Shown here: piece by piece, positions 1-64,000 of the stretch
Layout of the letters: each line of letters begins with the position of its first letter
Position numbering within the stretch: the first letter of the stretch is position 1
DNA from: Amphiscolops sp. MND2022
Taxonomy: Eukaryota
Assembly (NCBI GenBank): GCA_964187785.1
Contig: OZ076409.1
Location: forward strand, 11,658,001 to 11,722,000
Direction of reading: 5' to 3'
DNA length: 64,000 bases
The notes under the pieces: generated by a model
Database searches by the model: none
Told to the model about the DNA's origin: nothing
What the model saw: only the letters and a program-made list of their open reading frames with translations
Translations under genes and position numbers: made by a program

Positions 1-1013
1 AGCGAAGCTTTAGATAAAGTCGTTCACGGCCACATGCTGGAGAAAATTTACCTATTTGGAATCAGAGGAAAATTGTTCCTTGTCTTGAAATCATACCTGA
101 CAAACCACACTCAAAAAATTCAAGATCAAACTGACTCCTCAAACATTTTCGGGATAACAAATGGAGTCTCTCAAGGCAGCATACTTAGCCCCTTATTGTT
201 TTTAATCTTTATTAACGACCTTCCATGTTCTGCTGCATATCTAAACTTTTTGCTGTTTGCTGACGACGCTAATTTTTTGCATTGATGTGGAAACAGAAAT
301 TATATGGAGTCTCTCAAGGCAGCATACTTAGCCCAGAAGCATAAATCACCTTTTAAAATGGACAAGTGGGCGCACATAGCTTTGAAATAGTTTGGAAATA
401 GCCAGAAATTGTTACGCTTTGAGAAAGATGTTATTGAATCAGCATCAGTTCAATCCAATCTTGGTCTCATTTTTTCAAGTGACCTCAAGTGGAATCTTCA
501 TATCGAAAAAGCCTGCATGAAAGCGAACGGAGTCTTTCATATGGTTAGAATGTATCAGAGTTATCCATTAGAGCGAGATTGAACCTCTACAAATTAATGA
601 TAGTGCCAGTTTTTATGTATGCTTCCCCTTATTATGGCCTCAGCAAATACGTTATCAGCGAATTGGAAAACATTCAGAAACGCGTTGTAAAACAGATTGA
701 CTGGGGAAAAAAGTTGCCGAGAAATACTTCTGTTCTCTCGATATTACTTCGGCCATTTTATATTCAACTGAACAACCTGCAATTATTTTAAAAATGCTTT
801 TGGGTCAATATGAAACCAAACTTTTAGGTCTACCTACGATCACATCTTTCTCGCGTCGGAATTTGTTTCAGCTTCCCAGGCCAAAAAATGACCTCAGAAG
901 GAAATTTCTTCTTCCAAACTTGTCGACTAGTGGTTGTGTTGCAAATCGATATGCTGATAGGTAAGCCTGAAGAAACAGATTTTGACAAAGTGCTGGGAAA
1001 TATTCGAGAGTAG
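1..1013 (+). pseudogene. Decayed non-LTR retrotransposon (CR1/L2-like) reverse transcriptase 3' fragment
   Basis: Translation shows RT motifs (ALDKVVH, GVSQGSILSPLLFLIFINDL, FADD) and the C-terminal LYKLMIVPVFMYAS...LENIQKR motif. Stops and frameshifts break the frame. It ends at the Gypsy 5' LTR. Confidence 0.85.
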
Positions 1014-1318
1014 TGTAACCTACCATTACTGGATATCGGAAAATGTTTCCCCATAAGCAGTGGAACGATGAAAAGGGAACCGGCCAAAAGGAAGGGTACC
1101 GTCCAAACGGAACGGCCAAAAAGAAAGGTACCGTCCAAAAGGAACGGCCAAAAGGAACGGTCACCGTCCAATAAGAAAGGTTTAATAGTACCGTTTAGAA
1201 TGTAATCCTGCCCTTTGGAACAATGATTTGGCATAAATAGAGTTGATTTCTTATCATTTATTCATTATTAATTTAACCTTCATTCGAATCAGTTGTCTTT
1301 TTGTTATTCGACTCCACA
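1014..1318 (+). repeat. 5' LTR
   Basis: Starts TGTAACC, ends CCACA, and lies directly before the PBS. Matches 5188-5217 plus ~6758-7029. Contains internal tandem GGAACGGCCAAAA/GGTACCGTCCAAAA units. Confidence 0.9.
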
Positions 1319-1321
1319 AAT

Positions 1322-1339
1322 TGGTGACCCCGACGTGAT
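1322..1339 (+). promoter_or_regulatory. Primer binding site complementary to the tRNA-Trp 3' end
   Basis: TGGTGACCCCGACGTGAT is the canonical 18-nt tRNA-Trp PBS, 3 nt after the LTR-terminal CA. Confidence 0.9.
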
Positions 1340-1419
1340 GGATGATCCAACACAATTGGAAGACTCTACCACTGCTTATAATCACATAACTAACGGAGGT
1401 AGCAGTGATTGCAAAAACA

Positions 1420-2167
1420 ATGCTCAAGTGGGGAGAATAACAATCAAACCTCCAACTTTCTAAAGAAACAACCCGCAAGTCTGGTTCAGACAACTCGAGT
1501 CCCAATTTGCACTAGCAAATATCACCAGTTCCCAAACAATGTTTCACTACGTCATGGGCGCATTACCGGAGGACGTCGCAATCAACATCCCACTGGACGT
1601 TACTTCTTACGAATCTCTATAGGAGCAGATAATCGGAATCTACCAAACAAGTCAACAGGAGTTAGTGGAGGAGGCCTTAGGTTCAATTTCCCTTGACGTC
1701 CATAAACCGTCAGTCTATTTCCTACGCATAAAGTGCAAATTAGAAGATTGCCACTTAACCGTCGATGACCATTTTTACGCCACAAATTCCTCCAAGCGTT
1801 ACCTCCAACGACACGTGTTGCCCTGTCCGCACATCATAATTTGGCCTTGGACGATTTCGCTAAACTTGCGGATACGTTATACCAGTATTCAAGGTTCGAT
1901 TACCACGTAGCAGCAGTAAGACCCAATCCTAAGGCCGAACATGATTCTGTCTCCCTGAACAGAAACTTTCAACCCAATTCTAGACAGCAAAAAGGAGGGA
2001 TGTTTCCCTTCAGCGCGGGGCAAAAACCAAAAATTTGCCGATTTCTTGTCTTCTATGCAAATAATGCCGAGCGGTGTAAACCCTGGTGTAAGTGGCCTGG
2101 TCAGAAACCACAGTTGATTGATGCTTCATCACGACCAGCAACCCCAAACAACCCAGCGTCAAACTAG
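1420..2167 (+). pseudogene. Gypsy gag, disrupted
   Basis: Fragments IKPPTF*RNNPQVWFRQLESQFALANI and LDDFAKLAD, plus a degenerate C-terminal Cys knuckle. Stops and frameshifts are present. Confidence 0.75.
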
Positions 2168-2229
2168 GAACCCCTAGCGTAGTGGAAGCTTGCACTGGGG
2201 GTTTTATTCATTGAGATCGCTGCCTCTAT

Positions 2230-4847
2230 CAATTCTAGTCAGCAAAAGTTTCTTATAGACACAGGATCAATGGTGTCCATTGTTAAGCCCAGTTTAATCC
2301 ATCCAGTTACTATTCTGCCTTCCAACGCAGTTCCATCCACCATTAAAGGTGACGCATTGAACGTTTACGGAAAAGTTACAATACCAATTGAAATACCTTC
2401 CTTACGACGTTGCATCAGCGATACCTTTTTCGTCGCTGACGTGTCGTGCAATATTCTTGGTATTGATTTCTTGTCAACAAACGATTTTTCAATTGATTGC
2501 AAAAATGGCCGCCTCAAGGATAACACAACATTGTTGTCTACTGCAACTCAATTTAAAAAGTGCAACCATGCAAATTTAAAAAAAGGAACCTAACGATTGG
2601 AGGCCTTGTGGAGATTACCGACGGTTAAATTCGGTCACTAAAAAGGATTGCTACCCACTTCCACAGCTATTGGATTTCAATCTTCATGGCGAAATAGTTT
2701 TTAGTAAGTTGGACTTAGTAAAAGCATACCATCAGATACCAGTACACCCTGATGACATAAAGAAAACTGCTGTGACAACACAGTTTGATCTTTTTGAATT
2801 TCTACGAATGCCCTTTGGTCTCCGAAATGCAGGACAAACATTCCAACGCTTCATGAATACAGTTTTCCAAGGATTAGATATGGCTTTCACCTTCGTGGAC
2901 GACGTTCTAATTGCATCAGACGATATAACGACTCACTTGGAAGACATCGAAGCGGTATTGGAACGCCTGAAGCAATACGGACTGCGCTGCTCTATAACGA
3001 AATGCAAATGGATGAAGAATGAGATCAAATTCCTCGGATTTTCGATCACTGCTGAAAGTTTACAACCTAAAGCGGTCAAAGTCGAAGCTATTCAACGATG
3101 GCCACGTCCCACAAGTTACAAAAGTTTGCGACGTATGATGAGAATGTTCTCTTTTTATCGACAACATGTTCCCCATTATGCAGAAATAGTCGAATCTCTC
3201 CAAACGTTACTCAATGATAGTCAGCCATCCCGTACTTCAAATTTGATAATCGACACACCACTGCGTTGGGAACAATTCCACGATGACGCTTTGACTTTAT
3301 TGAAGAACAAACTTTCTGAACGTACCATGTTACACTATTTATCTCCAGATGGTACTCTCACTCTCACCACTGATGCTTCTGACAGAGCAATTGGCGGAGT
3401 TTTACACAACAACAGAACGGACGGGACAAACGCACCTCTAGCCTTCTTCTCACGAAAATTATCTGTCGCAGAACGAAATTATTCTGTATTTGATAAAGAA
3501 CTTTGAGCAATTTTTGCCGCAACACAGAAATTTCGACGGTTTATTGAAGGTCTTTACTGTGTCGTTTTTACCGACCACAAACCCATTCTGGCGTCCTTTC
3601 GAAAAACAACCGACCACTCCCCTCGACAATCACGGCAGTTTTCGTTCTTGTCGGAATTTATTGACGACATTGTTCATATTGCTGGTGACAGCAATTTGGT
3701 AGCTGATTATCTATCACGACCCGAAAAAGAAGAGAGTTGGGTACAACAGTCGAAACTTGTATCTGCTGTAACTTGTGACCTTTTCGATTTACAGGCAATC
3801 GATGAAGCGCAAACACAGGAATTTAAGGAGGAATTGTGCCAGGTGTACAGTCAAGGCACCAAAATTGTTACTATTCCACCAGACAAAAAATTACTCTGCG
3901 ATAATGCTCTCATCCCCCGCCCAATAGTTCCACCAGAAATGCGGAAAAAATTGTTCCTCAACTTTCACAACATGTCACATCCGAACTGGAAGGCAACTAA
4001 TAAACTGATTTCAGCACGTTTCACCTGGCCGCATTTGGGTTCGGACGTGAAGGGTTGGTGCAAGGAGTATTTACACTGTCAGAAAAGCAAAGTTACACGA
4101 CACACAATAACGCCTCCTGCATCAAATGCAAGTTATCCAGCCCGTTTCCAGCATTTACATTTGGACATAGTAGGTCCTCTGCCTGCAGTGTCGAATTGCC
4201 CGAATAGATATATTCTTTCTTTTATCGATCGATCAACAAACTGGATAGAAGCTACTCCCATTAGTTCTATCACCGCAGAAGTCGTGGCTGAAACATTTAC
4301 TTCTACTTGGTTTTCGCGGTTCGGAGTCCCACTCTACATTACTACCGATCAAAGACGCCAGTTCGAATCTGATTTGTTCGCCGAATTATCCAAGTTGCTT
4401 GGTTTTGCACGTCTTCGTACTATACTTTATCACCCCCAAGCCAATGGTAAAATCGAAAGGTACCATCGAACTTTAAAAGCGTCTTTAGCAGCCTCACCTT
4501 TACCGTGGACTCAAGCTTTACCGGTCGTTTTATTCAGTCATAGAATTCTGCCCAATGCCATGGGAAAATCCCCTTTTCAACTGGTAACCGGATCGGATGC
4601 TTTTCTTCCCACTATTTTTAAAGAAAAACAACAACAAACATTCACTCGTGATTTCGTCTCTAAACTGGCCACGCATTTGCAGTTATTACAATTTACAACA
4701 CCTTCATTGACTCCTCATTCCGGTTCCAAGCAATATGTTCCTCTTGACTTTCAGGAGGGTAGTCATGTTTGGCTACGAGTTGATCGTACCAGGCGTCCTT
4801 TGGAGGCACCCTATAGTGGTCCTTTTTCTTTTTCTGGAACGCAATGA
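2230..4847 (+). pseudogene. Gypsy pol (protease, RT, RNase H, integrase), disrupted
   Basis: DTG protease. The RT N-terminus appears deleted near 2580. RT/RH ORF 2670-3506 ends in an in-frame TGA. Integrase ORF 3648-4847 has an HHCC remnant, the D-D-E core (HLDIVG, TTDQ, GKIER) and a GPY/F motif (PYSGPF). Confidence 0.92.
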
Positions 4848-4947
4848 TTAAACAAGGTTGATACAATGCACGAACGGTCCTACCCGAGTGAGTTAAACCA
4901 GAATTAAACCTTGGTACTTTCCATCAGAGCCACATATCAAACCAACT

Positions 4948-5151
4948 GTGCCAAAATTGTTAGAGGACAATGGGTCCTTTTATACTTGTGGGGGACCTTT
5001 TAACACCGGTATGATCGGCTGCGACGGTCCTAATTGTGTCATACAATGGTTTCAATTTCCGTGTGTAGGAGTTGACAAACCTCCTCAAGGCAAGTGGTTT
5101 TGTCCTACTTGCAGGGAACAACGAGTTCAGAAAACCGTTTCATTCGCATGA
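4948..5151 (+). pseudogene. ING-type PHD finger remnant at the 3' end of the Gypsy internal region
   Basis: YTCGGPFNTGMIGCDGPNCVIQWFQFPCVGVDKPPQGKWFCPTC follows the ING PHD pattern (MIGCD..C..EWFHF.CVG....P.GKWFCP.C). The first Cys and the His appear substituted. Confidence 0.85.
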
Positions 5152-5498
5152 TATATGTCAACCCTCCGTTATTTTATGGGGGACCTCTGTAACCTACCCA
5201 CACTGTATATCGGAAAAAAATATTTCGATTCCAATTTTAGTCACAAATTCTTTATTACTTTTTTTTGTTTGAAACATTATATTAAACGTATAATTCAAGC
5301 CGTTAGATTGATGGGCAACAATGCGTTGAGGCAACTTATCATGATTACGTAATTACGAAGTAGTATGATGACTCATATGAATCATTTCAGAAGTCATCGG
5401 AAGTCAGAAACGTGACCACACTTCAAACGACACAAAGGATCGTTTGCAACCCACAGAATCACTTCTCTTCAAAAAACAGCACCAAACGGTCGGCAGAA

Positions 5499-6418
5499 AT
5501 GGAAATCAGCTCAGACGAAATGTCCCTTCTGAAACTCTACAGGACCGGCAAAATGCAGGCTCGGAAGAATGTTACCAAACCTCGCCAATTTGACATTGTT
5601 GTCTATTACGCCGCAGAATGGAATGGTTGCTATTACAAAGTCAACTGAGTGGTTCGCTCAAGTGCCAGTGGACAACGAGCAAATTGTTAGCAATCCTGCA
5701 CCTAGAACGTTTCACTGCAATTCAACACCACAGAAACAGCGTGAACAACTTTTATCCAGCTCTTCAGATTCGAGCAGCAGTTAATCCGAGACCGATGAAG
5801 TACCACCACCCAAAAGGCCGCAGAAGAAAAGTGATGGCAAGGAAGAACGGTTCTCGCCAGCTAAAGAATTGGCACGACCCCCAACCAACGAGTGGCACAA
5901 CAACCTGGTACCGCTGAATAAGCTGGCCAGCCTGTCCACATCGCAGATAAGCACATTAGACGATGTCAACGAGGTCGACGATCAAATCCGTGACCTTACG
6001 CCAGAGATTGAGGACATCAACGTTCCCTTTCAAGAAGAAAGTTTAGCCATAAAAGTGCCTCCAGGAGCCAAATTTGGTAATTGGGTTATTTCACGAAAGA
6101 GTGGCATGACAGGTTTTGAGATCAACAATATGTGCCGAGCCATGGGACGTTTCACTGGTTTGAGGTACGATCAGATTGAAGCAAAACGACAAGCCAAATT
6201 ACATGACCCGAGCTACTTATGCTGCAGTGTTGGTTCACCGTCTGTGGTTAGTGGCGCAAATATTGGACAACCCGAGGTCAACATTGCGGAAAAAAGTCAA
6301 GGTTTTTGCGAAAAAGAAGATGGACCTGACCAAGCAGACAACACTTGCTAATTTGATACTTCGGTTGCGACTAACTGTAACCGACACCGATTACTTAGCT
6401 TCACTGATATCGGAAATT
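5499..6418 (+). pseudogene. Decayed ORF of unknown function inside the 3' LTR (NLS-like and HTH-like motifs)
   Basis: ORFs 5412-5648, 5569-5784, 5869-6351 and 6176-6478 join with 2 frameshifts and 1 stop. Motifs PPPKRPQKK and LVAQILDNPRSTLRKKV. Confidence 0.55.
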
Positions 6419-6419
6419 G

Positions 6420-6757
6420 GGCTGGCTGTAAATAGGTCGAATTTTTCTGGTCGAAAGGACAGAGGTCGAACCTTTTGATCGAATTGCAGGGATCGAATAA
6501 AATGCGGTCGAATTTTATCGTATTTGTTGTATGGCTCGGTCGCTTCGCTCGCTTCGCCAAGTAGCAACATTGAGGCATGGCCATATGGCACGTCGCTCCG
6601 CTTCGCTTCGCTCCTGCATCCAGGGCACTAGGGGTATGTGAACATATCTTATAAAAGTTTCGATCCGAGTTGTTTCGATCCCATTCAAAAATTTGGTATG
6701 TCGACCTGAGGACTAACTGATTTTCGATCCCGTTTCTTCGACCTATATCCGCCCACC
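6420..6757. mobile_element. Mutator-like MITE (TCGA-rich family) inserted in the 3' LTR
   Basis: Imperfect TIRs GGCTGGCTGTAAATAGGTCGAA / TTCGACCTATATCCGCCCACC. Flanks CGGAAATTG and CGGAAAATG match at 8/9. Near-identical to 11726-12353. Confidence 0.8.
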
Positions 6758-7179
6758 CGGAAAATGCTTCCCATAAGCAGTGGAACGGTCCAAAAGGAAC
6801 CGGCCAAAAGGAAAGGTACCGTCCAAAAGGAACGGCCAAAAGGAAAGGTACCGTCCAAAAAGAACGGCCAAAAAGAACGGTCACCGTCCAAAAGGAAAGG
6901 TTTATTAGTACCGTTTAGGATGTAATCCTGCCTTTTGGGACAATGATTTGGTATAAATACAGCTGATTTCTTATCATTTATTCATTATTAGTTTAACCTT
7001 CATTCGAATCAGTTGTCTTTTTGTTATTCTTATAACCCTGCATTCCTCACCTGCCTTCCTTTTGTGTCAATTCTATTTATACTATTTACTTTGTTCTGGA
7101 ATCAATGATAGAAAGTCATTTGTACTGCCACATCCCGAAGGTTAATTGATTATCTTCTTCTTCTATTCGGATTGCATGA

Positions 7180-7445
7180 AATGGGTCGAATGAAATAGGT
7201 CGAGAAGATTTAGGTCGACCCTTTTGGTCGAATAACTTAGGTCGAATTGACTGAGGTCGAATTGGGTCGAATGGACTTGGGTCGAAATCAATATGTTGTC
7301 TCCCTTGAACTTGGCATTTTTCAAGGTCGACCCAAGTCCATTCGACCCAATTCCGAAACGGTGAAGATTCGACCCATCGCACAGGAGGCCGATTCGACCC
7401 ATTTCTTTCGACCCATTTCCGTTCACCCCTTCTATTCGACCCCTC
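7180..7445. repeat. Foldback element of inverted GGTCGAA arrays
   Basis: About 9 GGTCGA units face about 6 TCGACC units. Perfect 26-bp inverted repeat at 7260-7285 / 7327-7352. Confidence 0.75.
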
Positions 7446-7666
7446 AATAGATACGATGAAAGCAATAGATGAACCTGGAAAATAGCATGTGATCGCACCC
7501 TTAACTGTCGCAATAGAACAAACGTAGAACAAAACCGGCAGGGTTGCCACCCCTTGTGCTTCTTGGAGCACCGAAGCCCTACTACCACTAAAGCCTCGGG
7601 GGGGGGGGTCAGATGAATTTTCTGGCAGTAGGCTGGGGAGGTATTAGCAAACAAGATCCAAAGTTG

Positions 7667-8169
7667 GGGGAGTCTTCAATACGTCGAACACGGATTAATT
7701 TAGCGAGCATGGTATGACCTAATGGAATTAATTGATTTCGGCCATTCAAATTCGAGCATTCAAAATTACGTTAACGTAGTCAGCTATGTTCACATACTCC
7801 TAGTGCCCTAAATGCAGGAGCGAAGCGGAGCGACGAGCCATATGACCATGACTCAATATTGCTGTTTGGCGAAGGGAGAGACGCGACAAATATGCTAATC
7901 GCATATGCTAATAATTTATGCTGATCGCTAATAATTTTCGAATATCCTCAATTTGCGGGAGGAAGTTCATCGTATATAAATAGTACAAAGAGAGCATTGA
8001 GAGTTGGATAAAGTTAAGTTGGGATTTAATGATGAGCGCTATACGATTCCGAGTCATACAACGAATATGCTAATCGCCACAAAATATAACCAAATGAAAA
8101 TAATCGCTGATATGGAATTCTTTCGACGCATGAAATAGTTTTTCGACTATTTGAGTGTTCGACGAATTG
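7667..8169. mobile_element. Copy of the 37091-37485 Mutator-like MITE with a ~160 bp internal insertion
   Basis: Colinear with 37091-37485 from TTCAATACGTCGAACA to GTTCGACGAATTG. Confidence 0.7.
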
Positions 8170-11100
8170 TTGTTGTTGTTCTTGTGAATTTCCAGCTCGG
8201 CTGGAGGAATCTCTTCCTATAATTTCCAATGTATCCAGCTGTTTCACAGAGAGGGTTCACTCTGTATGCAAAAGTAGTCTACACTTTTGTTAGGGGGCCC
8301 TCTAGCTTACAAATTGAAACGTAAAAAATCAAAGCCTAAACATAAAAACAACTTAAAAGAACAAAGTGTTGAGAACGAATGGATTTTTCCTTTGAACATA
8401 AGGTCTATCGACTACAATTTTGAAGAACTAGAAACGCATATAGATACATTTCGTGAAAACAAACCGTGTATTATTTGCTTGTCCGAAACATGGATGACTG
8501 AATCCTCTGACAAAAATGCCTACGCACTAGAATCCTATGCACCTATGGAATTTGATCCTGGTTCAACAAGAAATGAAGGTGTTGCAATATATGTCCATGA
8601 ATCGCTGGCATTTGAACTTTTGGAGCTTAACATACAGAAAGATTCTATTCCTGATCTAAACTATACTGGAGTCAATTGTACCGCTAGGAATAAGGAAAAA
8701 TTTACCGTTGTATGCTTATACAATTCGCCTTCCGTAAATAAACATGATTTCTTGAATCAGTTTGAGTTACTTCTTGAGTCTCTTAGTCAAATTAAGAACT
8801 ACTATCTAATAGGCGATATTAATATTGACCTCTTGGAATGCAACCCTGTTGCAGATAGGTATCTGAAATTGTTGGAAATTCATGGTTGCGCCCAAGGAAT
8901 CGAAGAACCAACCCGTGTAACGCTTGACTCAGAATCGTTAATCGATCATATAATCCATAATGACTACCAAAGACCTCTGGAATTTGGAGTTATCAAGACG
9001 TATATTACAGACCATTTTGCAACCTACGTTGATTTGAATATAAGTAAATCTAAATCCATTCGTTCTCAACATTTTTTTAAGGATAGACCGTTTCTCCGGG
9101 ACGGTAATGCAACAAATCTCTATCTAAATTACTTAAAACATTGCCTGGAACTTGTAGACTTAGGACAGGACATCAATGCATCTACTGAATCGTTTGCCAA
9201 TGCAATATCGGAAGCAGTTAATGCTTTCACAGTTGAAAAACAATCAGAACACCAAGATGCCGTAAGACCTTGGTTCACAAAGGAAGTAAAAAAGGCCTTA
9301 ATTCGAAGAAATTGTAGTTTCCACAGATACAAGCGCTGTAAAACCTATCAGAACAAGCTACGCTACACAAGAGCTAGAAATAATGTGCACCAGCAGCTTC
9401 GTAAAAGCAAGCGCGAATAATACGATTCACGTCTGAATGGGCTTATCAATATACCTAAATGTTTCTACAAAGAACTAAACAAAATCACTGGTAAAGCAAC
9501 AAAAAATTCCAACTTTGTTATCAAGAATGATAAAAATGAATTGATTACGGATGATATTGATGTGGCCGAATCGTTCAATGAAAAATTTGTTTCCATCAGT
9601 AAAACCTTAGCTGCTTCAATTGATAATGTCCCATTCACGACTTATGGTATAAAAACTAATGAAAAATCACTATTTTTTTATCCAGCTGATGGCACTGAGA
9701 TTTCGAGGATTATAAAAAATCTTAAGAACCATAAATCACCTGGTCTAGATGGACTGACTGCAGAAATACTAAAAGTGAGTCACGATGTAATAGTTGAAAA
9801 ATTAACTCATCTCGTGAATGAATCGCTAAAAAGTGGAACATTTCCTCAGGTTTTGAAAGCTGCGAGAGTGGTACCGATATACAAATCCGGCAAAAAATCT
9901 ATACGTGAAAATTACAGACCCATATCTGTTTTATCAGTATTGAGCAAAATATTTGAACGTGTTGTGCATGAACGATTATATAATTTCATGGATAAAAATA
10001 AGCTATTATACCCAAGACAATTTGGATTCAGGTCAAAACTGAGCCCCATCCACGCTCTTTCCGATATTACAGAAATGATTAGGGATAATTCTAACCTCGA
10101 TATTTCTTGTATTTTGCTTGATTTACAAAAAGCCTTCGATACAATAAACCATGAATTTCTCTTGTATAAACTCGAAGCATACGGTGTCAGAGGGGTTTGC
10201 TTGGATTGGTTCACATCATATCTAAGTAAACGAAGTCAATGTGTTTCAATTAACGGTAAAGTCTCAAAACCATTACTTATTGACTGCGGCGTTCCTCAAG
10301 GATCTATTCTTGGCCCACTGCTCTTTATAATTTATGTAAATGATTTCCCGAACTCGTGTAAAAACATTATTCCGTTTCTCTTTGCGGAAGATGCTAATTG
10401 CGTTTACGCGAGACCCAAAAATGAAACATCTACATTACAGGATGAAGTTGAACACATTCCTGGATGGATGGCTATGAATAAACTCAGTCAAAATATTCCT
10501 AAAACTGAATTGGTCCATTTTTTAAACTGCAAAGATGAAAGCATAGTATTGAAAAATACTGAAATAACATGTACTGAATACGTTAAATATCTGGGTATCT
10601 TACTTGATAAAAATTTAACTTATGGTTTCCACGTCAAACGAGTACTGAATAAATTAGCTAAACATGTATCCATTATTAACCGTCTAAGGCATTTCACCAG
10701 TAGTTCGGTAGTGATACGATATTATAAAACATACATGAAACCAATTATCCAATACGGACTCTTGATATATGGGTGCACGAGGAAGAGTGTACTGAATGAT
10801 ATATTTCTTGTTCAGAAAAAAATCCTCCGTATTACATACTTTAAAAACAGACGATATCCATGGGATGAATTGTTCAAAAGAAGCGAAATTATGAATGTTT
10901 TTGATCTATACGTATTTGAACTATTAAAATTCGCCGTGCGTTCTAGTAGAGAAAGTCAACTACATAATATCAAGAGCGTATTTATCCACAAAAATTCACT
11001 TGTTTTTACTCGGAGTGTTTCTTCCAATATGTTTTATGTACCTGAAGCACGAACGCAAGTTAGCCGACAATCACTAAAATATCGTGGAACTGTCTTACTG

Positions 11101-11407
11101 AATCATCTACTAAAAACGAAGCTATTACCTCGCAATTATGAATCTATCGGTGAAAATGAGACTAAAAGATTGATATTAAAAATTAAAAACAAAATAAGTA
11201 GCGAACGTCTGGCAGACATAGTTTTTTGTTGATGCCCTTGTGTTTGGAGGGTCCTCCCCCGTTTAGGAATAATAACCTTTGGAGGGTCCCCTCTGGTGCT
11301 ATATTTTTAATTGAACTGACTGCATTGTACTTAACTTCTGTACTGGTACTATTGTTCAATTTTTTAAACATAGCATCAGAGAAAATTTAATTCTTTCTTT
11401 CTTTCTT
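8170..11407 (+). mobile_element. L2/CR1-type LINE, near-complete ORF2, inactivated
   Basis: APE endonuclease and RT ORFs are in the same frame. The 3' UTR ends in a (TTTC)n tail at ~11391-11407. The 5' boundary is approximate. Confidence 0.85.
8287..11232 (+). pseudogene. LINE ORF2: APE endonuclease + reverse transcriptase with one premature stop (9418-9420)
   Basis: EN motifs LNIRS, CLSETW, GVAIYV, GDINID, SLIDH, TDH. RT motifs KSPGLDG, NYRPIS, QFGFR, DLQKAFD, GVPQGSILGP, KYLG. The catalytic FADD reads FAED. Confidence 0.92.
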
Positions 11408-11958
11408 CGACATTTTGGGCAGCCGCATGCATACTGCCAGGTACATGAGTTGTTGTTGTATCTACTGCAAAATTCGAGAATTCCAGAAATCGAAATTTTA
11501 GTCCAACTAGATTGAAGAAATCTACGCTGTAAGGTAGGTTGTTAACGAGTCGGTATGGTCTGAAGCTGAACTCTGTTCGGGCTTTTTCGCATGTTTCCCA
11601 TAACTTGAAGTCACTTTATTCAATATGATAAGTGTTGGAGAGTTCTATTAAGTCTAATATCTGGAAAAACTGACAGGAAGCATCTTGGATAGAAGATTAA
11701 GATAACTTGAAGCATAGTCGTTTAGGGGTGGCTGTAAATAGGTCGAATTTTTCTGGTCGAAAGGACAGCAGTCGAAGCTTTTGATCAAATTGCAGGGATC
11801 GAATGAAATGCGGTCGAATTTTATCGTATTTGTTGTATGGCTCGGTCGCTTCGCTCCCTTCGCCAAGTAGCAACATTGAGGCATGGTCATATGGCACGTC
11901 GCTCCGCTTCGCTCCTGCATTCAGGGCACTAGGGGTATGTGAACATATGACTACGTTA

Positions 11959-12246
11959 TTGCACATGACGTCAATGTGCATTGCAGTCCAGCCAAGAAAG
12001 TTTTTTTTCCACAATAGCCAACTTCATAATAAGCGCCTTTTAGAGAAAAGCCAAAACCCCAGAGAGATTCGAACCTGCAGCCTCCCGATTGCGCGGCATA
12101 AGTGTTAACCACTGTGCCATAAGGACGTTATTGAATAAAGTTGAACTGTTCAATATATACGCATGCGATTAAAATAATATATATACGCATATTAAAATAA
12201 TCGTTGTCTTCGTCATGTGTTGCGAAGCACCGCTTCGCCTCTGTGT
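11959..12246 (+). mobile_element. Helentron/DINE-like non-autonomous element, family B (tRNA-bearing)
   Basis: 5' subTIR CACATGACG with IR (TGCACAT...ATGTGCA), 3' subTIR CGTCATGTG, stem-loop GCGAAGC-ACC-GCTTCGC. It is absent from the sister MITE at 6420-6757. Second copy at 29877-30166. Confidence 0.75.
12055..12126 (-). pseudogene. tRNA-like Pol III cassette (degenerate tRNA or SINE head)
   Basis: GTCCTTATGGCACAGTGGTTAA...GGTTCGAATC contains an A-box and a B-box, followed by TTTT. Acceptor and anticodon stems pair poorly. Confidence 0.65.
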
Positions 12247-12599
12247 AAAAATTTCGACCCGAGTTGTTTCGATCCATTCAAAAATTTGGTATGTCGACCT
12301 GAGGACTAACTCTGATTTTCGATCCCGTTCCTTCGACCTATTTCCGCCCACCCGTCGTTTAGTACCCAATTCAGTACACGTTTTTGGAAAGTTTCAAGTT
12401 TGATTATCGAAGCTTTTCTGAGGTGAATGCGCGAGGAAGCAAGCTGAAATTAAATAAAAGGTAGAGTGTTCAAGAATTTGAACCGATTAAGACAGAAAAG
12501 TTCGTTTTTTGTCAATAATCTATATCACGACACTTTATTGGTTGCCGTTAGCAAATAATAAGCCTGTTTTTTTTGGAACTGTCGTACCGGTCAGATTGC

Positions 12600-13030
12600 T
12601 CTTTTCTAAAAAAAATTGAGACTATTTTTAACTATTTTCAAAAGAATCTACTATAATCGCTGCTTTTCGTCCGTGTTTTTTTCGATACACCTGAAGTGAC
12701 AAAATTAATTCTGCAAAAGTTTAATGCGCCAAATTGTACAAGTTTTTTTGTCTGCGTAACACAATACCGGGCGAGACTAAAGAGTCCCCTTTTCAGTTTT
12801 TTTTCGGCATTGAGACTTTATTCGAAAAAGATTACCCAAAAGGTCTCCCTTCATTTTTTGGAGTTTTGCGACTTAGTTCAGGATGCTGAAAAATCCCGAA
12901 GCGTCCCCTGGCGCGCCAATTCGGTCCAATTTTTTCGGGTACTGTAGAAGAGAAGACTTTGGCACTTTGAAGTCCTATCGCTATTTTTGAGTTTTAGATT
13001 GGCGCCGACTTGGGCCGTTCACGGCTTGTT
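12600..13030 (+). mobile_element. HINE family A copy (5' end degraded)
   Basis: 3' end GGCGCCGACTTGGGCCGTTCACGGCTTGTT and the family's internal repeat. Confidence 0.65.
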
Positions 13031-13650
13031 TGAAATGATATTACTCTGGCTGTGTTGATAAAAGGATATATTTTAACTTTACAATGTAATCTTGACACAT
13101 AAGTTGCTGGTCTTAGAGTGTGAAACGTCTTCCAGTTTTTGAAGTGGAAATTGAGAGCGCTTCAGATAGAATCAAGTTTATGTTGAAGAATGTTCAAGGA
13201 GTTCTGAGTTGGTGGTACTTTTTAATTGCTCTCTCCGAAAGTGTGAAAGGCTGTTCTCAAATTTTCGAAGTCGAATCTTCTAAGAAAAAATTTGCCAAAA
13301 CCACTCGAAAAATTTTGAAGAAAAACCGTTTTACTGGTCAGGGTTGACACTAAGAGTTGGTTGCTACTTTGGTCTAGTTTGGACGCTAGTTGTAATTGGC
13401 AAATGTCATAACGAAGCTGACGTGTACTGAAGTCGCAAGTGAAAGAGAAATTGTGAAATGTGAAAAATCATCTTTTTGGATCTTAATCTTGCCGGCTTCA
13501 TCTTTTTTATGCAACGATTTCACGCAGATCATCGCCATGAACGTTTAAAAAGCATCACTTAGTATAGCAGTACGAGAATTCGAAAAGTTCAGTTGTTGTG
13601 TAGAAAATAATCCTTATCATTTGGAAAATAAATGTCAAAAACGTTTGCCG

Positions 13651-14147
13651 GACCATGTCATCTATTCCACCCCCCTTGGTACACCTTGTTGGGAATTCCC
13701 CCCAACACGAAAACACATTTTGTTCTTGAATAAAAATATTTCACCAAAAAGAGAATATTACATGAATTTAAATACTTAGAGGATTGCCTCTACAATTCTT
13801 CAGTTCAATTAATATTCAGTTCTACCTACCCCCATGGACACTTCATTTTAAAAGAATACCATAATTTTTTGATATTTTTGTCTAAAACAGCAGAAATTCA
13901 CGTCTGGAACAAGCTAAAATCGTATAAAAAGACCCCTTCAGAAATTTTCAGCGCAAATTTTGTCCGCTATAAAATCTAATGAGCAACTTTCAACTGACAG
14001 TCAATGTAATGGATAGGATTATGTCGACATCAATGGTTTTATTGACCAAAATTTCAACCAACGATGTCGACATAATGGTATCTGAACCTTCTGTCTTATT
14101 CCCCCCCCCCCCCGCCTCAGTTTGGGGGGGGGATAGATGACATGGTA
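13651..14147. mobile_element. Tc1/mariner-like MITE
   Basis: Inverted repeats ACCATGTCATCTAT(T)CC / GGATAGATGACATGGTA. The right end finishes in TA; the left TA is not intact. Confidence 0.5.
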
Positions 14148-15729
14148 TGCCAATAGAAAAGTCCTGAAAATCTGATTTTTGGCAGTCTTCAAGAATGGCC
14201 AATCAACGAGCCCTATAAGTCCGTGTTTTATTTTTGCTGGCAATATCCCTAGGCTGATCCGCTATGTAGCATTTCATACACCAACGTGTAGTAAGTTCAA
14301 CATCATTTGCATTCATTTGAGTTTTTTGGTCATGATTGGCAAATATTAGACCGTTTTGATTTTCTTCGCTTTTACGTGTGCAATCTTTTGTGAGCATTGT
14401 TTCTTCGCTAATAGCGATTATTAATCTTCAGTTCTACCCCCATGGGACCCTTCAGACTGTTTATTGGTATCATATGTGCTATGGTCAATTAATTTTTATA
14501 ATTCGATTTGATGTGTGTGTAAGTAATGACACTTCATATTACTTTTATGAAGCTCTCAAATCGCAGTTTTTGAAGCATCTGAAATTTTCGTCAACTCTAT
14601 CCTTCTCATCTCTCTTGAATGTACGGGGCTTCTCTGCCATCAATAAAATAAAGACTTAGTTGGCCATGGTTAATTACACTCATTTCATTGTACACAGATT
14701 TACTCGATCCAAAATGGCTCAGTAATATCGCTTTTGTTGTTTTGCAAAAATACCTGCGCTTTATTGTATCAAGAATTAGATTTTCGTTCTGCAAAGTGAT
14801 TGGCGCTTGCATATATTTTCTCGAATGTCATTGAGGTGTGACGTGTTTTCATTGGTTGATACACCATCTTTATTCAAGAATATATTCTTTGCTTGTTGAC
14901 TAAAATGAACCTTTTGAGACTTATTCTGCGGGGAAAAGCAAAGTCGAGTCTCGATTTAACACTTTCCTCATTCTCAGGTTTGGATTCAGTTTCTACATTA
15001 TTGAGCTCTGCTGCTTTCATCTTTTGGCGCGGAGTTTGCTTTGGCTGGCTCTGTGGGGGGTTCAAGTTGATTAGATTTGTCAGTGATCGAAATTACTGAT
15101 GCTCTCCTTTTATCATTGGTTGTTCAACACCAAAGCGCTTCGATTGATGGTCAAGTTCTTTCTGGGCAATGTGATTGTACTGGGTTTGGCTCGATGAATG
15201 ACAAAAACTTCGTTGTTGGTGAAATGTGACAACCTCGTTTCACAACATTCAGTATTATAAATAAAATACTAGTTTCAATTGCCTCAAGCTACCATCAGTG
15301 ATTTGTTTGTTTGTCAACTTTGTAATAATCAAATTAGTCTATTTATATTGAAAGTTGAAGCGTTAACGACGTTGGGGCAAACAAAGCAAAACACGCATTT
15401 TGTATTTTGTCGAATCTTCATTTTCTTCCACACTTGACTTTATCCTGAAGAGACAGTTTTACAAATAAGCACGAAAGAAGTTTTGCAAGAATAATAGTCT
15501 TGCTAAGTGAATAGAATTGCCAGTACTGAGGATCTTACTCACCGTGCAGTAAGGACTGAATTACTGTGCTTCGCGGAAAGGCTCCTAGCAGCTGTTCCTG
15601 AGCCGCAGTTGATACTACGAAACTGAGAAGATTGCTAACGGCAGGCGGCCAACAATTTCAAAGTTGAGATTCGTTGCAAAACTTGCCCTGAGCACCAGAA
15701 ACGAAAGCAAAGAACTCTGCAATTCAAAA

Positions 15730-17388
15730 ATGCAAGTGCACACAGGCAGCTTCGGTTGTAGCTTGGAAGGAGCCCCGGTTGTTGGGAGTAAAAACGGCGG
15801 TGGCAGAGACACAACAAAACAACCACCAGTCCAAGACCTCCTACTGCGTGAAAATGTTAGCATGCGGAGACAACGCCTTGTTATGATTTGGTCCTCGGAG
15901 GCCTGTGCAACTCTTTCAGACAAGCCTTCAAAGTGCTTTGAATTGCGGGACCAGGCTTTAAAATTTACGCCACTTGGCCAGCACTTCTTTGTTTTCCTTT
16001 CTCACTTTATCACTATTCTTCTCTCCGCCAAATGTTTTCCTTTTCACGGTCATCACCTTACAAAGTTTTATTGTTACTCTTCTTTGAAACTTTTAATTGC
16101 CTCACATTCAATTAACACCATGTTGCTTTCAGTGTCTAAATGTTGGAGATGTTATGCTGCAAACAACATTTATGGTTGCAGAAGCTCGGAAAAGAACAGC
16201 GGCAGTTCAAACACAAGCAGTTCCTGTCTTTTGACGAGTTTTTTGGAGGACAACTCAATTGCTCTTCTAGGCAGAATACAAAGACTCCTTGCATGTGATA
16301 TAGATCACCACAGCCAGCTTCGCTTTTCGCTAGCTCAACGTCGCCGGTCTGGGCAACCCAAAGGATCGTCGTTCATTTCCGGCCAAGGTCGAACTTCTGA
16401 TCTTTTTCCACAATCGAGTGAAAAGAGAATCGCTAACACAACGGAAACCGTATCATATCGTTTACTACTTTTATTTATTGTGCTCAACCTCATAAACCCC
16501 ACTTTAGCTTTACCACAGTTGCAATCGGACCCGTTGGGCAGCGGAACAAGAAACGACAGAATCTCTGTAGGTGCCGACGTAATGGAGTCCTCTGGTTCCG
16601 CTGCAGCGCAAGAGTTCAACATTTGTGACGAGGCCAACTGTCAAGAAAACTACCATTGCGTTCCTCTGCGAAGTGGCTACAAGTGTCAATGCAATGACGG
16701 TTTCATAGAGCAAGACGGCCAGTGTGAGTTGGCGTTGGAGAAATCATGCAGTAAAGAAGACGATGAAACGTTTTGCTTACACGGAGGCATCTGCATTATG
16801 ACCTTGACCATTGGAACCCATTACGCTCGATCCTGCAGGTGTGACCCAGAGAGCGGTTACACGGGTACGAAGTGCGAACAAATAAACTCCTACAGACTCT
16901 CATCTGCCATGCAGAAGTTCGACTCAAAAGACGTACAGAACACGACAGCCGTAGTTTTAGTTATTTTCCTTGCAACTTTAGTTGTTTTATCTGTTGTTGG
17001 AAGGCTGCGATGTTACTTGAAAGACAAAGCGCTCGAGATTGAAATGCTAGCTGCTCTGCACAAAGAATACGACGATATGACTCAGCAGTTGAATGAGAGT
17101 GGTCGCTTCGGAGGCAGTGGCTACCAAATGCACATGCACTCATTGCCGGTGACAATGGCTCCTCCTCATCCTGCCTGCGGTGACGCGGCGGCGTTGGCGG
17201 ACGACAATTATTCTATATCTTCCAGCTACTACTTCCGAAACAACCACCCTCAGACCAGCCCAAAGATGCTGCATCACCACTGCTCTGCCTTACCGTCGTC
17301 ACCTTCGCCCCAGCCCCCTGTGGAAACTCGGGTCATCCCGATAAGACACGCTTTGTCCGAACTGAGGCTGCAAGAAACCCAGACTTGA
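15730..17388 (+). CDS. Membrane-anchored EGF-domain protein (EGFR-ligand/TGF-alpha/neuregulin-like); start uncertain (ATG at 15730 or 16120)
   Basis: Hydrophobic segment LLLLFIVLNLINPTLA. EGF1 at ~16624-16726. EGF2 CSKEDDETFCLHGGICI...CRCDPESGYTGTKC at ~16747-16875 has ligand-like spacing. TM helix AVVLVIFLATLVVLSVVG, then a Pro/Ser/His-rich tail. No intron is needed across the domains. Confidence 0.85.
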   Translation: MQVHTGSFGCSLEGAPVVGSKNGGGRDTTKQPPVQDLLLRENVSMRRQRLVMIWSSEACATLSDKPSKCFELRDQALKFTPLGQHFFVFLSHFITILLSAKCFPFHGHHLTKFYCYSSLKLLIASHSINTMLLSVSKCWRCYAANNIYGCRSSEKNSGSSNTSSSCLLTSFLEDNSIALLGRIQRLLACDIDHHSQLRFSLAQRRRSGQPKGSSFISGQGRTSDLFPQSSEKRIANTTETVSYRLLLLFIVLNLINPTLALPQLQSDPLGSGTRNDRISVGADVMESSGSAAAQEFNICDEANCQENYHCVPLRSGYKCQCNDGFIEQDGQCELALEKSCSKEDDETFCLHGGICIMTLTIGTHYARSCRCDPESGYTGTKCEQINSYRLSSAMQKFDSKDVQNTTAVVLVIFLATLVVLSVVGRLRCYLKDKALEIEMLAALHKEYDDMTQQLNESGRFGGSGYQMHMHSLPVTMAPPHPACGDAAALADDNYSISSSYYFRNNHPQTSPKMLHHHCSALPSSPSPQPPVETRVIPIRHALSELRLQETQT

Positions 17389-19300
17389 TCAGCAGAGTTG
17401 TTGTTGTTGTTGTTCAAAACTACTACTACATGTACTGACCATTTCCTTCTTTTCACTCAGAAGATGTTTGCTGGCAGGCCTCAAACATTAATCTCATCAC
17501 TCGAATTTCCTTCCCACCACCCACTGTCGGACACACCTTTATTGTTATGTATATGAGGGAAGCTTTAAGTGCAATATGTTCGCTTCAGCTCATGAATTGT
17601 GACGTGAAATGTTTTGTCAATCTACCGATAGCAATGTACTGCGGGTATTGAAATTATTTTAATTTGTGTATTAGTCTTGATAGTCATCCTTATCTCTGAT
17701 CGCATCGCGTTAATGAGTTTTGAATGGAAATGATTTGACAAATTATATATTTACCAATTTAAAGTCTCAGTTTATTTTTCTACCCACTGTATTTTCTCCA
17801 ATTTTTTTCTTCTTTCAGTTGGGTTGGCATGCCAGAGTTGCGAAAAACTGTTTTTTTTTAAAAAAAAAATCGAAACGTTAGCAAGTCAATAAAAACATTT
17901 CGACGATGATACAAACAATAATTTGGAAATTAGGTTGCCAATTTGGAGCAGAAATATGCTGCTTATTCTTTAGACTGTACTTTTCAACCAAATCGTGCCC
18001 GAATATGTACAGTCATTACTTTAGTTTTTCGGCACTATGCAAATTATCGAATTTCTTTATTCCGCCAAATGATGCCCCTTTGATTTTTCAAATAAAGAAA
18101 AGCATTTTCTAGACCGAAAGCTCCCGATTCGATTTTTTGGCATTGGGACTTACCATAAAAAATAGCTGCAAAGTCGTTTTAAAGATAATTCCCGGCTTGT
18201 TTGTTTTGTGATGAAGTTTTTGGGCTCAATCAAATAGCAGAAATAAAACAAAATTATTTTATTTGAAGTGTTATATTTTAAGTAATCAGGGAAAGAGTCT
18301 TTCAATTTATTTTTTGTATACATACTTTTTGTCGGATGTTTCTTTGAGGGGAGATTCCTTAAATTTGTTGAGGACTTGCTCAGTTTTCTCACTGATTTTT
18401 CAAGTCCATCCATTTCAAAGTGAAAAATGCAAAGAATGAAACTATAGTCGCTGATATTTATCAGCCGGATCTTGCAATTTTGAACATCTCGAAACCGCAC
18501 TTTAATTATGATGTTTTTGTGTGAAGCAGTTCATTTGAAGGTGTATTTTTTGGAGCAAACAATTTCTAACGATAAAATGTTGTTTATCACTGTGTAACTA
18601 AACTATCTTCGCTAATTATTTAGTCACGTCAAGATCAAAAGCTTAATCGAATGGTTTACCCGCATTCGTTTCAAACTCAAATCGGCATCATGGTTTTTCA
18701 TAATGGCGTGTTGCATTCATCAGAGACGAAAATCTAATTCGAGAAAACATCAATTTTGAGCTTTGTGTCTTCTTTGTACTTTTTGAATCAATAATTCAGA
18801 CAATTGAAAGAGGTCGAATTATAAAAGGAAAATCGATGTCAATCTCGATTTGTTTTGGAACTACGGGAAGCAACGCAGCCAGTGAAGTTCATTCTATCTT
18901 TAGAAGTCTTCATTCAATTGTTTGATATATTTTTCAATCAAAAAGGTCAATTCGTGAAGAAAAAAAAATATAATTGGTATCTAAGTACATCACTGCTTTG
19001 TGGAGAAAACTAACTTGTCAACTCAAGTAGAACAATCAAGAAGTTGATTGGTTGATACTCAGTCTTTTAGAGTTCCCCGTTATGGGCGCCAAGTGGGGAT
19101 GCCAGGGATCTGTTGAATCTGATATCGCAGCGTTTAGTATGCCTGAGGTTTTTTATCGACCTACGAACATTAACCAAGATAACTTCAGTTTTTCTCTTTG
19201 CATGAGACACTTTGAACTACTAGCTACTTCAATCAATTGACATCCACGTCGCGTCGCATTACAGAATTTCAAGAGCTTTCTGAATTATGAAGAACATAAG

Positions 19301-19510
19301 TTTATTATTTCTGCGAATGCTTAAACTTCGTATACGCTGAGTAGTTATATTTTCTTTAGTCCGAGAAGAATTGAAGGCGGTATAAACTGGTACAGTGATT
19401 AATTGTGCGCTATATAATGATTAAACAGAAGTGTATTAGTTTTTCCAGATCTGGTTCTATTATTGAACATGGAAGCCTAAAGCAGAAATAATACTGTGCC
19501 ACGGTGTCAC
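19301..19510 (+). mobile_element. HINE family D, internally deleted copy
   Basis: 5' subTIR TATTATTTCTGC and 3' subTIR GCAGAAATAATA; shares its core with 43986-44394 and 53350-53849. Confidence 0.6.
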
Positions 19511-22500
19511 CATAATAAGGTGGAATGCGGAACAACATTGAAAATCGCAACCTTTTTTGAATTACTTTTTTGTCAATTCAAAATAACGCAATTTGAAGTA
19601 TTCGGTTTCTGATTCAGCGCTTTCATCAGAAAACGCAGACCTTAATGGTGACTCTTTTGAGAACAGCAAACTAACATCATTTTTATAAATTGTATAACTT
19701 CTAACTAACTTGCTCCCGCCGCTTGGTTTTGTAATTGCCGCGAGTGTAACGGTGGCTGGGAATCAGGTGTACGTGTGTTCGAAGCCTTTGCTGGTCCACA
19801 TTACGAGACACATCCCGGTAAAATGGATTTCAGTCACGCAACGTAATCTGTGTAATCTGTAAAATGGCCATTCAGCGTAAGTTAGTCAAGACGGTCTATG
19901 CCTGGGCGGTGTAGCTGTGTCAACGCGCGTAATGGAAAATAGTGTAAACTAGTCAAGGCACGTAGTTAGTGAAAAGTGGAAGTTAGTCCAAAAATACACT
20001 TTTTCGTATTTCAATCAAAACTTTGACTAACTTCCACTTATTGCAAGTATAGCGATCTGCAATTTGCAAAAAGTGGAATGTGGTCAAAGTTTGACTAACT
20101 TACACCATGTTTATATGTATTCAAAACTCAGTGTTCATTTCAATTCCGTCTGGCAGATATTTCATGCTTGCGAAAGTAGAGGGGAGACCAAAGAGGGTCC
20201 CCGTTGGAGTTTTTCGGCACTCTGCGACCTTTGTGATTTTTTATGGCTCCTCTTAGATTTTTAACGCGGTAAAAGTGGTTTGCGAGCAGATATGTTCGCC
20301 CTTGTAGTTTTTCGGCACTGTGCAACATGCCAAAAAATATTTGTATCGAAAACCGTTTTTTCGCAAAAAATTCTCGTTTTTCGAGTCGTTAGGGGTGACC
20401 TCTCTGATATTTTTGGTACTCTGGGACTATTAAAATTTTCAATAATTGTTCTCAAGTTTATGTAAAAGACCTTCGGCTTTGTGTGACTTTTTTGAAGCAA
20501 CATTTTAAAAATATCCCAAATTCGAGTTTATTTTCCGCCCATATTTCATATGGGAAAGGAAAATATTTAAATCAAACGGGTTTTTTTTACAAAATTTGCC
20601 AAGAATTATTGTTTACGTAATATGAAGAAGTACATTCACAGAATTCAACTGACATAAATTTAGTTCCATGGGATATGTATTTGTAAAGATTTTTGGACTT
20701 AAAACGATTTTGTTGCTCAAATGATTTGGGTCCGCGGGCGTCTTGTTATAATTTCAGTCAAGAAAAGTCTTCATTATTTCGAAAGAGTTTTCATTTGGTC
20801 AAAGGGTGCTGCTCACTTTTTAAAACGTTTTTGGCCGAGAAAAAGTATTTTGCAAAATGACAGGATCTCATTTTGTGTGCAAAATGACAGGATCTCATTT
20901 TGTGTTTTTCGGCACTTCGAAACTTTCGGAAAAAATCATGTTTTTCAAAAATGGGGTTTTTTGCTAGTTAGGTGTGACTTTTTGAAAAACAATTCATTCA
21001 ATCAAAGGGTTTCATAAATCGTTCCCAGCTTGTTTTTGAATTGTGGAACTTCAAATTCCAATAATTTATATACTGACTGCTTTGGTTGAATTTCTTTCGA
21101 AAGTCCTCTGGGCTGTCTTATGTTTTTCTCTTGCCTCGTTTCGCACATAACTGAATCTACTCATTAGGTGAGTGCAACAAGGAAGCAGCTTTCGATATAT
21201 CCTTCGAGTGTAACAAATCTGGCCGCGTGGAAGCTACCTTGAAATGTTCATTTGCTTCCAATGTCGGCTTCTAAATCCTCCTGTTTGAAGTAGCATTCTG
21301 TTCCGTCAATCAACACACCTTGTAAATCGAATGTAACATTAATGGTCGTTGAAGATTCTATCATTTTATTTGATTTTTGCTTTTGCGTAGCTGGTCCAAT
21401 AAGACCCTCGTTAATACTCTTCTACTGGCGTAGATTACTTTTAAACTCTGTTGAGAATTCATGCAAGGACCCCTAATCTGTCAACAAGAAGGCGTTTTCG
21501 CACCAAATCATACTAGTTTTGGAAGAAATTGTGGTCCTTCCAACACCCGTTATTGCGCCAATGCCTACCCGCAGTCACTTTTTTGTGGTTGTAAATTATT
21601 GAAAGTAAATTCTTTTTCCATAACAGGAGGTCAACTTCTATTAGAATAGTTTTTTGTTTGAACAAAACATTTTTCACGCATTTTGACTATAATTATGTTC
21701 ATATTAATTGTTTTTTGTGACTTAAACAGGAAGATGTTGAATTTCTTATTAAGACTGTGTGAATGCACAAAGAAAAATATTGTGAACAAAGTTTGTATCT
21801 CAATTCTAAACTGTCACCCTGGAAATAAATTCAAAATTGAAGGTTTCTGGTTTGTGTCCAAGTCCTTTTGTTTTAATATTTTCACTAATTTTCCAAAATA
21901 ATTTTGGTAGTTGGGGGAACAGAAAAGATCCCTGGCAAAAGCTTCTGACCGAAGTAGTATGGCCTCAGCCGTTGTTAAAATAAATTTCGGACCTCTTTTG
22001 AGATGAACTTCAAATTGGCTCCTGGAACTGGACTGTTTATTTGTTAATTAGAGAGCTCTTTTCAAAGAACTGTTGGTCAACAGGAAAAGTAAAGTATTTC
22101 CATATGGCTCCTTGAACTTATGATCCTTCTAGAATTTATAAACCCGCTCCAACTACTGAGACATTCGGTGTTTTTATACAATCCTATTGTTTATGGGTTT
22201 CATGATCGAAAGCTGGAAAGGTTGAATTTGAACCACTGAATGAAAATAAATTATGTAACAACTTCCTACGAGTTCTTACATGATTCATTATGAGTCTTCG
22301 GCTTATCCACTTTTGATGTAAACTCGAGAATTGTTCGATTATCTTTGATTATTCGCAATCAACTTTGAGATATGCAACCGAACCTACCTCCTGGAGAAAG
22401 TTATATCAGTTCCAGACTTCAAGTAGCAATTTCTTCCACAATGCTGATCGAGTCATGACGTAATTTTGTGAAGCTCCTACCTGAATTTCTGAGGCTAATT

Positions 22501-24204
22501 TTTGCGAAAGTATTGCACCAATAATGCTTGTGTCAAGTACGTTGAAACCATCAATGTGGGTAACCCTAATGGGGTTACTTGTAGTTGAATCTAGTGTCTA
22601 TGATTGCTTGATGAAAATACTGATGACGTAGTTTTGATTTATTTGAGTTTGAGTGAACATGATTGTGGAATTCGTTTGATGTATAACTTAGGTTAATGCT
22701 GGAAATTGTTGCTGAAGTAATTTCTAGTACGAGGACTTTGCTCTTCAACTTTGCTATTTCATAACCTAATGATATTAACCTTACTTTAGTGTTTCATCAA
22801 GACGTGGTTGCAATGCTGAGATGTCTTTGAATGCTTGGTTTGTCGAAGAATTGATTTTATATAATGATTATAAGGACCGCGCGTACTGAGACCGGGATTT
22901 GGTGTAGAGGGGGAAGAGATTTTCTGCCCTTATTACATGGAGGGCGTGTCAGTGAAAGAGTTTGGGTGTCACATTTGGATGTTTTACAGTGTCAATAACG
23001 GTCCAATAAAATAAATTTGGAAAACTTTGGTAAGTGAAGGGTAATTTTAAAATTGGGACAATGCTTCCCAAATTTTATTGATCGTCGGAAATTGTTTGGT
23101 TTCATGGTAAGCAACCGAGGGATTGTCAGATTTATGACAGCCCTCCCTCGTGAACTATAGTACTGATAGATGACTACGATTGATTGTTGGCGGCTTGTCG
23201 CTCTGCAGCCTCTGAGACAGAGGACGGAACTACGTAGAAGAGCAAAGCTTATCTTTGTTCTAATGTAGCTTATCGCGTCGGCGTAGCTTTCTGAACCTTT
23301 TTCGTGTTGAAGTTTGCAGCTTTGTCGAAGAATTGATCGTTTGACGGTGGAGCAGAGCTTGTCTAACGGAATTGCTGTGCAGAGTCGAATTATGTAGGAT
23401 CGAAAAACGTGCTAAATTATCTAGGATCGAATTGTAACTTGATTTTACCTAGGATCGAAAGAAGTGCAAATTTCATTCATATTATACGGTTGCTATAGTA
23501 CCCTGTAAAATTCGATCCTGGAAATTTCAGTTGCAATTTTCGATTCTAAATGGTTCGACTTTGGATACGCCGTGGATACGCGTTGCCAATAATCTACATC
23601 CAAAACTTTTGTAATAATTTTTTTCCATGCATATTTATAATAACAGAATGCACAATAACAGCACTCATTGTTCAAGTTCCGTCTTGATTTCTTGAGAAGT
23701 TTGTCGTTCAAAGGAAAACGAGAACAGAGAACGAAAGTTTTCCGACAATCTTTTTGAGCCAACAACTTTTTGGCGTGCAGATAATTCCTTCGGCAAGCAA
23801 ACAAATATCAAGAAAATCGTTGTGATTTTCCAACTAGTTGTTACATAATTTCCTTTAGCTTGAAACACGTTTGGTGATGACTTTTTTTTATTCAAGCAAG
23901 AATCTTCGATAGAAAGTGGGTCAGAATTAAATTTATAAATAAAAATTCGGCGCCCCGATCGGGGCTCAAAAAGCGCAAAATTTTTAAAATATGGTAAGGG
24001 AAAGTTTTTTGGAAAATCTTATTCAAAAAATACTGAAGGTTTTTGTTTTTTTTTCGGCAATGTACGTACGGCTCTTTGAGAAAAGTTTCGTCCTATTTTT
24101 CAATAGTTAGTCGAAAATCTGAACTGTTTCCAGGGGTAACAAAAAATTATATTTTGGATTCTTAAGCATGAAAGTTCACCACGATTTTCCGATCCTGAAA
24201 GTTT

Positions 24205-25036
24205 TTCAGAAGTGACGAAAAGTTTTTGAGGCTGAGGTTGTTCATGCAGCGCAAGTAAAAAAACTAGTTTTTCGAATCAATGATCGCTTTGTCTTGTTCA
24301 CACAAGTGTGAAACGAAGGTGACTCATGCTTTCTGGCATGACTACTATTTTCTGTCCACAACATCGTGCAAACATGCGAGCAATACGTTTTAATATGGGA
24401 AAGAATTTATTTCTGTGTAGGTGGATGTTCTGTGCTGAAATTTTGGGGGACAGATAAATTTTCTGGCAGTAGGCTGGGGGGCATTAGCAAACAAGATGTG
24501 TGCAAAAAAACATCTTTCTCAGCTTTGGAGACATATTCACTTTTCTAATGCTTGGGCCTTTCAAATCAATCTAGGTACCAAAGAATTATTGAAAAACACT
24601 GTGCTAGAGAATATAGACTACTGGCAAAAAGAATCCGAAAGTGAAAAATAAGTAGGCTGCTTTAAAGTACCACTAATTCATTAGGGTTATTCATTTAAGG
24701 TTCATTAGGGTTAATTAGAGAATGCAGTTTGTCCCTTCACTCCGTTCAAAGTGAAGAGTTCAAATCGTTCAAGAATACGATTGAACCACGTTTTGGAAAA
24801 CTTCATTCAAATCTAATTTCTACAAAGCAAAGAGCATCCGACTTTATGAAAAACGAATTGCTGGCAATGCGAAACTGCACGTACCCACTTCCAAAATTAT
24901 CCTGAAGTTTAATGAGGGTTATTCAATTGACCCCTATTCAAAACATCATCTTCGAAATACTTCCAGTCTCAAAGTCTTTTCTACCACCATTTTTGTAAAA
25001 AGTCGCTCTCCAATACTATTTTCTAATTTGCTTAAT
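24205..25036 (+). repeat. ~830-bp duplicated block (second copy 39117-39941)
   Basis: Near-identical by eye from TTTTTCAGAAGTGACGAAA to TTCTAATTTGCTTAAT, with small indels. Confidence 0.9.
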
Positions 25037-26052
25037 TACACTTGCGATAAGCAAGTGTTATGGGAAAGTGCGGGTGGTTTTTTTCCGCACAACAACTCTC
25101 TCGTTTCAGCCCGCAAGTCGCATAGTTCAGGCGTTCGTGGTCTAGTGGTGAGATGCTTGCCTTTCAACCCAGAGGGTTCTGGATCGAACCCGTGCGTATG
25201 CGCCAATTTTTTTTACAAATATTCCGAAGCAGAAGGTTCTTTTTTTTCGGCACTATGAGACTCCCCCCCTTTTTTCGGCTTTGAGACTTTTCGAAAGTTT
25301 TTCAATGTCCCCAGAGGATCCTCCCAATTTTTTTTTGATATTTTGCAACAGAACAAATGTTAAAAAATCCTAAAGGGTCCCTCCTTTCAGATTTTTCAGC
25401 ACTATGAGACTGTTAAAAATTCTCAATTTTTGTTTTCGAAAAGTTTTCAAAGTCTCAAGGGTTCCCATTCGATTTAACATACCAACAGAATGGATGTTAA
25501 AAAATTTCAAAGGGCCCCCCTTTACAGTTTTCGGCATTGTGAGATTTTTCGAAATGAATAATTTTTGTCTTAAAATTAGGTTTTCTCAGGCCCAGCACCC
25601 TTTGTCCAATTTTTGTTTTTTTTTCAAAGACTGGTGTTTTTATGCGACTTTTTTTTCTAATTTGTTTTCATCGAAGCTCCCCTCAATTTTTACTAGAAAC
25701 GAAACGTTTTGCGAGCATAAAGGACTGCTCAAGGTTTTCGGTACTGTGCGATTTACCGGAGACCTTCAGTTAGAAATGTTTTCGAAAAATGACGAATTTT
25801 TTTTAAATTTTCTGTTTTTAATGTTTTCGGTCGAGAAAGATGGGTTTTTTGCTGTTTCCAGTTGGAGAAGAATGGTTTTCGAGATCTATGCGTATCCCTT
25901 CGGGTATTTTTTGGCACTGTAAAATTGATGAAATTTTAACAATAATTTCCTTATACGCATGATTCTCCGTATGATATTTCTTATTTGGTTTTATTCAAAA
26001 GTTAGCAACTTTCTTCGCAAGTGTTAGCGAAGCACGGCTTCGCCTCGGGTTT
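25036..26052 (+). mobile_element. HINE family C (tRNA-bearing, family-A-type internal satellite)
   Basis: 5' subTIR ACACTTGCGA with IR (ACACTTGC...GCAAGTGT), 3' subTIR TCGCAAGTGT, stem-loop GCGAAGC-ACG-GCTTCGC, T-rich flanks. Confidence 0.72.
25131..25205 (+). pseudogene. tRNA-like sequence (resembles tRNA-Gly) ending in CCA + oligo-T
   Basis: GCGTTCGTGGTCTAGTGGTGAG...GGATCGAACCC...CGTATGCGCCA-ATTTTTTTT. The acceptor stem pairs 6/7; the anticodon stem is broken. Confidence 0.6.
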
Positions 26053-26858
26053 CAAAATGAACTATGTTGATACCGTTTTCTAATAAGTTCTGTTCCGAAT
26101 TGTTGACGTCATGTCCGAATTTGACTAAATATTGCCAGGAAGTAACCCGGCGTTTGCATCTAGTCATTATCGAACTTTCGTATCTTTGGAAAATAAACTA
26201 CACTAATGCTTTTTTTCTGGAATAACTTATAAAAAAATGCAGTGTTTCCGAATATATGACGTTATTCCCGAATGATTTTCGGTCAGCCCAGGAAAAATAT
26301 GCGGCTTTCCAACCGTTTTTCCGAGTTTTACCGTTTTCCAACTTCTATCACGTTCATATGAATAAAATGAGGTATATCAACTTATTTCCTTAATTAAGTC
26401 TTGCCAAGGAAAAGGGGCAGCAATACTCATTTTACACTTACTTTCTTGGTGCTTACCCCCATATGCATGAATTAGTTTCCAAATCTTTTGAGGTATTTTA
26501 AATGAGATCATTCCGTTGCTTATTTTCAAATTAAGGTTACAAGTGTCCTATGTTTCCTAGAGGCGTCTCATAACTGTCTGTGACAAAATCGATGTGCAAC
26601 TGCGACCCTTGTAACCTTTCTGCTTAATGTGGAATATTTTTTGTTCAGCTTTTTTTTCAGGCCGAACGATACCTATTTTCAAATTGTTCTCTAAGGAGCT
26701 ACTTTAACTCTCAGCAGCTAATGCCTTCATCTTTTGACCACGTTTCCATCCGTCAGCCTATCGCACAAGCGCACGATTCGACTGCTCCGATATCCTGCCA
26801 CGCGGAATATCGTTTCTAGTCGGCACATTTAAGATACGATCGTAATTTTTAAAGTGAC

Positions 26859-27559
26859 TTTTTAGTCGGCGCTTTTGAAAAGTGCCCGACTCTGACAGTG
26901 GGTATTCTTTTAGACATGGTAGGTCCACTTTTTTGTTGAACTCCACATGTCCAAAACATACTCGAAACGTCAGAACCTTGCCCAAAACAAAACCGACGTC
27001 CAGAATCTTGAAAACAATACTAAGGATCACCCTTTTGACTATCTTAATTAGATTTTTTCGGCGCTGAGACTTTTTTTGAAAATTGTACCGAAGGGTCCCC
27101 CTCCAATTTTTTCGATACTTTGCACCAGAATGGATGTTAAAAAATCCCAAATTGTCCCCCTTTTACATTTTTCGGCACTATGAGATAGTTCAAAATTCTC
27201 ATTTTTTGTCTGATATTAGGTTTTCTCAATAAATATCCACTGATAATTTTTTTCAATACTATCCGAATTTTGGAGGCAGAGGTTCGAAAATATTGCGGTA
27301 TATAAGAATTTTTGACATTATATCCGAACTATATTGCGTTTTACTGACGAGGAGCCGTAAGATCGAAAAAAGCGCTCGTATTTGTCTCAGCACGCTATAT
27401 CCGAACTTCTGAAGCGTTTTCTGAGCACTAAATGCACCTTTTGTGTGTTTCGAAACTTTTTGTCAGTTTTCCATAAAAACCGTCCTGAGCATATTTTTAA
27501 AACGTTTGCGCTTTTTGAGCCTTAGATATAGCGCCGACTTGAGACGTTCCCGTCTTGTT
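26859..27559 (+). mobile_element. HINE family A copy
   Basis: 5' TTTTAGTCGGCGC with IR (AAAAGTGCCCGACT); 3' GCGCCGACTTGAGACGTTCCCGTCTTGTT. Confidence 0.78.
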
Positions 27560-29663
27560 TCGTCGGACCACAGAATGTATACGTAGCGTCCACTTTTTGA
27601 ATTTAGTTTGTTCACGGCTCCAGTAGTGATGATGCACGCTTCCCAAGCAGACGGCCTGCCGACGACTAAATCCCTTTCTTTGCAAAGTTGAACGTGTCAA
27701 ACTGTCCCTCTTTTGTGTTTTTCAGAAGTTTTTTCTCACCAAAAGGTTCCCCTTCGGTTCTCCATGTTTAAACTTCCAAAGAACGTTTTTCAAGCCTCAA
27801 GGGTCCATCTTAAAAAGATTATCACTTTAGGTATTTTTGGTTTTCAATATGAAAAAAGCTTTTTCGAGGCCGCAGGTTGCCCTTTCGGATATTTTTACCA
27901 CTCTGGAAGTTATTAAAACTTCCTAGAATCCACCGTGAGCATTTAATGAGACTTTGCACTCTTTGAGTTTAAAGCGGAGCTCCGATTTAAGACGGTCCCG
28001 TTTTGTTACTTTTTCCTTAACGATTGAGTGACTGCCACCGAAGAACAATATGAACACAAACTCAAAGTACAACCGATATTTCGATTTTTAACCTTTTGAG
28101 CCGAATGCGCTCTTCGGTTTTTCTCCTCTTGCTGCAGTTGGCTCTGTAACGTCGGACGAGGTCTGGAATTTACGTAGAATCAATCTGAAGAAATAACCTT
28201 GATGAATTCCAGAAATTGTTTGTGCGGGTTTTGGAATTGTTGTTGGAACTTGAATTATCTGAAATGAGAAGAATGTTTTGATTTTGGACGTGTGTTGTAC
28301 ATTTGGCTCTGAAATACCAGTTATTTGAAATATTGAATACCAGAATTTGTGTTCTTTTTGTAAGAACGCTCTGGGCAAATTTTCTGGCAGACGTTTTCAA
28401 AACGTCGACAAATTTCTGACTTGGCTTTCAAGTTAGTTTTCAAATAGAGTCGAAGAACTTTTGTCGCCGACATTAAGTTCATCATAGCCAGTTTGTTGTG
28501 GGTTTGTTTTGTGCCAAGTCCAACGCTTTCAAGGGTTCCAGCTTTTGGCAATCAGTTAATCTACTGTAGTTGATTTGCTGGTTTCTGCTGGGTAAACAAA
28601 TTTGAACTTGGGTTTGGCTAGCTTCAGGGTTTCTCGGAACAGACTTGGTCTCTTCCAATGTCTGAGTAAACTTGATACTAGAACTTGCATGTTTATGGCA
28701 AGTGAAATATTTTGCTTGTGGCTTCGCTTTTGTGAAAAACTGTTCCACTCAAATTACCGTGTATTCATCAAACATTCCTTGAGGCATTGTGAATTTGAAC
28801 CCAGTAGAAATAACATGATAATTGTAGTTAATTCGTCCTCTAGGGTATTTCTTGGACCGTCGTGTCCTACAAAAGTTTATTTATTCTGTTCGACTTGTAA
28901 CTGAAATTACAGAGTATAACTCAACCCTATTAACCCTGGCAGTTTTCTTGTTTGTTTTCATAAAACTTTATTAATGTTTGTGCTTTTACAATAATGAAAG
29001 AACTCAGATTTGATATTGCGCTTGAGGCCAGTTTGAGGCTGTTTTCCTCAAATTCCTTTTGATTTTGCTATCTGTCTATGATCTGCAATCTGAAGAACAT
29101 TGCCGCTAAAGAATGATATACTGTTTCGCAACTCACTTGATTTGTTTCCGTTTTGTCATTTTTCCTTTTTTCTAAATTGCTTCAATTTCTTCCCTTATTT
29201 CCTCCTGATTATTTGCAGAATTTGCAAAATTTCTTTAAGATCAATTTTATATAATTTAGATGATTTGCAAAACAAATAGATATCAAACAAAACAACCTGC
29301 AATACAGTTGCAGAAATCGTCAAAGCGTTCTGTGATTTATTCAAAAGTTTTTGAAATTACCATATTTTTTTTCCGATCTGCATCTTTTTTCTTCATTTTT
29401 GCAAATTTTGCTTACAAGTGAACTTAACTATTTTGCAGACTCAATAAGCTCTTTTAGTGAAATTTTTGCAGCATTGTTCAATTAGGCAAAAAAAGGCTTT
29501 GGAAAGCGCCTTTTACAATCTTCCAAAACTTTAATGTTTGAGAAATGTGTCGCGAAGAATACTTTTCAACTGTTTTGTACTGTTTATGCAAGAAGCTTTG
29601 AGAATTATTTGATAATGAGCTTCTACTACTTTCATGCACCGATTGATTTACATGTCTACTGGT

Positions 29664-30298
29664 CGGAGTTTTGACACCGCTAATTAGCGGCCGCGCAAGA
29701 TCTTTTCAGCAATTTCACATGACGTTCAAATCAGCGGCAAAAATAGAATGTCCAAGGTCAAATCAAAAAAGTTTAAAAAAAACGAAAAAATCAACCTCTT
29801 ACTTTTGTAGATCCTGAACGGTATGGAAACTCCGGTCTTTTCTCTTGCAAAACCTAAATTAAATGTTCTTTCATTTTTGCACATGACGAAGTCAATGTGC
29901 ATTGCAGTCCAGCTAAGTAAGTTTTTTTTCCACTATAGTCAACTTCATAATGAGCGCCTTTTAGATAAAAGCCAAAACCCCAGAGGGAGTCGAACCTGCA
30001 GCCTCCCGATTGCACGGCATAAGTGTTGACCACTGTGCCATAGGGACGTTATTGAACAAAGTTGAACTGTTGAATATATACGCATGCGATTAAAATAATA
30101 TAAACGCATATTAGAATAATCGATGTCTTCGTCATGTGTTGCGAAGCACCGCTTCGCCTCTGTGTTTAAATATGAAATTCAAACATCCAATGCTTGAATT
30201 CAAACATCCAATGATTTGAAAAAATAACTTTTTAGCAAAATAGCGGTTTTGAACTTAGCTGCTCAGCGATTAGCGAAAAAATAGCTGTCAAAACCCTG
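29664..30298. mobile_element. TIR element (hAT-like ends) with a nested HINE-B; related copy ~55281-55600
   Basis: CGGAGTTTTGACACCGCTA / TAGCTGTCAAAACCCTG ends and TAGCG subterminal repeats. No convincing TSD. Confidence 0.5.
29877..30166 (+). mobile_element. HINE family B copy 2 (tRNA-like cassette at 29976-30047, minus strand)
   Basis: 12-bp subTIR CACATGACGAAG / CTTCGTCATGTG and the same 3' stem-loop. Near-identical to 11959-12246. Confidence 0.78.
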
Positions 30299-30467
30299 AT
30301 TCTGCTTATATTTCTGGAATATTATTCAAACAATGCACACCTACTTTTTTTAGTAGCACGAGCGCAGTGTCGTTTTTTGGTTTCTTGCTTAACACTCACA
30401 GCAGGTCGTTAGTCAAAAAATATTGACAGAAAACGGGTACTGACTGTTGAAAAACGGTTTAGTATTA

Positions 30468-30960
30468 TCTCACCCCACATTAATTTCACCCCATGTTCAT
30501 TTCACCCCACGTTCATTTCACTCCATATTTAAATTATCAAATGCGTCTCAGATTAATGACTATTGGCACCCACTTTCAATTTTAGCGCTAATAGAAAAGC
30601 GTCTTCAATCTAATTACCAATTACCTTGGTTGCTAAGTGAACCACAAAATCCGAACCGAAAAGTTTCACTCATCGGAATTGTAATATATCTGAACAAGGC
30701 GCTGAAAAGTTTTTTTTTCTGTCAATCAAAATCTACTATTGTGGATGCTGCGAATCTTCAGAAAGTTTTCTATTCCGTTTTTCTACGGTAAAAAATTTCC
30801 TTCGGCCAGAAATTGACAATCAGATCAAAGCTAACTCGAAGACAGTAGGCATCAAAGTTTAATTGGTAATTGGTTAATTAAGGTGAGACGCTTTTGTATA
30901 ATCACAATATGGTGTGAAATGAAAGTGGTGTGAAATGAACGTGGGGTGAAATGAACGCAC
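30468..30960. mobile_element. Foldback/MITE with inverted arrays of GTTCATTTCACCCCA units
   Basis: Tandem units at the left end are mirrored by TGGGGTGAAATGAAC units at the right end. Confidence 0.6.
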
Positions 30961-31111
30961 ATCTGAAAAACTAATTGTAAATAAGCTCGATGATAGCTAC
31001 TTTCTCACTAGCTTTGAGGAAATGGTGGTATCACTGAATCCCGACGAGTGAAATGAGTTCTTTTCACAATTTTGTGACATTTGTTACATATTCTACAATT
31101 CCCTTTCAACG

Positions 31112-31567
31112 TTTTTAGTCGGCGCTTTTGTAGTGAAAAGTGCCCGACTTACAGTGGCTAGTTTTTTTTCTTTTTTTTCTGATTGGTCCACTTTTCTTAC
31201 AATCGAAACTACTAAAACTACTACCATAAGGCCAAGTCCGGTCAGCGGAAATTAGTGCAAAAGGGTCCCCCTTTCATTTTTTACTTTTTTCACGTAACCT
31301 ACAAAACCGGACGAGACTAAAGGGTCCCCCCTTTCGATTTTTTTTGGCATTGTGCGACTTTTTCCAAAAATTTTTTAATGTCTCAAAAGATTCCCCCTTC
31401 GAGTTTTTTGATATTTTGCAACAGAATATATGTTAATAAAGCTCAAAAGGCCCCCCTGAAATTTTTTCTGAAAGAAAAAAAATCAAAAATTCCAAGTTTT
31501 TCAAAAAATAGTCTTGCGCTTTTTGAGCCTTAGATATAGCGCCGACTTTAGACGTTCCCGTTTTGTT
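31112..31567 (+). mobile_element. HINE family A copy
   Basis: TTTTTAGTCGGCGC ... GCGCCGACTTTAGACGTTCCCGTTTTGTT. Confidence 0.78.
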
Positions 31568-31643
31568 CATGGTTACTAGAGCCGATTGAAATTAATCGGC
31601 GCATTATGAAATAAAGCGCGACTATAGAAATGTCTTTCCGTCA

Positions 31644-32012
31644 TTTTTAGTCGGCGTTGTTGAAGAAAATCCCGACTCTTACAGTGGCTAGTTTTTTTCG
31701 TCAGTTCAACGCGTAACGTCCACTTTTTGTGCATTAATCCAATTAATGCACATTTACCAACTTTTACCATATGTACTTAGTACTTCATTTTCAACGCATC
31801 CAAAGCGTCTAACATGAGATAAAAAGCGTCCCCCCTTTTACATTTTCGGCACTAAGCGACTTAACGGAAACTTCGAAAAAAAATTCGGAAATTTTTTTTT
31901 CTCAATTTTTAGTTTTTTGAGAGCTTTTGTTGTCTCCAGTTGTAGAAAAAGTGGTTTTCGAGTCTTTTTGAGCCTTAGATATGGCGCCGACTTGGGCTGT
32001 TCCCGGCTTGTT
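31644..32012 (+). mobile_element. HINE family A copy
   Basis: TTTTTAGTCGGCG ... GGCGCCGACTTGGGCTGTTCCCGGCTTGTT. Confidence 0.78.
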
Positions 32013-32915
32013 TCCCAATCCGATTGAAGTGACCATTTTCATTCCGAATGCCAAAATTTTACGAAATTCCTACGAAATATAATTCGAATTTTGACAAAGT
32101 TAATTTGAGTTTCGGTATTGTGACTTTTCAAAAAAATTCCTGTTCCAACAAGGTTCTCCTTTTTCGATATTTTTCTATTGTGAAAAGCGCTTTTAAGCCC
32201 AAAGAGTCCCCCTTCGGATTTTTCGGCTTCGTGCAACTTTTTTGAGAAATTTGCATTTCACAAAAAGGCTCTCGCTTTGATTTTTTTGATGTTTTTTACG
32301 GGAAAAAGCATAAAGCTTTGGTTTTCTAATTTTTCTTGTGATAATAAAAGCAAAAAGCCTTTTCAACCCCTTGGGTCTTTTTGGTACTGTGAAACAGAAT
32401 TTATCAAAAGAAAATTCTCTGTTCAACATGAAGTGTGTTATTTATTCGCAGCAAACATGAAAATCCCATAAAAATCTGAATTCTCGCTGCTAAGGATGGT
32501 ACTGTGAATGCAATTTGAGGCGTTTTCTCATTCCTTTTTATTCATTCCTGCTTCACGGTGCTTTATCAGAATTTTTGGTGAGTGAAGCGAAGGTGTAGCG
32601 ATGTCATGTACTAATTTGTTCCTTTCTACAAAAATTTGCCAATTGTTTTTATTGTAATCCATTTATCGTAATTTGAATTATGATCAGTTGAATTATCGCT
32701 GTTTCAAAAACTTTGAATGGAGTAATTTGTTCAAATGATGGTTATAAACGTACATCGCTGAATTTTGACGCCATTACGCAATTGAAGCTCAGAAGATATT
32801 AGACGTAATTGCTGTTGGAGAAAAATTCTTTTCCGAATGAAAAGCAAACGTCGTTATGAATTGAAAAACATGCCGCGAAAAGTCCAGTTCAGTCGGAGGT
32901 TTATAATGTGCCATG

Positions 32916-33541
32916 TTTTTAGTTGGCGCATTTTCCTTTAAGGAAAAAAGCCCGACTATTACAGTGGCTAGTTTTTTTTTTTTTTCGTCAGACCACAGAG
33001 CTCATCGCGTATGTACCACTTTTTACAGAAACTGATAAGTTCACTCAGGCCAAATTCCACCAATGCAAACTTACTGCAAAGGGTCCCCCTTTCGTTTTTT
33101 ACCTTTTTTACGTAACCTACAAAACCGGAAGACTCCAAAGGGTCCCCCCTTTCATTTTTTTTCGGCACTGTGCGAATTTTTTTTCGAAAATTTTTAATTT
33201 TTCAAAAGAGTCCCCCCTTCGGATTTTTTGATATTTTGCAACAGAAAGTATGTTAATGAATCCCAAAGGGTACCCCTTTTTCATTTTTCGGCACTATGCG
33301 ACGTTTTCGAAGTTTTTTTCAAAAAAAATTTTTTCAAAAAAAAATTCAAAAAAATTTTCAAAAAATTTTTTGTTTTCAGTCGAGAAAAGTGATTTCCCAG
33401 TCATATCGAGCATGAAAGGCACACTTTGGGTGTCTCGAAAGTGTTTTCAAAGCTTTTCATGAATACATCCTGGGCATATTTAGAAAACTGAGCTTTTTGA
33501 GCCTTAGATATAGCGCCGACTTTAGACGTTCCCGTCTTGTT
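32916..33541 (+). mobile_element. HINE family A copy
   Basis: TTTTTAGTTGGCGC ... GCGCCGACTTTAGACGTTCCCGTCTTGTT. Confidence 0.78.
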
Positions 33542-33661
33542 GGTCTGTGCTATGAAATATATCGCGTCTATTAACGATTTCTTTTTTTTTCTGTTTTTCT
33601 TTCAACCCGGTCGAAGTGACAATTAGCCGAAGATCCAATTTGGTTCAAAGGGCCTGTCCGA

Positions 33662-34197
33662 TTTTTAGTCGGCGCTTTTCTTTAGAAAAGAGTCGACTAT
33701 AGTCATGGCTTTTCGTCAGTGTTTTTTAAGACCACCTGAACCGACCAAAATAGTCCTACCAAAAGTTCTACAAAATTTTCAGAAGACGCCAAAATGTACC
33801 TGTTGGCCCAAGGAACTGAACCAAAAAGCTTTCCCGCGTAACATACAATACCGGACGAGACCAAAGGGTCCATTTTTTCGGCACTGTGCGACTTTTTTCA
33901 AAAAAATTTTTCACCACGAGAGGCCCCCCCTTCAATTTTTTTGGAGTTTTGCAACAGAGTGGTTGAAAAATCCCAAAGGGCCCTCCCTTTCAGTTTTTCT
34001 GGAGTTTTGCAACAGAATGGATGTTGAAAAATCCCAAAGGGGCCTCCCTTTCAGTTTTTTTTGGCATTGTGAGATTTTTTTCCAAAATTTTTTTTCATAA
34101 AAGTAGTCCCAATTCACCAATACTTGGAAATTTTGAAGTCCTTTTGCTATTTTTGAGCCTTGGATATGGCGCCGACTTGGGCCGTTCCCGGCTTGTT
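33662..34197 (+). mobile_element. HINE family A copy
   Basis: TTTTTAGTCGGCGC ... GGCGCCGACTTGGGCCGTTCCCGGCTTGTT. Confidence 0.8.
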
Positions 34198-34518
34198 TAA
34201 CTTTTTCATTTGAAATGTCATGAAGCGTAGTCGAAGCTACGATAGTGCAAGATATGAATCGAATCTTTTTACTCACGAAAACTTGAGCTGCATTTAAACC
34301 AATTTAGCATTTTACATGGCTATTTTACAATATCTTTTTCACTCACATTGAAACAACTTGGGAATACTAATTGAATGTTTTAGGTAATGGATAAAAATCT
34401 TACTTAGCAGATTTTGCTGATTTTTGTCAGAAAATCTTTTGAATCCAAAAAAATCCACGTTCTTGGCTGTCAAAGCTGATTCTCATGTAATAAGATGATG
34501 AATGAAATGAAAAAGTAA

Positions 34519-34846
34519 AACAAGTCGGGAACGGCCCAAGTCGGCGCCATATCTAAGGCTCAAAAATAGCAAAAGGACTTCAAAGTGTCAAGTATTCTCT
34601 TCTACAGTACCCGCATGAGAAAAAAAATCGAAAAAAAACTTTTTTCGATGTTTTTTAAAATTTTTTTTGGTCTCCGATGAGTCGCATAGTGCTGAAAAAT
34701 GTAGAAGGACCTCAAAAAAGCCTGATTAACCTCTATCTCAAGTGCCAGTAAAAGTAGTGTGGCATTTAGTGTTAGTTCAAGTCAGCTTATAAAGCTTATA
34801 AAATCTGTCACTTCGTTGGTCTCAAAAAAAGAAAAGCGCCGACTAA
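34519..34846 (-). mobile_element. HINE family A copy
   Basis: AACAAGTCGGGAACGGCCCAAGTCGGCGCC ... AAAAGCGCCGACTAA. Confidence 0.75.
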
Positions 34847-36497
34847 GAATCAGTTTAAGAAAATAGATGTTACAAATTTTTAATATTCCTGTGTATGCTG
34901 GAATATTATAGAAGCCGTAAATGTGTTTTTTTTCTTCAAGATATGATTATCGACCCTTTTTGTTAGTTAATTTTGATTGGCTACTCCAAGTATTAAGCTA
35001 GTTTATTTGATTCTCGTTTGGTGAAGCAAACGAACGTGAATTATTCTTTTGTTGTACGCTGAGCTCATTGAGATGAAGCGAACGAGTGTTGATTAATCGT
35101 ACGCCGAGAGCTTCGTCTGTGCTCATATACGAATGCGAACTTAGTAGTTTCATTTTCTTTAGTCTGATAAATTCAAAGGCGTTGTGAACTGGTACAGTGA
35201 TTAATATTGTGCGCTATTTATGAATTCACGGGCGTAGATTTTTTTGATAGATTTTGTTGTTTCATCATTGTACTTAATTTAATGGTTATTGTATCCTAAA
35301 GCAGAATTATTACAGTGCCCCATAAGGTGCATGTTTTCTTGATGGAAACAGTTGAACGTCACCAGGAGATGAAACAGTACCTGTCGATTAGACAAAAGTT
35401 AGAAATTTAGTAGTCAAATGTATCAAAATTGGCTGAAATATTATCCCACAAGCCATGCAAGTGCTGAATACAATGAATGAAAATTGAACTTAGGACTCTC
35501 TATTTGCAAACTTACATTTCAGGTGCATAACAAAATTGTGAAATGTTTGTTTATTTCATTTTGCGAATAACCTGGATGATAGCCTACTTTGGTAGTATTT
35601 TTGTTTTGGTTTAATTCTTTTTTTGTTCAAATAAAGGTTGTTTATTTTTTACGCTATTGTATTCCATCCCCTGAAAACGATAGATGTTTTGTGCACGGAA
35701 AATTCGAAAAATATAAGTTAAATGTGGGTTTTTGCAGATGAATTTCTGCATTCCCTTTATTACATTGCCTCACGTTTCTTTCTTTGAAATATCCCGTTTT
35801 TTCTTGTGAATGTTGCAAAGAAAAGTTTCTCAGTGGACACTCTCGCTGGCAAGCATCTGAATGATGGGCTCTTTTCTGTCCCCCATCATTTGGGCGGTCT
35901 GAAAATTGCCTAAGAATTTCAGACCGGCCTAAGTAGTGAATTCTTTCTGCATAACAAGGAGTTATTGTTCATCAGGATAGTTTTTCGTGTGAAGGAAACA
36001 ATTTTCACACATCTTGACTGTAATAATGTTAGAATTGACTGTTTTTGTGAATCAAAACAGCATGCTGTTGAATACCTCATCAGGAATATGTGAATTCACA
36101 CCGAAAATAGTGTAAACAGTTTATTCTAAACTGCCATACTTAAAAAATCCGAAATTAAGTTTCTCGTTAGGTATCAAGTCTTTTTGATCTAATATTTTCA
36201 CTGATTTTCCAGAAAAAAAAACATTTGGCAGCGGGGCGGTGGGACAGAAAAGAACCAAAAGATTGAAAACGGAACTTTTTCAACTCGCAAGGTTTTCGAA
36301 ATGAAGTTGAGTTTCTAGCCGTACGTAGTCCTAAAATCTAGTTAAAGATAATAGTCAATCATAATCGATAATAATGATCGTAAAAGGCGGCATTACGATC
36401 ATATTATCGTTACAGTAATTTGAACCAGATTAAAGAATCTTTGTTCAAACTTGAAACCCAGAAAAAACTTTCAAATCTTGTTCATATCGCCAATTTG

Positions 36498-37019
36498 CTG
36501 GGGTGTGGAACCGTACGGGTTGAATTGAAATTACGGTTTACGGGTTAGCGTGTACGGTTTACGGTTTCAAGGTACGGTTTGAAAAAACACGTTTGCTTCA
36601 GAAATATTTAAATTTGCGGCATCTGGTTTGCGTTTCCGCTCGAATATTTTGAAAATGTCCGGATGTTTTGCCATATAATGATTTCTTGCAGATTGCCTTA
36701 TTTTCAATTGTGGAAAGTGTATATATACTCGAATAATCTCCAGTAATATCCATATTTTCGCGTTTAATAACCAATATCACTATCAGTATTGTTGAACAAA
36801 ATAAATCTGAAAGGAAATGTTCCAGTATTTCTGAGAAACGTACTTTTTTGTAGTTAGTACGCGTGTCGTTTTCTCAGAAATACTACTGTTAAATGTATAT
36901 AACATTTCGGTCTTATTTCTCAGAAATGTGTACGGTTCGCTTTTTTCAGAACTACGGTTTACGGGTTACGGTTTGGCACTACGGGTTTCGGTCCACGGTC
37001 TGAAAATCCCACACCCCAG
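36498..37019. mobile_element. hAT-type MITE
   Basis: 11-bp TIR CTGGGGTGTGG / CCACACCCCAG. Perfect 8-bp TSD CCAATTTG at 36490-36497 and 37020-37027. TACGGTT subterminal repeats. Confidence 0.9.
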
Positions 37020-37090
37020 CCAATTTGTATTTCGAATTTTGTCATTTTGAGTTATGGAGTTGCGATATTTTAGAACGGTACTGAATATCT

Positions 37091-37485
37091 GGGGACTGTT
37101 CAATTCGTCGAACATTCTATTCGTCGAACATTCTATTCGTCGAACACGTATTAATTTAGCGAGCTTGGTATGACGTAATGGAATGAATTGATTCCGGCCA
37201 ATCAAAATCAAGTATTCAAAATTACGATAACGTAGTCAGCTATGTTCACATACTCCTAGTGCCCTAAATGCAGGAGCGAAGCGAAGCGGAGCGACGTGTC
37301 ATATGGCCATGCCTCAATATTGCTACTTGGTGAAGGGAGTGAAGCGACCGAGCCATACAACAAATATGCTAATCTCCACAGAATATAATCAAATGAAAAT
37401 AATCGCTGATATGGAATTCTTTCGACGCATTGAATAGCTTTTCATATTTCGACGATTTGAATGTTCGACGAATTGAAGTTGCACC
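37091..37485. mobile_element. Mutator-like MITE
   Basis: TIR core TTCAATTCGTCGAACATTC / GAATGTTCGACGAATTGAA. 9-bp flanks TGAATATCT and TGAATACCT match at 8/9. Confidence 0.82.
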
Positions 37486-39116
37486 TGAATACCTTGTATC
37501 TTCTGATTATGGGTACTTCTGAGAAAAGAAAGTTTTGACGAAAGACCTTTCTTGGTGCCGTGTTGCCATATTTATAAATATAGCAACTACTGATTTGGTA
37601 ATTGTGAAATTTGAGTGACACATGTTTCAAAGATGTTTCGCAAGCTTAAAGTAAGCAATGCTGTATTTGTGAATCATGTAAACAAGAAGTACTCTAAATA
37701 AATATGCATTTAATCTGTAGTTAGTTGTGATAGTAGTGGTGGTATTTTTGCTCAATAGACCTCCAAACGTGTTTTCGAAGTTGATGTGAATCGTATGTTA
37801 GTTTTGATACCGAAAAGACAGTCGACTTGTGATGCAATTCTTTGATGTATGGATTAAGAATGAATCATTCTGGATGATTCATTGTTGTGTAATGTTTTTC
37901 CGCCGAATGGCTCTTCCTTTTGATTTTTCTGCGCGCTGCTCTTACGGAAGCATGTGTTAACCCTATCAAGGCTGTAAAAAAGCCTCTTTTATTTTAAAAA
38001 ACGGCGGTTTCTGAAACGTTTCGTGGCCCAATGTGGTTTCCATGAATCCATTGTTTCTCAACGTAGTGGTCATTGATTTCCCGTTTCACCAGTTTTTTTT
38101 GTTGAAAAAATCGTCTTTTTTATCGAGTTGACTTGTTGAAATTTGAAATTCAATTGAAAATTTCGATCTTTGAAATGCCTAAGTTTTCTTTTTCGGCTGA
38201 GCTCGAAGTTGCAAATGAGAACATTGAAGATGACTGAGTAAGACCCAAAAGATGATACTGTTTTATCGCAAGTTTTTGCGAAGCTTGGTTTTGCCTCTTT
38301 TTTGACGGCTTATGCTATTTATGTTCTTGGCTTTCAAGGATACCTTCCAAAGTATGTTTTTCAATCAAGAATGCTGAGCAAGATTCTTACCTCTAATTGT
38401 TGATTCCAAGGGTTTCTTGGAAACCTATTGCATCGAAATGATTTCAAGTATTCTAAAATACTTTTAAAGTATGGTTTCAAGTCAATCAACTACCATATAA
38501 CCACCGAAGTAAGACCAACACTCCACGCATCCTAAACTACATCATTCATTAGGATAAAACATTGGATTGCCGCAAACTGGAACAATTCCGAGGAAAAATG
38601 TTCATTTTGTTCGATATTTAACCCTGATTGACATGGGCGTTTCTGCAAATTTTCAAGAAATCGGAACAAAAATTTTATATCTCCATAACTACGCGTAAGT
38701 ACCAAATAAATGAACTATAGCGCGGTTGAGAGGTCTGATATCGGGCCTTCAATTTTGGTCAGGTGAGCCCCTGTTACCGCGCGCCCCCTCCTTCAGAATT
38801 TTAAGTTTCTTTTTCCGGTACCGCGCGGGGGCTTGTAGAAACAACAGGATATTATTGGGGTTTGTTGCACAAGGACTTGTTGTGGAAGGGTATGTGGTTG
38901 GTTTTTTCTATTGATCAAAGACTTTGAGAAAACTGGATTTCGCCAAAACCTGTATTTTGGAAAATTATAACTTTTTGGATCTTGTTTGCTAATACCCCCC
39001 ACGAATTTATTGCCCCCCCCAAAAAAAAAAAAAATTCGCATTTTCAGTGTAAAAATTGTTAGGTAGTTATCGTTTCAGTAATCATTTCAGACCGAACTAT
39101 TTTACGAAGTGACCAG

Positions 39117-39941
39117 TTTTTCAGAAGTGACGAAATGTTTTTGAGGCTGAGGTTGTTCATGCAGCGTAAGTAACTTGTTTTTCGAATCAATGATCGCTTT
39201 GTCTTGTTCACACAAGTGTGAAACGAGGGTGACTCATGCTTTCTGACATGACTACTATTTTCTGTTCACAACATCGTGCAAACATGCGAGCAATACGTTT
39301 TAATATGGGAAAGAATTTATTTCTGTGTAGGTGGATATTCTGTGCTGAAATTTTCTGGCAGTAGGCTGGGTGGAATTAGCAAACAAGATCCAACTTTTTT
39401 GTGCAAAAAAAAACATCTTTCTCAGCTTTGGAGACATTCACTTTTCTAATGCTTGGGCCTTTCAAATCAATCTGGTACCAATGAATTATTGAAGAAAAAC
39501 TGTGCTAGAGAATATGGACTACTGGCAAAAAGAATCCGAAAGTGAAAAATACGTAGGCTGCTTTAAAGTACCACTAGGTTCATTAGGGTTAATTAGAGAA
39601 TGCAGTTTGTCCCTTCACTCCGTTCAAAGTGAAGGGTTCAACTCGTTCATGAATACGATTGAACCACGTTTCGGAAAACTTTTTCATCGCGCTTGACAAA
39701 TTGATTCAAATCTAATTTCTACAAAGCAAAGAGCATCCGACTTTATGAACAACGAATTGCTGGCAATGCGAAAATGCACGTACCCACTTCCAAAAGTTTA
39801 AAATTATCCTGAAGTTTAATGAGGGTTATTCAATTGACCCCTATTCAAAACATCATCTTCGAAATACTTCCAGTCTCAAAGTCTTTTCTACCACCATTTT
39901 TGTAAAAGTCGCTCTCCAATACTATTTTCTAATTTGCTTAA
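39117..39941 (+). repeat. Second copy of the 24205-25036 block; contains a possible hAT transposase remnant (39502-39696)
   Basis: Direct sequence match. The peptide SLSLHSVQSEGFNSFMNTIEPRF resembles the Hermes-type DNA-binding region. Confidence 0.8.
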
Positions 39942-41395
39942 TAATTGAAGTTTTCATGTGAAGCGATCAACTTTTTCGAAATACAAGTTCAGCGATAAGC
40001 GAAAAATGGCGATGTCGAAACTTTGCTCTTTCGGTTGTCGTTTGGATTGTTCGTTGTTAAACAAGGCCAACGTTCCCTGAAATACAAAGTGACGTTCCTT
40101 TTGTAATTTTTATTACATTTCCTTTGTTTCAAATGTATATAAAGATATATTGCGCTTTAAAATCAAATGCCTGAAGTTCTCTTATACCGTAGTGTATCAT
40201 TAAATTAATGCGTGAATTTTCTAGTTCTTCTAATCACTCCCTATACGAAACTTTATCTGCAACTAGAAATAGACCCACTGTGGAAAATGCGTAGCGTAGG
40301 CTGCCTGTTTTTTCTCTTCATGACTAACAACGGAGTTCCTTCTTAATATACCCTTTGCCGAGTGAGTCATTTGACTGTTGTTCTGGTTGTTCTGTTCACA
40401 TCTCAAATAATAAACAATTTAGCGATTCTAAAGCTACCGTTTCATGGTTTAACTTAGTCATATCAGTATTTGCCATGTCAGTTGCTGATTTGTGAATACG
40501 TCATCGAAAGTTTGTTATGATGATCAACTTCAGATTTGACATTTCAACTTTCAAGTGACTAATCTCAAATTCTCTTTCCGCGAAACGCCAATAAGTTTCA
40601 GAGAAAAAGTAAAGCCGAAACTTCTTCGATTGTATTTTAGACGGATGTCAGTTTTAAATTTCCGCTACGAAATTTGCAGAGGTTATTTAGGCCTATTCAA
40701 CTTCGAACTGAACTTAGCTTTAGAATTTTCCAGCCTTTTTGGCCCACTTTTTCCCGATGATTTTTGAGAAACTGTATGTGCACTCAATCGAATCTATGTT
40801 TAGATTTCTGAGCTGTTGTGAAATTTCAGAATACGAAGCTCTAAAACGCACTTCTCAAATACAAAGTGTAACATGTTAAAGTTACTACGAATACCCTGTG
40901 TCACATTCTGGATATTGTTGATGAAGTTGACCAGAAAAAAATTCATGTAAAATGACATTTCCAAGGATTTGTTCAATTGCTCTTTCAGTGTACATTCATA
41001 TCTTTTTAATGTCCTATTATCACTGCCTATCTATACTTGTTTGTTTTTTTTTCAGTTCGATGAAATGTGATCATTTAAAAAAGACGAAAGATGAACGTTG
41101 GAAGAAATTTTCTGTAAGTAGCTTTAACTCGCTTCTAGTTAGCCCTGTTGAGAAAAAGCCGACTTCATTTGAAATTTCTCTTTTTTCAAATGCTATTTAA
41201 AACACGAATTAGTGATAATACACTGCAAATCATTCTCTTTGTACGATCTTTTTCACAAGAACATTCACACGACTTTTTCGAAATCATTTTTACTTCCTGT
41301 CGTACCTTGTAAGTCATTGAAGAATCCCTTGCTCTGAGCTTTAATAAAGTTGTCCCCTGGGGTGAGATGACCATAGAGTGAAATTCTCTTAGAGT

Positions 41396-42190
41396 TCCAT
41401 GTTGAGCTTTTCTTCAGAATCTGTACAGATTTATGATCATTTTTTCCTTGAGGATCTGTAAAGATCGTGCTACTGCTATGTAAGGCCAACTGCAGATCTG
41501 CAAAGATCTTCACAGATGTTCAAAGATTTTCTGTACAAATCTTACAGGAAATTTTTTCCAGAGCTTCTAGGGAAACAATGTATTGCATTTTTTGGGCTTC
41601 TTCAACAAATTAACAGACTGACCAAGGCTCAGTCAGTTGAAATTCTCCATCACTCAAAATTATCGAGCAGGAAAACTCGTCCCCATCACGGTAATTTTGG
41701 TATTTTTGGGGAATGTTTGGTATTGGTTTTACACGGTAATCTATCCTTTTCACTTTAACTTTCCAGAAGTGGTTGTTCAACTTTGAGAAGCTCGTTTGCC
41801 ATATTGACTTCGTTTTGACAGTTGTAATTAGACATGTCGCCACCGTCTGGGTTGGTAGAGGTGTTCATAAAGTGCTGTTTTTTTTCGGGGGAACATGGTT
41901 TGCTGGAGTAGTTTTACTAATTGCTGGAAATTTGGAATACGTTATTGTAATTTATTGGTCATTTTCGTAAGATTAAGTTTTGACAAATCCGGGAATATTT
42001 GTCGGAATCTGTACAGATTCTCACAGAAACTTTTTTTAAAACTTCAATTACGATACGTGTTTATCTTGTAGAGCACATTTTAATCAACTAATTTCAGTTT
42101 CAAAACTGTGTTTATGGCTAGTTACTTCTCGACAAATCCTGGAATATCTGTCAGGATCTGTACAGATTCGCAGAGAGTGCTCAACATGGG
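41396..42190. mobile_element. Non-autonomous TIR element with palindromic ATCTGTACAGAT subterminal repeats
   Basis: TIR CCATGTTGAGC / GCTCAACATGG extends imperfectly to ~35 bp. Superfamily unresolved. Confidence 0.65.
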
Positions 42191-43121
42191 TTGATTATAG
42201 AAAAAGTATAATGACAGCTATATTGATCAAACCATATCTACTATTATACCGGCTATACTATACACATATATAGAAATTCTATGATAGAATTTTATTATAG
42301 CCGCGATTATTGAAATACGTTTGGCCTTTCTTGTCCCAAATCGCAAAGGCTGGATACCTCTTAATGAGTCGGAGAATGAGAACTTAGCCTCAAAATCTTA
42401 AAACTAGACTCATTGTTGATCGCTATTGTAACCAGCGAAATAAAATGTTTTGAATTCAGTTTTCCCAAAAACAACAAAAGGAAAGTTTGTTGTTTCTCGG
42501 AAAGTTATCATCTTACTATTATCAAAATTTGAAGCTATGAAAGAATTCTATTCAGTTATTGTTATAGTATAAGCTACATTAACATCTATAATCAATGATT
42601 ATAGAGTGATCTGTCTGGGGGTGTATTTTTTTCTTCGTTTGGTTTTGCTTCAAAAGTTTGGGGCTCGGTCAAATATCCGTTTCCGAGCGCCATGTCACTT
42701 AGTTTTGCATTTGGTACACTGTATCTCTGTTTCAGTGGAAGAAGCAACGCTGATGGCGGCGAGAGCAATGTTGGGGGAATGGCATCCAAATTTTATGCCA
42801 GTAAGAAGCTTCACATTTTTCTGAAAGCACTTTTCATCGATCACATTAAACGAAGCATGTAGTCTGTTACGACTCTTTTTGTCCTCTCAAGAGTTGCGTG
42901 AGGTCTAGCAGTGAACATCAGTGGGTAAATCTTGTATCTTGAGATTTTTATGTGTGATAAGAAACGTCGTTTCTTCCTAGCATAATCGCAATGGCATTTT
43001 TTGAAGGTTACCGGACAAAAGTGCCCGTCAAAATCACCCAAAATACACAGTCAAAAGCACCCAAAGAAAGTTTTTCATTGTGAAATGGGTTGCTTACTTT
43101 GAAATTTTTTGAAAATTTTAA

Positions 43122-43643
43122 CCTTAAGTTGACCAGGAAAATTTTGGATCCATCCAAAAATCGGGGGCTTAAACTTTAAACCGCAATATCTCCTAAACTA
43201 TTCAAGTCCAACAAACGATTTATAGAGCTTTCGAAAGAGGAGCATCAGGGCTTTCAAATCAATTTTTAAACTGCTGGGCTGGGGGCTGCACTGGCTCCGG
43301 ACTTTGCGCCAAAACTTTGCACGCGTCGTGTCTCTGATTGCTTTTCAGCATATTTCAAAAGAAGCTGGTGTCGCTTTGACCCAATGTTGATACCAGTGGG
43401 ATAAAAGGGCCACAAACTAAAACTGAAAAAACGGAAAATCTGCACTCGATTTTTTTTGATTTTTTGGTCCCATTTTCTGGATTTCGGAGACATCATGTCA
43501 ATATTCCGTGAATAGGCGCCGAATGCTATGCAATATCGTCTGAAAATCCTATTCAAGAGTTTTCTTTACCATACAATCAGCTGGTGCGTTTAGAATTTGC
43601 AGAAACTAAATGTGCCAAATTTGGCACAGTGGCCAAATTAAGG
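43122..43643. mobile_element. piggyBac-type MITE (partial copy ~55610-55908)
   Basis: TTAA on both sides. TIRs CCTTAAGTTGACCA / TGGCCAAATTAAGG match at 12/14. Confidence 0.78.
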
Positions 43644-43985
43644 TTAATCAGAGAGGGAGGAATTAGCAAGGCGGTTTGTATTGGGGCGCTTATGGCTGTG
43701 TAAAAACGCGCTTTTGTCTGTACACGTGTTTCGAAATCTGATGTACTAGGGAGCAGTGAGATGCTCGAGACCTCACGTCGTTTGTGTAACCTACGGCATT
43801 CCTGAGGGGTTCTTCAAAACCGAGATTTCCGTAGAGTGCTGCAGTATTTTGGTCGTAAAATTTACGTTGCATTGTCCAGTTGAAATGTCCATCAGCTTAG
43901 ATCTTCAGTCGTATGTATTTGCCAATTTTGCTATTTTCTTTCCGCCAAAATAGGAAGTGTTTTTAATTTTTCAGTAAACAGTTGA

Positions 43986-44394
43986 TCATTTCTGCGATAG
44001 CAGGAATAGTATTGAAATCTGAATTATTCAACTTTTTTTCAAGTTCAATTTTTGTCTGATTCCGAGTACCTACTAAAAGTTCAGATATTTTGCTCGGCTG
44101 TGAGTATAAGCGTCAGATTTAAATTTCTCTAGCTGCCGACAACAATTCGTTTCTCGTGCGATGAAACGAACGAGTGTTAATTATTCGTTCGCCAAGAGCG
44201 CCCGCATTCAAATGCCGATGCGAAACTTCGCCTACGCTTAGTAGTTATATTTTCTTCAGTCCGAGAAGACTTAAGGGCGGCGTAGACTTGTATAGTGAAT
44301 AACTGTGCGATGTATAAATGATTAAGATGCTTCTATAATTGAACATGAAAGCCTAAAAGCAGAAATAATAATGTGCCCCGCAGGGGCCTATTTT
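43986..44394 (+). mobile_element. HINE family D copy
   Basis: 5' ATTTCTGC-GATA-GCAGGAAT IR; 3' GCAGAAATAATA + GCCCC-GCA-GGGGC hairpin + CTATTTT. Confidence 0.72.
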
Positions 44395-44492
44395 GACTGA
44401 CATACCCTCCTTGTAATAAGGGCACCAAATCAATCTTCTCTTTCCACACCACATCACCGGTTTCGGTACGCGCGGTCCTTTTATTGTATTAT

Positions 44493-44986
44493 AACAAGCC
44501 GGGACCGTTCCAAGCCGGCGCCATATCCAAGGCTCAAAAATAGCAAAAGGACTTCCAAGTGTCAATTTACAGTACTCGAAAAACCAAAAATGGACCAAGA
44601 AATTGAAGGGGGACCCTTTGGAGAGAAAAATTTTTGGAAAAAAAGTCTCACAATGCCGAAAAATTGAAAGGGGGACACTTTGGGATTTTTCAACATCCAT
44701 TCTGTCGCAAAACAGCAAAAAAATTGAAGGGGACCCCTCGGGGAAAATTTTTTCCGAAAAAAAAGTCTCGCAGTGCCGAAAAAAATTGAAAGGGGGATCC
44801 TTTGGTCTCGCCCGGTATGGTATGTTACGCGGGAGAACAGGAAAAACCTTTTTGGTTCAGTTCGCTAGGCCAAATGGTGCAATAATATTTTGTAGAACTT
44901 TCAAGAACTATTTTGGTCAGTTCGTGTGGATTGAGAAAGAAACTCATTATAATAGTCGCGTTTCACTTCATGAAGCGCAGACTAAG
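44493..44986 (-). mobile_element. HINE family A copy
   Basis: AACAAGCCGGGACCGTTCCAAGCCGGCGCC ... GAAGCGCAGACTAA. Confidence 0.75.
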
Positions 44987-45105
44987 AAAGAGAGGAGAAA
45001 AGAAGCGAAAAAAATTCACGGACAACTTGAATTTCCACCGCTTGAATTCTCGAGAAACTATTGTCGTTCAAAAAAAGCCATTTTTTGAGCTAAAAAAAAC
45101 TCTAG

Positions 45106-48100
45106 TAGTCAATTCCTTCGGCGAGCAAAGTAAGCAGTTCCTTGGGTGTCAATTTGAGTTGCGGTGATGAGTATAACAGTTGATTTTGTGACAGGTGTTC
45201 CTCCGACGGCGAGAGCTTCGGCCGTGAAAGCTACCTCGACTGCTCTTTCCTCGGCAGCTCAGAACGAGAAAGTGCAGAATGCAGCTGCCTCCAATATTCA
45301 GGCATGACCTACGAAACATCGAAATATGCACTTTAGAAACATGATTGGTATTTTTATATCATTTCAAATCGTGTTTCTGAGACCCTTTGTGTTACTCAAT
45401 TTGCAGCTCTCATTTGTCTTTCAGTTTAATTTGGTCTCTTGCGCGACGAGTGTACGTAATTCACTATGATTTGTTTTTCTTTATTCGAAACCCCACTAAT
45501 AAACATGTCCAACCCATGTCAAAGTTTTCGTTTTTAACGAACATTTTCGGACCTTTAACAAGGACTGAACATTTTTGTTTCATTTCTCATATGTTGCTCA
45601 TTGTTACTTTTTTCGAAACCGTCTTGCTTTTCGAAGCTATTGAAAGAAGTTTTCGAGGTGTAATAAAGTTCATGAAATTTCGAATAGTTATTGGAACATT
45701 GTTAGTTGGTCATCCCTGGTCGTATTCAGTCTTCTCTGAACGAGCAGCTGAAGAACAAAGGACTCGGTGCGAACAGCGCAAACATGATATCTGGTCAGGT
45801 CGGAAGAGCCGCCCCCGTAGCCATGTCCAAAGCTGCCCAAAACGAGCGCCTCATGAACAAAATGTCCGAACAGATCGTGGATCGATCCAGCAATGCTGCT
45901 TTTGGGGTTAGTTGGCTTTGTTTGGAGACATTCCAACGTCGAGTCCACTACACTTTTAACTATTCCCTAACAATTTCAACGTTTAGCAAAGTAGGAATTG
46001 ATTGGAAAATGTCTTTCATATTTGGATATTTTTAGCAAGTTTCGATTTGCAGGGACCTCTCGGTGGTGCGAAAGCTGAAAACGGCGGGAATCAACACCAA
46101 TATAGTTCCAAGTTAGTCAGTGTGCAATTACTTACCTTCCACTAGATTTTCAGATGATAAAAGACCGATTTCAGATTATAGAGCCTCCTGTTTTTATAGC
46201 CTCCAGTTTCGCTATCTTTAGTCTGCGCTTTTCGAAGAATAGAACCGACTATAGCAGTGGTTTTTTAAGACCGGCGAACTGAGAGATTTTATTACACGTA
46301 GCTCTCTAGCTTATATGTTTCTATTCTCTCCTATATCATCCTTCTATACTCGCTATATCCGAATATTTGACGCTATATCCATCGTAAATTGCGTTTTACT
46401 ACGGAGGAGGCGGAGGTTCGAAAGCAAGCGCTCACATTTGTCCCAGTACGCTATCTCCGAACTTTTGACGTTATATCCGACTATATTGCGTTTTACTGAG
46501 GAGGATGCGTAAGGTCGAAAAAAGTGCTTGCATTTGTCAGGGCACAATATATTCGAACTTCTGAAGCGTTTTCCGAGCACGAAAGGCGCCCTTTGGGTGT
46601 TTCGAAACTTTTCATTTTAAAAAACGCCCTGGTCATATTTTGAAATCTTTGTGCGCTTTTTGAGCCTTAGGTATAGCGCCGACTTGGGACGTTCCCGTCT
46701 TTTGAGCCTTGGGGCGTTCCCGACTTGTCTTGACCGTACCACTGAGCTGGGATGAAGGAATTTGTTTTATAGCTTTTTGATTTTCGAAGTTTTGGCTGGT
46801 AAATCTAATGCTTTAAATTCTGTAATAAGCAAATAGCTGTTTTCAACCAAAATATGTTACTTATATTTGTTTTTTAGCAACGCCAGTGCATCCAATGCAG
46901 TTTCTGTGAACGAACTCAAACAAAAACTGAGCGCCCTCTACGGACAAAACTATACCCCGACGTATATCCCTGATTCCTCCACAGCTGGTGCTCATTCTAC
47001 CCAACAGCAGTCCAAGCAACCATCTGCATTTACAGGGTACAACTCTGCTTCTTCATCGGCGTTCACTTCTTCGAAGCCTTTCAGCAGTTCATCGTTCACA
47101 GGTTCCTCGAATTTTTCAGCAACAGCTTTTGGGGATTTCTCAAATACTTCTCAGTCTAACTCAGCAGCCACACGCCAGTTCGCAGATCCATTCGCTTCGT
47201 ACAACCGCCCTGTTGATTCTCAGCTCGATGACGGAAATCAAAGTTTTCATCAGCCAGACTCGTTAGTGCTTAGAACATTTGTCGCAATTATATTGGCTAA
47301 GCGAGTCTTTCGGAAAAGAGTTCTCATTTTCTCTAATCTAGCTTAAGCGGCCCATTTAAGGCGCCTCATTGAAGTCTCGAAATCAGTTCGTTTCAAAGTC
47401 CTTCAAATTATGACTGCAGTTTGTTTCTAATTATAGAACAAGACGCGAACGTCTCAAGTCGGCGCCCCACTTAAGGCTCAAAAAGTTTTTCAAATATGCC
47501 CAGGACTTTTTTAAAATGAAAAACTCACATAACAGTATCGAAACACCCAAATGTTTCGTGCTGGAAGGAATGGTTTCGCTTGTTTTCGGACCTCCGCCTC
47601 GTTTTTTTCCGCTTTAGTAAAACGCAATATAGTTCGGATTAAACGGAAAAATTCGTTTAGTGTTGAAAAAAATTATTGTGGATATATATTGAAAAATCTT
47701 AATTTCAGACAAAAAACGAGAATTTTGAACAGCCTCATAATGCCGAAAATGTAAAAGGGTTTTTAAAATTTTCGAAAAAAAAGTCTCAGCGCCGAAAAAA
47801 ATTGTTGAAAAGGGGCCCTTTAGTCTTGTCCGGTTTTGTATGTTACGTACGACGTTTAAAAAGTAAAACATGAAAGGGGGGCCCTTTGGAATAACTTAGA
47901 TGCGTTTCCCAGGTGTTCGTTTAGTTGAACAAACTCAACAAAAATTTCGTCGCATTCGAGTCTGTCCTAAAGAAAAAAGAAGTTCCACTCCTACCAATGG
48001 ATGATCTTTTTGGTTCGAAATGCCTAGCCTATTACCTCTAGGCGAGCGGAAATTAATTATAACTAACTCCACATATTACTAAAGGGTTGTTAAAAAGACA

Positions 48101-51100
48101 ACTGTCTGCGGTTCGAATTCTCTGCGCTTATTAATATTTGTGTAAACTGAAATGTTATAGAAGCCGAAACTGTTAATTTTTCGAGATTTCTGTCGTCCCA
48201 ATTTCGTCGTCAATTCTGGGGGCAGTGAGACAGCATTACTCCGTCAGCTATCTTATTTACCGCTCGTAGCAGAGAAACAGCGCTTTTTTGGAATAAAGCA
48301 AACGAGTCTTGTTTATCCGCACATCGATAGCTTCGCCTACATTCAAATACGAATGCGAAACGTCATTTGGACTCGAGTAGTTGCATTTTCTTTTATTTAG
48401 TAGTTGCGGACTGTTCGCTAATAGTCCGAGAAGAGTCGAAGACGGTGTTAACGGGTACAGCGAATAATTGTGCCCTATATAATGGCTTACCCGGAGAGTA
48501 TAGGTATTTCAGATGTTTTGACATAACATTGAAGTTAATGGTGACAGAAATAGACTAGGGTACCAAAAAGCTAACGATTTTTTAAAAATTTCCTAGCGAA
48601 ATATCAACTATATTCATATGACAAAACGTCTCAAGGGTAAGGGTTAATCAAATTTTAATCAGCAATACAACGGTATTTTTAGTCGGCGTTCCCGAAGAAA
48701 AAGCATGACTTTTACAGTGGCTAGTTTTTTTCGTCAGTTCAACGCGATCGGTACTTTGTGCATTAAGCACTTTTACCATAAGTACTTAGTACTTCATTTT
48801 GAACGCATCCAAAGCCTCTAGCATGAAATACAGAACCATTCCAAAGCAGAAGGGTCCCCCTTTCCACTTTTTTTGACCCGGACTTTCCCCTTTTTTTCGG
48901 CTTTGTGAGACTTCTTTTTCGAAAATATTGTGTCTCCAAAGCGTCCCCCTTCAATTTTTTTTATAGTGTGCAACAGCCTTAGGGTTTTCGGCACTATACG
49001 ACTTACAGGAGACATTCAAAAAATTCGAAAAAGTTTTTCTCAGTTTTTCGTTTTTTGAGAGGTTTTCGGTTGAGCAAGATGGTTTTTTTTTCTGTTTCCA
49101 GATGAGGGGAAATGGTTTCAGAGTCTTATGCGTATCCCTTCGGATATTTTTGGCACTGTAAAATTGATGAAATTTTAACAATATTGTCCTGTTGCATACT
49201 CAAGAAATTTGCACTGGGCGCCGACTTAGGCCGGTCCCTGCTTGTTTGATTTGTCGTGAGTTGTCGTCTGATGAGTTGTCACTGTCACTAAATTTTTTGA
49301 ATCTTTAAGCAATATCTCAAAAATTATTGGTCAGAAGAAAAACCCCCTTCGATCATTTTTGTAGCCTTGACAACGTTCGATGAACTTCATATTGAATACA
49401 TTCTCCGGAAATGCTTTTGTGCATTTTGTGGTGTAAATTTTGAACATGGGCGTTCTGTGGCAGGCCTTTTTGTTAAAATACTCCGAGATGAATTTCAGAA
49501 AAAGTCAAAATTGGGCGAAAAGATATAACGTTCATAATTTTTGTTTGATTTCCCCTGCAATTCCGATCGAAATTTGATAAAGATTGTTCCTGTGACTTTT
49601 GTGTCATTTGATTAAAACTTTATTGCGATTTGAAGCTTTCCGTTAGCGAAATTGGCAGTTTGTTGCTTCGTGGCATCCTAGTGTATTACTGTGCCCCTCA
49701 GGGGCCTATTTTCGTATTTTCGGACTTCGGAAAATAAATCTCGTGAATTCTTTGACACTGAAAACTTTGTGCTAACTCAATCATTTATCACTTTATGCAG
49801 CTCAAATTGAATTTTCAACTTCAGTCGATAAAATTGAAAGTTTTGATCAAAAAGAGCAAACTTTTGTTTAGGTTTTCGTCAGGAACAGAATTACGAGACA
49901 GTGACAGCAAACTTTTCTCTGCCATCTACGATTTTCAAGGTCAAGGAGACGATGAACTCACTTTTCAAGTAACTTATTTTTTAATCATTTCTTGATCGAA
50001 GTTTTTCGAATTTATTTGAAAAAAATTATTGAAAATGTTGATGGGCCCTGCAATTACGCAATTGGAAAAGATTTCTATCAACATTGCAGTTTTTCAACTA
50101 CGTCGAATATTTTATTTATAATATGGGTTATGTAATGTCAATTATCCTTTCAAGTTGTGCCATCTCATTATGAAGTCTTAATTTTTGCTATAAGTAGCTA
50201 TCGGCTGTCTTGATAATCTCAGATTCGAATACTTGGCTGCCAATTACATAATCATATGATGTACTGAACTACTTTTGTCAGAGCGAAGTGTTCGAACTAC
50301 TATAAAGGCACACCTTCTGTTGGAATTGATCGAGTGGCCTTCATGAAATCTTGGTGAACGGTATCAATTGTCAATAGCTAGCCTACTAGGTGAACTAACA
50401 AGCCGGGACCGGCCCAAGTCGGCGCCATATCCAAGGCTCAAAAATAGCAAAACGACTTCCAAGTGTCAAGTATTCGTTTACAGTAGTCGAAAATCGAAAA
50501 TTTTTCGAAATTTTATTTTTGAAAAAATTACATACTAAAAAAATGGACCGAGTGGCGCGCCGGGGCTCGCTACCGCGAGCCCCTGGCGCGCTAACGTCTC
50601 ACAATGCCGAAAAACTGAAAGGGGGGCCCTTTGAGGTTTTTCAACATCCATTCTGTCGCAAAACATGAAAAAATTGAAGAAAACAAAAATTTTCATTTTC
50701 GGGAAAAAATTTCACAATGCCGAAAAAAAACTGAAAGGGGGGACCCTTTGGGATTTTTCAACATCCATTCTGTCGCAAAACATCAAAAAATGCAGGGGGG
50801 ACCCTTTGAGGAAAAAAAATTCCGAAGAAAAAAATTCCGAAAAAAAATGTCTCGCAGTGCCGAAAAAAGTGAAAGGGTCTTTGGTCTCGCCCGGTATGGT
50901 ATGTTACGCGGAAAAACAGGAAAAACCTTTTTGGTTCAGTTCGCTAGACCAAATAGTGCATTTTGATGCAATAATATTTTGTAGAACTTTTGTAGAACTA
51001 TTTTGGTCAGTTCGTGTGGATAGAAAAAAAAAGAGTCACTATAATAGTCGCGTTTCACTTCATGAAGCGCCGACTAAAAAACGGAACACAGAAAATATTC

Positions 51101-54100
51101 ACTCTTTCACTTTCTTAGTCAATCATCCTCTAACTACGTACTTATATCTTCAACAAGGATGATCTAGACGGTGCCTAATCAATTCGTAGAATATTCATAT
51201 CGTCGAAACAATTTAAGCTATTCAAAGCGTCGGAAGAATTCCATAGCAGCGATAATTTTAGGTTATCATTTGAAGAGGATAGCATATTTGATGCATGGCT
51301 CGGTCGCTTCGCTCCTTTCGCCAAGTAGCAACATTGAGGCATGGCCATAAGGCACGTCGCTTCGCTCCTGCATTTAGGGCACTAGAGGTATGGGAGCATA
51401 GCTGATTACATTATCGTCATTAGTTGTCGCTTGTGCTGCATTCATTTTACTGGAATTAGAGTAGCGTTCTAAAATAACGCAACCTCATGGCATAAAATGG
51501 CAAAATTCAAAACCAAATATCTCATAAACTGTCACGAATACAAAATTTTGCCAGCTAGGAAAGTTTCTTAGAATTTTATCTAGTTTACAAAAATGTTTGA
51601 AATTTCTACGACCGTTACCAAAAAGTTAGAAATTGCAAATTTTAGTAAATTTCAATTGAAATTTGAGTTTTTTCGAAAATTGAGTAACTTAGAATAATTT
51701 TTTTGGATTTTTTTTCATTGGGAAACTTCCTATAATCTCCCGAATCTACTGAAATGTTTTGATCGAGAATTTTTTCGATCCAGAAAAAATACACTATATT
51801 TTGTGTCTATGAGCACTGAAGTACATGTTTTAAGATGGGCTATAAGAATTGTATTTAGAAAATTGATGATTTTTATTTGAAATCGAAAAAGTTTTCCGAT
51901 CAAATTATATCAGCATCCTCAGGAGATTTGGGGGCAAATGAGTGACTGAAAATTTTTCAAAAATATATTTTCAACTTTGTCAAAATCCAGAAAAAGTACA
52001 AATTTGATTAAATTTTGTCAAAATTCCCAATTTCTAACTTTTGTAATTTTTGTCGCAGAAATTTCAAACAGACATTTTTGTAAACTAGATAAAATTCTAA
52101 GAAACTTTCCTAGCTGACACTTTTTCGTATTTGTGACAGTTTTCAAGAAATTTGGATTTGAAATTTGCGATTTTAAACATCGGAGTTGCGATATTTTAGA
52201 ACTCTACTTTAGATTGGCTCATTGAATGAAATTTTGGTCACGTGATTAGGACGCGCAGTATTTACGCGTGTAAATTGCTTTCGACGCTTTGAATATTCTA
52301 CGATTTGAATCGTCCCCGATCTAGACGTCTTCTGCTGTTATTTTATTCACTCTTTCGATGTGTCCAAATTGAGTAGCTTCGAAGAAAAGGTAAATTGAAT
52401 GACTGACAAGCTGAATTGCAATGCTCAGAGTTGTTTTGAAACACTTGACAAATATTTGAAACTTCGAGAGCTCAAAAACATGAATGTTGCAGATTTCGTC
52501 CCACGTGGAATTTTGACGTCCATGTTTTTGACAGATTTTGTCCCGGATTATGGGAAATTGTTCTATGCTATACACAAAATTAAGCGCTAATCGGTATAAT
52601 TTATTCATTTCAAAATGTGACCTCAAAGTGAAAGGATATTTTCAGGTTATTATTTGAAGAGGTTAGCGTATTTGTTGTATGGCTCGGTCGCCTCGCTCCC
52701 TTTGCCAGGTAGAAACATTGAGACATCGCCATGTGGCACGTCGCTTCGCTCCTGCATTTAGGACACTAGGGTATGTAAACATAGCTGACTATGTTATCGT
52801 AAAAATAATCAATAATTAACTACCAAAGTCATTTTAATGGATGTGGGACGAAGTCTGTCAAAAATGGGACGAAATCCGTCAAAATTCCACGAGGGACGAA
52901 ATCTGTCATTACTCAAAAACATTGATGCATTTCGTTTTTTTTTCATGGTTCACCTAGTAGTTCTGACGTGAGCAACTCATGTGACGTGTCTCGGAACGCC
53001 CATTAGGATAGGAGAGCCCAGTTTGTTCTGAAGCTTTCATGAGTGGTATTCATTTCAGAAAACAGATCTCATCATTGTCACGGGCAAAGTGAACGAAGAA
53101 TGGTGGCTGGGAAGATTAAAGCATGCACTGCCTTCAGAAAAACCAAGAATGTTTCCCTCTAATTTTGTGGAGCCAGCGAAAAAGGTTTTCTAGCATTATT
53201 TCTTCGTAATCAGGAATACTACTGAAATTTACTGAAATGTGAAAATCAATTTAAAATATAGACGAAAATCTAATTTAAAATTTACATGAGTCAACACAGT
53301 CGGCATAACTCCTTCCGCGGTGCGCTTCCGAAACAGAGCATCTTGCCACTATTATTATCTCTGCGATAGCAGGAATAATATTGAAATCTGAACTTTGCAA
53401 TTTTTCGTATGCGATATTTTGTTCGGCAGTGAGTATAAGCGTGAGATTTAAATTTCTCAAGCTGCCGACAACAATTCGTTTCTCGTGCGATGAAACGAGC
53501 GAGTGGTAATTATGCATTCGTACGCTGACGTCATTGAGATAAAGCGAGCGAATGTTCGTAATTATGCTTTCGTGCGCCGAGTTATTGAGATAAAGCGAAC
53601 GGGTGTAAATTATTCGTTCGCCGAGAGCTTCGCCTGCATTCAAATGCGAATGCGAAACTTCGTCTACGCTTAGTAGTTATATTTTCTTTAGTCCGAGAAG
53701 AATCAAAGGGGTTTAAACTGGTACATTGATTAATTGCGCGCTATATAATGATTAAACAGGGGTGTGTAGCTACTCCAGATATGCTTCTATTAATGAACAT
53801 GAAAGCCTAAAAAGGAGAGATAATACTGTGCCCCACAGGGGCCTATTTTCTAAGTTCTTTTACTTCGTAATTTCTACGCGTTTTTTTCGGAAATGTGTTG
53901 ATCATTCGGGATGTTTCTTCCAACTCATTCTCTGCAGGTAATTGATTGTTATTTTCCGACCCGCATTTTCAATGGGGAGGAAAATCATCATCTGTGTTGC
54001 GTTTTTTTCCAAATTCTGCCAAATCTCCACGCTCCATCACTGACTTAACTATAGTCACTTGACTATTTAGTTACTTGACTATTTTAGTAGGAGGGGGAAT

Positions 54101-57100
54101 AAGATCTAAAGTAAAAATGGGATTAAGATCCAAAGGGAATAAGATCTAAAGGGAATCAGATCTAAAATCACTAAATTTTAGATCTTATTATTTAGATCAT
54201 ATTCCCCTCCCAAAATACCTATGGCTCAAGTGATGAAGGCGAAAAGGGAGGAAAATATCCCGGTGCTTAGCGGGCGTCTTGTTCATCATCAAGTCTGATC
54301 CTGTTAAAGTTAAGCGCTCTTCCTTATGTTTCAGACTCGTTCCAGCAATGCACCGCCGCCCGTGGCTCCCAAACCAATGAGTTTCAGCAATACTCAACAG
54401 AAGTTCATGGCCGCAAATTCTTTGCAGTCAAAGTTAGCACTGCAGTCTGTCTTATTGGCCTACTCTCCTTCTCTCGATTTCGAAATAATCGTCATATGAA
54501 ATAGTTCTTAAAACTCGAATTTTTTCGGTGGATCGTGTGGCCAGAAACTATATAGTTTCTTAATATGGAATTGATTATTCACAGATTGATAGCGAGAAGT
54601 GAAAGAAACAAGACGCCTACTGAGCCCCGGGTAGAGAAAAACGTTGCTGAGTGATTGATTTTCCTTGCATATGGAATTTGTCTGCAAATGAAAAATCATT
54701 TTAGTTTCACCTTTAGTTATTCCAAATGAAATATGTGCTTTGAACTTATCGAAGTATTCGAATATATTCATAAATGAAATTTTTTCAGTGACTATTTTTA
54801 TTTTTTTTTCAACCGTATTCGATACAGTTTTTCTGAAAACGATGAAATAGATTAGAAAAAACATCAACAACTTGTAGCAATTTTTGAACCAACTCCAAAT
54901 TCATGTTCAATTTCAGCGAACCCCACTGTGTAGCCTTGTACGACTACGTACCGCAATGTGCCGGCGATTTGGCGTTTAAAGAAGGTGACGTAATCAAGAT
55001 TCTGCGGAAAGTGGATTCCAATTGGATCGAGGGCGAGTTTTTTGGCAGTAAAGGAATCTTTCCTTCCAACTTTGTGCGCATAGAACAAGATTTGCCGAAT
55101 GCAAACAGTGGAATGTCAACGACCGGCTTTCAACCCAAACCTACTAAAGACATGCGAAAAGTTTTGTACACCTATCAAGCGTCAAGTTACGACGAGATTT
55201 CTGTCAACGTTAGTTTTTCATGAAATTGTTTCTATGTAATGAAGTTTGTCTCAATTGTTTTGGTTTGAAACTTAAAAAGTAGTTTTGACACCGCCAATCA
55301 GCGATTTAGCGAATTAGCAGCCGCGCGATTGATATTTTTTTCAGCGATTCAAATTGGCGGAAACTAAAAGGTTGTCGAAATTTTTTCGGAAAATACACGA
55401 GTTTCGAAATGAAATTCGAGAAATTCCAACTTGTAAAACTCACTGTGTGAGAAATTTTTTTTCTTCCAAAAATTAATTAAGTTATCATTGGATTTTGATA
55501 CATACTTGTTTTTAAAAAATTAGACGTTTGAAAAAGTTCTTCAGCGAAGTTGCAATTTTGGAATTAGCGTAGCGATAAAAAAAATAGCGGTCAAAACTCT
55601 TTAAAAGTCACACTGGCTCCGGACTTTGTGCCAAAATCTTGATCCCATCTTGATACCAGTGGGATGATAAAGTGGCCACAAACCAAAACGGAAAATCTGC
55701 ATCTGCGCTCAATTTTTTGGGTTTTTGGTCCCGTTTTCTTGATTTTGGAGACATAAAGTCAATATTCCGTGAAAAGGCGTGCAATGCGATGTAATATCAT
55801 CTGAAAGTCTTATTCAAGAGTTTTCTTAATCATACGGTCAGCTGGTGCGTTCAGAAGTTTGCAGGAACTAATTGGTACGAAATCGTACCAATTGTCCATT
55901 TAGGGTTACAGCAACTTTTTTCTGATCAGTTTTGCCTGAAGCCCATGCTTTTCAGAACAGTTTTTTACAGGCATTAGCAAAAGTGAATGTTTCTCCAAAA
56001 CTGAGAATTATGGGTTTTTTCCTGCAAAAAATTGGATATACTTTTCCAAACTTCCCTTTTGTCAAAATCCAGTCCTCAAAAGTCCTTGACCAAAAAGGAA
56101 AACCCATTACCATTAGTTCATTTCTCCTGTATGCGTAGTTGTGCAGATATTAATGATTGAAAGTTTTCAGTTTTTTTTTAAATTCGAAAAATCCCAGGTT
56201 GGACTTAAACCCTAGCCCCTTTTTTAAAAGAATTTTTTGATAATTTGTTTTAATTTTCTCCAAATTTTTACTTGCAATGCTATCTCGGCCTTCTTACTTT
56301 CGGTAAAGTGTTGAGGTCGGGAAACCAAGAAAATAATTCACTGTCCTCTGTTTTGTCGTTAGCCTGTTTGAACCTAGCTGTAGAATAGCCGTGTTACTTG
56401 ACATTAATATTGTCCTTGAAATTTCTGGTCCCTGGTATTTGGTGCCTGGTGTTTTTGCCATGTTATGTTGGCCCAAATGTGTTTCATTTTGCAAGCATTC
56501 AGTTGTTATATACAAATAATGTATGACAAAATTGTATAACAAAATATAGAGATAATAATCAGTTTACAAATCCATATATTTGTGAACAGATTATTATCTC
56601 CATATTATGTTTCGTTTCATCTATCCACAGGAAGTCACTGAAATGTGATAGTAAAACTTGGTTGACACTTGAAGCTTGAAACGCATTGTGGAAAATGGCG
56701 TCAAAATCCAGTGAAGCCCGTTGATAACGGATTTTGTAGGTCACGTTTAAAACTCAAAGGCAAGTAGATACATGAACACATTGAAGTGACAAGGTCATCG
56801 AAAGTTCCACCGGCAAAATCACTGGATTTCGACGCCATTTTCCACAACGTGTGTCAAATCTCAAGTGCAAACCAAGTTTTTCTAGCACGTTTGGGTGATT
56901 TCATGTGGACAGACTTTTTGGTCTGATAAATCTTTTTTCATTTCGCTTCATTTTGCTGCGTTTTTAACTGGAAACATCTTGAAATTTGAACGCCAATCAT
57001 GGAAACGTTATTCGGCCCAAGAAAAGTTTCGATAGTTTTTGATACGGTGTGTTCAATTTTTCAAAAAAATAGTCCAAAAATGGTCGCTTCAGTTGTTTTG

Positions 57101-60100
57101 CCGTATTATGTGAGATAATTGGAGACGTCTGGGGGCATTCTGTGAAAAAAATGTTTCTGAATGAACATTTTGACAATTTTATATTATGAATTTTTGAGAG
57201 AATCATGAAACATTAAACAAACTCTTAAAATGCTATTTGTTTGCGAGAATTATTCAGCACCTTTCGTAGTCCTTCAAATACAAACCGCGGTTTTTAAATT
57301 CATGTATGAACTGAATTTATGCCTCATTATCAATGGAGTTTGATCATACCCCGGAAATAATACGGTAGATGGCGAAAAAATGGGGAAATCTTTAAGCTTT
57401 TTGATGGAGAATGCATGTAGGCATTGTAGTGAGGAAAAAAATGGCGGCGTTTCTTTGATGTGGTTCTTGTTTTTAGCTCCAAAGCATGAGTATTCGATTT
57501 ATTGAAATTTTCTGGGAAAAATTGTTCGTTTTATAGAAAAACGCGGTAATTGTTCATGATTTCCAAGAAACGCAATTAAAAATTAACGCAAGTCTTTCAA
57601 GATTTTCAAGCAAAGCTGATTCAAAGGAAAAGCATCTTTATCGTCTTCATTATAGCCTCTTTCATCTACCACTGCATCTTTTTAGCCGAAAACTCCAATA
57701 ATTTTTTCATGAAAAATAGCAAAAATTGGAAGTTTAATCTAAAATATATTTTTCTATACTATTTATATACCAAATCTATATACCATTTGAAAAGATTGGA
57801 ACGTCAAGGTTGGTTGTATTAAAATCCTCCCCAAACTAACATAGCGCTGTATCCGAATTGTGCTCGTTATAACCAAATTGTTCTACATTATAAACGTTGA
57901 ATCAAACAAGCCGGGAACGGCACAAATTTACACCGCGCTTGAGAAACATTTCATGTTTTTATCGACTTTTTCGTAACTTCAGCATATTATGGTAATGCAG
58001 TTATTGAAATGATTTTAACTATGATGCATTCACAGGATCCCCTTTTTGGTTAAATAATGTTCTAGTTTTTTTGAACGAACTAGAAGAGAACTTTTCCAGT
58101 CTTGGGGGTTTTTCGAAAATATTTTGTCATAACACGTTATGGCCCCTTTGAATACTTCGATATTTCGCTACCAAGTTGTCACTGAAACAGTCCGAATATT
58201 CCCTCTTGTGATTCATTCGTCACTTTGATATGTTTTGGCTTTTTCACGAACAAAATAGTTTCTATGCAAATTTGAAACGCCTTCATGGGACGCCGATCTG
58301 GCTTGTTAGGAATCGGAAAAAAATTCGACTACTTATGCTCTCGTACTTTAAAAAAAATTCTCAAAAACTGTCCAACGAGTCTTATAAAATTTAACACAGT
58401 CATTTTACACCCAAAATGCGCAACAGCATCAAAATCGTATGACTGGGATCTGAGAAACACAGCCAAAATTTGTCCAACAAGCCGGGAACGGCCTAAGTCG
58501 GTGCCATATCTGAGGCTTAAAATAGCAAAAAGACTTCAAAGTGTCAAAGTATTCTCTTCTACAGTAGCCAAAAGTTGGACCGAATTGGCGTGCCAAGGGC
58601 GACGCTTTGAGATTTTTTACCCATTCATCAAAAAAATTGAAGGGGGACTCTTTGGGGAATTTTTTGGAAAAGTCTCTCAATGCCAAAAAACTGAAAGGGG
58701 AATCTTTAGTCTCGCCCGGAATTGTATGTTACGCTGAAAAAAGGAAAATCCTTTCTGGTTCAGTTCCCTGGGCCAAATAGTGTAATTGGCGCTTTAAAAT
58801 TTTGTAGAACTTTTGGTAGAACTATTTTGGTCACTTACGGTGTATCGAAAAAAAACAGACAAAAAGCCATGGGTACAGTCGACTCTTTAGAAAAGCGCCG
58901 GCTAAAAATGGCCAAAAACTTCCATTTTTGGACTCTTTTCGATTGTCGCAAATACTGTCCGTACGATTCAAACAAAAATTTTTACTATCATTTTACACCA
59001 TATCAGGGTCCTATGTGTGCAATGGCATCGAAATTGTATGACTGGAATGACTAAATGACAATAAAGTACGTAATTTCTTTTTCAATATTTTAATGACTCC
59101 TTTACCGCCCCTGCGGCTCTGGTTTTTAGTCGACGCTTCATGAAATGAAACGTGACTATACTAGTGGCTTTTTTCAATCCACACGAACTGACCAAAATAG
59201 TTCTTGAAAAATGTCAAATTGAACCATTTGGTCTAGCGAGCTTAACCAAAAAGGTTTTTCCTTTTTTTTCGCGTATGATACAATACCGGGCGAGACTAAA
59301 GGGTGCGCCCTTCTAGTTTTTTTTCGGCATTGTGGGACTTTTTTGGATTTTTTTCCAGCAAAGGACCCCCTTCAATTTTCTTGATGTTTTGCCTCAGAAA
59401 TGTTGAAAAAAATACCAAAGGGTCCACCCTTGCATTTTTCGACTTTGTGAGACTTTTTTGAAAATGTTTTAATGACTTCAAAGGGTCCCCCTTCAATTTT
59501 GTTGATGTTTTGCGACAGAAATGTTGAAAAATACTAAAGGGTTCCTCTTTTAGCGCGCCAATTCGATCCAACTTTTGGGTTTTTCGGTTACTGTAAAAGA
59601 GAATACTTGACACTTTGACGTCCTTATGCCATTCCCGGCTTGTTAAAATCATAACGGTAAAATCGACATTTTTTGAGCTAATTGTAAACTACCCTATTCT
59701 GATATTTGAGAATATAATTTATAATGCGCTTATTCAAAATTGTTGAAATTCCTAATTTTAGAAAATAGGCCCCTCCGGGGCTCAGTACTATTTCTGCTTT
59801 AATCTTTATTTTTTTAAAACAAAAAATCATTAATAAAAGAATCATATCTGGAATACCAATACACTCCTGTTTAATCATTACTTAGAGCACAATTAATCAC
59901 TGTACAAGTTTACACCGCCTTTAATTCTTCTCGGACTAAAGAAAATATAACTAAGCGTAGACGAAGTTTCGCATTCGCATTTGAATGCAGGCGAAGCTCT
60001 CAACGAACGAATAATTAACACTCATTCGCTTCATCTCAATGACGTCAGCATACGAATGGATAATTACCACTCGCTCGTTCTATCGCACTAGAATTGAATT

Positions 60101-60385
60101 GTTGTCGGCAGCTTTCCCACGCTTACACTCACTGCCGAACAAAATATCTGAATTATTCAGTAGGACGAAATTTGACGACTGAAAAAAAAAAGGACCAACT
60201 TTGAGGTTACAATAACATTCCTGCTAAAGCAGAAATATTAAAAATAACCAACCATTTTAACATTGCTGTTACAGGCCGGTGATTTTGTGGAGGTCGTTGG
60301 AACCATGCCAGAGAGCAAAGAGTGGCTATCGTGCCAGATAGGGGGCAAGAAAGGATACATACCCGCAAACTTTCTTTCTCCCTAA
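45106..60385 (+). CDS. Multi-exon adaptor protein with three SH3 domains (SH3D19-like); 5' end not found
   Basis: Exons 45106-45129, 45195-45301, 45706-45906, 46053-46111, 46878-47261, 49872-49968, 53059-53184, 54335-54432, 54917-55208 and 60275-60385 join in one frame (~499 codons) with AG acceptors and matching phases. AATAAA at 60527-60532. Confidence 0.8.
45195..45301 (+). CDS. SH3 gene exon (VPPTARASAVKATSTALSSAAQNEKVQN...)
   Basis: ACAG acceptor, phase-compatible with the 45106-45129 microexon. Requires a GC donor. Confidence 0.55.
45706..45906 (+). CDS. SH3 gene exon
   Basis: TTAG acceptor, GTTAGT donor, open frame, AAQNE motif repeated from the previous exon. Confidence 0.7.
46053..46111 (+). 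CDS. SH3 gene exon (GPLGGAKAENGGNQHQYSS)
   Basis: GCAG acceptor, GTTAGT donor; phases 0 and 2 fit both neighbours. Confidence 0.65.
46217..46730 (+). mobile_element. HINE family A copy (intronic) with a duplicated 3' end
   Basis: TTTAGTCTGCGC ... GCGCCGACTTGGGACGTTCCCGTCTT followed by a second GGGCGTTCCCGACTTGT. Confidence 0.7.
46878..47261 (+). CDS. SH3 gene exon (Ser/Phe-rich, DPF motif)
   Basis: TTTTTAG acceptor, GTTAGT donor, within ORF 46867-47346. Confidence 0.75.
47437..47980 (-). mobile_element. HINE family A copy, 5'-truncated
   Basis: AACAAGACGCGAACGTCTCAAGTCGGCGCC end and the internal repeat. Confidence 0.6.
48676..49246 (+). mobile_element. HINE family A copy
   Basis: TTTTTAGTCGGCG ... 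GGCGCCGACTTAGGCCGGTCCCTGCTTGTT. Confidence 0.75.
49872..49968 (+). CDS. SH3 gene exon: first half of SH3-1
   Basis: FSAIYDFQGQGDDELTFQ; TTTAG acceptor, GTAACT donor. Confidence 0.88.
50397..51081 (-). mobile_element. HINE family A copy
   Basis: AACAAGCCGGGACCGGCCCAAGTCGGCGCC ... GAAGCGCCGACTAAAAAA. Confidence 0.8.
51457..52211. mobile_element. Long-TIR foldback element (possibly Kolobok-like)
   Basis: Imperfectly palindromic over hundreds of bp, with a perfect 45-bp inverted pair at 51552-51596 / 52072-52116. Confidence 0.8.
53059..53184 (+). CDS. SH3 gene exon: second half of SH3-1
   Basis: KTDLIIVTGKVNEEWWLGR...MFPSNFVE; TTTCAG acceptor. Confidence 0.88.
53350..53849 (+). mobile_element. 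HINE family D copy
   Basis: 5' ATTATCTCTGC-GATA-GCAGGAATAAT; 3' GCCCC-ACA-GGGGC-CTATTTT. Confidence 0.72.
54089..54211. repeat. Short MITE-like inverted repeat of GGGAATAAGATCTAAA units
   Basis: GGAGGGGGAATAAGATCTAAA / TTTAGATCATATTCCCCTCCC. Confidence 0.55.
54335..54432 (+). CDS. SH3 gene exon with proline-rich PPPVAPKP motif
   Basis: TTTCAG acceptor, GTTAGC donor; phases 0 and 2 fit. Confidence 0.8.
54917..55208 (+). CDS. SH3 gene exon: SH3-2 and first half of SH3-3
   Basis: HCVALYDY...GDLAFKEGDVI...NWIEGE...GIFPSNFV, then KVLYTYQASSYDEISVN. Confidence 0.93.
56620..56914. repeat. Palindromic foldback element
   Basis: ~100-bp imperfect arms, e.g. TTGTGGAAAATGGCGTCAAAATCCAGTGA / TCACTGGATTTCGACGCCATTTTCCACAA. 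Confidence 0.7.
58476..58908 (-). mobile_element. HINE family A copy
   Basis: AACAAGCCGGGAACGGCCTAAGTCGGTGCC ... AAAAGCGCCGGCTAAAAA. Confidence 0.75.
59123..59644 (+). mobile_element. HINE family A copy (3' subTIR deleted)
   Basis: TTTTTAGTCGACGC ... TTCCCGGCTTGTT. Confidence 0.7.
59762..60240 (-). mobile_element. HINE family D copy
   Basis: AAAATAGGCCCCTCCGGGGC...TATTTCTGC at the left; CCTGCTAAAGCAGAAATA at the right. Confidence 0.72.
60275..60385 (+). CDS. SH3 gene terminal exon: second half of SH3-3 and stop
   Basis: AGDFVEVVG...EWLSCQIGGKKGYIPANFLSP*; ACAG acceptor. Confidence 0.9.
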   Translation, partial: AGDFVEVVGTMPESKEWLSCQIGGKKGYIPANFLSP

Positions 60386-62719
60386 TATTTCTCCCTCTTT
60401 CTCTGTAGTCTGAAAATGTACATATCTCTGACCAAAAAAATTATGAACTTGTATTCTGAATGTAAAAATGAAATTTCCACTTACAGTTCAATACTGAATG
60501 TCAATTCTTTTGAAATTTCTATTCCAAATAAATGATATGCTTCAATTTGTAATTAATTTTTGAGTAAATTATAGAGCATCGTTTCCTTGCCATCAATTGA
60601 AATGCTTTCCAGCTGAAAATTTTTGCTTCGCAGCAGAAAAATTTACAATGAGCTCTTGTAATTTTTGCACTAAGCGAAGACGGAAAGAATGATTTAGAAA
60701 TGTTTCTTTAGAAATTTTGACACCATCAATAAACTTCCCTTCGTTATTTGCCTCCAATAATGGTTGGGAATATTTGTTAACAGTTTTGGAAGTTATTGGG
60801 CAACATTTTCAATGAGAAACTGTGTATGACGTAGGAGAGCCCTGACGTCACAAAATTGTTGTAAATTGATGACGCAAACGAAATTTCATTAGTTGCCATC
60901 TTTGGCGCAAGCAGCGTCTGAATGTCTCATTCTTTCTCGTTGCCGATAATAATTAAAAAACGCCCTTTGAAGGAAGTCTCGAGTCAATATCTTATCTACT
61001 TGCCGACTTCTCTTGTTTACAGATTAGCTATCTCAATAAGCGATTGAAATTTCATGGTAATGGAATAATTTGCGTAGGCGACTTTAATTCGAAGCGATTA
61101 GAAAAAGTTAATCGAAATTTTTCCCAACACTCTATCCCTAGTCGATCGAATTACTTGTTAAGCTCTCTTCCTGGTTCAAGTGTGAGCCATATATCCCAAA
61201 GGGTATGACGTGTCAAAAAAAACAAACCAACCATGTACTTGGAAGAACCCCAACCAAATTTTCCTCAAACAAAAAGTTTGAAGTAACTTTTTTTCTCAAT
61301 TTCAACTAAGACTTGTTTTCAGTGTAAATGTTCATTCAGACCTTAAACTGAGCACTTTCTACTTTTACTTGAAAGAAAACGATGGCCTGAAAATCATCAA
61401 GAATTATATATGTCGATTTTGACGAAGTTGGAGGTTTTTGAAAAAAAATCAAAATCGGCCGCACTGGAAAAGCGATGCAACATATTACTTACTAAAATGA
61501 ATAATGAAAGGAAGAATCATCAAGAGACTTTTTGATTCAAATAGAAAACACACGAAAATCAAGAAACTCCATCTACTTCGGAAGGATTTCTTCACAGCAA
61601 AATTGTGCAATGAAAGTTACATATATTTGTAATCGCCTTGTGTTGAACTGCTACTGAAACCACTGATATTGTTTGCTTTGGGGAACGTTTCGAGGCTTCT
61701 GAAAAACATCTGGGTACCAATAAGCTAAAGCGAAATGTTCATTCAAATTTTCAGTACCATGTTGTGTCAAAATCTAAAGGAGAGTATTTTAGTTGCATTT
61801 TTCACGACTTTGAATGGAATTGAAATGCTGCATATTATATAATGTTTCAAACATGATACATCGATAAGTTAAAAACAATACAAAATTGTTGTCAAAATAG
61901 TTTCAGAAAATAATTGGAGAATAGGTTTGTTTTAACTTTATTTTGAAAAAATGGTCCGTTATGTAAACCATTAAACGTCAACGCGTTTTTTCATAAGATG
62001 TGCAGAAAATTTTTCATTACGAAAAATTCGAGATTCCAATCTTTCCCTACTTTCTGCCAATGTTGACCTACAAGAATCAAATCAAAGAGCGGCTTTATGT
62101 CAACGATTTCCAAGATACCCCAGAAGTGCAAAAGTGTTTGCTTTAATATGCCAACTTTTTCTTTATATGAACTCTGGGCTATTTTGGATGATGATGAAGA
62201 ATTGTAAATTACAATTAGTACTAAGTGAACCAAAATTGACGAAATGCATAAAAATTTTCGTGTTCTCAAATTTTCAAATATTGCCAACAAACCTTTCAAA
62301 AACAACTTTGAACGCAGATGTAAATCATTCGGATTTGCTACTTCTCTCGGAAGAGAAAAAGAAAGTTTTCACACTTTTGAAGTTAGACAGAAATGACTGG
62401 TAAAAACGTTTAGACAATTTTTGATGGTTCTAACCATCTTAAGCTGGAGATGTAATATGAGCTTCACTCAAAATAATTGACAGAAAAAAAAGATTTTCAG
62501 TGCCTTGTTCACAAACAATACTATATTGAAGACGCAAAAATTAGGGCGTTCCGTTTTTTTGGTTAACCTGGTACATATCAGGTAACACTGCTGAACATTA
62601 TGAAAAGTACCTGCCGAAGCAGAAAATGAGAGAGTAATTAGTTCTCAGTTTGTGACGTTCCAGTTCAACACGCAAATTCAACAAGCATTGCTGCCGTTCT
62701 CCAATTCATCAGAAAATCC

Positions 62720-64000
62720 AAGAAGAAGAAGAAGAAGAATTTATTTATTTGGAAACTCATACCAAATGTCAAGGAACAAATTAGTATGTATTCCAAAAAG
62801 GACAGGAAAAGAGCTTTTCAGCTCATCTAGTCCCTGCCCTACCAAAAACAATTCTTTCGTTTCCAGCTGATCTTATTTCCTAGCAATTAGAAAAACAGTT
62901 CGAAAAGATCCTTGTTGTCTGCCACGTAGAGTGTACCTAACTTCCTAACGTAGTTTTTCGTTTGCTCATCTGATTGTTTCATCAAATTTGAGGGTATCAA
63001 ATCATTCGCTTTCAACCAATTGTAACATTTATTAAGAGCATTTTTCAAACTTTTTTCCTGCATTACTGTCCGGTGGGTGGTTGCTGGTAGAAGGCCTTTT
63101 GCTTTTCTCCTCGTGTTGTAATCATAGTTAATGTTTGTGGATAAGTAAGCACATGGTGAGTTTGATTTCAATTGCTTAAAAACTTCGTTAACAACTTCTA
63201 TTATATACAATTCATAGATATTAAAAATGGTGTACTTCGTTAAGATTTCGCACAAGGAATTTTGTGGTTTTTTGAAGAAAATTGCACGAATGATTCGGCG
63301 CTGAACTTTATAGATATTTTCCAAATGTGTTTTTCTGGTACTGCCATAATTTAGAAGGCCATATTTTATCACTGATGTCACATACGCATGGTAAAATTGA
63401 AGTAAAACTTTACGTTGATACATGTGCCTTATTTTGTAAATAAGTCCACAGAACTTATTTAGTTTTTTTGTCAAATAATTTGCATGCTCACGAAATGTTA
63501 AATTTTTGTCCAAATGAATACCCAAATACTTGGCAGATTTTCTGTTTGGAATTTCTTCGCCAAATGCCTTTTCCAATTTTGGTACACTTTTTGATCCAAA
63601 CGTAATCAGCTCACATTTTGATACATTAACAGTCAATTTGTTGGCCGCAAACCACTTTCTTAATTGTAAGATATCTTCACTCAAGTCATTGGTAGCATTC
63701 CTACTGATGTTATATACAGAGGTATCATCTGCAAATAGCGTTAAATTACTCTTTTCACAGTGCTGGGGAAGGTCATTTATATAGATTAGGAACAGGAAGG
63801 GGCCGAGCACTGAGCCTTGGGGAACACCAGTTTTTATTGATTTTTCATTTGAACTTGTCTTTTTCGTTATAACGTATTGTCGTCGATCAGAGAGGTACGA
63901 TTTCATGATTTCTGAAATTGGTCCTCGGTATCCATATTTCTCTAGTTTTTGTATCAATATTTGATGATCGAGGTTGTCAAATGCTTTTTGTAGATCTATA
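62720..64000 (-). mobile_element. LINE 3' portion with 3' UTR stem-loop and (TTC)n tail
   Basis: The minus strand ends AAATAAATAAA-(TTC)n at ~62720-62750. The 3' UTR has a hairpin GGCAGGGA...GAGCT-GAAA-AGCTC...TTCCTGTC. Confidence 0.85.
62887..64000 (-). CDS. LINE (L2/CR1-type) reverse transcriptase, C-terminal part, open to the window edge
   Basis: DLQKAFD, GVPQGSVLGP, intact FADD, KYLG; no stops in the visible part. Confidence 0.92.
   Translation of the reverse strand, partial: IDLQKAFDNLDHQILIQKLEKYGYRGPISEIMKSYLSDRRQYVITKKTSSNEKSIKTGVPQGSVLGPFLFLIYINDLPQHCEKSNLTLFADDTSVYNISRNATNDLSEDILQLRKWFAANKLTVNVSKCELITFGSKSVPKLEKAFGEEIPNRKSAKYLGIHLDKNLTFREHANYLTKKLNKFCGLIYKIRHMYQRKVLLQFYHAYVTSVIKYGLLNYGSTRKTHLENIYKVQRRIIRAIFFKKPQNSLCEILTKYTIFNIYELYIIEVVNEVFKQLKSNSPCAYLSTNINYDYNTRRKAKGLLPATTHRTVMQEKSLKNALNKCYNWLKANDLIPSNLMKQSDEQTKNYVRKLGTLYVADNKDLFELFF

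Follow-up and report, generated by a model that had tools for sequence, protein, structure and literature searches.

Does the ING-like PHD finger that follows the integrase of a decayed Gypsy retrotransposon belong to the element, and what could such a domain do there? The window, a stretch of 64,000 nucleotides from a eukaryotic assembly of 1.07 Gb, carries at positions 1014-7029 a dead copy of a CsRn1-clade Gypsy retrotransposon with a 5′ LTR, a primer-binding site, broken gag and pol, a PHD frame and a split 3′ LTR (Table 1). An earlier note on this DNA had placed the PHD inside the element, past the GPY/F motif and ahead of the polypurine tract (PPT), and our analysis agrees. The best solved-structure match of the PHD in the 84-aa stop-to-stop frame at 4897-5151 (+ strand) was the PHD of ING4 (E 3.5e-15; E 4e-18 for a sibling copy), and the best 20 of the 24 structure matches were ING, Yng or Pho23 proteins. 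The Pfam PHD hit on the same frame was weak and below the cut-off (E 0.024). The window PHD is indeed out of frame with the integrase, which reads GPF at 4818-4826 and stops at 4845-4847, and two of its zinc ligands are substituted, with Tyr at the first Cys position and Gln at the His position. What the earlier note had missed is the shape of the 3′ LTR: the PPT and the LTR start do follow the PHD, but only 30 nt of the LTR lie there, and the rest begins 1.5 kb downstream (~6758-7029). No target duplication is visible around the window copy because the last few bases of its 3′ LTR are missing.

Table 1. Features of the Gypsy element in the window (positions of the whole stretch)
Feature	Position	Strand	Remarks
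5′ LTR, short form	1014..1318	+	30-nt start block X, then at once the LTR rest; TG...ACA ends
Primer-binding site	1322..1339	+	complementary to the 3′ end of host tRNA-Trp
gag	1338..2167	+	DUF7041 domain; broken in the window copy; CHCC zinc knuckle in sibling copies
pol	2183..4847	+	protease, RT, RNase H, H2C2, integrase core, GPY/F at 4818-4826; frameshifts and stops in the window copy
Integrase C-terminal tail	4897..5151	+	linker, ING-type PHD finger (~4978-5112), RVxF-like end; in frame in siblings, out of frame in the window
Polypurine tract (PPT)	5176..5187	+	
Block X, initial 30 nt of the 3′ LTR	5188..5217	+	
Family-wide segment, 3′ LTR only	5218..6417	+	ORF3 remnants (ATG at 5499; 309 aa in open copies); ends in X′
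X′	6402-6417	+	12-nt repeat of the end of X; closes the ORF3 segment
Unrelated dispersed repeat (families D2, D14)	6419..6758	.	inserted at X′; specific to the window copy
3′ LTR rest	6758..7029	+	last few bases missing; 215/230 aligned bases identical to the 5′ LTR

Our results clearly showed that the IN-PHD fusion is a family trait and is in frame in natural copies. The DNA search of the genome gave at least 43 matches (40 of 59 candidates scored) and the protein search at least 123 (150 of 154 scored), which sort into family A, to which the window copy belongs, an older family B with a PHD ~60-70% identical, and family C with a PHD ~43% identical. Read as it stands, the stretch from GPY/F to PHD is a single open frame at 15/30 family-A, 2/16 family-B and 25/36 family-C loci, so that the fusion which the earlier note had inferred is found directly. 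Among 20 loci, a single PR-RT-RH-IN-GPY/F-PHD frame of 1102 aa was present in three of five family-A copies, and a single PR-RT-RH-IN-PHD frame of 1136-1145 aa in five family-C copies. The LTRs indicate young copies, with 240/240 matching bases in two of family A and 93-100% identity in the family-C LTR pairs examined. Each of the C4HC3 ligands, two of which are substituted in the window copy, is conserved in 24-30 of 30 family-A, 11-16 of 16 family-B and 10-13 of 13 family-C loci. IN-PHD proteins with 42-49% identity in the tail were also found in assemblies from ENA, JGI and Logan (P0002, P0032-P0038, P0134, P0140 and P0145, plus one contig, L186), although P0032 may originate from the source genome or a near relative. 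The predicted fold of the integrase tail, made from a single sequence, was poor (pLDDT 43). The integrases close with an RVxF-like motif (5130-5148 in the window), which we take to be of the PP1-docking type; it was found in 14/14 PHD-bearing and 24/26 PHD-less integrases (P0002-P0145), under a loose pattern that has no chance control. Since this end is common to both kinds of integrase, the PHD appears to have entered the protein past the GPY/F domain and ahead of a conserved tail.

The primer-binding site of the element matches a complement pattern at 8 host loci, two of the three scanned being tRNA-Trp genes. Natural family-A and family-C copies carry the Gag motif C-x2-H-x9-C-x3-C, and exact 4-bp target-site duplications flank 12 of 13 family-A sites (the window copy has none) and 16 of 20 family-C sites. 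Ten of the twelve family-A duplications begin with G or C, a count that has no chance comparison. Together with GPY/F, the tRNA-Trp primer-binding site, the CHCC motif and the 4-bp duplication point to the CsRn1 clade; the integrase tree described below was built with unnamed relatives. The same four features are described for CsRn1, PwRn1 and AgCR (PMC2582038, PMC3630058), as are the TG...ACA or TG...AAA ends and the overlapping gag and pol that our element shares. The CsRn1 clade is presented there with neither chromodomain nor Env and with LTR pairs of equal length, and the accessible text of both papers makes no mention of a PHD, a third ORF or a split 3′ LTR. The chromoviruses, MAGGY and its kin, likewise carry a histone reader at the integrase C-terminus past GPY/F, as far as the accessible parts of PMC6673714 and bioRxiv 10.1101/2021.11.30.470311 describe them. 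They belong to another clade, however, and their reader is a heterochromatin-reading chromodomain, whereas that of our element is a PHD which by its sequence is of the H3K4me3-binding type. Pfam saw the PHD and no chromo family on the element, which is chromovirus-like in layout and is not a chromovirus.

PHD fusions to retrotransposons are already known in general. According to the available sections of the respective papers, retrotransposon PHDs have been called widespread (PMC6673714, which also cites a PHD in ORF1 of the LINE CR1), cnidarian retrotransposons carry a PYGO1/2-type PHD (bioRxiv 10.1101/2021.11.30.470311), and Ginger1-9_HM, a DNA transposon, has a PHD after a Gypsy-like integrase (PMC2836005). 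As portrayed in these texts, the known fusions involve a PYGO-type or unspecified PHD, or sit in a DNA transposon or a LINE ORF1, whereas here an ING-type PHD defines one CsRn1 sub-lineage. No paper was found on an ING-type PHD in CsRn1 integrases in a search of the openly accessible literature; Supplementary Table 6 of 10.1101/2021.11.30.470311 may list cases, and the main text of PMC5890265 has no occurrence of PHD. The PHDs of ING1-5, Yng and Pho23 (PDB 2k1j, 2g6q) resemble that of the element in their C4HC3 spacing, in the pattern MIGCD..C..WFH..CVG...P.GKWFCP.C and in the cage positions. The element differs from them in its distinct loop between C2 and Met, in a weaker R2 pocket and in the absence of the N-terminal ING domain, PF12998, which is present in the host loci L071, L081 and L082. 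The ING-type IN-PHD fusion described here is real, old and selected.

The selection is seen between families A and B, where pN/pS was 0.20 for the PHD, 0.17 for RT, 0.21 for IN and 0.26 for GPY/F, in a comparison of 5 by 12 copies whose pairs are not independent and whose pS of ~0.8 is saturated. Judged by these ratios, constraint on the PHD is on a par with that on RT and IN, and the domain has been under purifying selection between the families; a domain out of frame and free of selection, which the earlier note had named as a result that would refute its reading, is contradicted by this value and by the natural in-frame copies. Within family A no signal of PHD constraint was detected (5 nonsynonymous to 2 synonymous shared changes, 0.62, versus 0.63 for singletons), a test of low power with seven shared changes only. 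In an integrase tree made without the PHD columns, 12/12 PHD-bearing rows fell on the same side of one branch (SH-aLRT 94), and equally few PHD changes were obtained in 0 of 500 shuffles; the tree has 42 rows, a quick method and a midpoint root, and its PHD-bearing rows were found through a PHD-containing query. This single branch suggests one old capture of the PHD as the simplest reading. The PHD-less P0003 is the sister of the PHD-bearing rows, and since such close relatives exist, the PHD is dispensable for the clade.

The tree with host ING proteins that the earlier note had suggested did not single out a donor of the domain. Only 3 of the 54 branches of this 50-column PHD tree were starred and most of it stayed open; the PHD of the host ING gene L071:3024-4229 (G000:C3, near 83.62 Mb) grouped weakly (82) with the Gypsy protein P0134. 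This gene is intronless and its PHD carries the loop motif C-x3-[FY]-[NDT]-x2-M, which occurs in 14/14 Gypsy PHDs and, among 201 other PHDs, only in L071 and its database twin P0234; the motif was defined after inspection of the Gypsy set. The L071 gene is a candidate donor, or recipient, of the PHD of the element, and the 10 kb around it contain no retroelement remnants. PHDs of the ING type are likewise carried by YqaJ-, OTU- and MESR4-like proteins. Fusions to a YqaJ-like nuclease or to OTU were seen in P0062, P0090, P0096, P0098, P0101, P0105, P0107, P0111-P0117, P0120, P0125 and P0126, which suggests that this PHD subtype travels on other mobile-element proteins as well.

What the PHD may bind can be approached from its conserved residues. 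Two acidic positions, which form the H3R2 pocket in ING, vary among the Gypsy PHDs (Asp in 10/14, Glu in 8/14), and family A retains one of them and family C neither. The aromatic, Met and Trp positions of the methyl-lysine cage, aligned to ING4, are kept in 14/14 divergent Gypsy PHDs, the earlier note having proposed to look for such a cage in a consensus; they correspond to the cage residues identified for ING2 and ING4 in the accessible text of PMC4225485 and PMC8123807. The PHD thus likely binds H3K4me, as far as these residues predict. We consider it probable that it remains on the mature integrase and binds H3K4me there, and by holding K4-methylated H3 tails it would likely tether the integration complex to nucleosomes. 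That it would further bias integration towards H3K4-methylated chromatin broadly, rather than strictly towards promoters, is a possibility to which we give slightly less than an even chance.

As a proxy of targeting, we set the 400-bp flanks of insertions (13 in family A, 20 in family C) against 120 stretches taken out of 20 arbitrarily chosen 10-kb regions. The flanks gave no promoter signal, their GC and CpG not differing from those of random DNA (CpG o/e 0.94 for A, 0.96 for C and 0.96 for random). Repeat cover above 10% was found in 5/13 family-A, 11/20 family-C and 39/120 random stretches, family A being equal to random (p 0.90) and family C higher (p 0.035). Three things weaken this proxy: CpG is not depleted in the genome, the repeat library used was small, and insertions into promoters are removed by selection. 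Random-like or repeat-rich flanks would also be expected if the PHD were a general tether to nucleosomes or H3 tails, serving nuclear retention at any K4 state with little influence on the landing site, and the R2-pocket residues, variable and absent in family C, would fit as well. We nevertheless hold this to be rather unlikely, since the three cage positions kept in all 14 divergent PHDs form a pattern tied to methyl-lysine binding, and a promoter signal would be erased by selection after insertion. The proposal of the earlier note, in which the PHD directs the element to active promoters bearing H3K4me3, fared worse: it has in its favour the ING-type fold with its cage and a position equivalent to that of the chromodomain, but the 33 flanks carry no promoter-like signal and many lie in repeats, with the weakness of the proxy as stated, and the window copy adjoins a dead LINE. 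Promoter targeting is therefore unsupported, and we regard its strong form as improbable. A non-histone target, such as a host protein, a phosphoinositide or the nucleic acid of the element itself, or a role in stabilising the integrase, seems to us very improbable; phosphoinositides are also bound by the PHDs of ING1/2 (according to the available part of PMC8123807), but the invariant residues are those of the histone groove. A one-off neutral capture, to which only the brokenness of the window copy would point, is hardly credible, because the PHD occurs in three families and in other assemblies at a pN/pS of 0.20, and this result contradicts the one-off capture that the earlier note had raised against itself.

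The 3′ LTR of these elements is organised in an unusual way. At the 3′ end the order is PPT, X (the first 30 nt of the LTR), 1,180 nt with the 309-aa ORF3, X′ (a short stretch repeating the last bases of X) and then the LTR rest, whereas in the 5′ LTR X is joined to the LTR rest and the ORF3 segment is absent. At the 30 family-A loci, PPT-X is followed by the ORF3 segment in 29 and directly by the LTR rest in none, X having not been found in one. All 11 complete copies with exact, distinct 4-bp target duplications (among 26 sequences) are short at the 5′ and long at the 3′ end, a tandem pair is bracketed in the same way, and a solo LTR has the short form. The exceptions are L061, with a clipped 5′ LTR and a 48-bp flanking duplication, and L064, whose 5′ LTR begins 100 nt inside the ORF3 segment. 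L061 (681-954, 6553-6600) is a young copy with 48 bp in place of the 4-bp duplication, which might result when a cDNA is integrated with one of its ends defective. In L191, L192 and L093 partial units are arranged in tandem; the unit of L191 and L192 runs from the PHD tail through PPT, X and the ORF3 segment to the LTR rest. In any one element, the X variant and the LTR length of the two ends go together, so each 5′ LTR has been copied from its own 3′ end. Target duplications were scored for families A and C. Among 18 loci, three family-B copies and one intermediate copy have the split LTR, three other family-B copies have two short ends, and the rest are partial. The repeat pair at X and X′ is GATGTCGG at both sites in family B and GATATCGG at both in family A. 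Family C has ordinary LTRs of ~174 bp, and the split therefore arose inside the PHD lineage. A TATA-like box lies at position 185 of the 270 of the LTR, which suggests that X is not at the 5′ end of the RNA and would be rebuilt from the 3′ copy in each cycle.

In textbook reverse transcription a single template yields both LTRs, and LTRs that differ in a reproducible way are therefore a sign of one more template jump. An additional plus-strand jump from X to X′ is the likeliest route to the short 5′ LTR. In this scheme, which we think somewhat probable, the PPT-primed plus strand would stop past the 30-nt X at an A-run, be displaced by re-priming as in Ty3, pair again at X′, 1.18 kb downstream, by means of 12-14 homologous nt, and be extended; the short strong-stop strand would then template the short 5′ LTR, and the 3′ end would retain ORF3. 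Repeated PPT priming with plus-strand displacement is described for Ty3 in the accessible text of PMC5371799. The main rival is a skip that occurs while the minus strand is made, on one of the two templates packaged together, after which the short plus strong-stop strand transfers to the full-length minus strand. The three family-B copies with two short ends (L175, L181, L182) have no ORF3, as a minus-strand deletion would yield, but this route predicts many family-A loci short at the 3′ end and 0/30 are; we consider it the less likely course by a clear measure. Segmental duplication of one insertion was rejected as the cause of the recurrent split LTR, the flanks and 4-bp duplications being distinct, and can practically be dismissed. 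Splicing was rejected too, as no GT-AG was present at 13 junction positions on either strand and splicing would leave neither end with the segment. No strong pairing was seen between the two ends of the skipped stretch (-9.9 kcal/mol, a value with no shuffle control).

Integrated copies with unequal LTRs are also found among HIV-1 proviruses (PMC9278108). As described in the available part of that paper, the HIV-1 asymmetry is sporadic and consists mostly of 3′ deletions, whereas the 5′-short/3′-long form reported here is seen again and again, in separate insertions belonging to two families that have diverged, and preserves a gene. This was the nearest case in the openly accessible literature searched, in which no report of a heritable split LTR was found.

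The gene kept in the split LTR, ORF3, gave a pN/pS of 0.34-0.39 between families A and B, and its C-terminal part showed no constraint signal within family A (1.05; low power). No Pfam family was detected, with only a sub-threshold HTH_psq hint (E 0.17, 3/5 members), and the fold predicted from 5 sequences was poor (pLDDT 46.5) and had no PDB match at E ≤ 0.001. Its 16 homologues are all of one source type. A YxDD-like tag on ORF3 was rejected as a pattern artefact with no Pfam hit. By these comparisons, ORF3 appears to be a conserved gene without known family or fold match.

Taken jointly, the explanation that we mildly favour is a conserved in-frame ING-type PHD that likely serves as an H3K4me-binding tether, together with a gene in the 3′ LTR over which the plus strand likely makes an extra jump. 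The stronger joint reading, to which we incline a little less than to its contrary, is that a programmed third strand transfer (a stop after ~30 nt and a 1.2-kb hop over the U3 gene through a co-evolving 12-14-nt repeat) would take place in every cycle, in an element whose integrase would read active-chromatin marks via a captured ING-type PHD. An old and selected integrase-borne reader of the active-mark type would be a natural counterpart to the chromovirus readers that send elements to silent chromatin, and the PHD-less sister elements and the 50-residue size of the domain make the idea testable. The split LTR is the more surprising and weightier part as compared to the PHD fusion: it offers a route to carry a U3 gene without duplicating it, and programs that find or date LTRs would mis-call elements whose LTRs are reproducibly unequal.

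Other features of the window lie on both sides of the element. A broken LINE remnant (1-960) adjoins the 5′ LTR, and a second LINE remnant at 8278-11232 (+ strand) has a nearly whole endonuclease-RT ORF2 with one stop. Further downstream, an uninterrupted frame of 591 aa at 15613-17388 (+ strand) contains EGF-like domains and a likely membrane segment, and resembles an EGF-family ligand.

Follow-up and report, generated by a model that had tools for sequence, protein, structure and literature searches.

The 1.2-kb segment found inside the 3′ LTR in the window (the whole 64,000-nt stretch of DNA analysed) belongs to the regular make-up of a family of Gypsy-like LTR retrotransposons, as revealed by a survey of the 1.07-Gb genome. 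The segment carries a 309-codon gene, ORF3, once per element. The order in the family is a short 5′ LTR consisting of head and body, the primer binding site (PBS), gag, pol with a PHD-like finger, and the polypurine tract (PPT), followed by the LTR head (24–30 nt, ending in direct repeat 1), the 1.2-kb segment, direct repeat 2, and the LTR body. Because the PPT and the LTR head precede ORF3, the gene lies downstream of the plus-strand primer site and within the expected U3. The explanation to which we give somewhat better than an even chance is that of a split-LTR element in which the nascent plus strand transfers from repeat 1 to repeat 2 and ORF3 encodes a nuclear accessory protein.

The window harbors an old, decayed copy of this Gypsy-like (Ty3/Metaviridae-type) element on the forward strand. 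The 5′ LTR (1014..1318) is of the short form, in which a 30-nt head is joined directly to the body; it ends in ...CACA and contains 32-nt tandem repeats (1079-1170) and the TATA-like CATAAATAG (1232-1240). A candidate primer binding site, TGGTGACCCCGACGTGA, read from the sequence and conserved in 9 copies, is located 3 nt past the 5′ LTR (1322..1338). Pfam searches on an open copy and on the window identify a decayed gag of the DUF7041 type and a pol with protease, RT, RNase H, and integrase (1339..5151), in which the C-terminal PHD-like finger occupies 4897-5151; the window gag-pol lacks ~290 bp near 2569-2580 that are found in other copies. The polypurine tract ATGGGGGACCTC (5176..5187), a 12-mer identical in copies of this family (family A) and of a second family (family B), is followed by the 3′ copy of the LTR head, TGTAACC...CGGAAAA (5188..5217), which pairs with 1014-1043 at 87% and includes direct repeat 1 (5201-5217), with CACTGTATATCGGAAA at 5201-5216.

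The ORF3 segment (5218..6401) consists of a non-coding leader of ~280 nt and then ORF3 from 5499. Direct repeat 2 (6402..6417), with CACTGATATCGGAAA at 6402-6416, encodes the ORF3 C-terminal ...LISE(N) and has its 3′ edge cut by a MITE (about 6420-6758, no strand assigned) with 22-nt imperfect terminal inverted repeats. At this site the MITE is private to the window copy, and copies at 92-94% identity are present in other loci. The LTR body of the 3′ LTR (6758..7029), of which 6770-7029 pairs with 1050-1309 at 93%, contains tandem repeats (6799-6890) and a TATA-like motif (6951-6960); the ORF3 stop codon of intact copies corresponds to 6774-6776. The last 9 nt of the 3′ LTR (GACCCCACA in other copies) are missing, and no target duplication of the window copy is visible. 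An earlier sequence-only reading had listed the LTR start at 5188, the LTR body from ~6758, the MITE, and the repeats, and all of these are present where it placed them; the segment also sits, as it had proposed, within the 3′ LTR, and it does so past the PPT.

The kinship of the family is evident from its proteins and its ends. In the open pol of one copy, L033, Pfam detects RVT_1 (E 4.7e-33), RT_RNaseH (2.4e-27), Integrase_H2C2 (2.7e-15), and rve (1.8e-9) in this order, and the Ty3/Gypsy-type succession of protease, RT, RNase H, and integrase is present. The element begins with TGTAACC... and finishes with ...CCCCACA, i.e. TG...CA, and perfect 4-bp target duplications flank all nine copies having both ends. 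The Ty3/Gypsy expectation of structurally equal LTRs is violated, as the ORF3 segment interrupts the 3′ LTR after 30 nt and the 5′ LTR is uninterrupted. The unequal LTRs are a structural departure from Ty3/Gypsy elements, not a departure in kinship. In 13/13 family A copies (12 fetched plus the window) and in 4/4 family B copies, the ORF comes after the PPT ATGGGGGACCTC and the LTR head; ORF3 does not occupy the internal position of env-type ORFs, upstream of the PPT.

The placement of the segment is the same throughout the genome. All 48 genomic matches are inside copies of the same element family, in agreement with the earlier view that the segment belongs to the element. At all 30 loci, the pol end and PPT with the 30-nt LTR head precede it, and the LTR body or what is left of it follows. 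There are 42 pol-end matches; of those that extend to the last base, only two, both divergent, lack a segment match beginning 26-35 nt beyond it. About 34 of 36 complete pol ends have the segment behind them. Head-type junctions number 23 in the genome; at least 19 of them are followed, 190-380 nt downstream, by a PBS-region match, and 0/23 adjoin a pol end or are found at a 3′ end. Repeat-2-type junctions number 27, and 25 are at 3′ ends; the other two belong to an LTR common to two tandem elements and to L039, a copy whose 5′ LTR retains the last 85 nt of the segment together with the repeat-2-type junction. No ORF3-less elements are seen among the genome-wide pol-end and junction matches.

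The 5′ LTR, in turn, is short as a rule. The sequence-only reading had attributed the short 5′ LTR of the window to a deletion in that copy, but a complete short 5′ LTR (head plus body) is found in 10 of the 13 full-length copies fetched, the 5′ ends of the remaining three being truncated or ambiguous. A gene in U3 comparable to sag or nef, and hence in both LTRs, had also been proposed; the segment is absent from all 10 complete 5′ LTRs of family A and all four of family B, and a genome-wide survey for the long form at both ends, the test put forward with that proposal, found it in no element. The LTR bodies in L033 and L034 are identical (252/252), and this, together with the intact target duplications of the 9/9 copies having both ends, indicates that the asymmetry was already there at integration. 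Head variants match between the two ends of an element, with CCCTCACTGG at both ends in L032, L033, and L034 and CCCACACTGG in the others, and at the repeat the 5′ LTR reads GG, as in repeat 1, where repeat 2 has a single G. Chimeric in make-up, the 5′ LTR shares lineage-specific variants with the 3′ head and repeat 1 in its left part and with the sequence after repeat 2 in its right part. This composition implies that each cycle rebuilds it from the 3′ end, skipping ORF3 inside the 11-nt core ATATCGGAAAA.

A second family displays the same arrangement. In family B, the split layout is present in 4/4 elements, and ORF3 is 47-53% identical to that of family A. The repeat core reads ATGTCGGAAAA in both family B repeats versus ATATCGGAAAA in both family A repeats; the families differ by the same base in both repeats, i.e. 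the repeats covary. The observation that direct repeats bound the segment holds beyond the window, with the same pair in 12/12 other copies displayed and an equivalent pair in the second family, and the repeats are therefore not due to chance. Relatives of ORF3 are few: of 1.84 billion representatives, 31 are related to it, and each of these is a short unnamed protein. A distant relative, P0021, shares 30-32% identity with ORF3 over the full length and has no confirmed locus in the metagenome collection. The match for P0041 (L057), a weak one on an unrelated marine contig, was not used, and a third decayed relative (L058) is tandemly duplicated and rearranged with degenerate repeats and is uninformative on layout.

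ORF3 is a real, conserved gene. It encodes 309 amino acids and is intact in 8 of 30 loci. Relative to an intact copy, the window ORF3 differs in length by 1 nt at exactly two places, near 5558 and near 6183, and has one in-frame TAA, at 5782-5784, which accounts for the two frameshifts and one stop reported earlier. The sequence-only reading further extended the frame, after removal of the MITE, through ...ENASHKQWNGPKG... to a TAG at 6916-6918. This extension (ORF 6721..6918) exists in the window and not in the 12 other copies, and the idea of an ORF that reads into the LTR tandem repeats does not hold for intact copies, which stop at a TAA ~10 nt past the second repeat. What lets the window copy read through is a C run that, in this copy alone, differs in length by one base; the 12/12 other copies displayed have one more C before the codon reading TAA, so that the frame ends there. 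The most diverged pairs of intact ORF3 give dN/dS values of 0.43-0.54, in keeping with a real gene, and the within-family comparison of L006 with the young group, based on few changes, gives 0.80-1.16.

The proposal of an accessory DNA-binding protein with a psq/Fis-like helix-turn-helix (HTH) stands in part. The ORF is conserved and has an NLS-like basic cluster, and both PPPKRPQKK and LVAQILDNPRSTLRKKV are found in the window sequence. The C-terminal domain is modeled with confidence as helical (pLDDT 88, pTM 0.84), and the model is weakly suggestive of an HTH-like domain. The fold check that had been recommended yielded this confident model but no clear structural match, as Foldseek against the PDB, with the whole protein and with the domain, returned nothing at E <= 0.001. 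Wide searches with VIA-align gave best Z values of 4.8 and 5.0, below the level the tool calls meaningful; the same limit applies to the top fold, Spo0J/ParB (Z 5.0, rmsd 2.3, 62 aligned), and to sigma region 4 (Z 3.9-4.1), DnaA domain IV (Z 3.9), and KorB (Z 3.5). The best score in the ESM Atlas, 0.86, is under the lead level. By sequence, ORF3 has no match in the PDB (best E 0.48) and no Pfam family at the curated threshold; below this threshold, HTH_8 (E 0.0045), HTH_28 (0.12), HTH_30 (0.21), and RWP-RK (0.087) each appear in one of six relatives. No signal peptide or membrane span is seen in ORF3 by eye. ORF3 is probably a nuclear, DNA-binding accessory protein. It would be made from a spliced or internally promoted RNA ending in the 3′ LTR; a candidate splice acceptor is located ahead of the ATG, near 5478 in the window, and the 280-nt leader could instead contain an internal promoter. 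The role of ORF3 may be to act on the LTR or cDNA of the element itself.

The two ends could be generated by an extra transfer during plus-strand synthesis. The plus strand would be primed at the PPT, and the short nascent product would be the head ending in repeat 1. This nascent strand would leave its template, re-anneal to the complement of repeat 2, and copy the body, R, U5, and PBS before the usual second transfer; a later long, processive plus strand through the 3′ end would copy ORF3. By analogy, the step would resemble the DR1-DR2 primer translocation of hepadnaviruses. The pertinent observations are that repeat 1 begins 10-13 nt past the PPT, that the junction falls within the 11-nt core, and that the repeats covary between families. 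The stronger form of the proposal is given slightly less than an even chance. It holds that a third, obligatory strand transfer, a hepadnavirus-like step between repeats of 11-17 nt, keeps a U3 gene single-copy and out of the promoter-bearing 5′ LTR, and that ORF3, a nuclear HTH-like protein present only in these elements, might take part in the transfer or act on the LTR. In retroviruses, deletion between direct repeats increases with repeat length, and the cases reported in the accessible part of PMC3187697 involve repeats of at least 117 bp; to be used with the near-complete efficiency observed, repeats of 11-17 nt would thus require some assistance. Duplex prediction gave no significant pairing between the flanks of the donor repeat and those of the acceptor repeat (z -2.3 to +1.0, inconsistent between families), and folding of 74-80 nt on either strand revealed no stable hairpin at repeat 1 (z -1.7 to +0.4). 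The transfer model must also explain why the same repeats are not used in minus-strand synthesis, which would give ORF3-less elements, and none of these is seen.

The same ends could be produced if both LTRs were made long in reverse transcription and the 5′ copy of the segment were then removed between the repeats. The route could be a minus-strand jump in the last extension, with the loop then repaired, or single-strand annealing by the host, acting on DNA that is still unintegrated or has just integrated. A junction inside the repeat core is what any homology-driven deletion would give, and the 85 nt of segment in the 5′ LTR of L039 could be the remnant of a long 5′ LTR. Such removal is nevertheless unlikely, as it must hit the 5′ LTR in essentially all copies and never the 3′ LTR (0/23 junctions at 3′ ends), where about 34 of 36 complete pol ends keep the segment. 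From a heteroduplex loop, moreover, many long 5′ LTRs would be expected, against at most one ambiguous case among about 20 5′ LTRs. Very little credence is given to the original form of the deletion idea, in which an ancestral LTR of ~1.5 kb stood at both ends and the window 5′ LTR lost the segment between the repeats. The direct repeats that bound the segment and its U3-like position downstream of the PPT are in keeping with this history, but the short 5′ LTR recurs in 10 of 13 full copies, two of them with identical LTR bodies and intact target duplications, as well as in 4/4 family B elements, and no element long at both ends was found genome-wide.

Target-primed insertion generates target duplications resembling the 15-16-nt flanking repeats, which could then mark an unrelated mobile element or a captured host gene that landed in the window 3′ LTR. 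This origin is scarcely plausible given that all 48 genomic matches are within copies of the element family with none standing alone, that poly(A)/poly(T) is absent at both segment edges, and that the 31 relatives among 1.84 billion representatives are all short unnamed proteins; an ancient capture of the segment at the origin of the family is possible. A further alternative places the asymmetry at the RNA level, where one RNA form containing the segment and another lacking it (or terminating at repeat 1) would be co-packaged and combined by strand transfers. The A run GGAAAAAA after repeat 1 could in principle mark an RNA 3′ end, and retroviral particles hold two RNAs between which transfers occur, as described in the sections of PMC3187697 available to us. 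In the standard scheme given in the same sections, however, the template of the 5′ LTR is plus-strand DNA that was itself synthesized on minus-strand DNA and not on RNA, so that mixed RNAs alone do not give a short 5′ LTR with a long 3′ LTR. AATAAA is absent upstream of repeat 1, and no ORF3-less elements are seen, which makes an RNA-level origin improbable.

Several known systems share individual properties with the family. Retroviral genes in or overlapping U3 include MMTV sag, HIV/SIV nef, and foamy virus bel/bet, which are copied into both LTRs. ORF3 is likewise an accessory gene that is downstream of the PPT and ends inside the 3′ LTR; unlike these genes, it is missing from the 5′ LTR in every copy examined. 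The tyrosine-recombinase retroelements of the Ngaro/DIRS type contain split direct repeats and have neither a DDE integrase nor target duplications. Their terminal repeats, as in this family, are not simple identical LTR pairs, whereas the family has integrase domains, TG...CA ends, and 4-bp duplications. Extra ORFs between pol and the 3′ LTR, both env-like and other ORF3s, are reviewed in PMC7264820 and PMC5408684. As far as the accessible parts of these reviews describe them, ORF3 resembles such ORFs in being a sense-strand ORF after pol in most family copies, with no cellular relatives and probably its own message. In the known elements, the PPT adjoins the 3′ LTR, making the ORF internal (PMC7264820, accessible part), whereas in this family ORF3 begins only after the PPT and the initial 24-30 nt of the LTR and has its stop codon in the LTR body. 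ORF3 is also not env-like, and it has an NLS-like cluster.

Translocation in hepadnaviruses needs complementarity between the primer and DR2 as well as cis elements, and its failure results in priming in place, according to the accessible part of PMC5408681. On this description, the two systems have in common two short direct repeats, a donor at the plus-strand primer, and, in the scheme proposed here, a product that continues from the acceptor, and a rare failure product of in-place priming is expected in both; the likeness is one of working, not of kinship. The element differs in being an integrase-bearing LTR retrotransposon with a PPT primer and a distance of ~1.2 kb. The moving piece would be the primer with 24-30 nt of DNA, as opposed to the capped RNA oligomer of the hepadnaviral scheme. 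No earlier description of the split-LTR layout was found at the level of titles and abstracts, a scope that leaves out most subscription journals and Repbase.

The split layout has consequences for annotation and for the understanding of LTR-element replication. The 3′ boundary will be set wrongly by LTR finders that look for matching repeat pairs: the result is either an LTR of 270 nt plus an ORF3 labeled 'internal' or, as in the window, a 3′ LTR of 1.8 kb. The confident fold of ORF3 combined with the lack of a clear structural match makes the protein a candidate for structural and DNA-binding study. In the textbook scheme of LTR-element replication, one and the same U3-R-U5 gives rise to both LTRs. 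A family whose two ends are reproducibly different suggests that the scheme may be extendable by a programmed extra transfer, and it provides natural material for studying such transfer. For the element, the arrangement would be a route to carry a gene downstream of the PPT without doubling the gene or lengthening the promoter LTR.

The decayed Gypsy-like copy in the window (about 1014–7029) carries every sequence feature listed in the sequence-only reading. Repeat comparison of the window places LTR starts (TGTAACC...) at 1014 and 5188 and LTR bodies with 93% identity at 1050–1309 and 6770–7029. Two direct repeats, CACTGTATATCGGAAA at 5201–5216 (repeat 1) and CACTGATATCGGAAA at 6402–6416 (repeat 2), bound the additional segment of the 3' LTR, and a MITE with terminal inverted repeats, present elsewhere in further copies at 92–94% identity, lies at 6420–6758. 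Compared with an intact relative, the open reading frame of the segment (ORF3) starts at 5499, differs in length by 1 nt near 5558 and 6183 and has an in-frame TAA at 5782, exactly the two frameshifts and one stop read earlier. The copy lacks ∼290 bp present in other copies at the protease-RT junction (2569–2580) and the last 9 nt of the 3' LTR, which ends at 7029; no target duplication is visible. It is old, as its LTR bodies are only ∼91–93% identical. Each body holds three 32-nt tandem repeats of the AACGGCCAAAAGGAAAGGTACCGTCCAAAAGG type (1079–1170 and 6799–6890), and LTR length differs among copies, with matched spans of ∼243–296 nt.

The surroundings contain other repeats. An abundant, GGTCGAA-rich MITE family occurs in the window at 6420–6757, 7170–7440, 7772–7885, 11723–12353, 37216–37372, 51285–51414, and 52663–52806, and its members are inserted in or beside other retrotransposon copies (L006, L027, L033, L035, L039, and L042). 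By eye, the flanks of the window copy (1–1013 and 8380–9000) resemble fragments of non-LTR (LINE-like) retrotransposons, with reverse-transcriptase-like motifs on the left and an endonuclease-like ORF from near 8380 on the right.

The ORF3 segment belongs to the element as a regular constituent. The genome that contains the window and was searched comprises 1.07 Gb in 1929 contigs; 13 elements of the window copy's family (family A) and four of a second family (family B) were read in sequence, while others were placed by coordinates, with search counts as lower bounds. Genomic matches to the 1185-nt segment number at least 48, at 77–94% identity to the window copy, and none stands alone. In all 30 excised loci, the segment lies downstream of the pol 3' end and upstream of the LTR body or what is left of it, and coordinate comparison puts the 18 further matches within elements as well. 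The last 488 nt of pol have at least 42 matches, and those reaching the last base are followed 26–35 nt on by a segment match, with two exceptions, both divergent (at 84% and 74% identity); therefore, the genome-wide comparison of pol-end and segment matches reveals no elements that lack the segment.

A short 5' LTR is the norm for these elements and was already there at integration. A complete short 5' LTR, consisting of a head and the body, is present in 10 of 13 full-length copies; two of the others have a truncated 5' end (L031 and L036) and one is exceptional (L039). All nine copies with both ends have a perfect 4-bp target duplication and TGTAACC...CCCCACA termini. The LTR bodies are identical at 252 of 252 positions in L033 and L034, and 90.6–98.9% identical in six other copies and the window copy. 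The junction of head and body, ACTGGATATCGGAAAATGCTTCCCC, occurs at least 23 times genome-wide with up to one mismatch (reversed control, 0); at least 19 of these 23 lie 190–380 nt upstream of a PBS-proximal match, the others lying farther away or having no such match, and by coordinates none of the 23 is beside a pol end. The junction of repeat 2 and body occurs at least 27 times, 25 of them at segment 3' ends, and the other two in L039 and in an LTR common to two tandem elements on contig C8. The long form at both ends of one element, the check put forward in the sequence-only reading, was never found in the genome survey.

The sequence of the 5' LTR combines the two sides of the segment. 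On the 3' side of every displayed copy, the PPT ATGGGGGACCTC is followed by TGTAACCTACCC(A/T)CACTGGATATCGGAAAA and the segment, which ends in ...TTAGCTTCACTGATATCGGAAAA before TGCTTCCCCATAAGCAG..., and the 5' LTR reads TGTAACCTACCC(A/T)CACTGGATATCGGAAAATGCTTCCCCATAAGCAG... The 5' LTR shares the GG found in repeat 1 rather than the single G of repeat 2. Base 13 of the head is T at both ends in L032, L033, and L034 and A at both ends in the others, and the right part of the 5' LTR tracks variants by which lineages differ in the 3' body (...CAGTGCATCCGTCC vs ...CAGTGGAACGGTCC). These shared variants place the crossover within ATATCGGAAAA, and they show that every lineage regenerates its 5' LTR from the 3' end.

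ORF3 is open over 309 codons from its ATG in eight of 30 loci (L005–L012), encoding a product that runs from MQISSDEM or MEISSDEM to ...LISENASP. In intact family A copies, the TAA stop lies ∼10 nt past repeat 2; the C-terminal end of the product is thus specified partly by repeat 2 and partly by the start of the LTR body. The frame previously traced into the LTR tandem repeats is peculiar to the window, where the run before the stop is one C shorter than in the 12 other copies shown and the frame continues for that reason. Relatives of the product number 14 by word-indexed search and 31 by exhaustive search of 1.84 billion representatives; none of those checked bears an informative name, and one of 297 aa (P0021) aligns over the full length at 30–32% identity. 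Nei-Gojobori dN/dS is 0.43–0.54 in the most diverged intact pairs (12.5–14.5 synonymous and 20.5–25.5 non-synonymous differences) and 0.80–1.16 for L006 against the young group (3–5 synonymous differences), a weak signal of selection. Conservation between families argues more strongly than dN/dS that ORF3 is protein-coding.

At its N-terminus, the protein has a short conserved stretch; a disordered linker follows that is rich in Ser, Asp, and Glu and contains a basic cluster (PPPKRPQKKKDGKKER in family A, KKRKKEKK in family B), and the C-terminal domain is helical. The whole model has a pLDDT of 64, with residues 160–305 at 80–96; the C-terminal domain modeled alone reaches 88.2 (pTM 0.84). 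As for the proposed HTH-like domain, single relatives match HTH_8 (E 0.0045), HTH_28, HTH_30, and RWP-RK below threshold, and the fold search gave weak rows, many of them HTH DNA binders (Spo0J/ParB, Z 5.0; sigma region 4, Z 3.9–4.1; DnaA domain IV, Z 3.9; KorB, Z 3.5). Pfam returned no family at threshold for ORF3 and Foldseek with its models nothing at E ≤ 0.001. An HTH around ...DIPRSTLRKRVK... is thus plausible rather than established, and it is weak likeness alone that suggests a function for ORF3.

On sequence grounds, the element is Gypsy-type in all respects but its unequal ends, given its domains, TG...CA ends, 4-bp duplications, PBS (3 nt past the 5' LTR), and PPT. Pfam identifies DUF7041 in gag and protease, RT, RNase H, and integrase zinc-binding and core domains in pol. 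After the integrase, pol ends in a PHD-like finger (window 4897–5151; residues 1047–1091 of L033 pol; 5918–6144 of L044, a family B 3' fragment) that scores below the Pfam PHD threshold (E 0.002 and 0.00045) and is kept between the families; it may be a chromatin-reading module replacing a chromodomain. The U3 genes sag, nef, and bel/bet are duplicated in both LTRs of their viruses, whereas ORF3 is missing from the 5' LTR. Plant and animal elements with extra ORFs after pol, upstream of the 3' LTR, are well documented (PMC7264820, PMC5408684). In those elements, however, the PPT abuts the LTR (PMC7264820), whereas here the head and ORF3 come after the PPT. The literature searched, of incomplete coverage, contained no description of a 3' LTR split by a gene left out of the 5' LTR, and priority is not claimed.

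Family B, found in the same genome through ORF3-like proteins at 47–53% identity, shares this layout. In its 3' fragment L044, BLAST aligns just two stretches with family A, the end of pol and the beginning of ORF3; the fragment keeps the family A order and spacing. A 24-nt family B head pattern occurs at 24 or more genomic sites (control, 0). In all four elements examined, the 5' LTR joins TATGGCGTACTGGATGTCGGAAAA directly to CTGTACCAAACAG..., and the 3' side has a PPT 12-mer identical to that of family A, the head as in the 5' LTR, and the ORF3 segment, ending ...GCTTGGATGTCGGAAAA before CTGTACCAAACAG... The product ends ...SEN with the stop immediately after repeat 2, and different repeated motifs replace the 32-nt tandem repeats of the family A LTR.

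A few copies depart from the standard arrangement. L039 (G000 C1:86463000-86470200) has the sole 5' LTR with a repeat-2-type junction (locus 688–1032), with the final 85 nt of the segment in front of it and, before that, unrelated DNA that ends with a MITE-like terminus; a long 5' LTR that was truncated, left by a failed jump, or what remains of a tandem pair could account for it. Four contigs carry head-to-tail arrays of the element's 3' part (C9:41262498-41265469, C11:44256075-44264373, C4:43654236-43665820, and C8:52465953-52478913, the last with one long LTR common to two full elements), in units of ∼1.6, 2.05–2.5, and 3.16 kb that each run from the pol end through PPT, head, and ORF3 segment to the LTR body. 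At C6:60634477-60636215, a rearranged copy has the PBS-proximal region only ∼68 nt after the ORF3 segment, with most of the LTR body gone.

In the standard scheme, plus-strand strong-stop DNA, begun at the PPT on minus-strand DNA, is the source from which the 5' LTR is copied (PMC3187697). Since the PPT leads into the head and repeat 2 into the body, plus-strand synthesis has to cross from repeat 1 over to repeat 2, leaving ORF3 uncopied. The nascent strand of 24–30 nt from the PPT would be translocated to repeat 2, skipping ORF3, and a later plus-strand pass through the 3' end would copy it. A template switch during minus-strand synthesis was rejected, since ORF3 would vanish from both ends and the genome survey shows no such elements. 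Loss of the 5' copy of the segment after synthesis is a less likely alternative, and an RNA-level route to unequal ends is less likely still. The earlier proposal that the 5' LTR of the window copy lost the segment by deletion between the direct repeats is contradicted by the genome survey, short 5' LTRs being the norm and present at integration.

Translocation of the nascent strand has a hepadnaviral counterpart, in which an RNA primer, rather than a short nascent strand, moves from DR1 to DR2; PMC5408681 describes a need for primer-DR2 complementarity and cis elements, with priming in place on failure. The shortness of the repeats speaks against translocation here, as retroviral repeat deletion drops with shorter repeat length (PMC3187697), and neither duplex predictions between repeat flanks nor folding around repeat 1 found a cis structure aiding the jump. 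We infer translocation of the nascent plus strand between the two repeats. Both family A repeats have the core ATATCGGAAAA and both family B repeats the core ATGTCGGAAAA, and because each repeat of an element is copied from the RNA on its own, their joint change speaks for selection on their identity.
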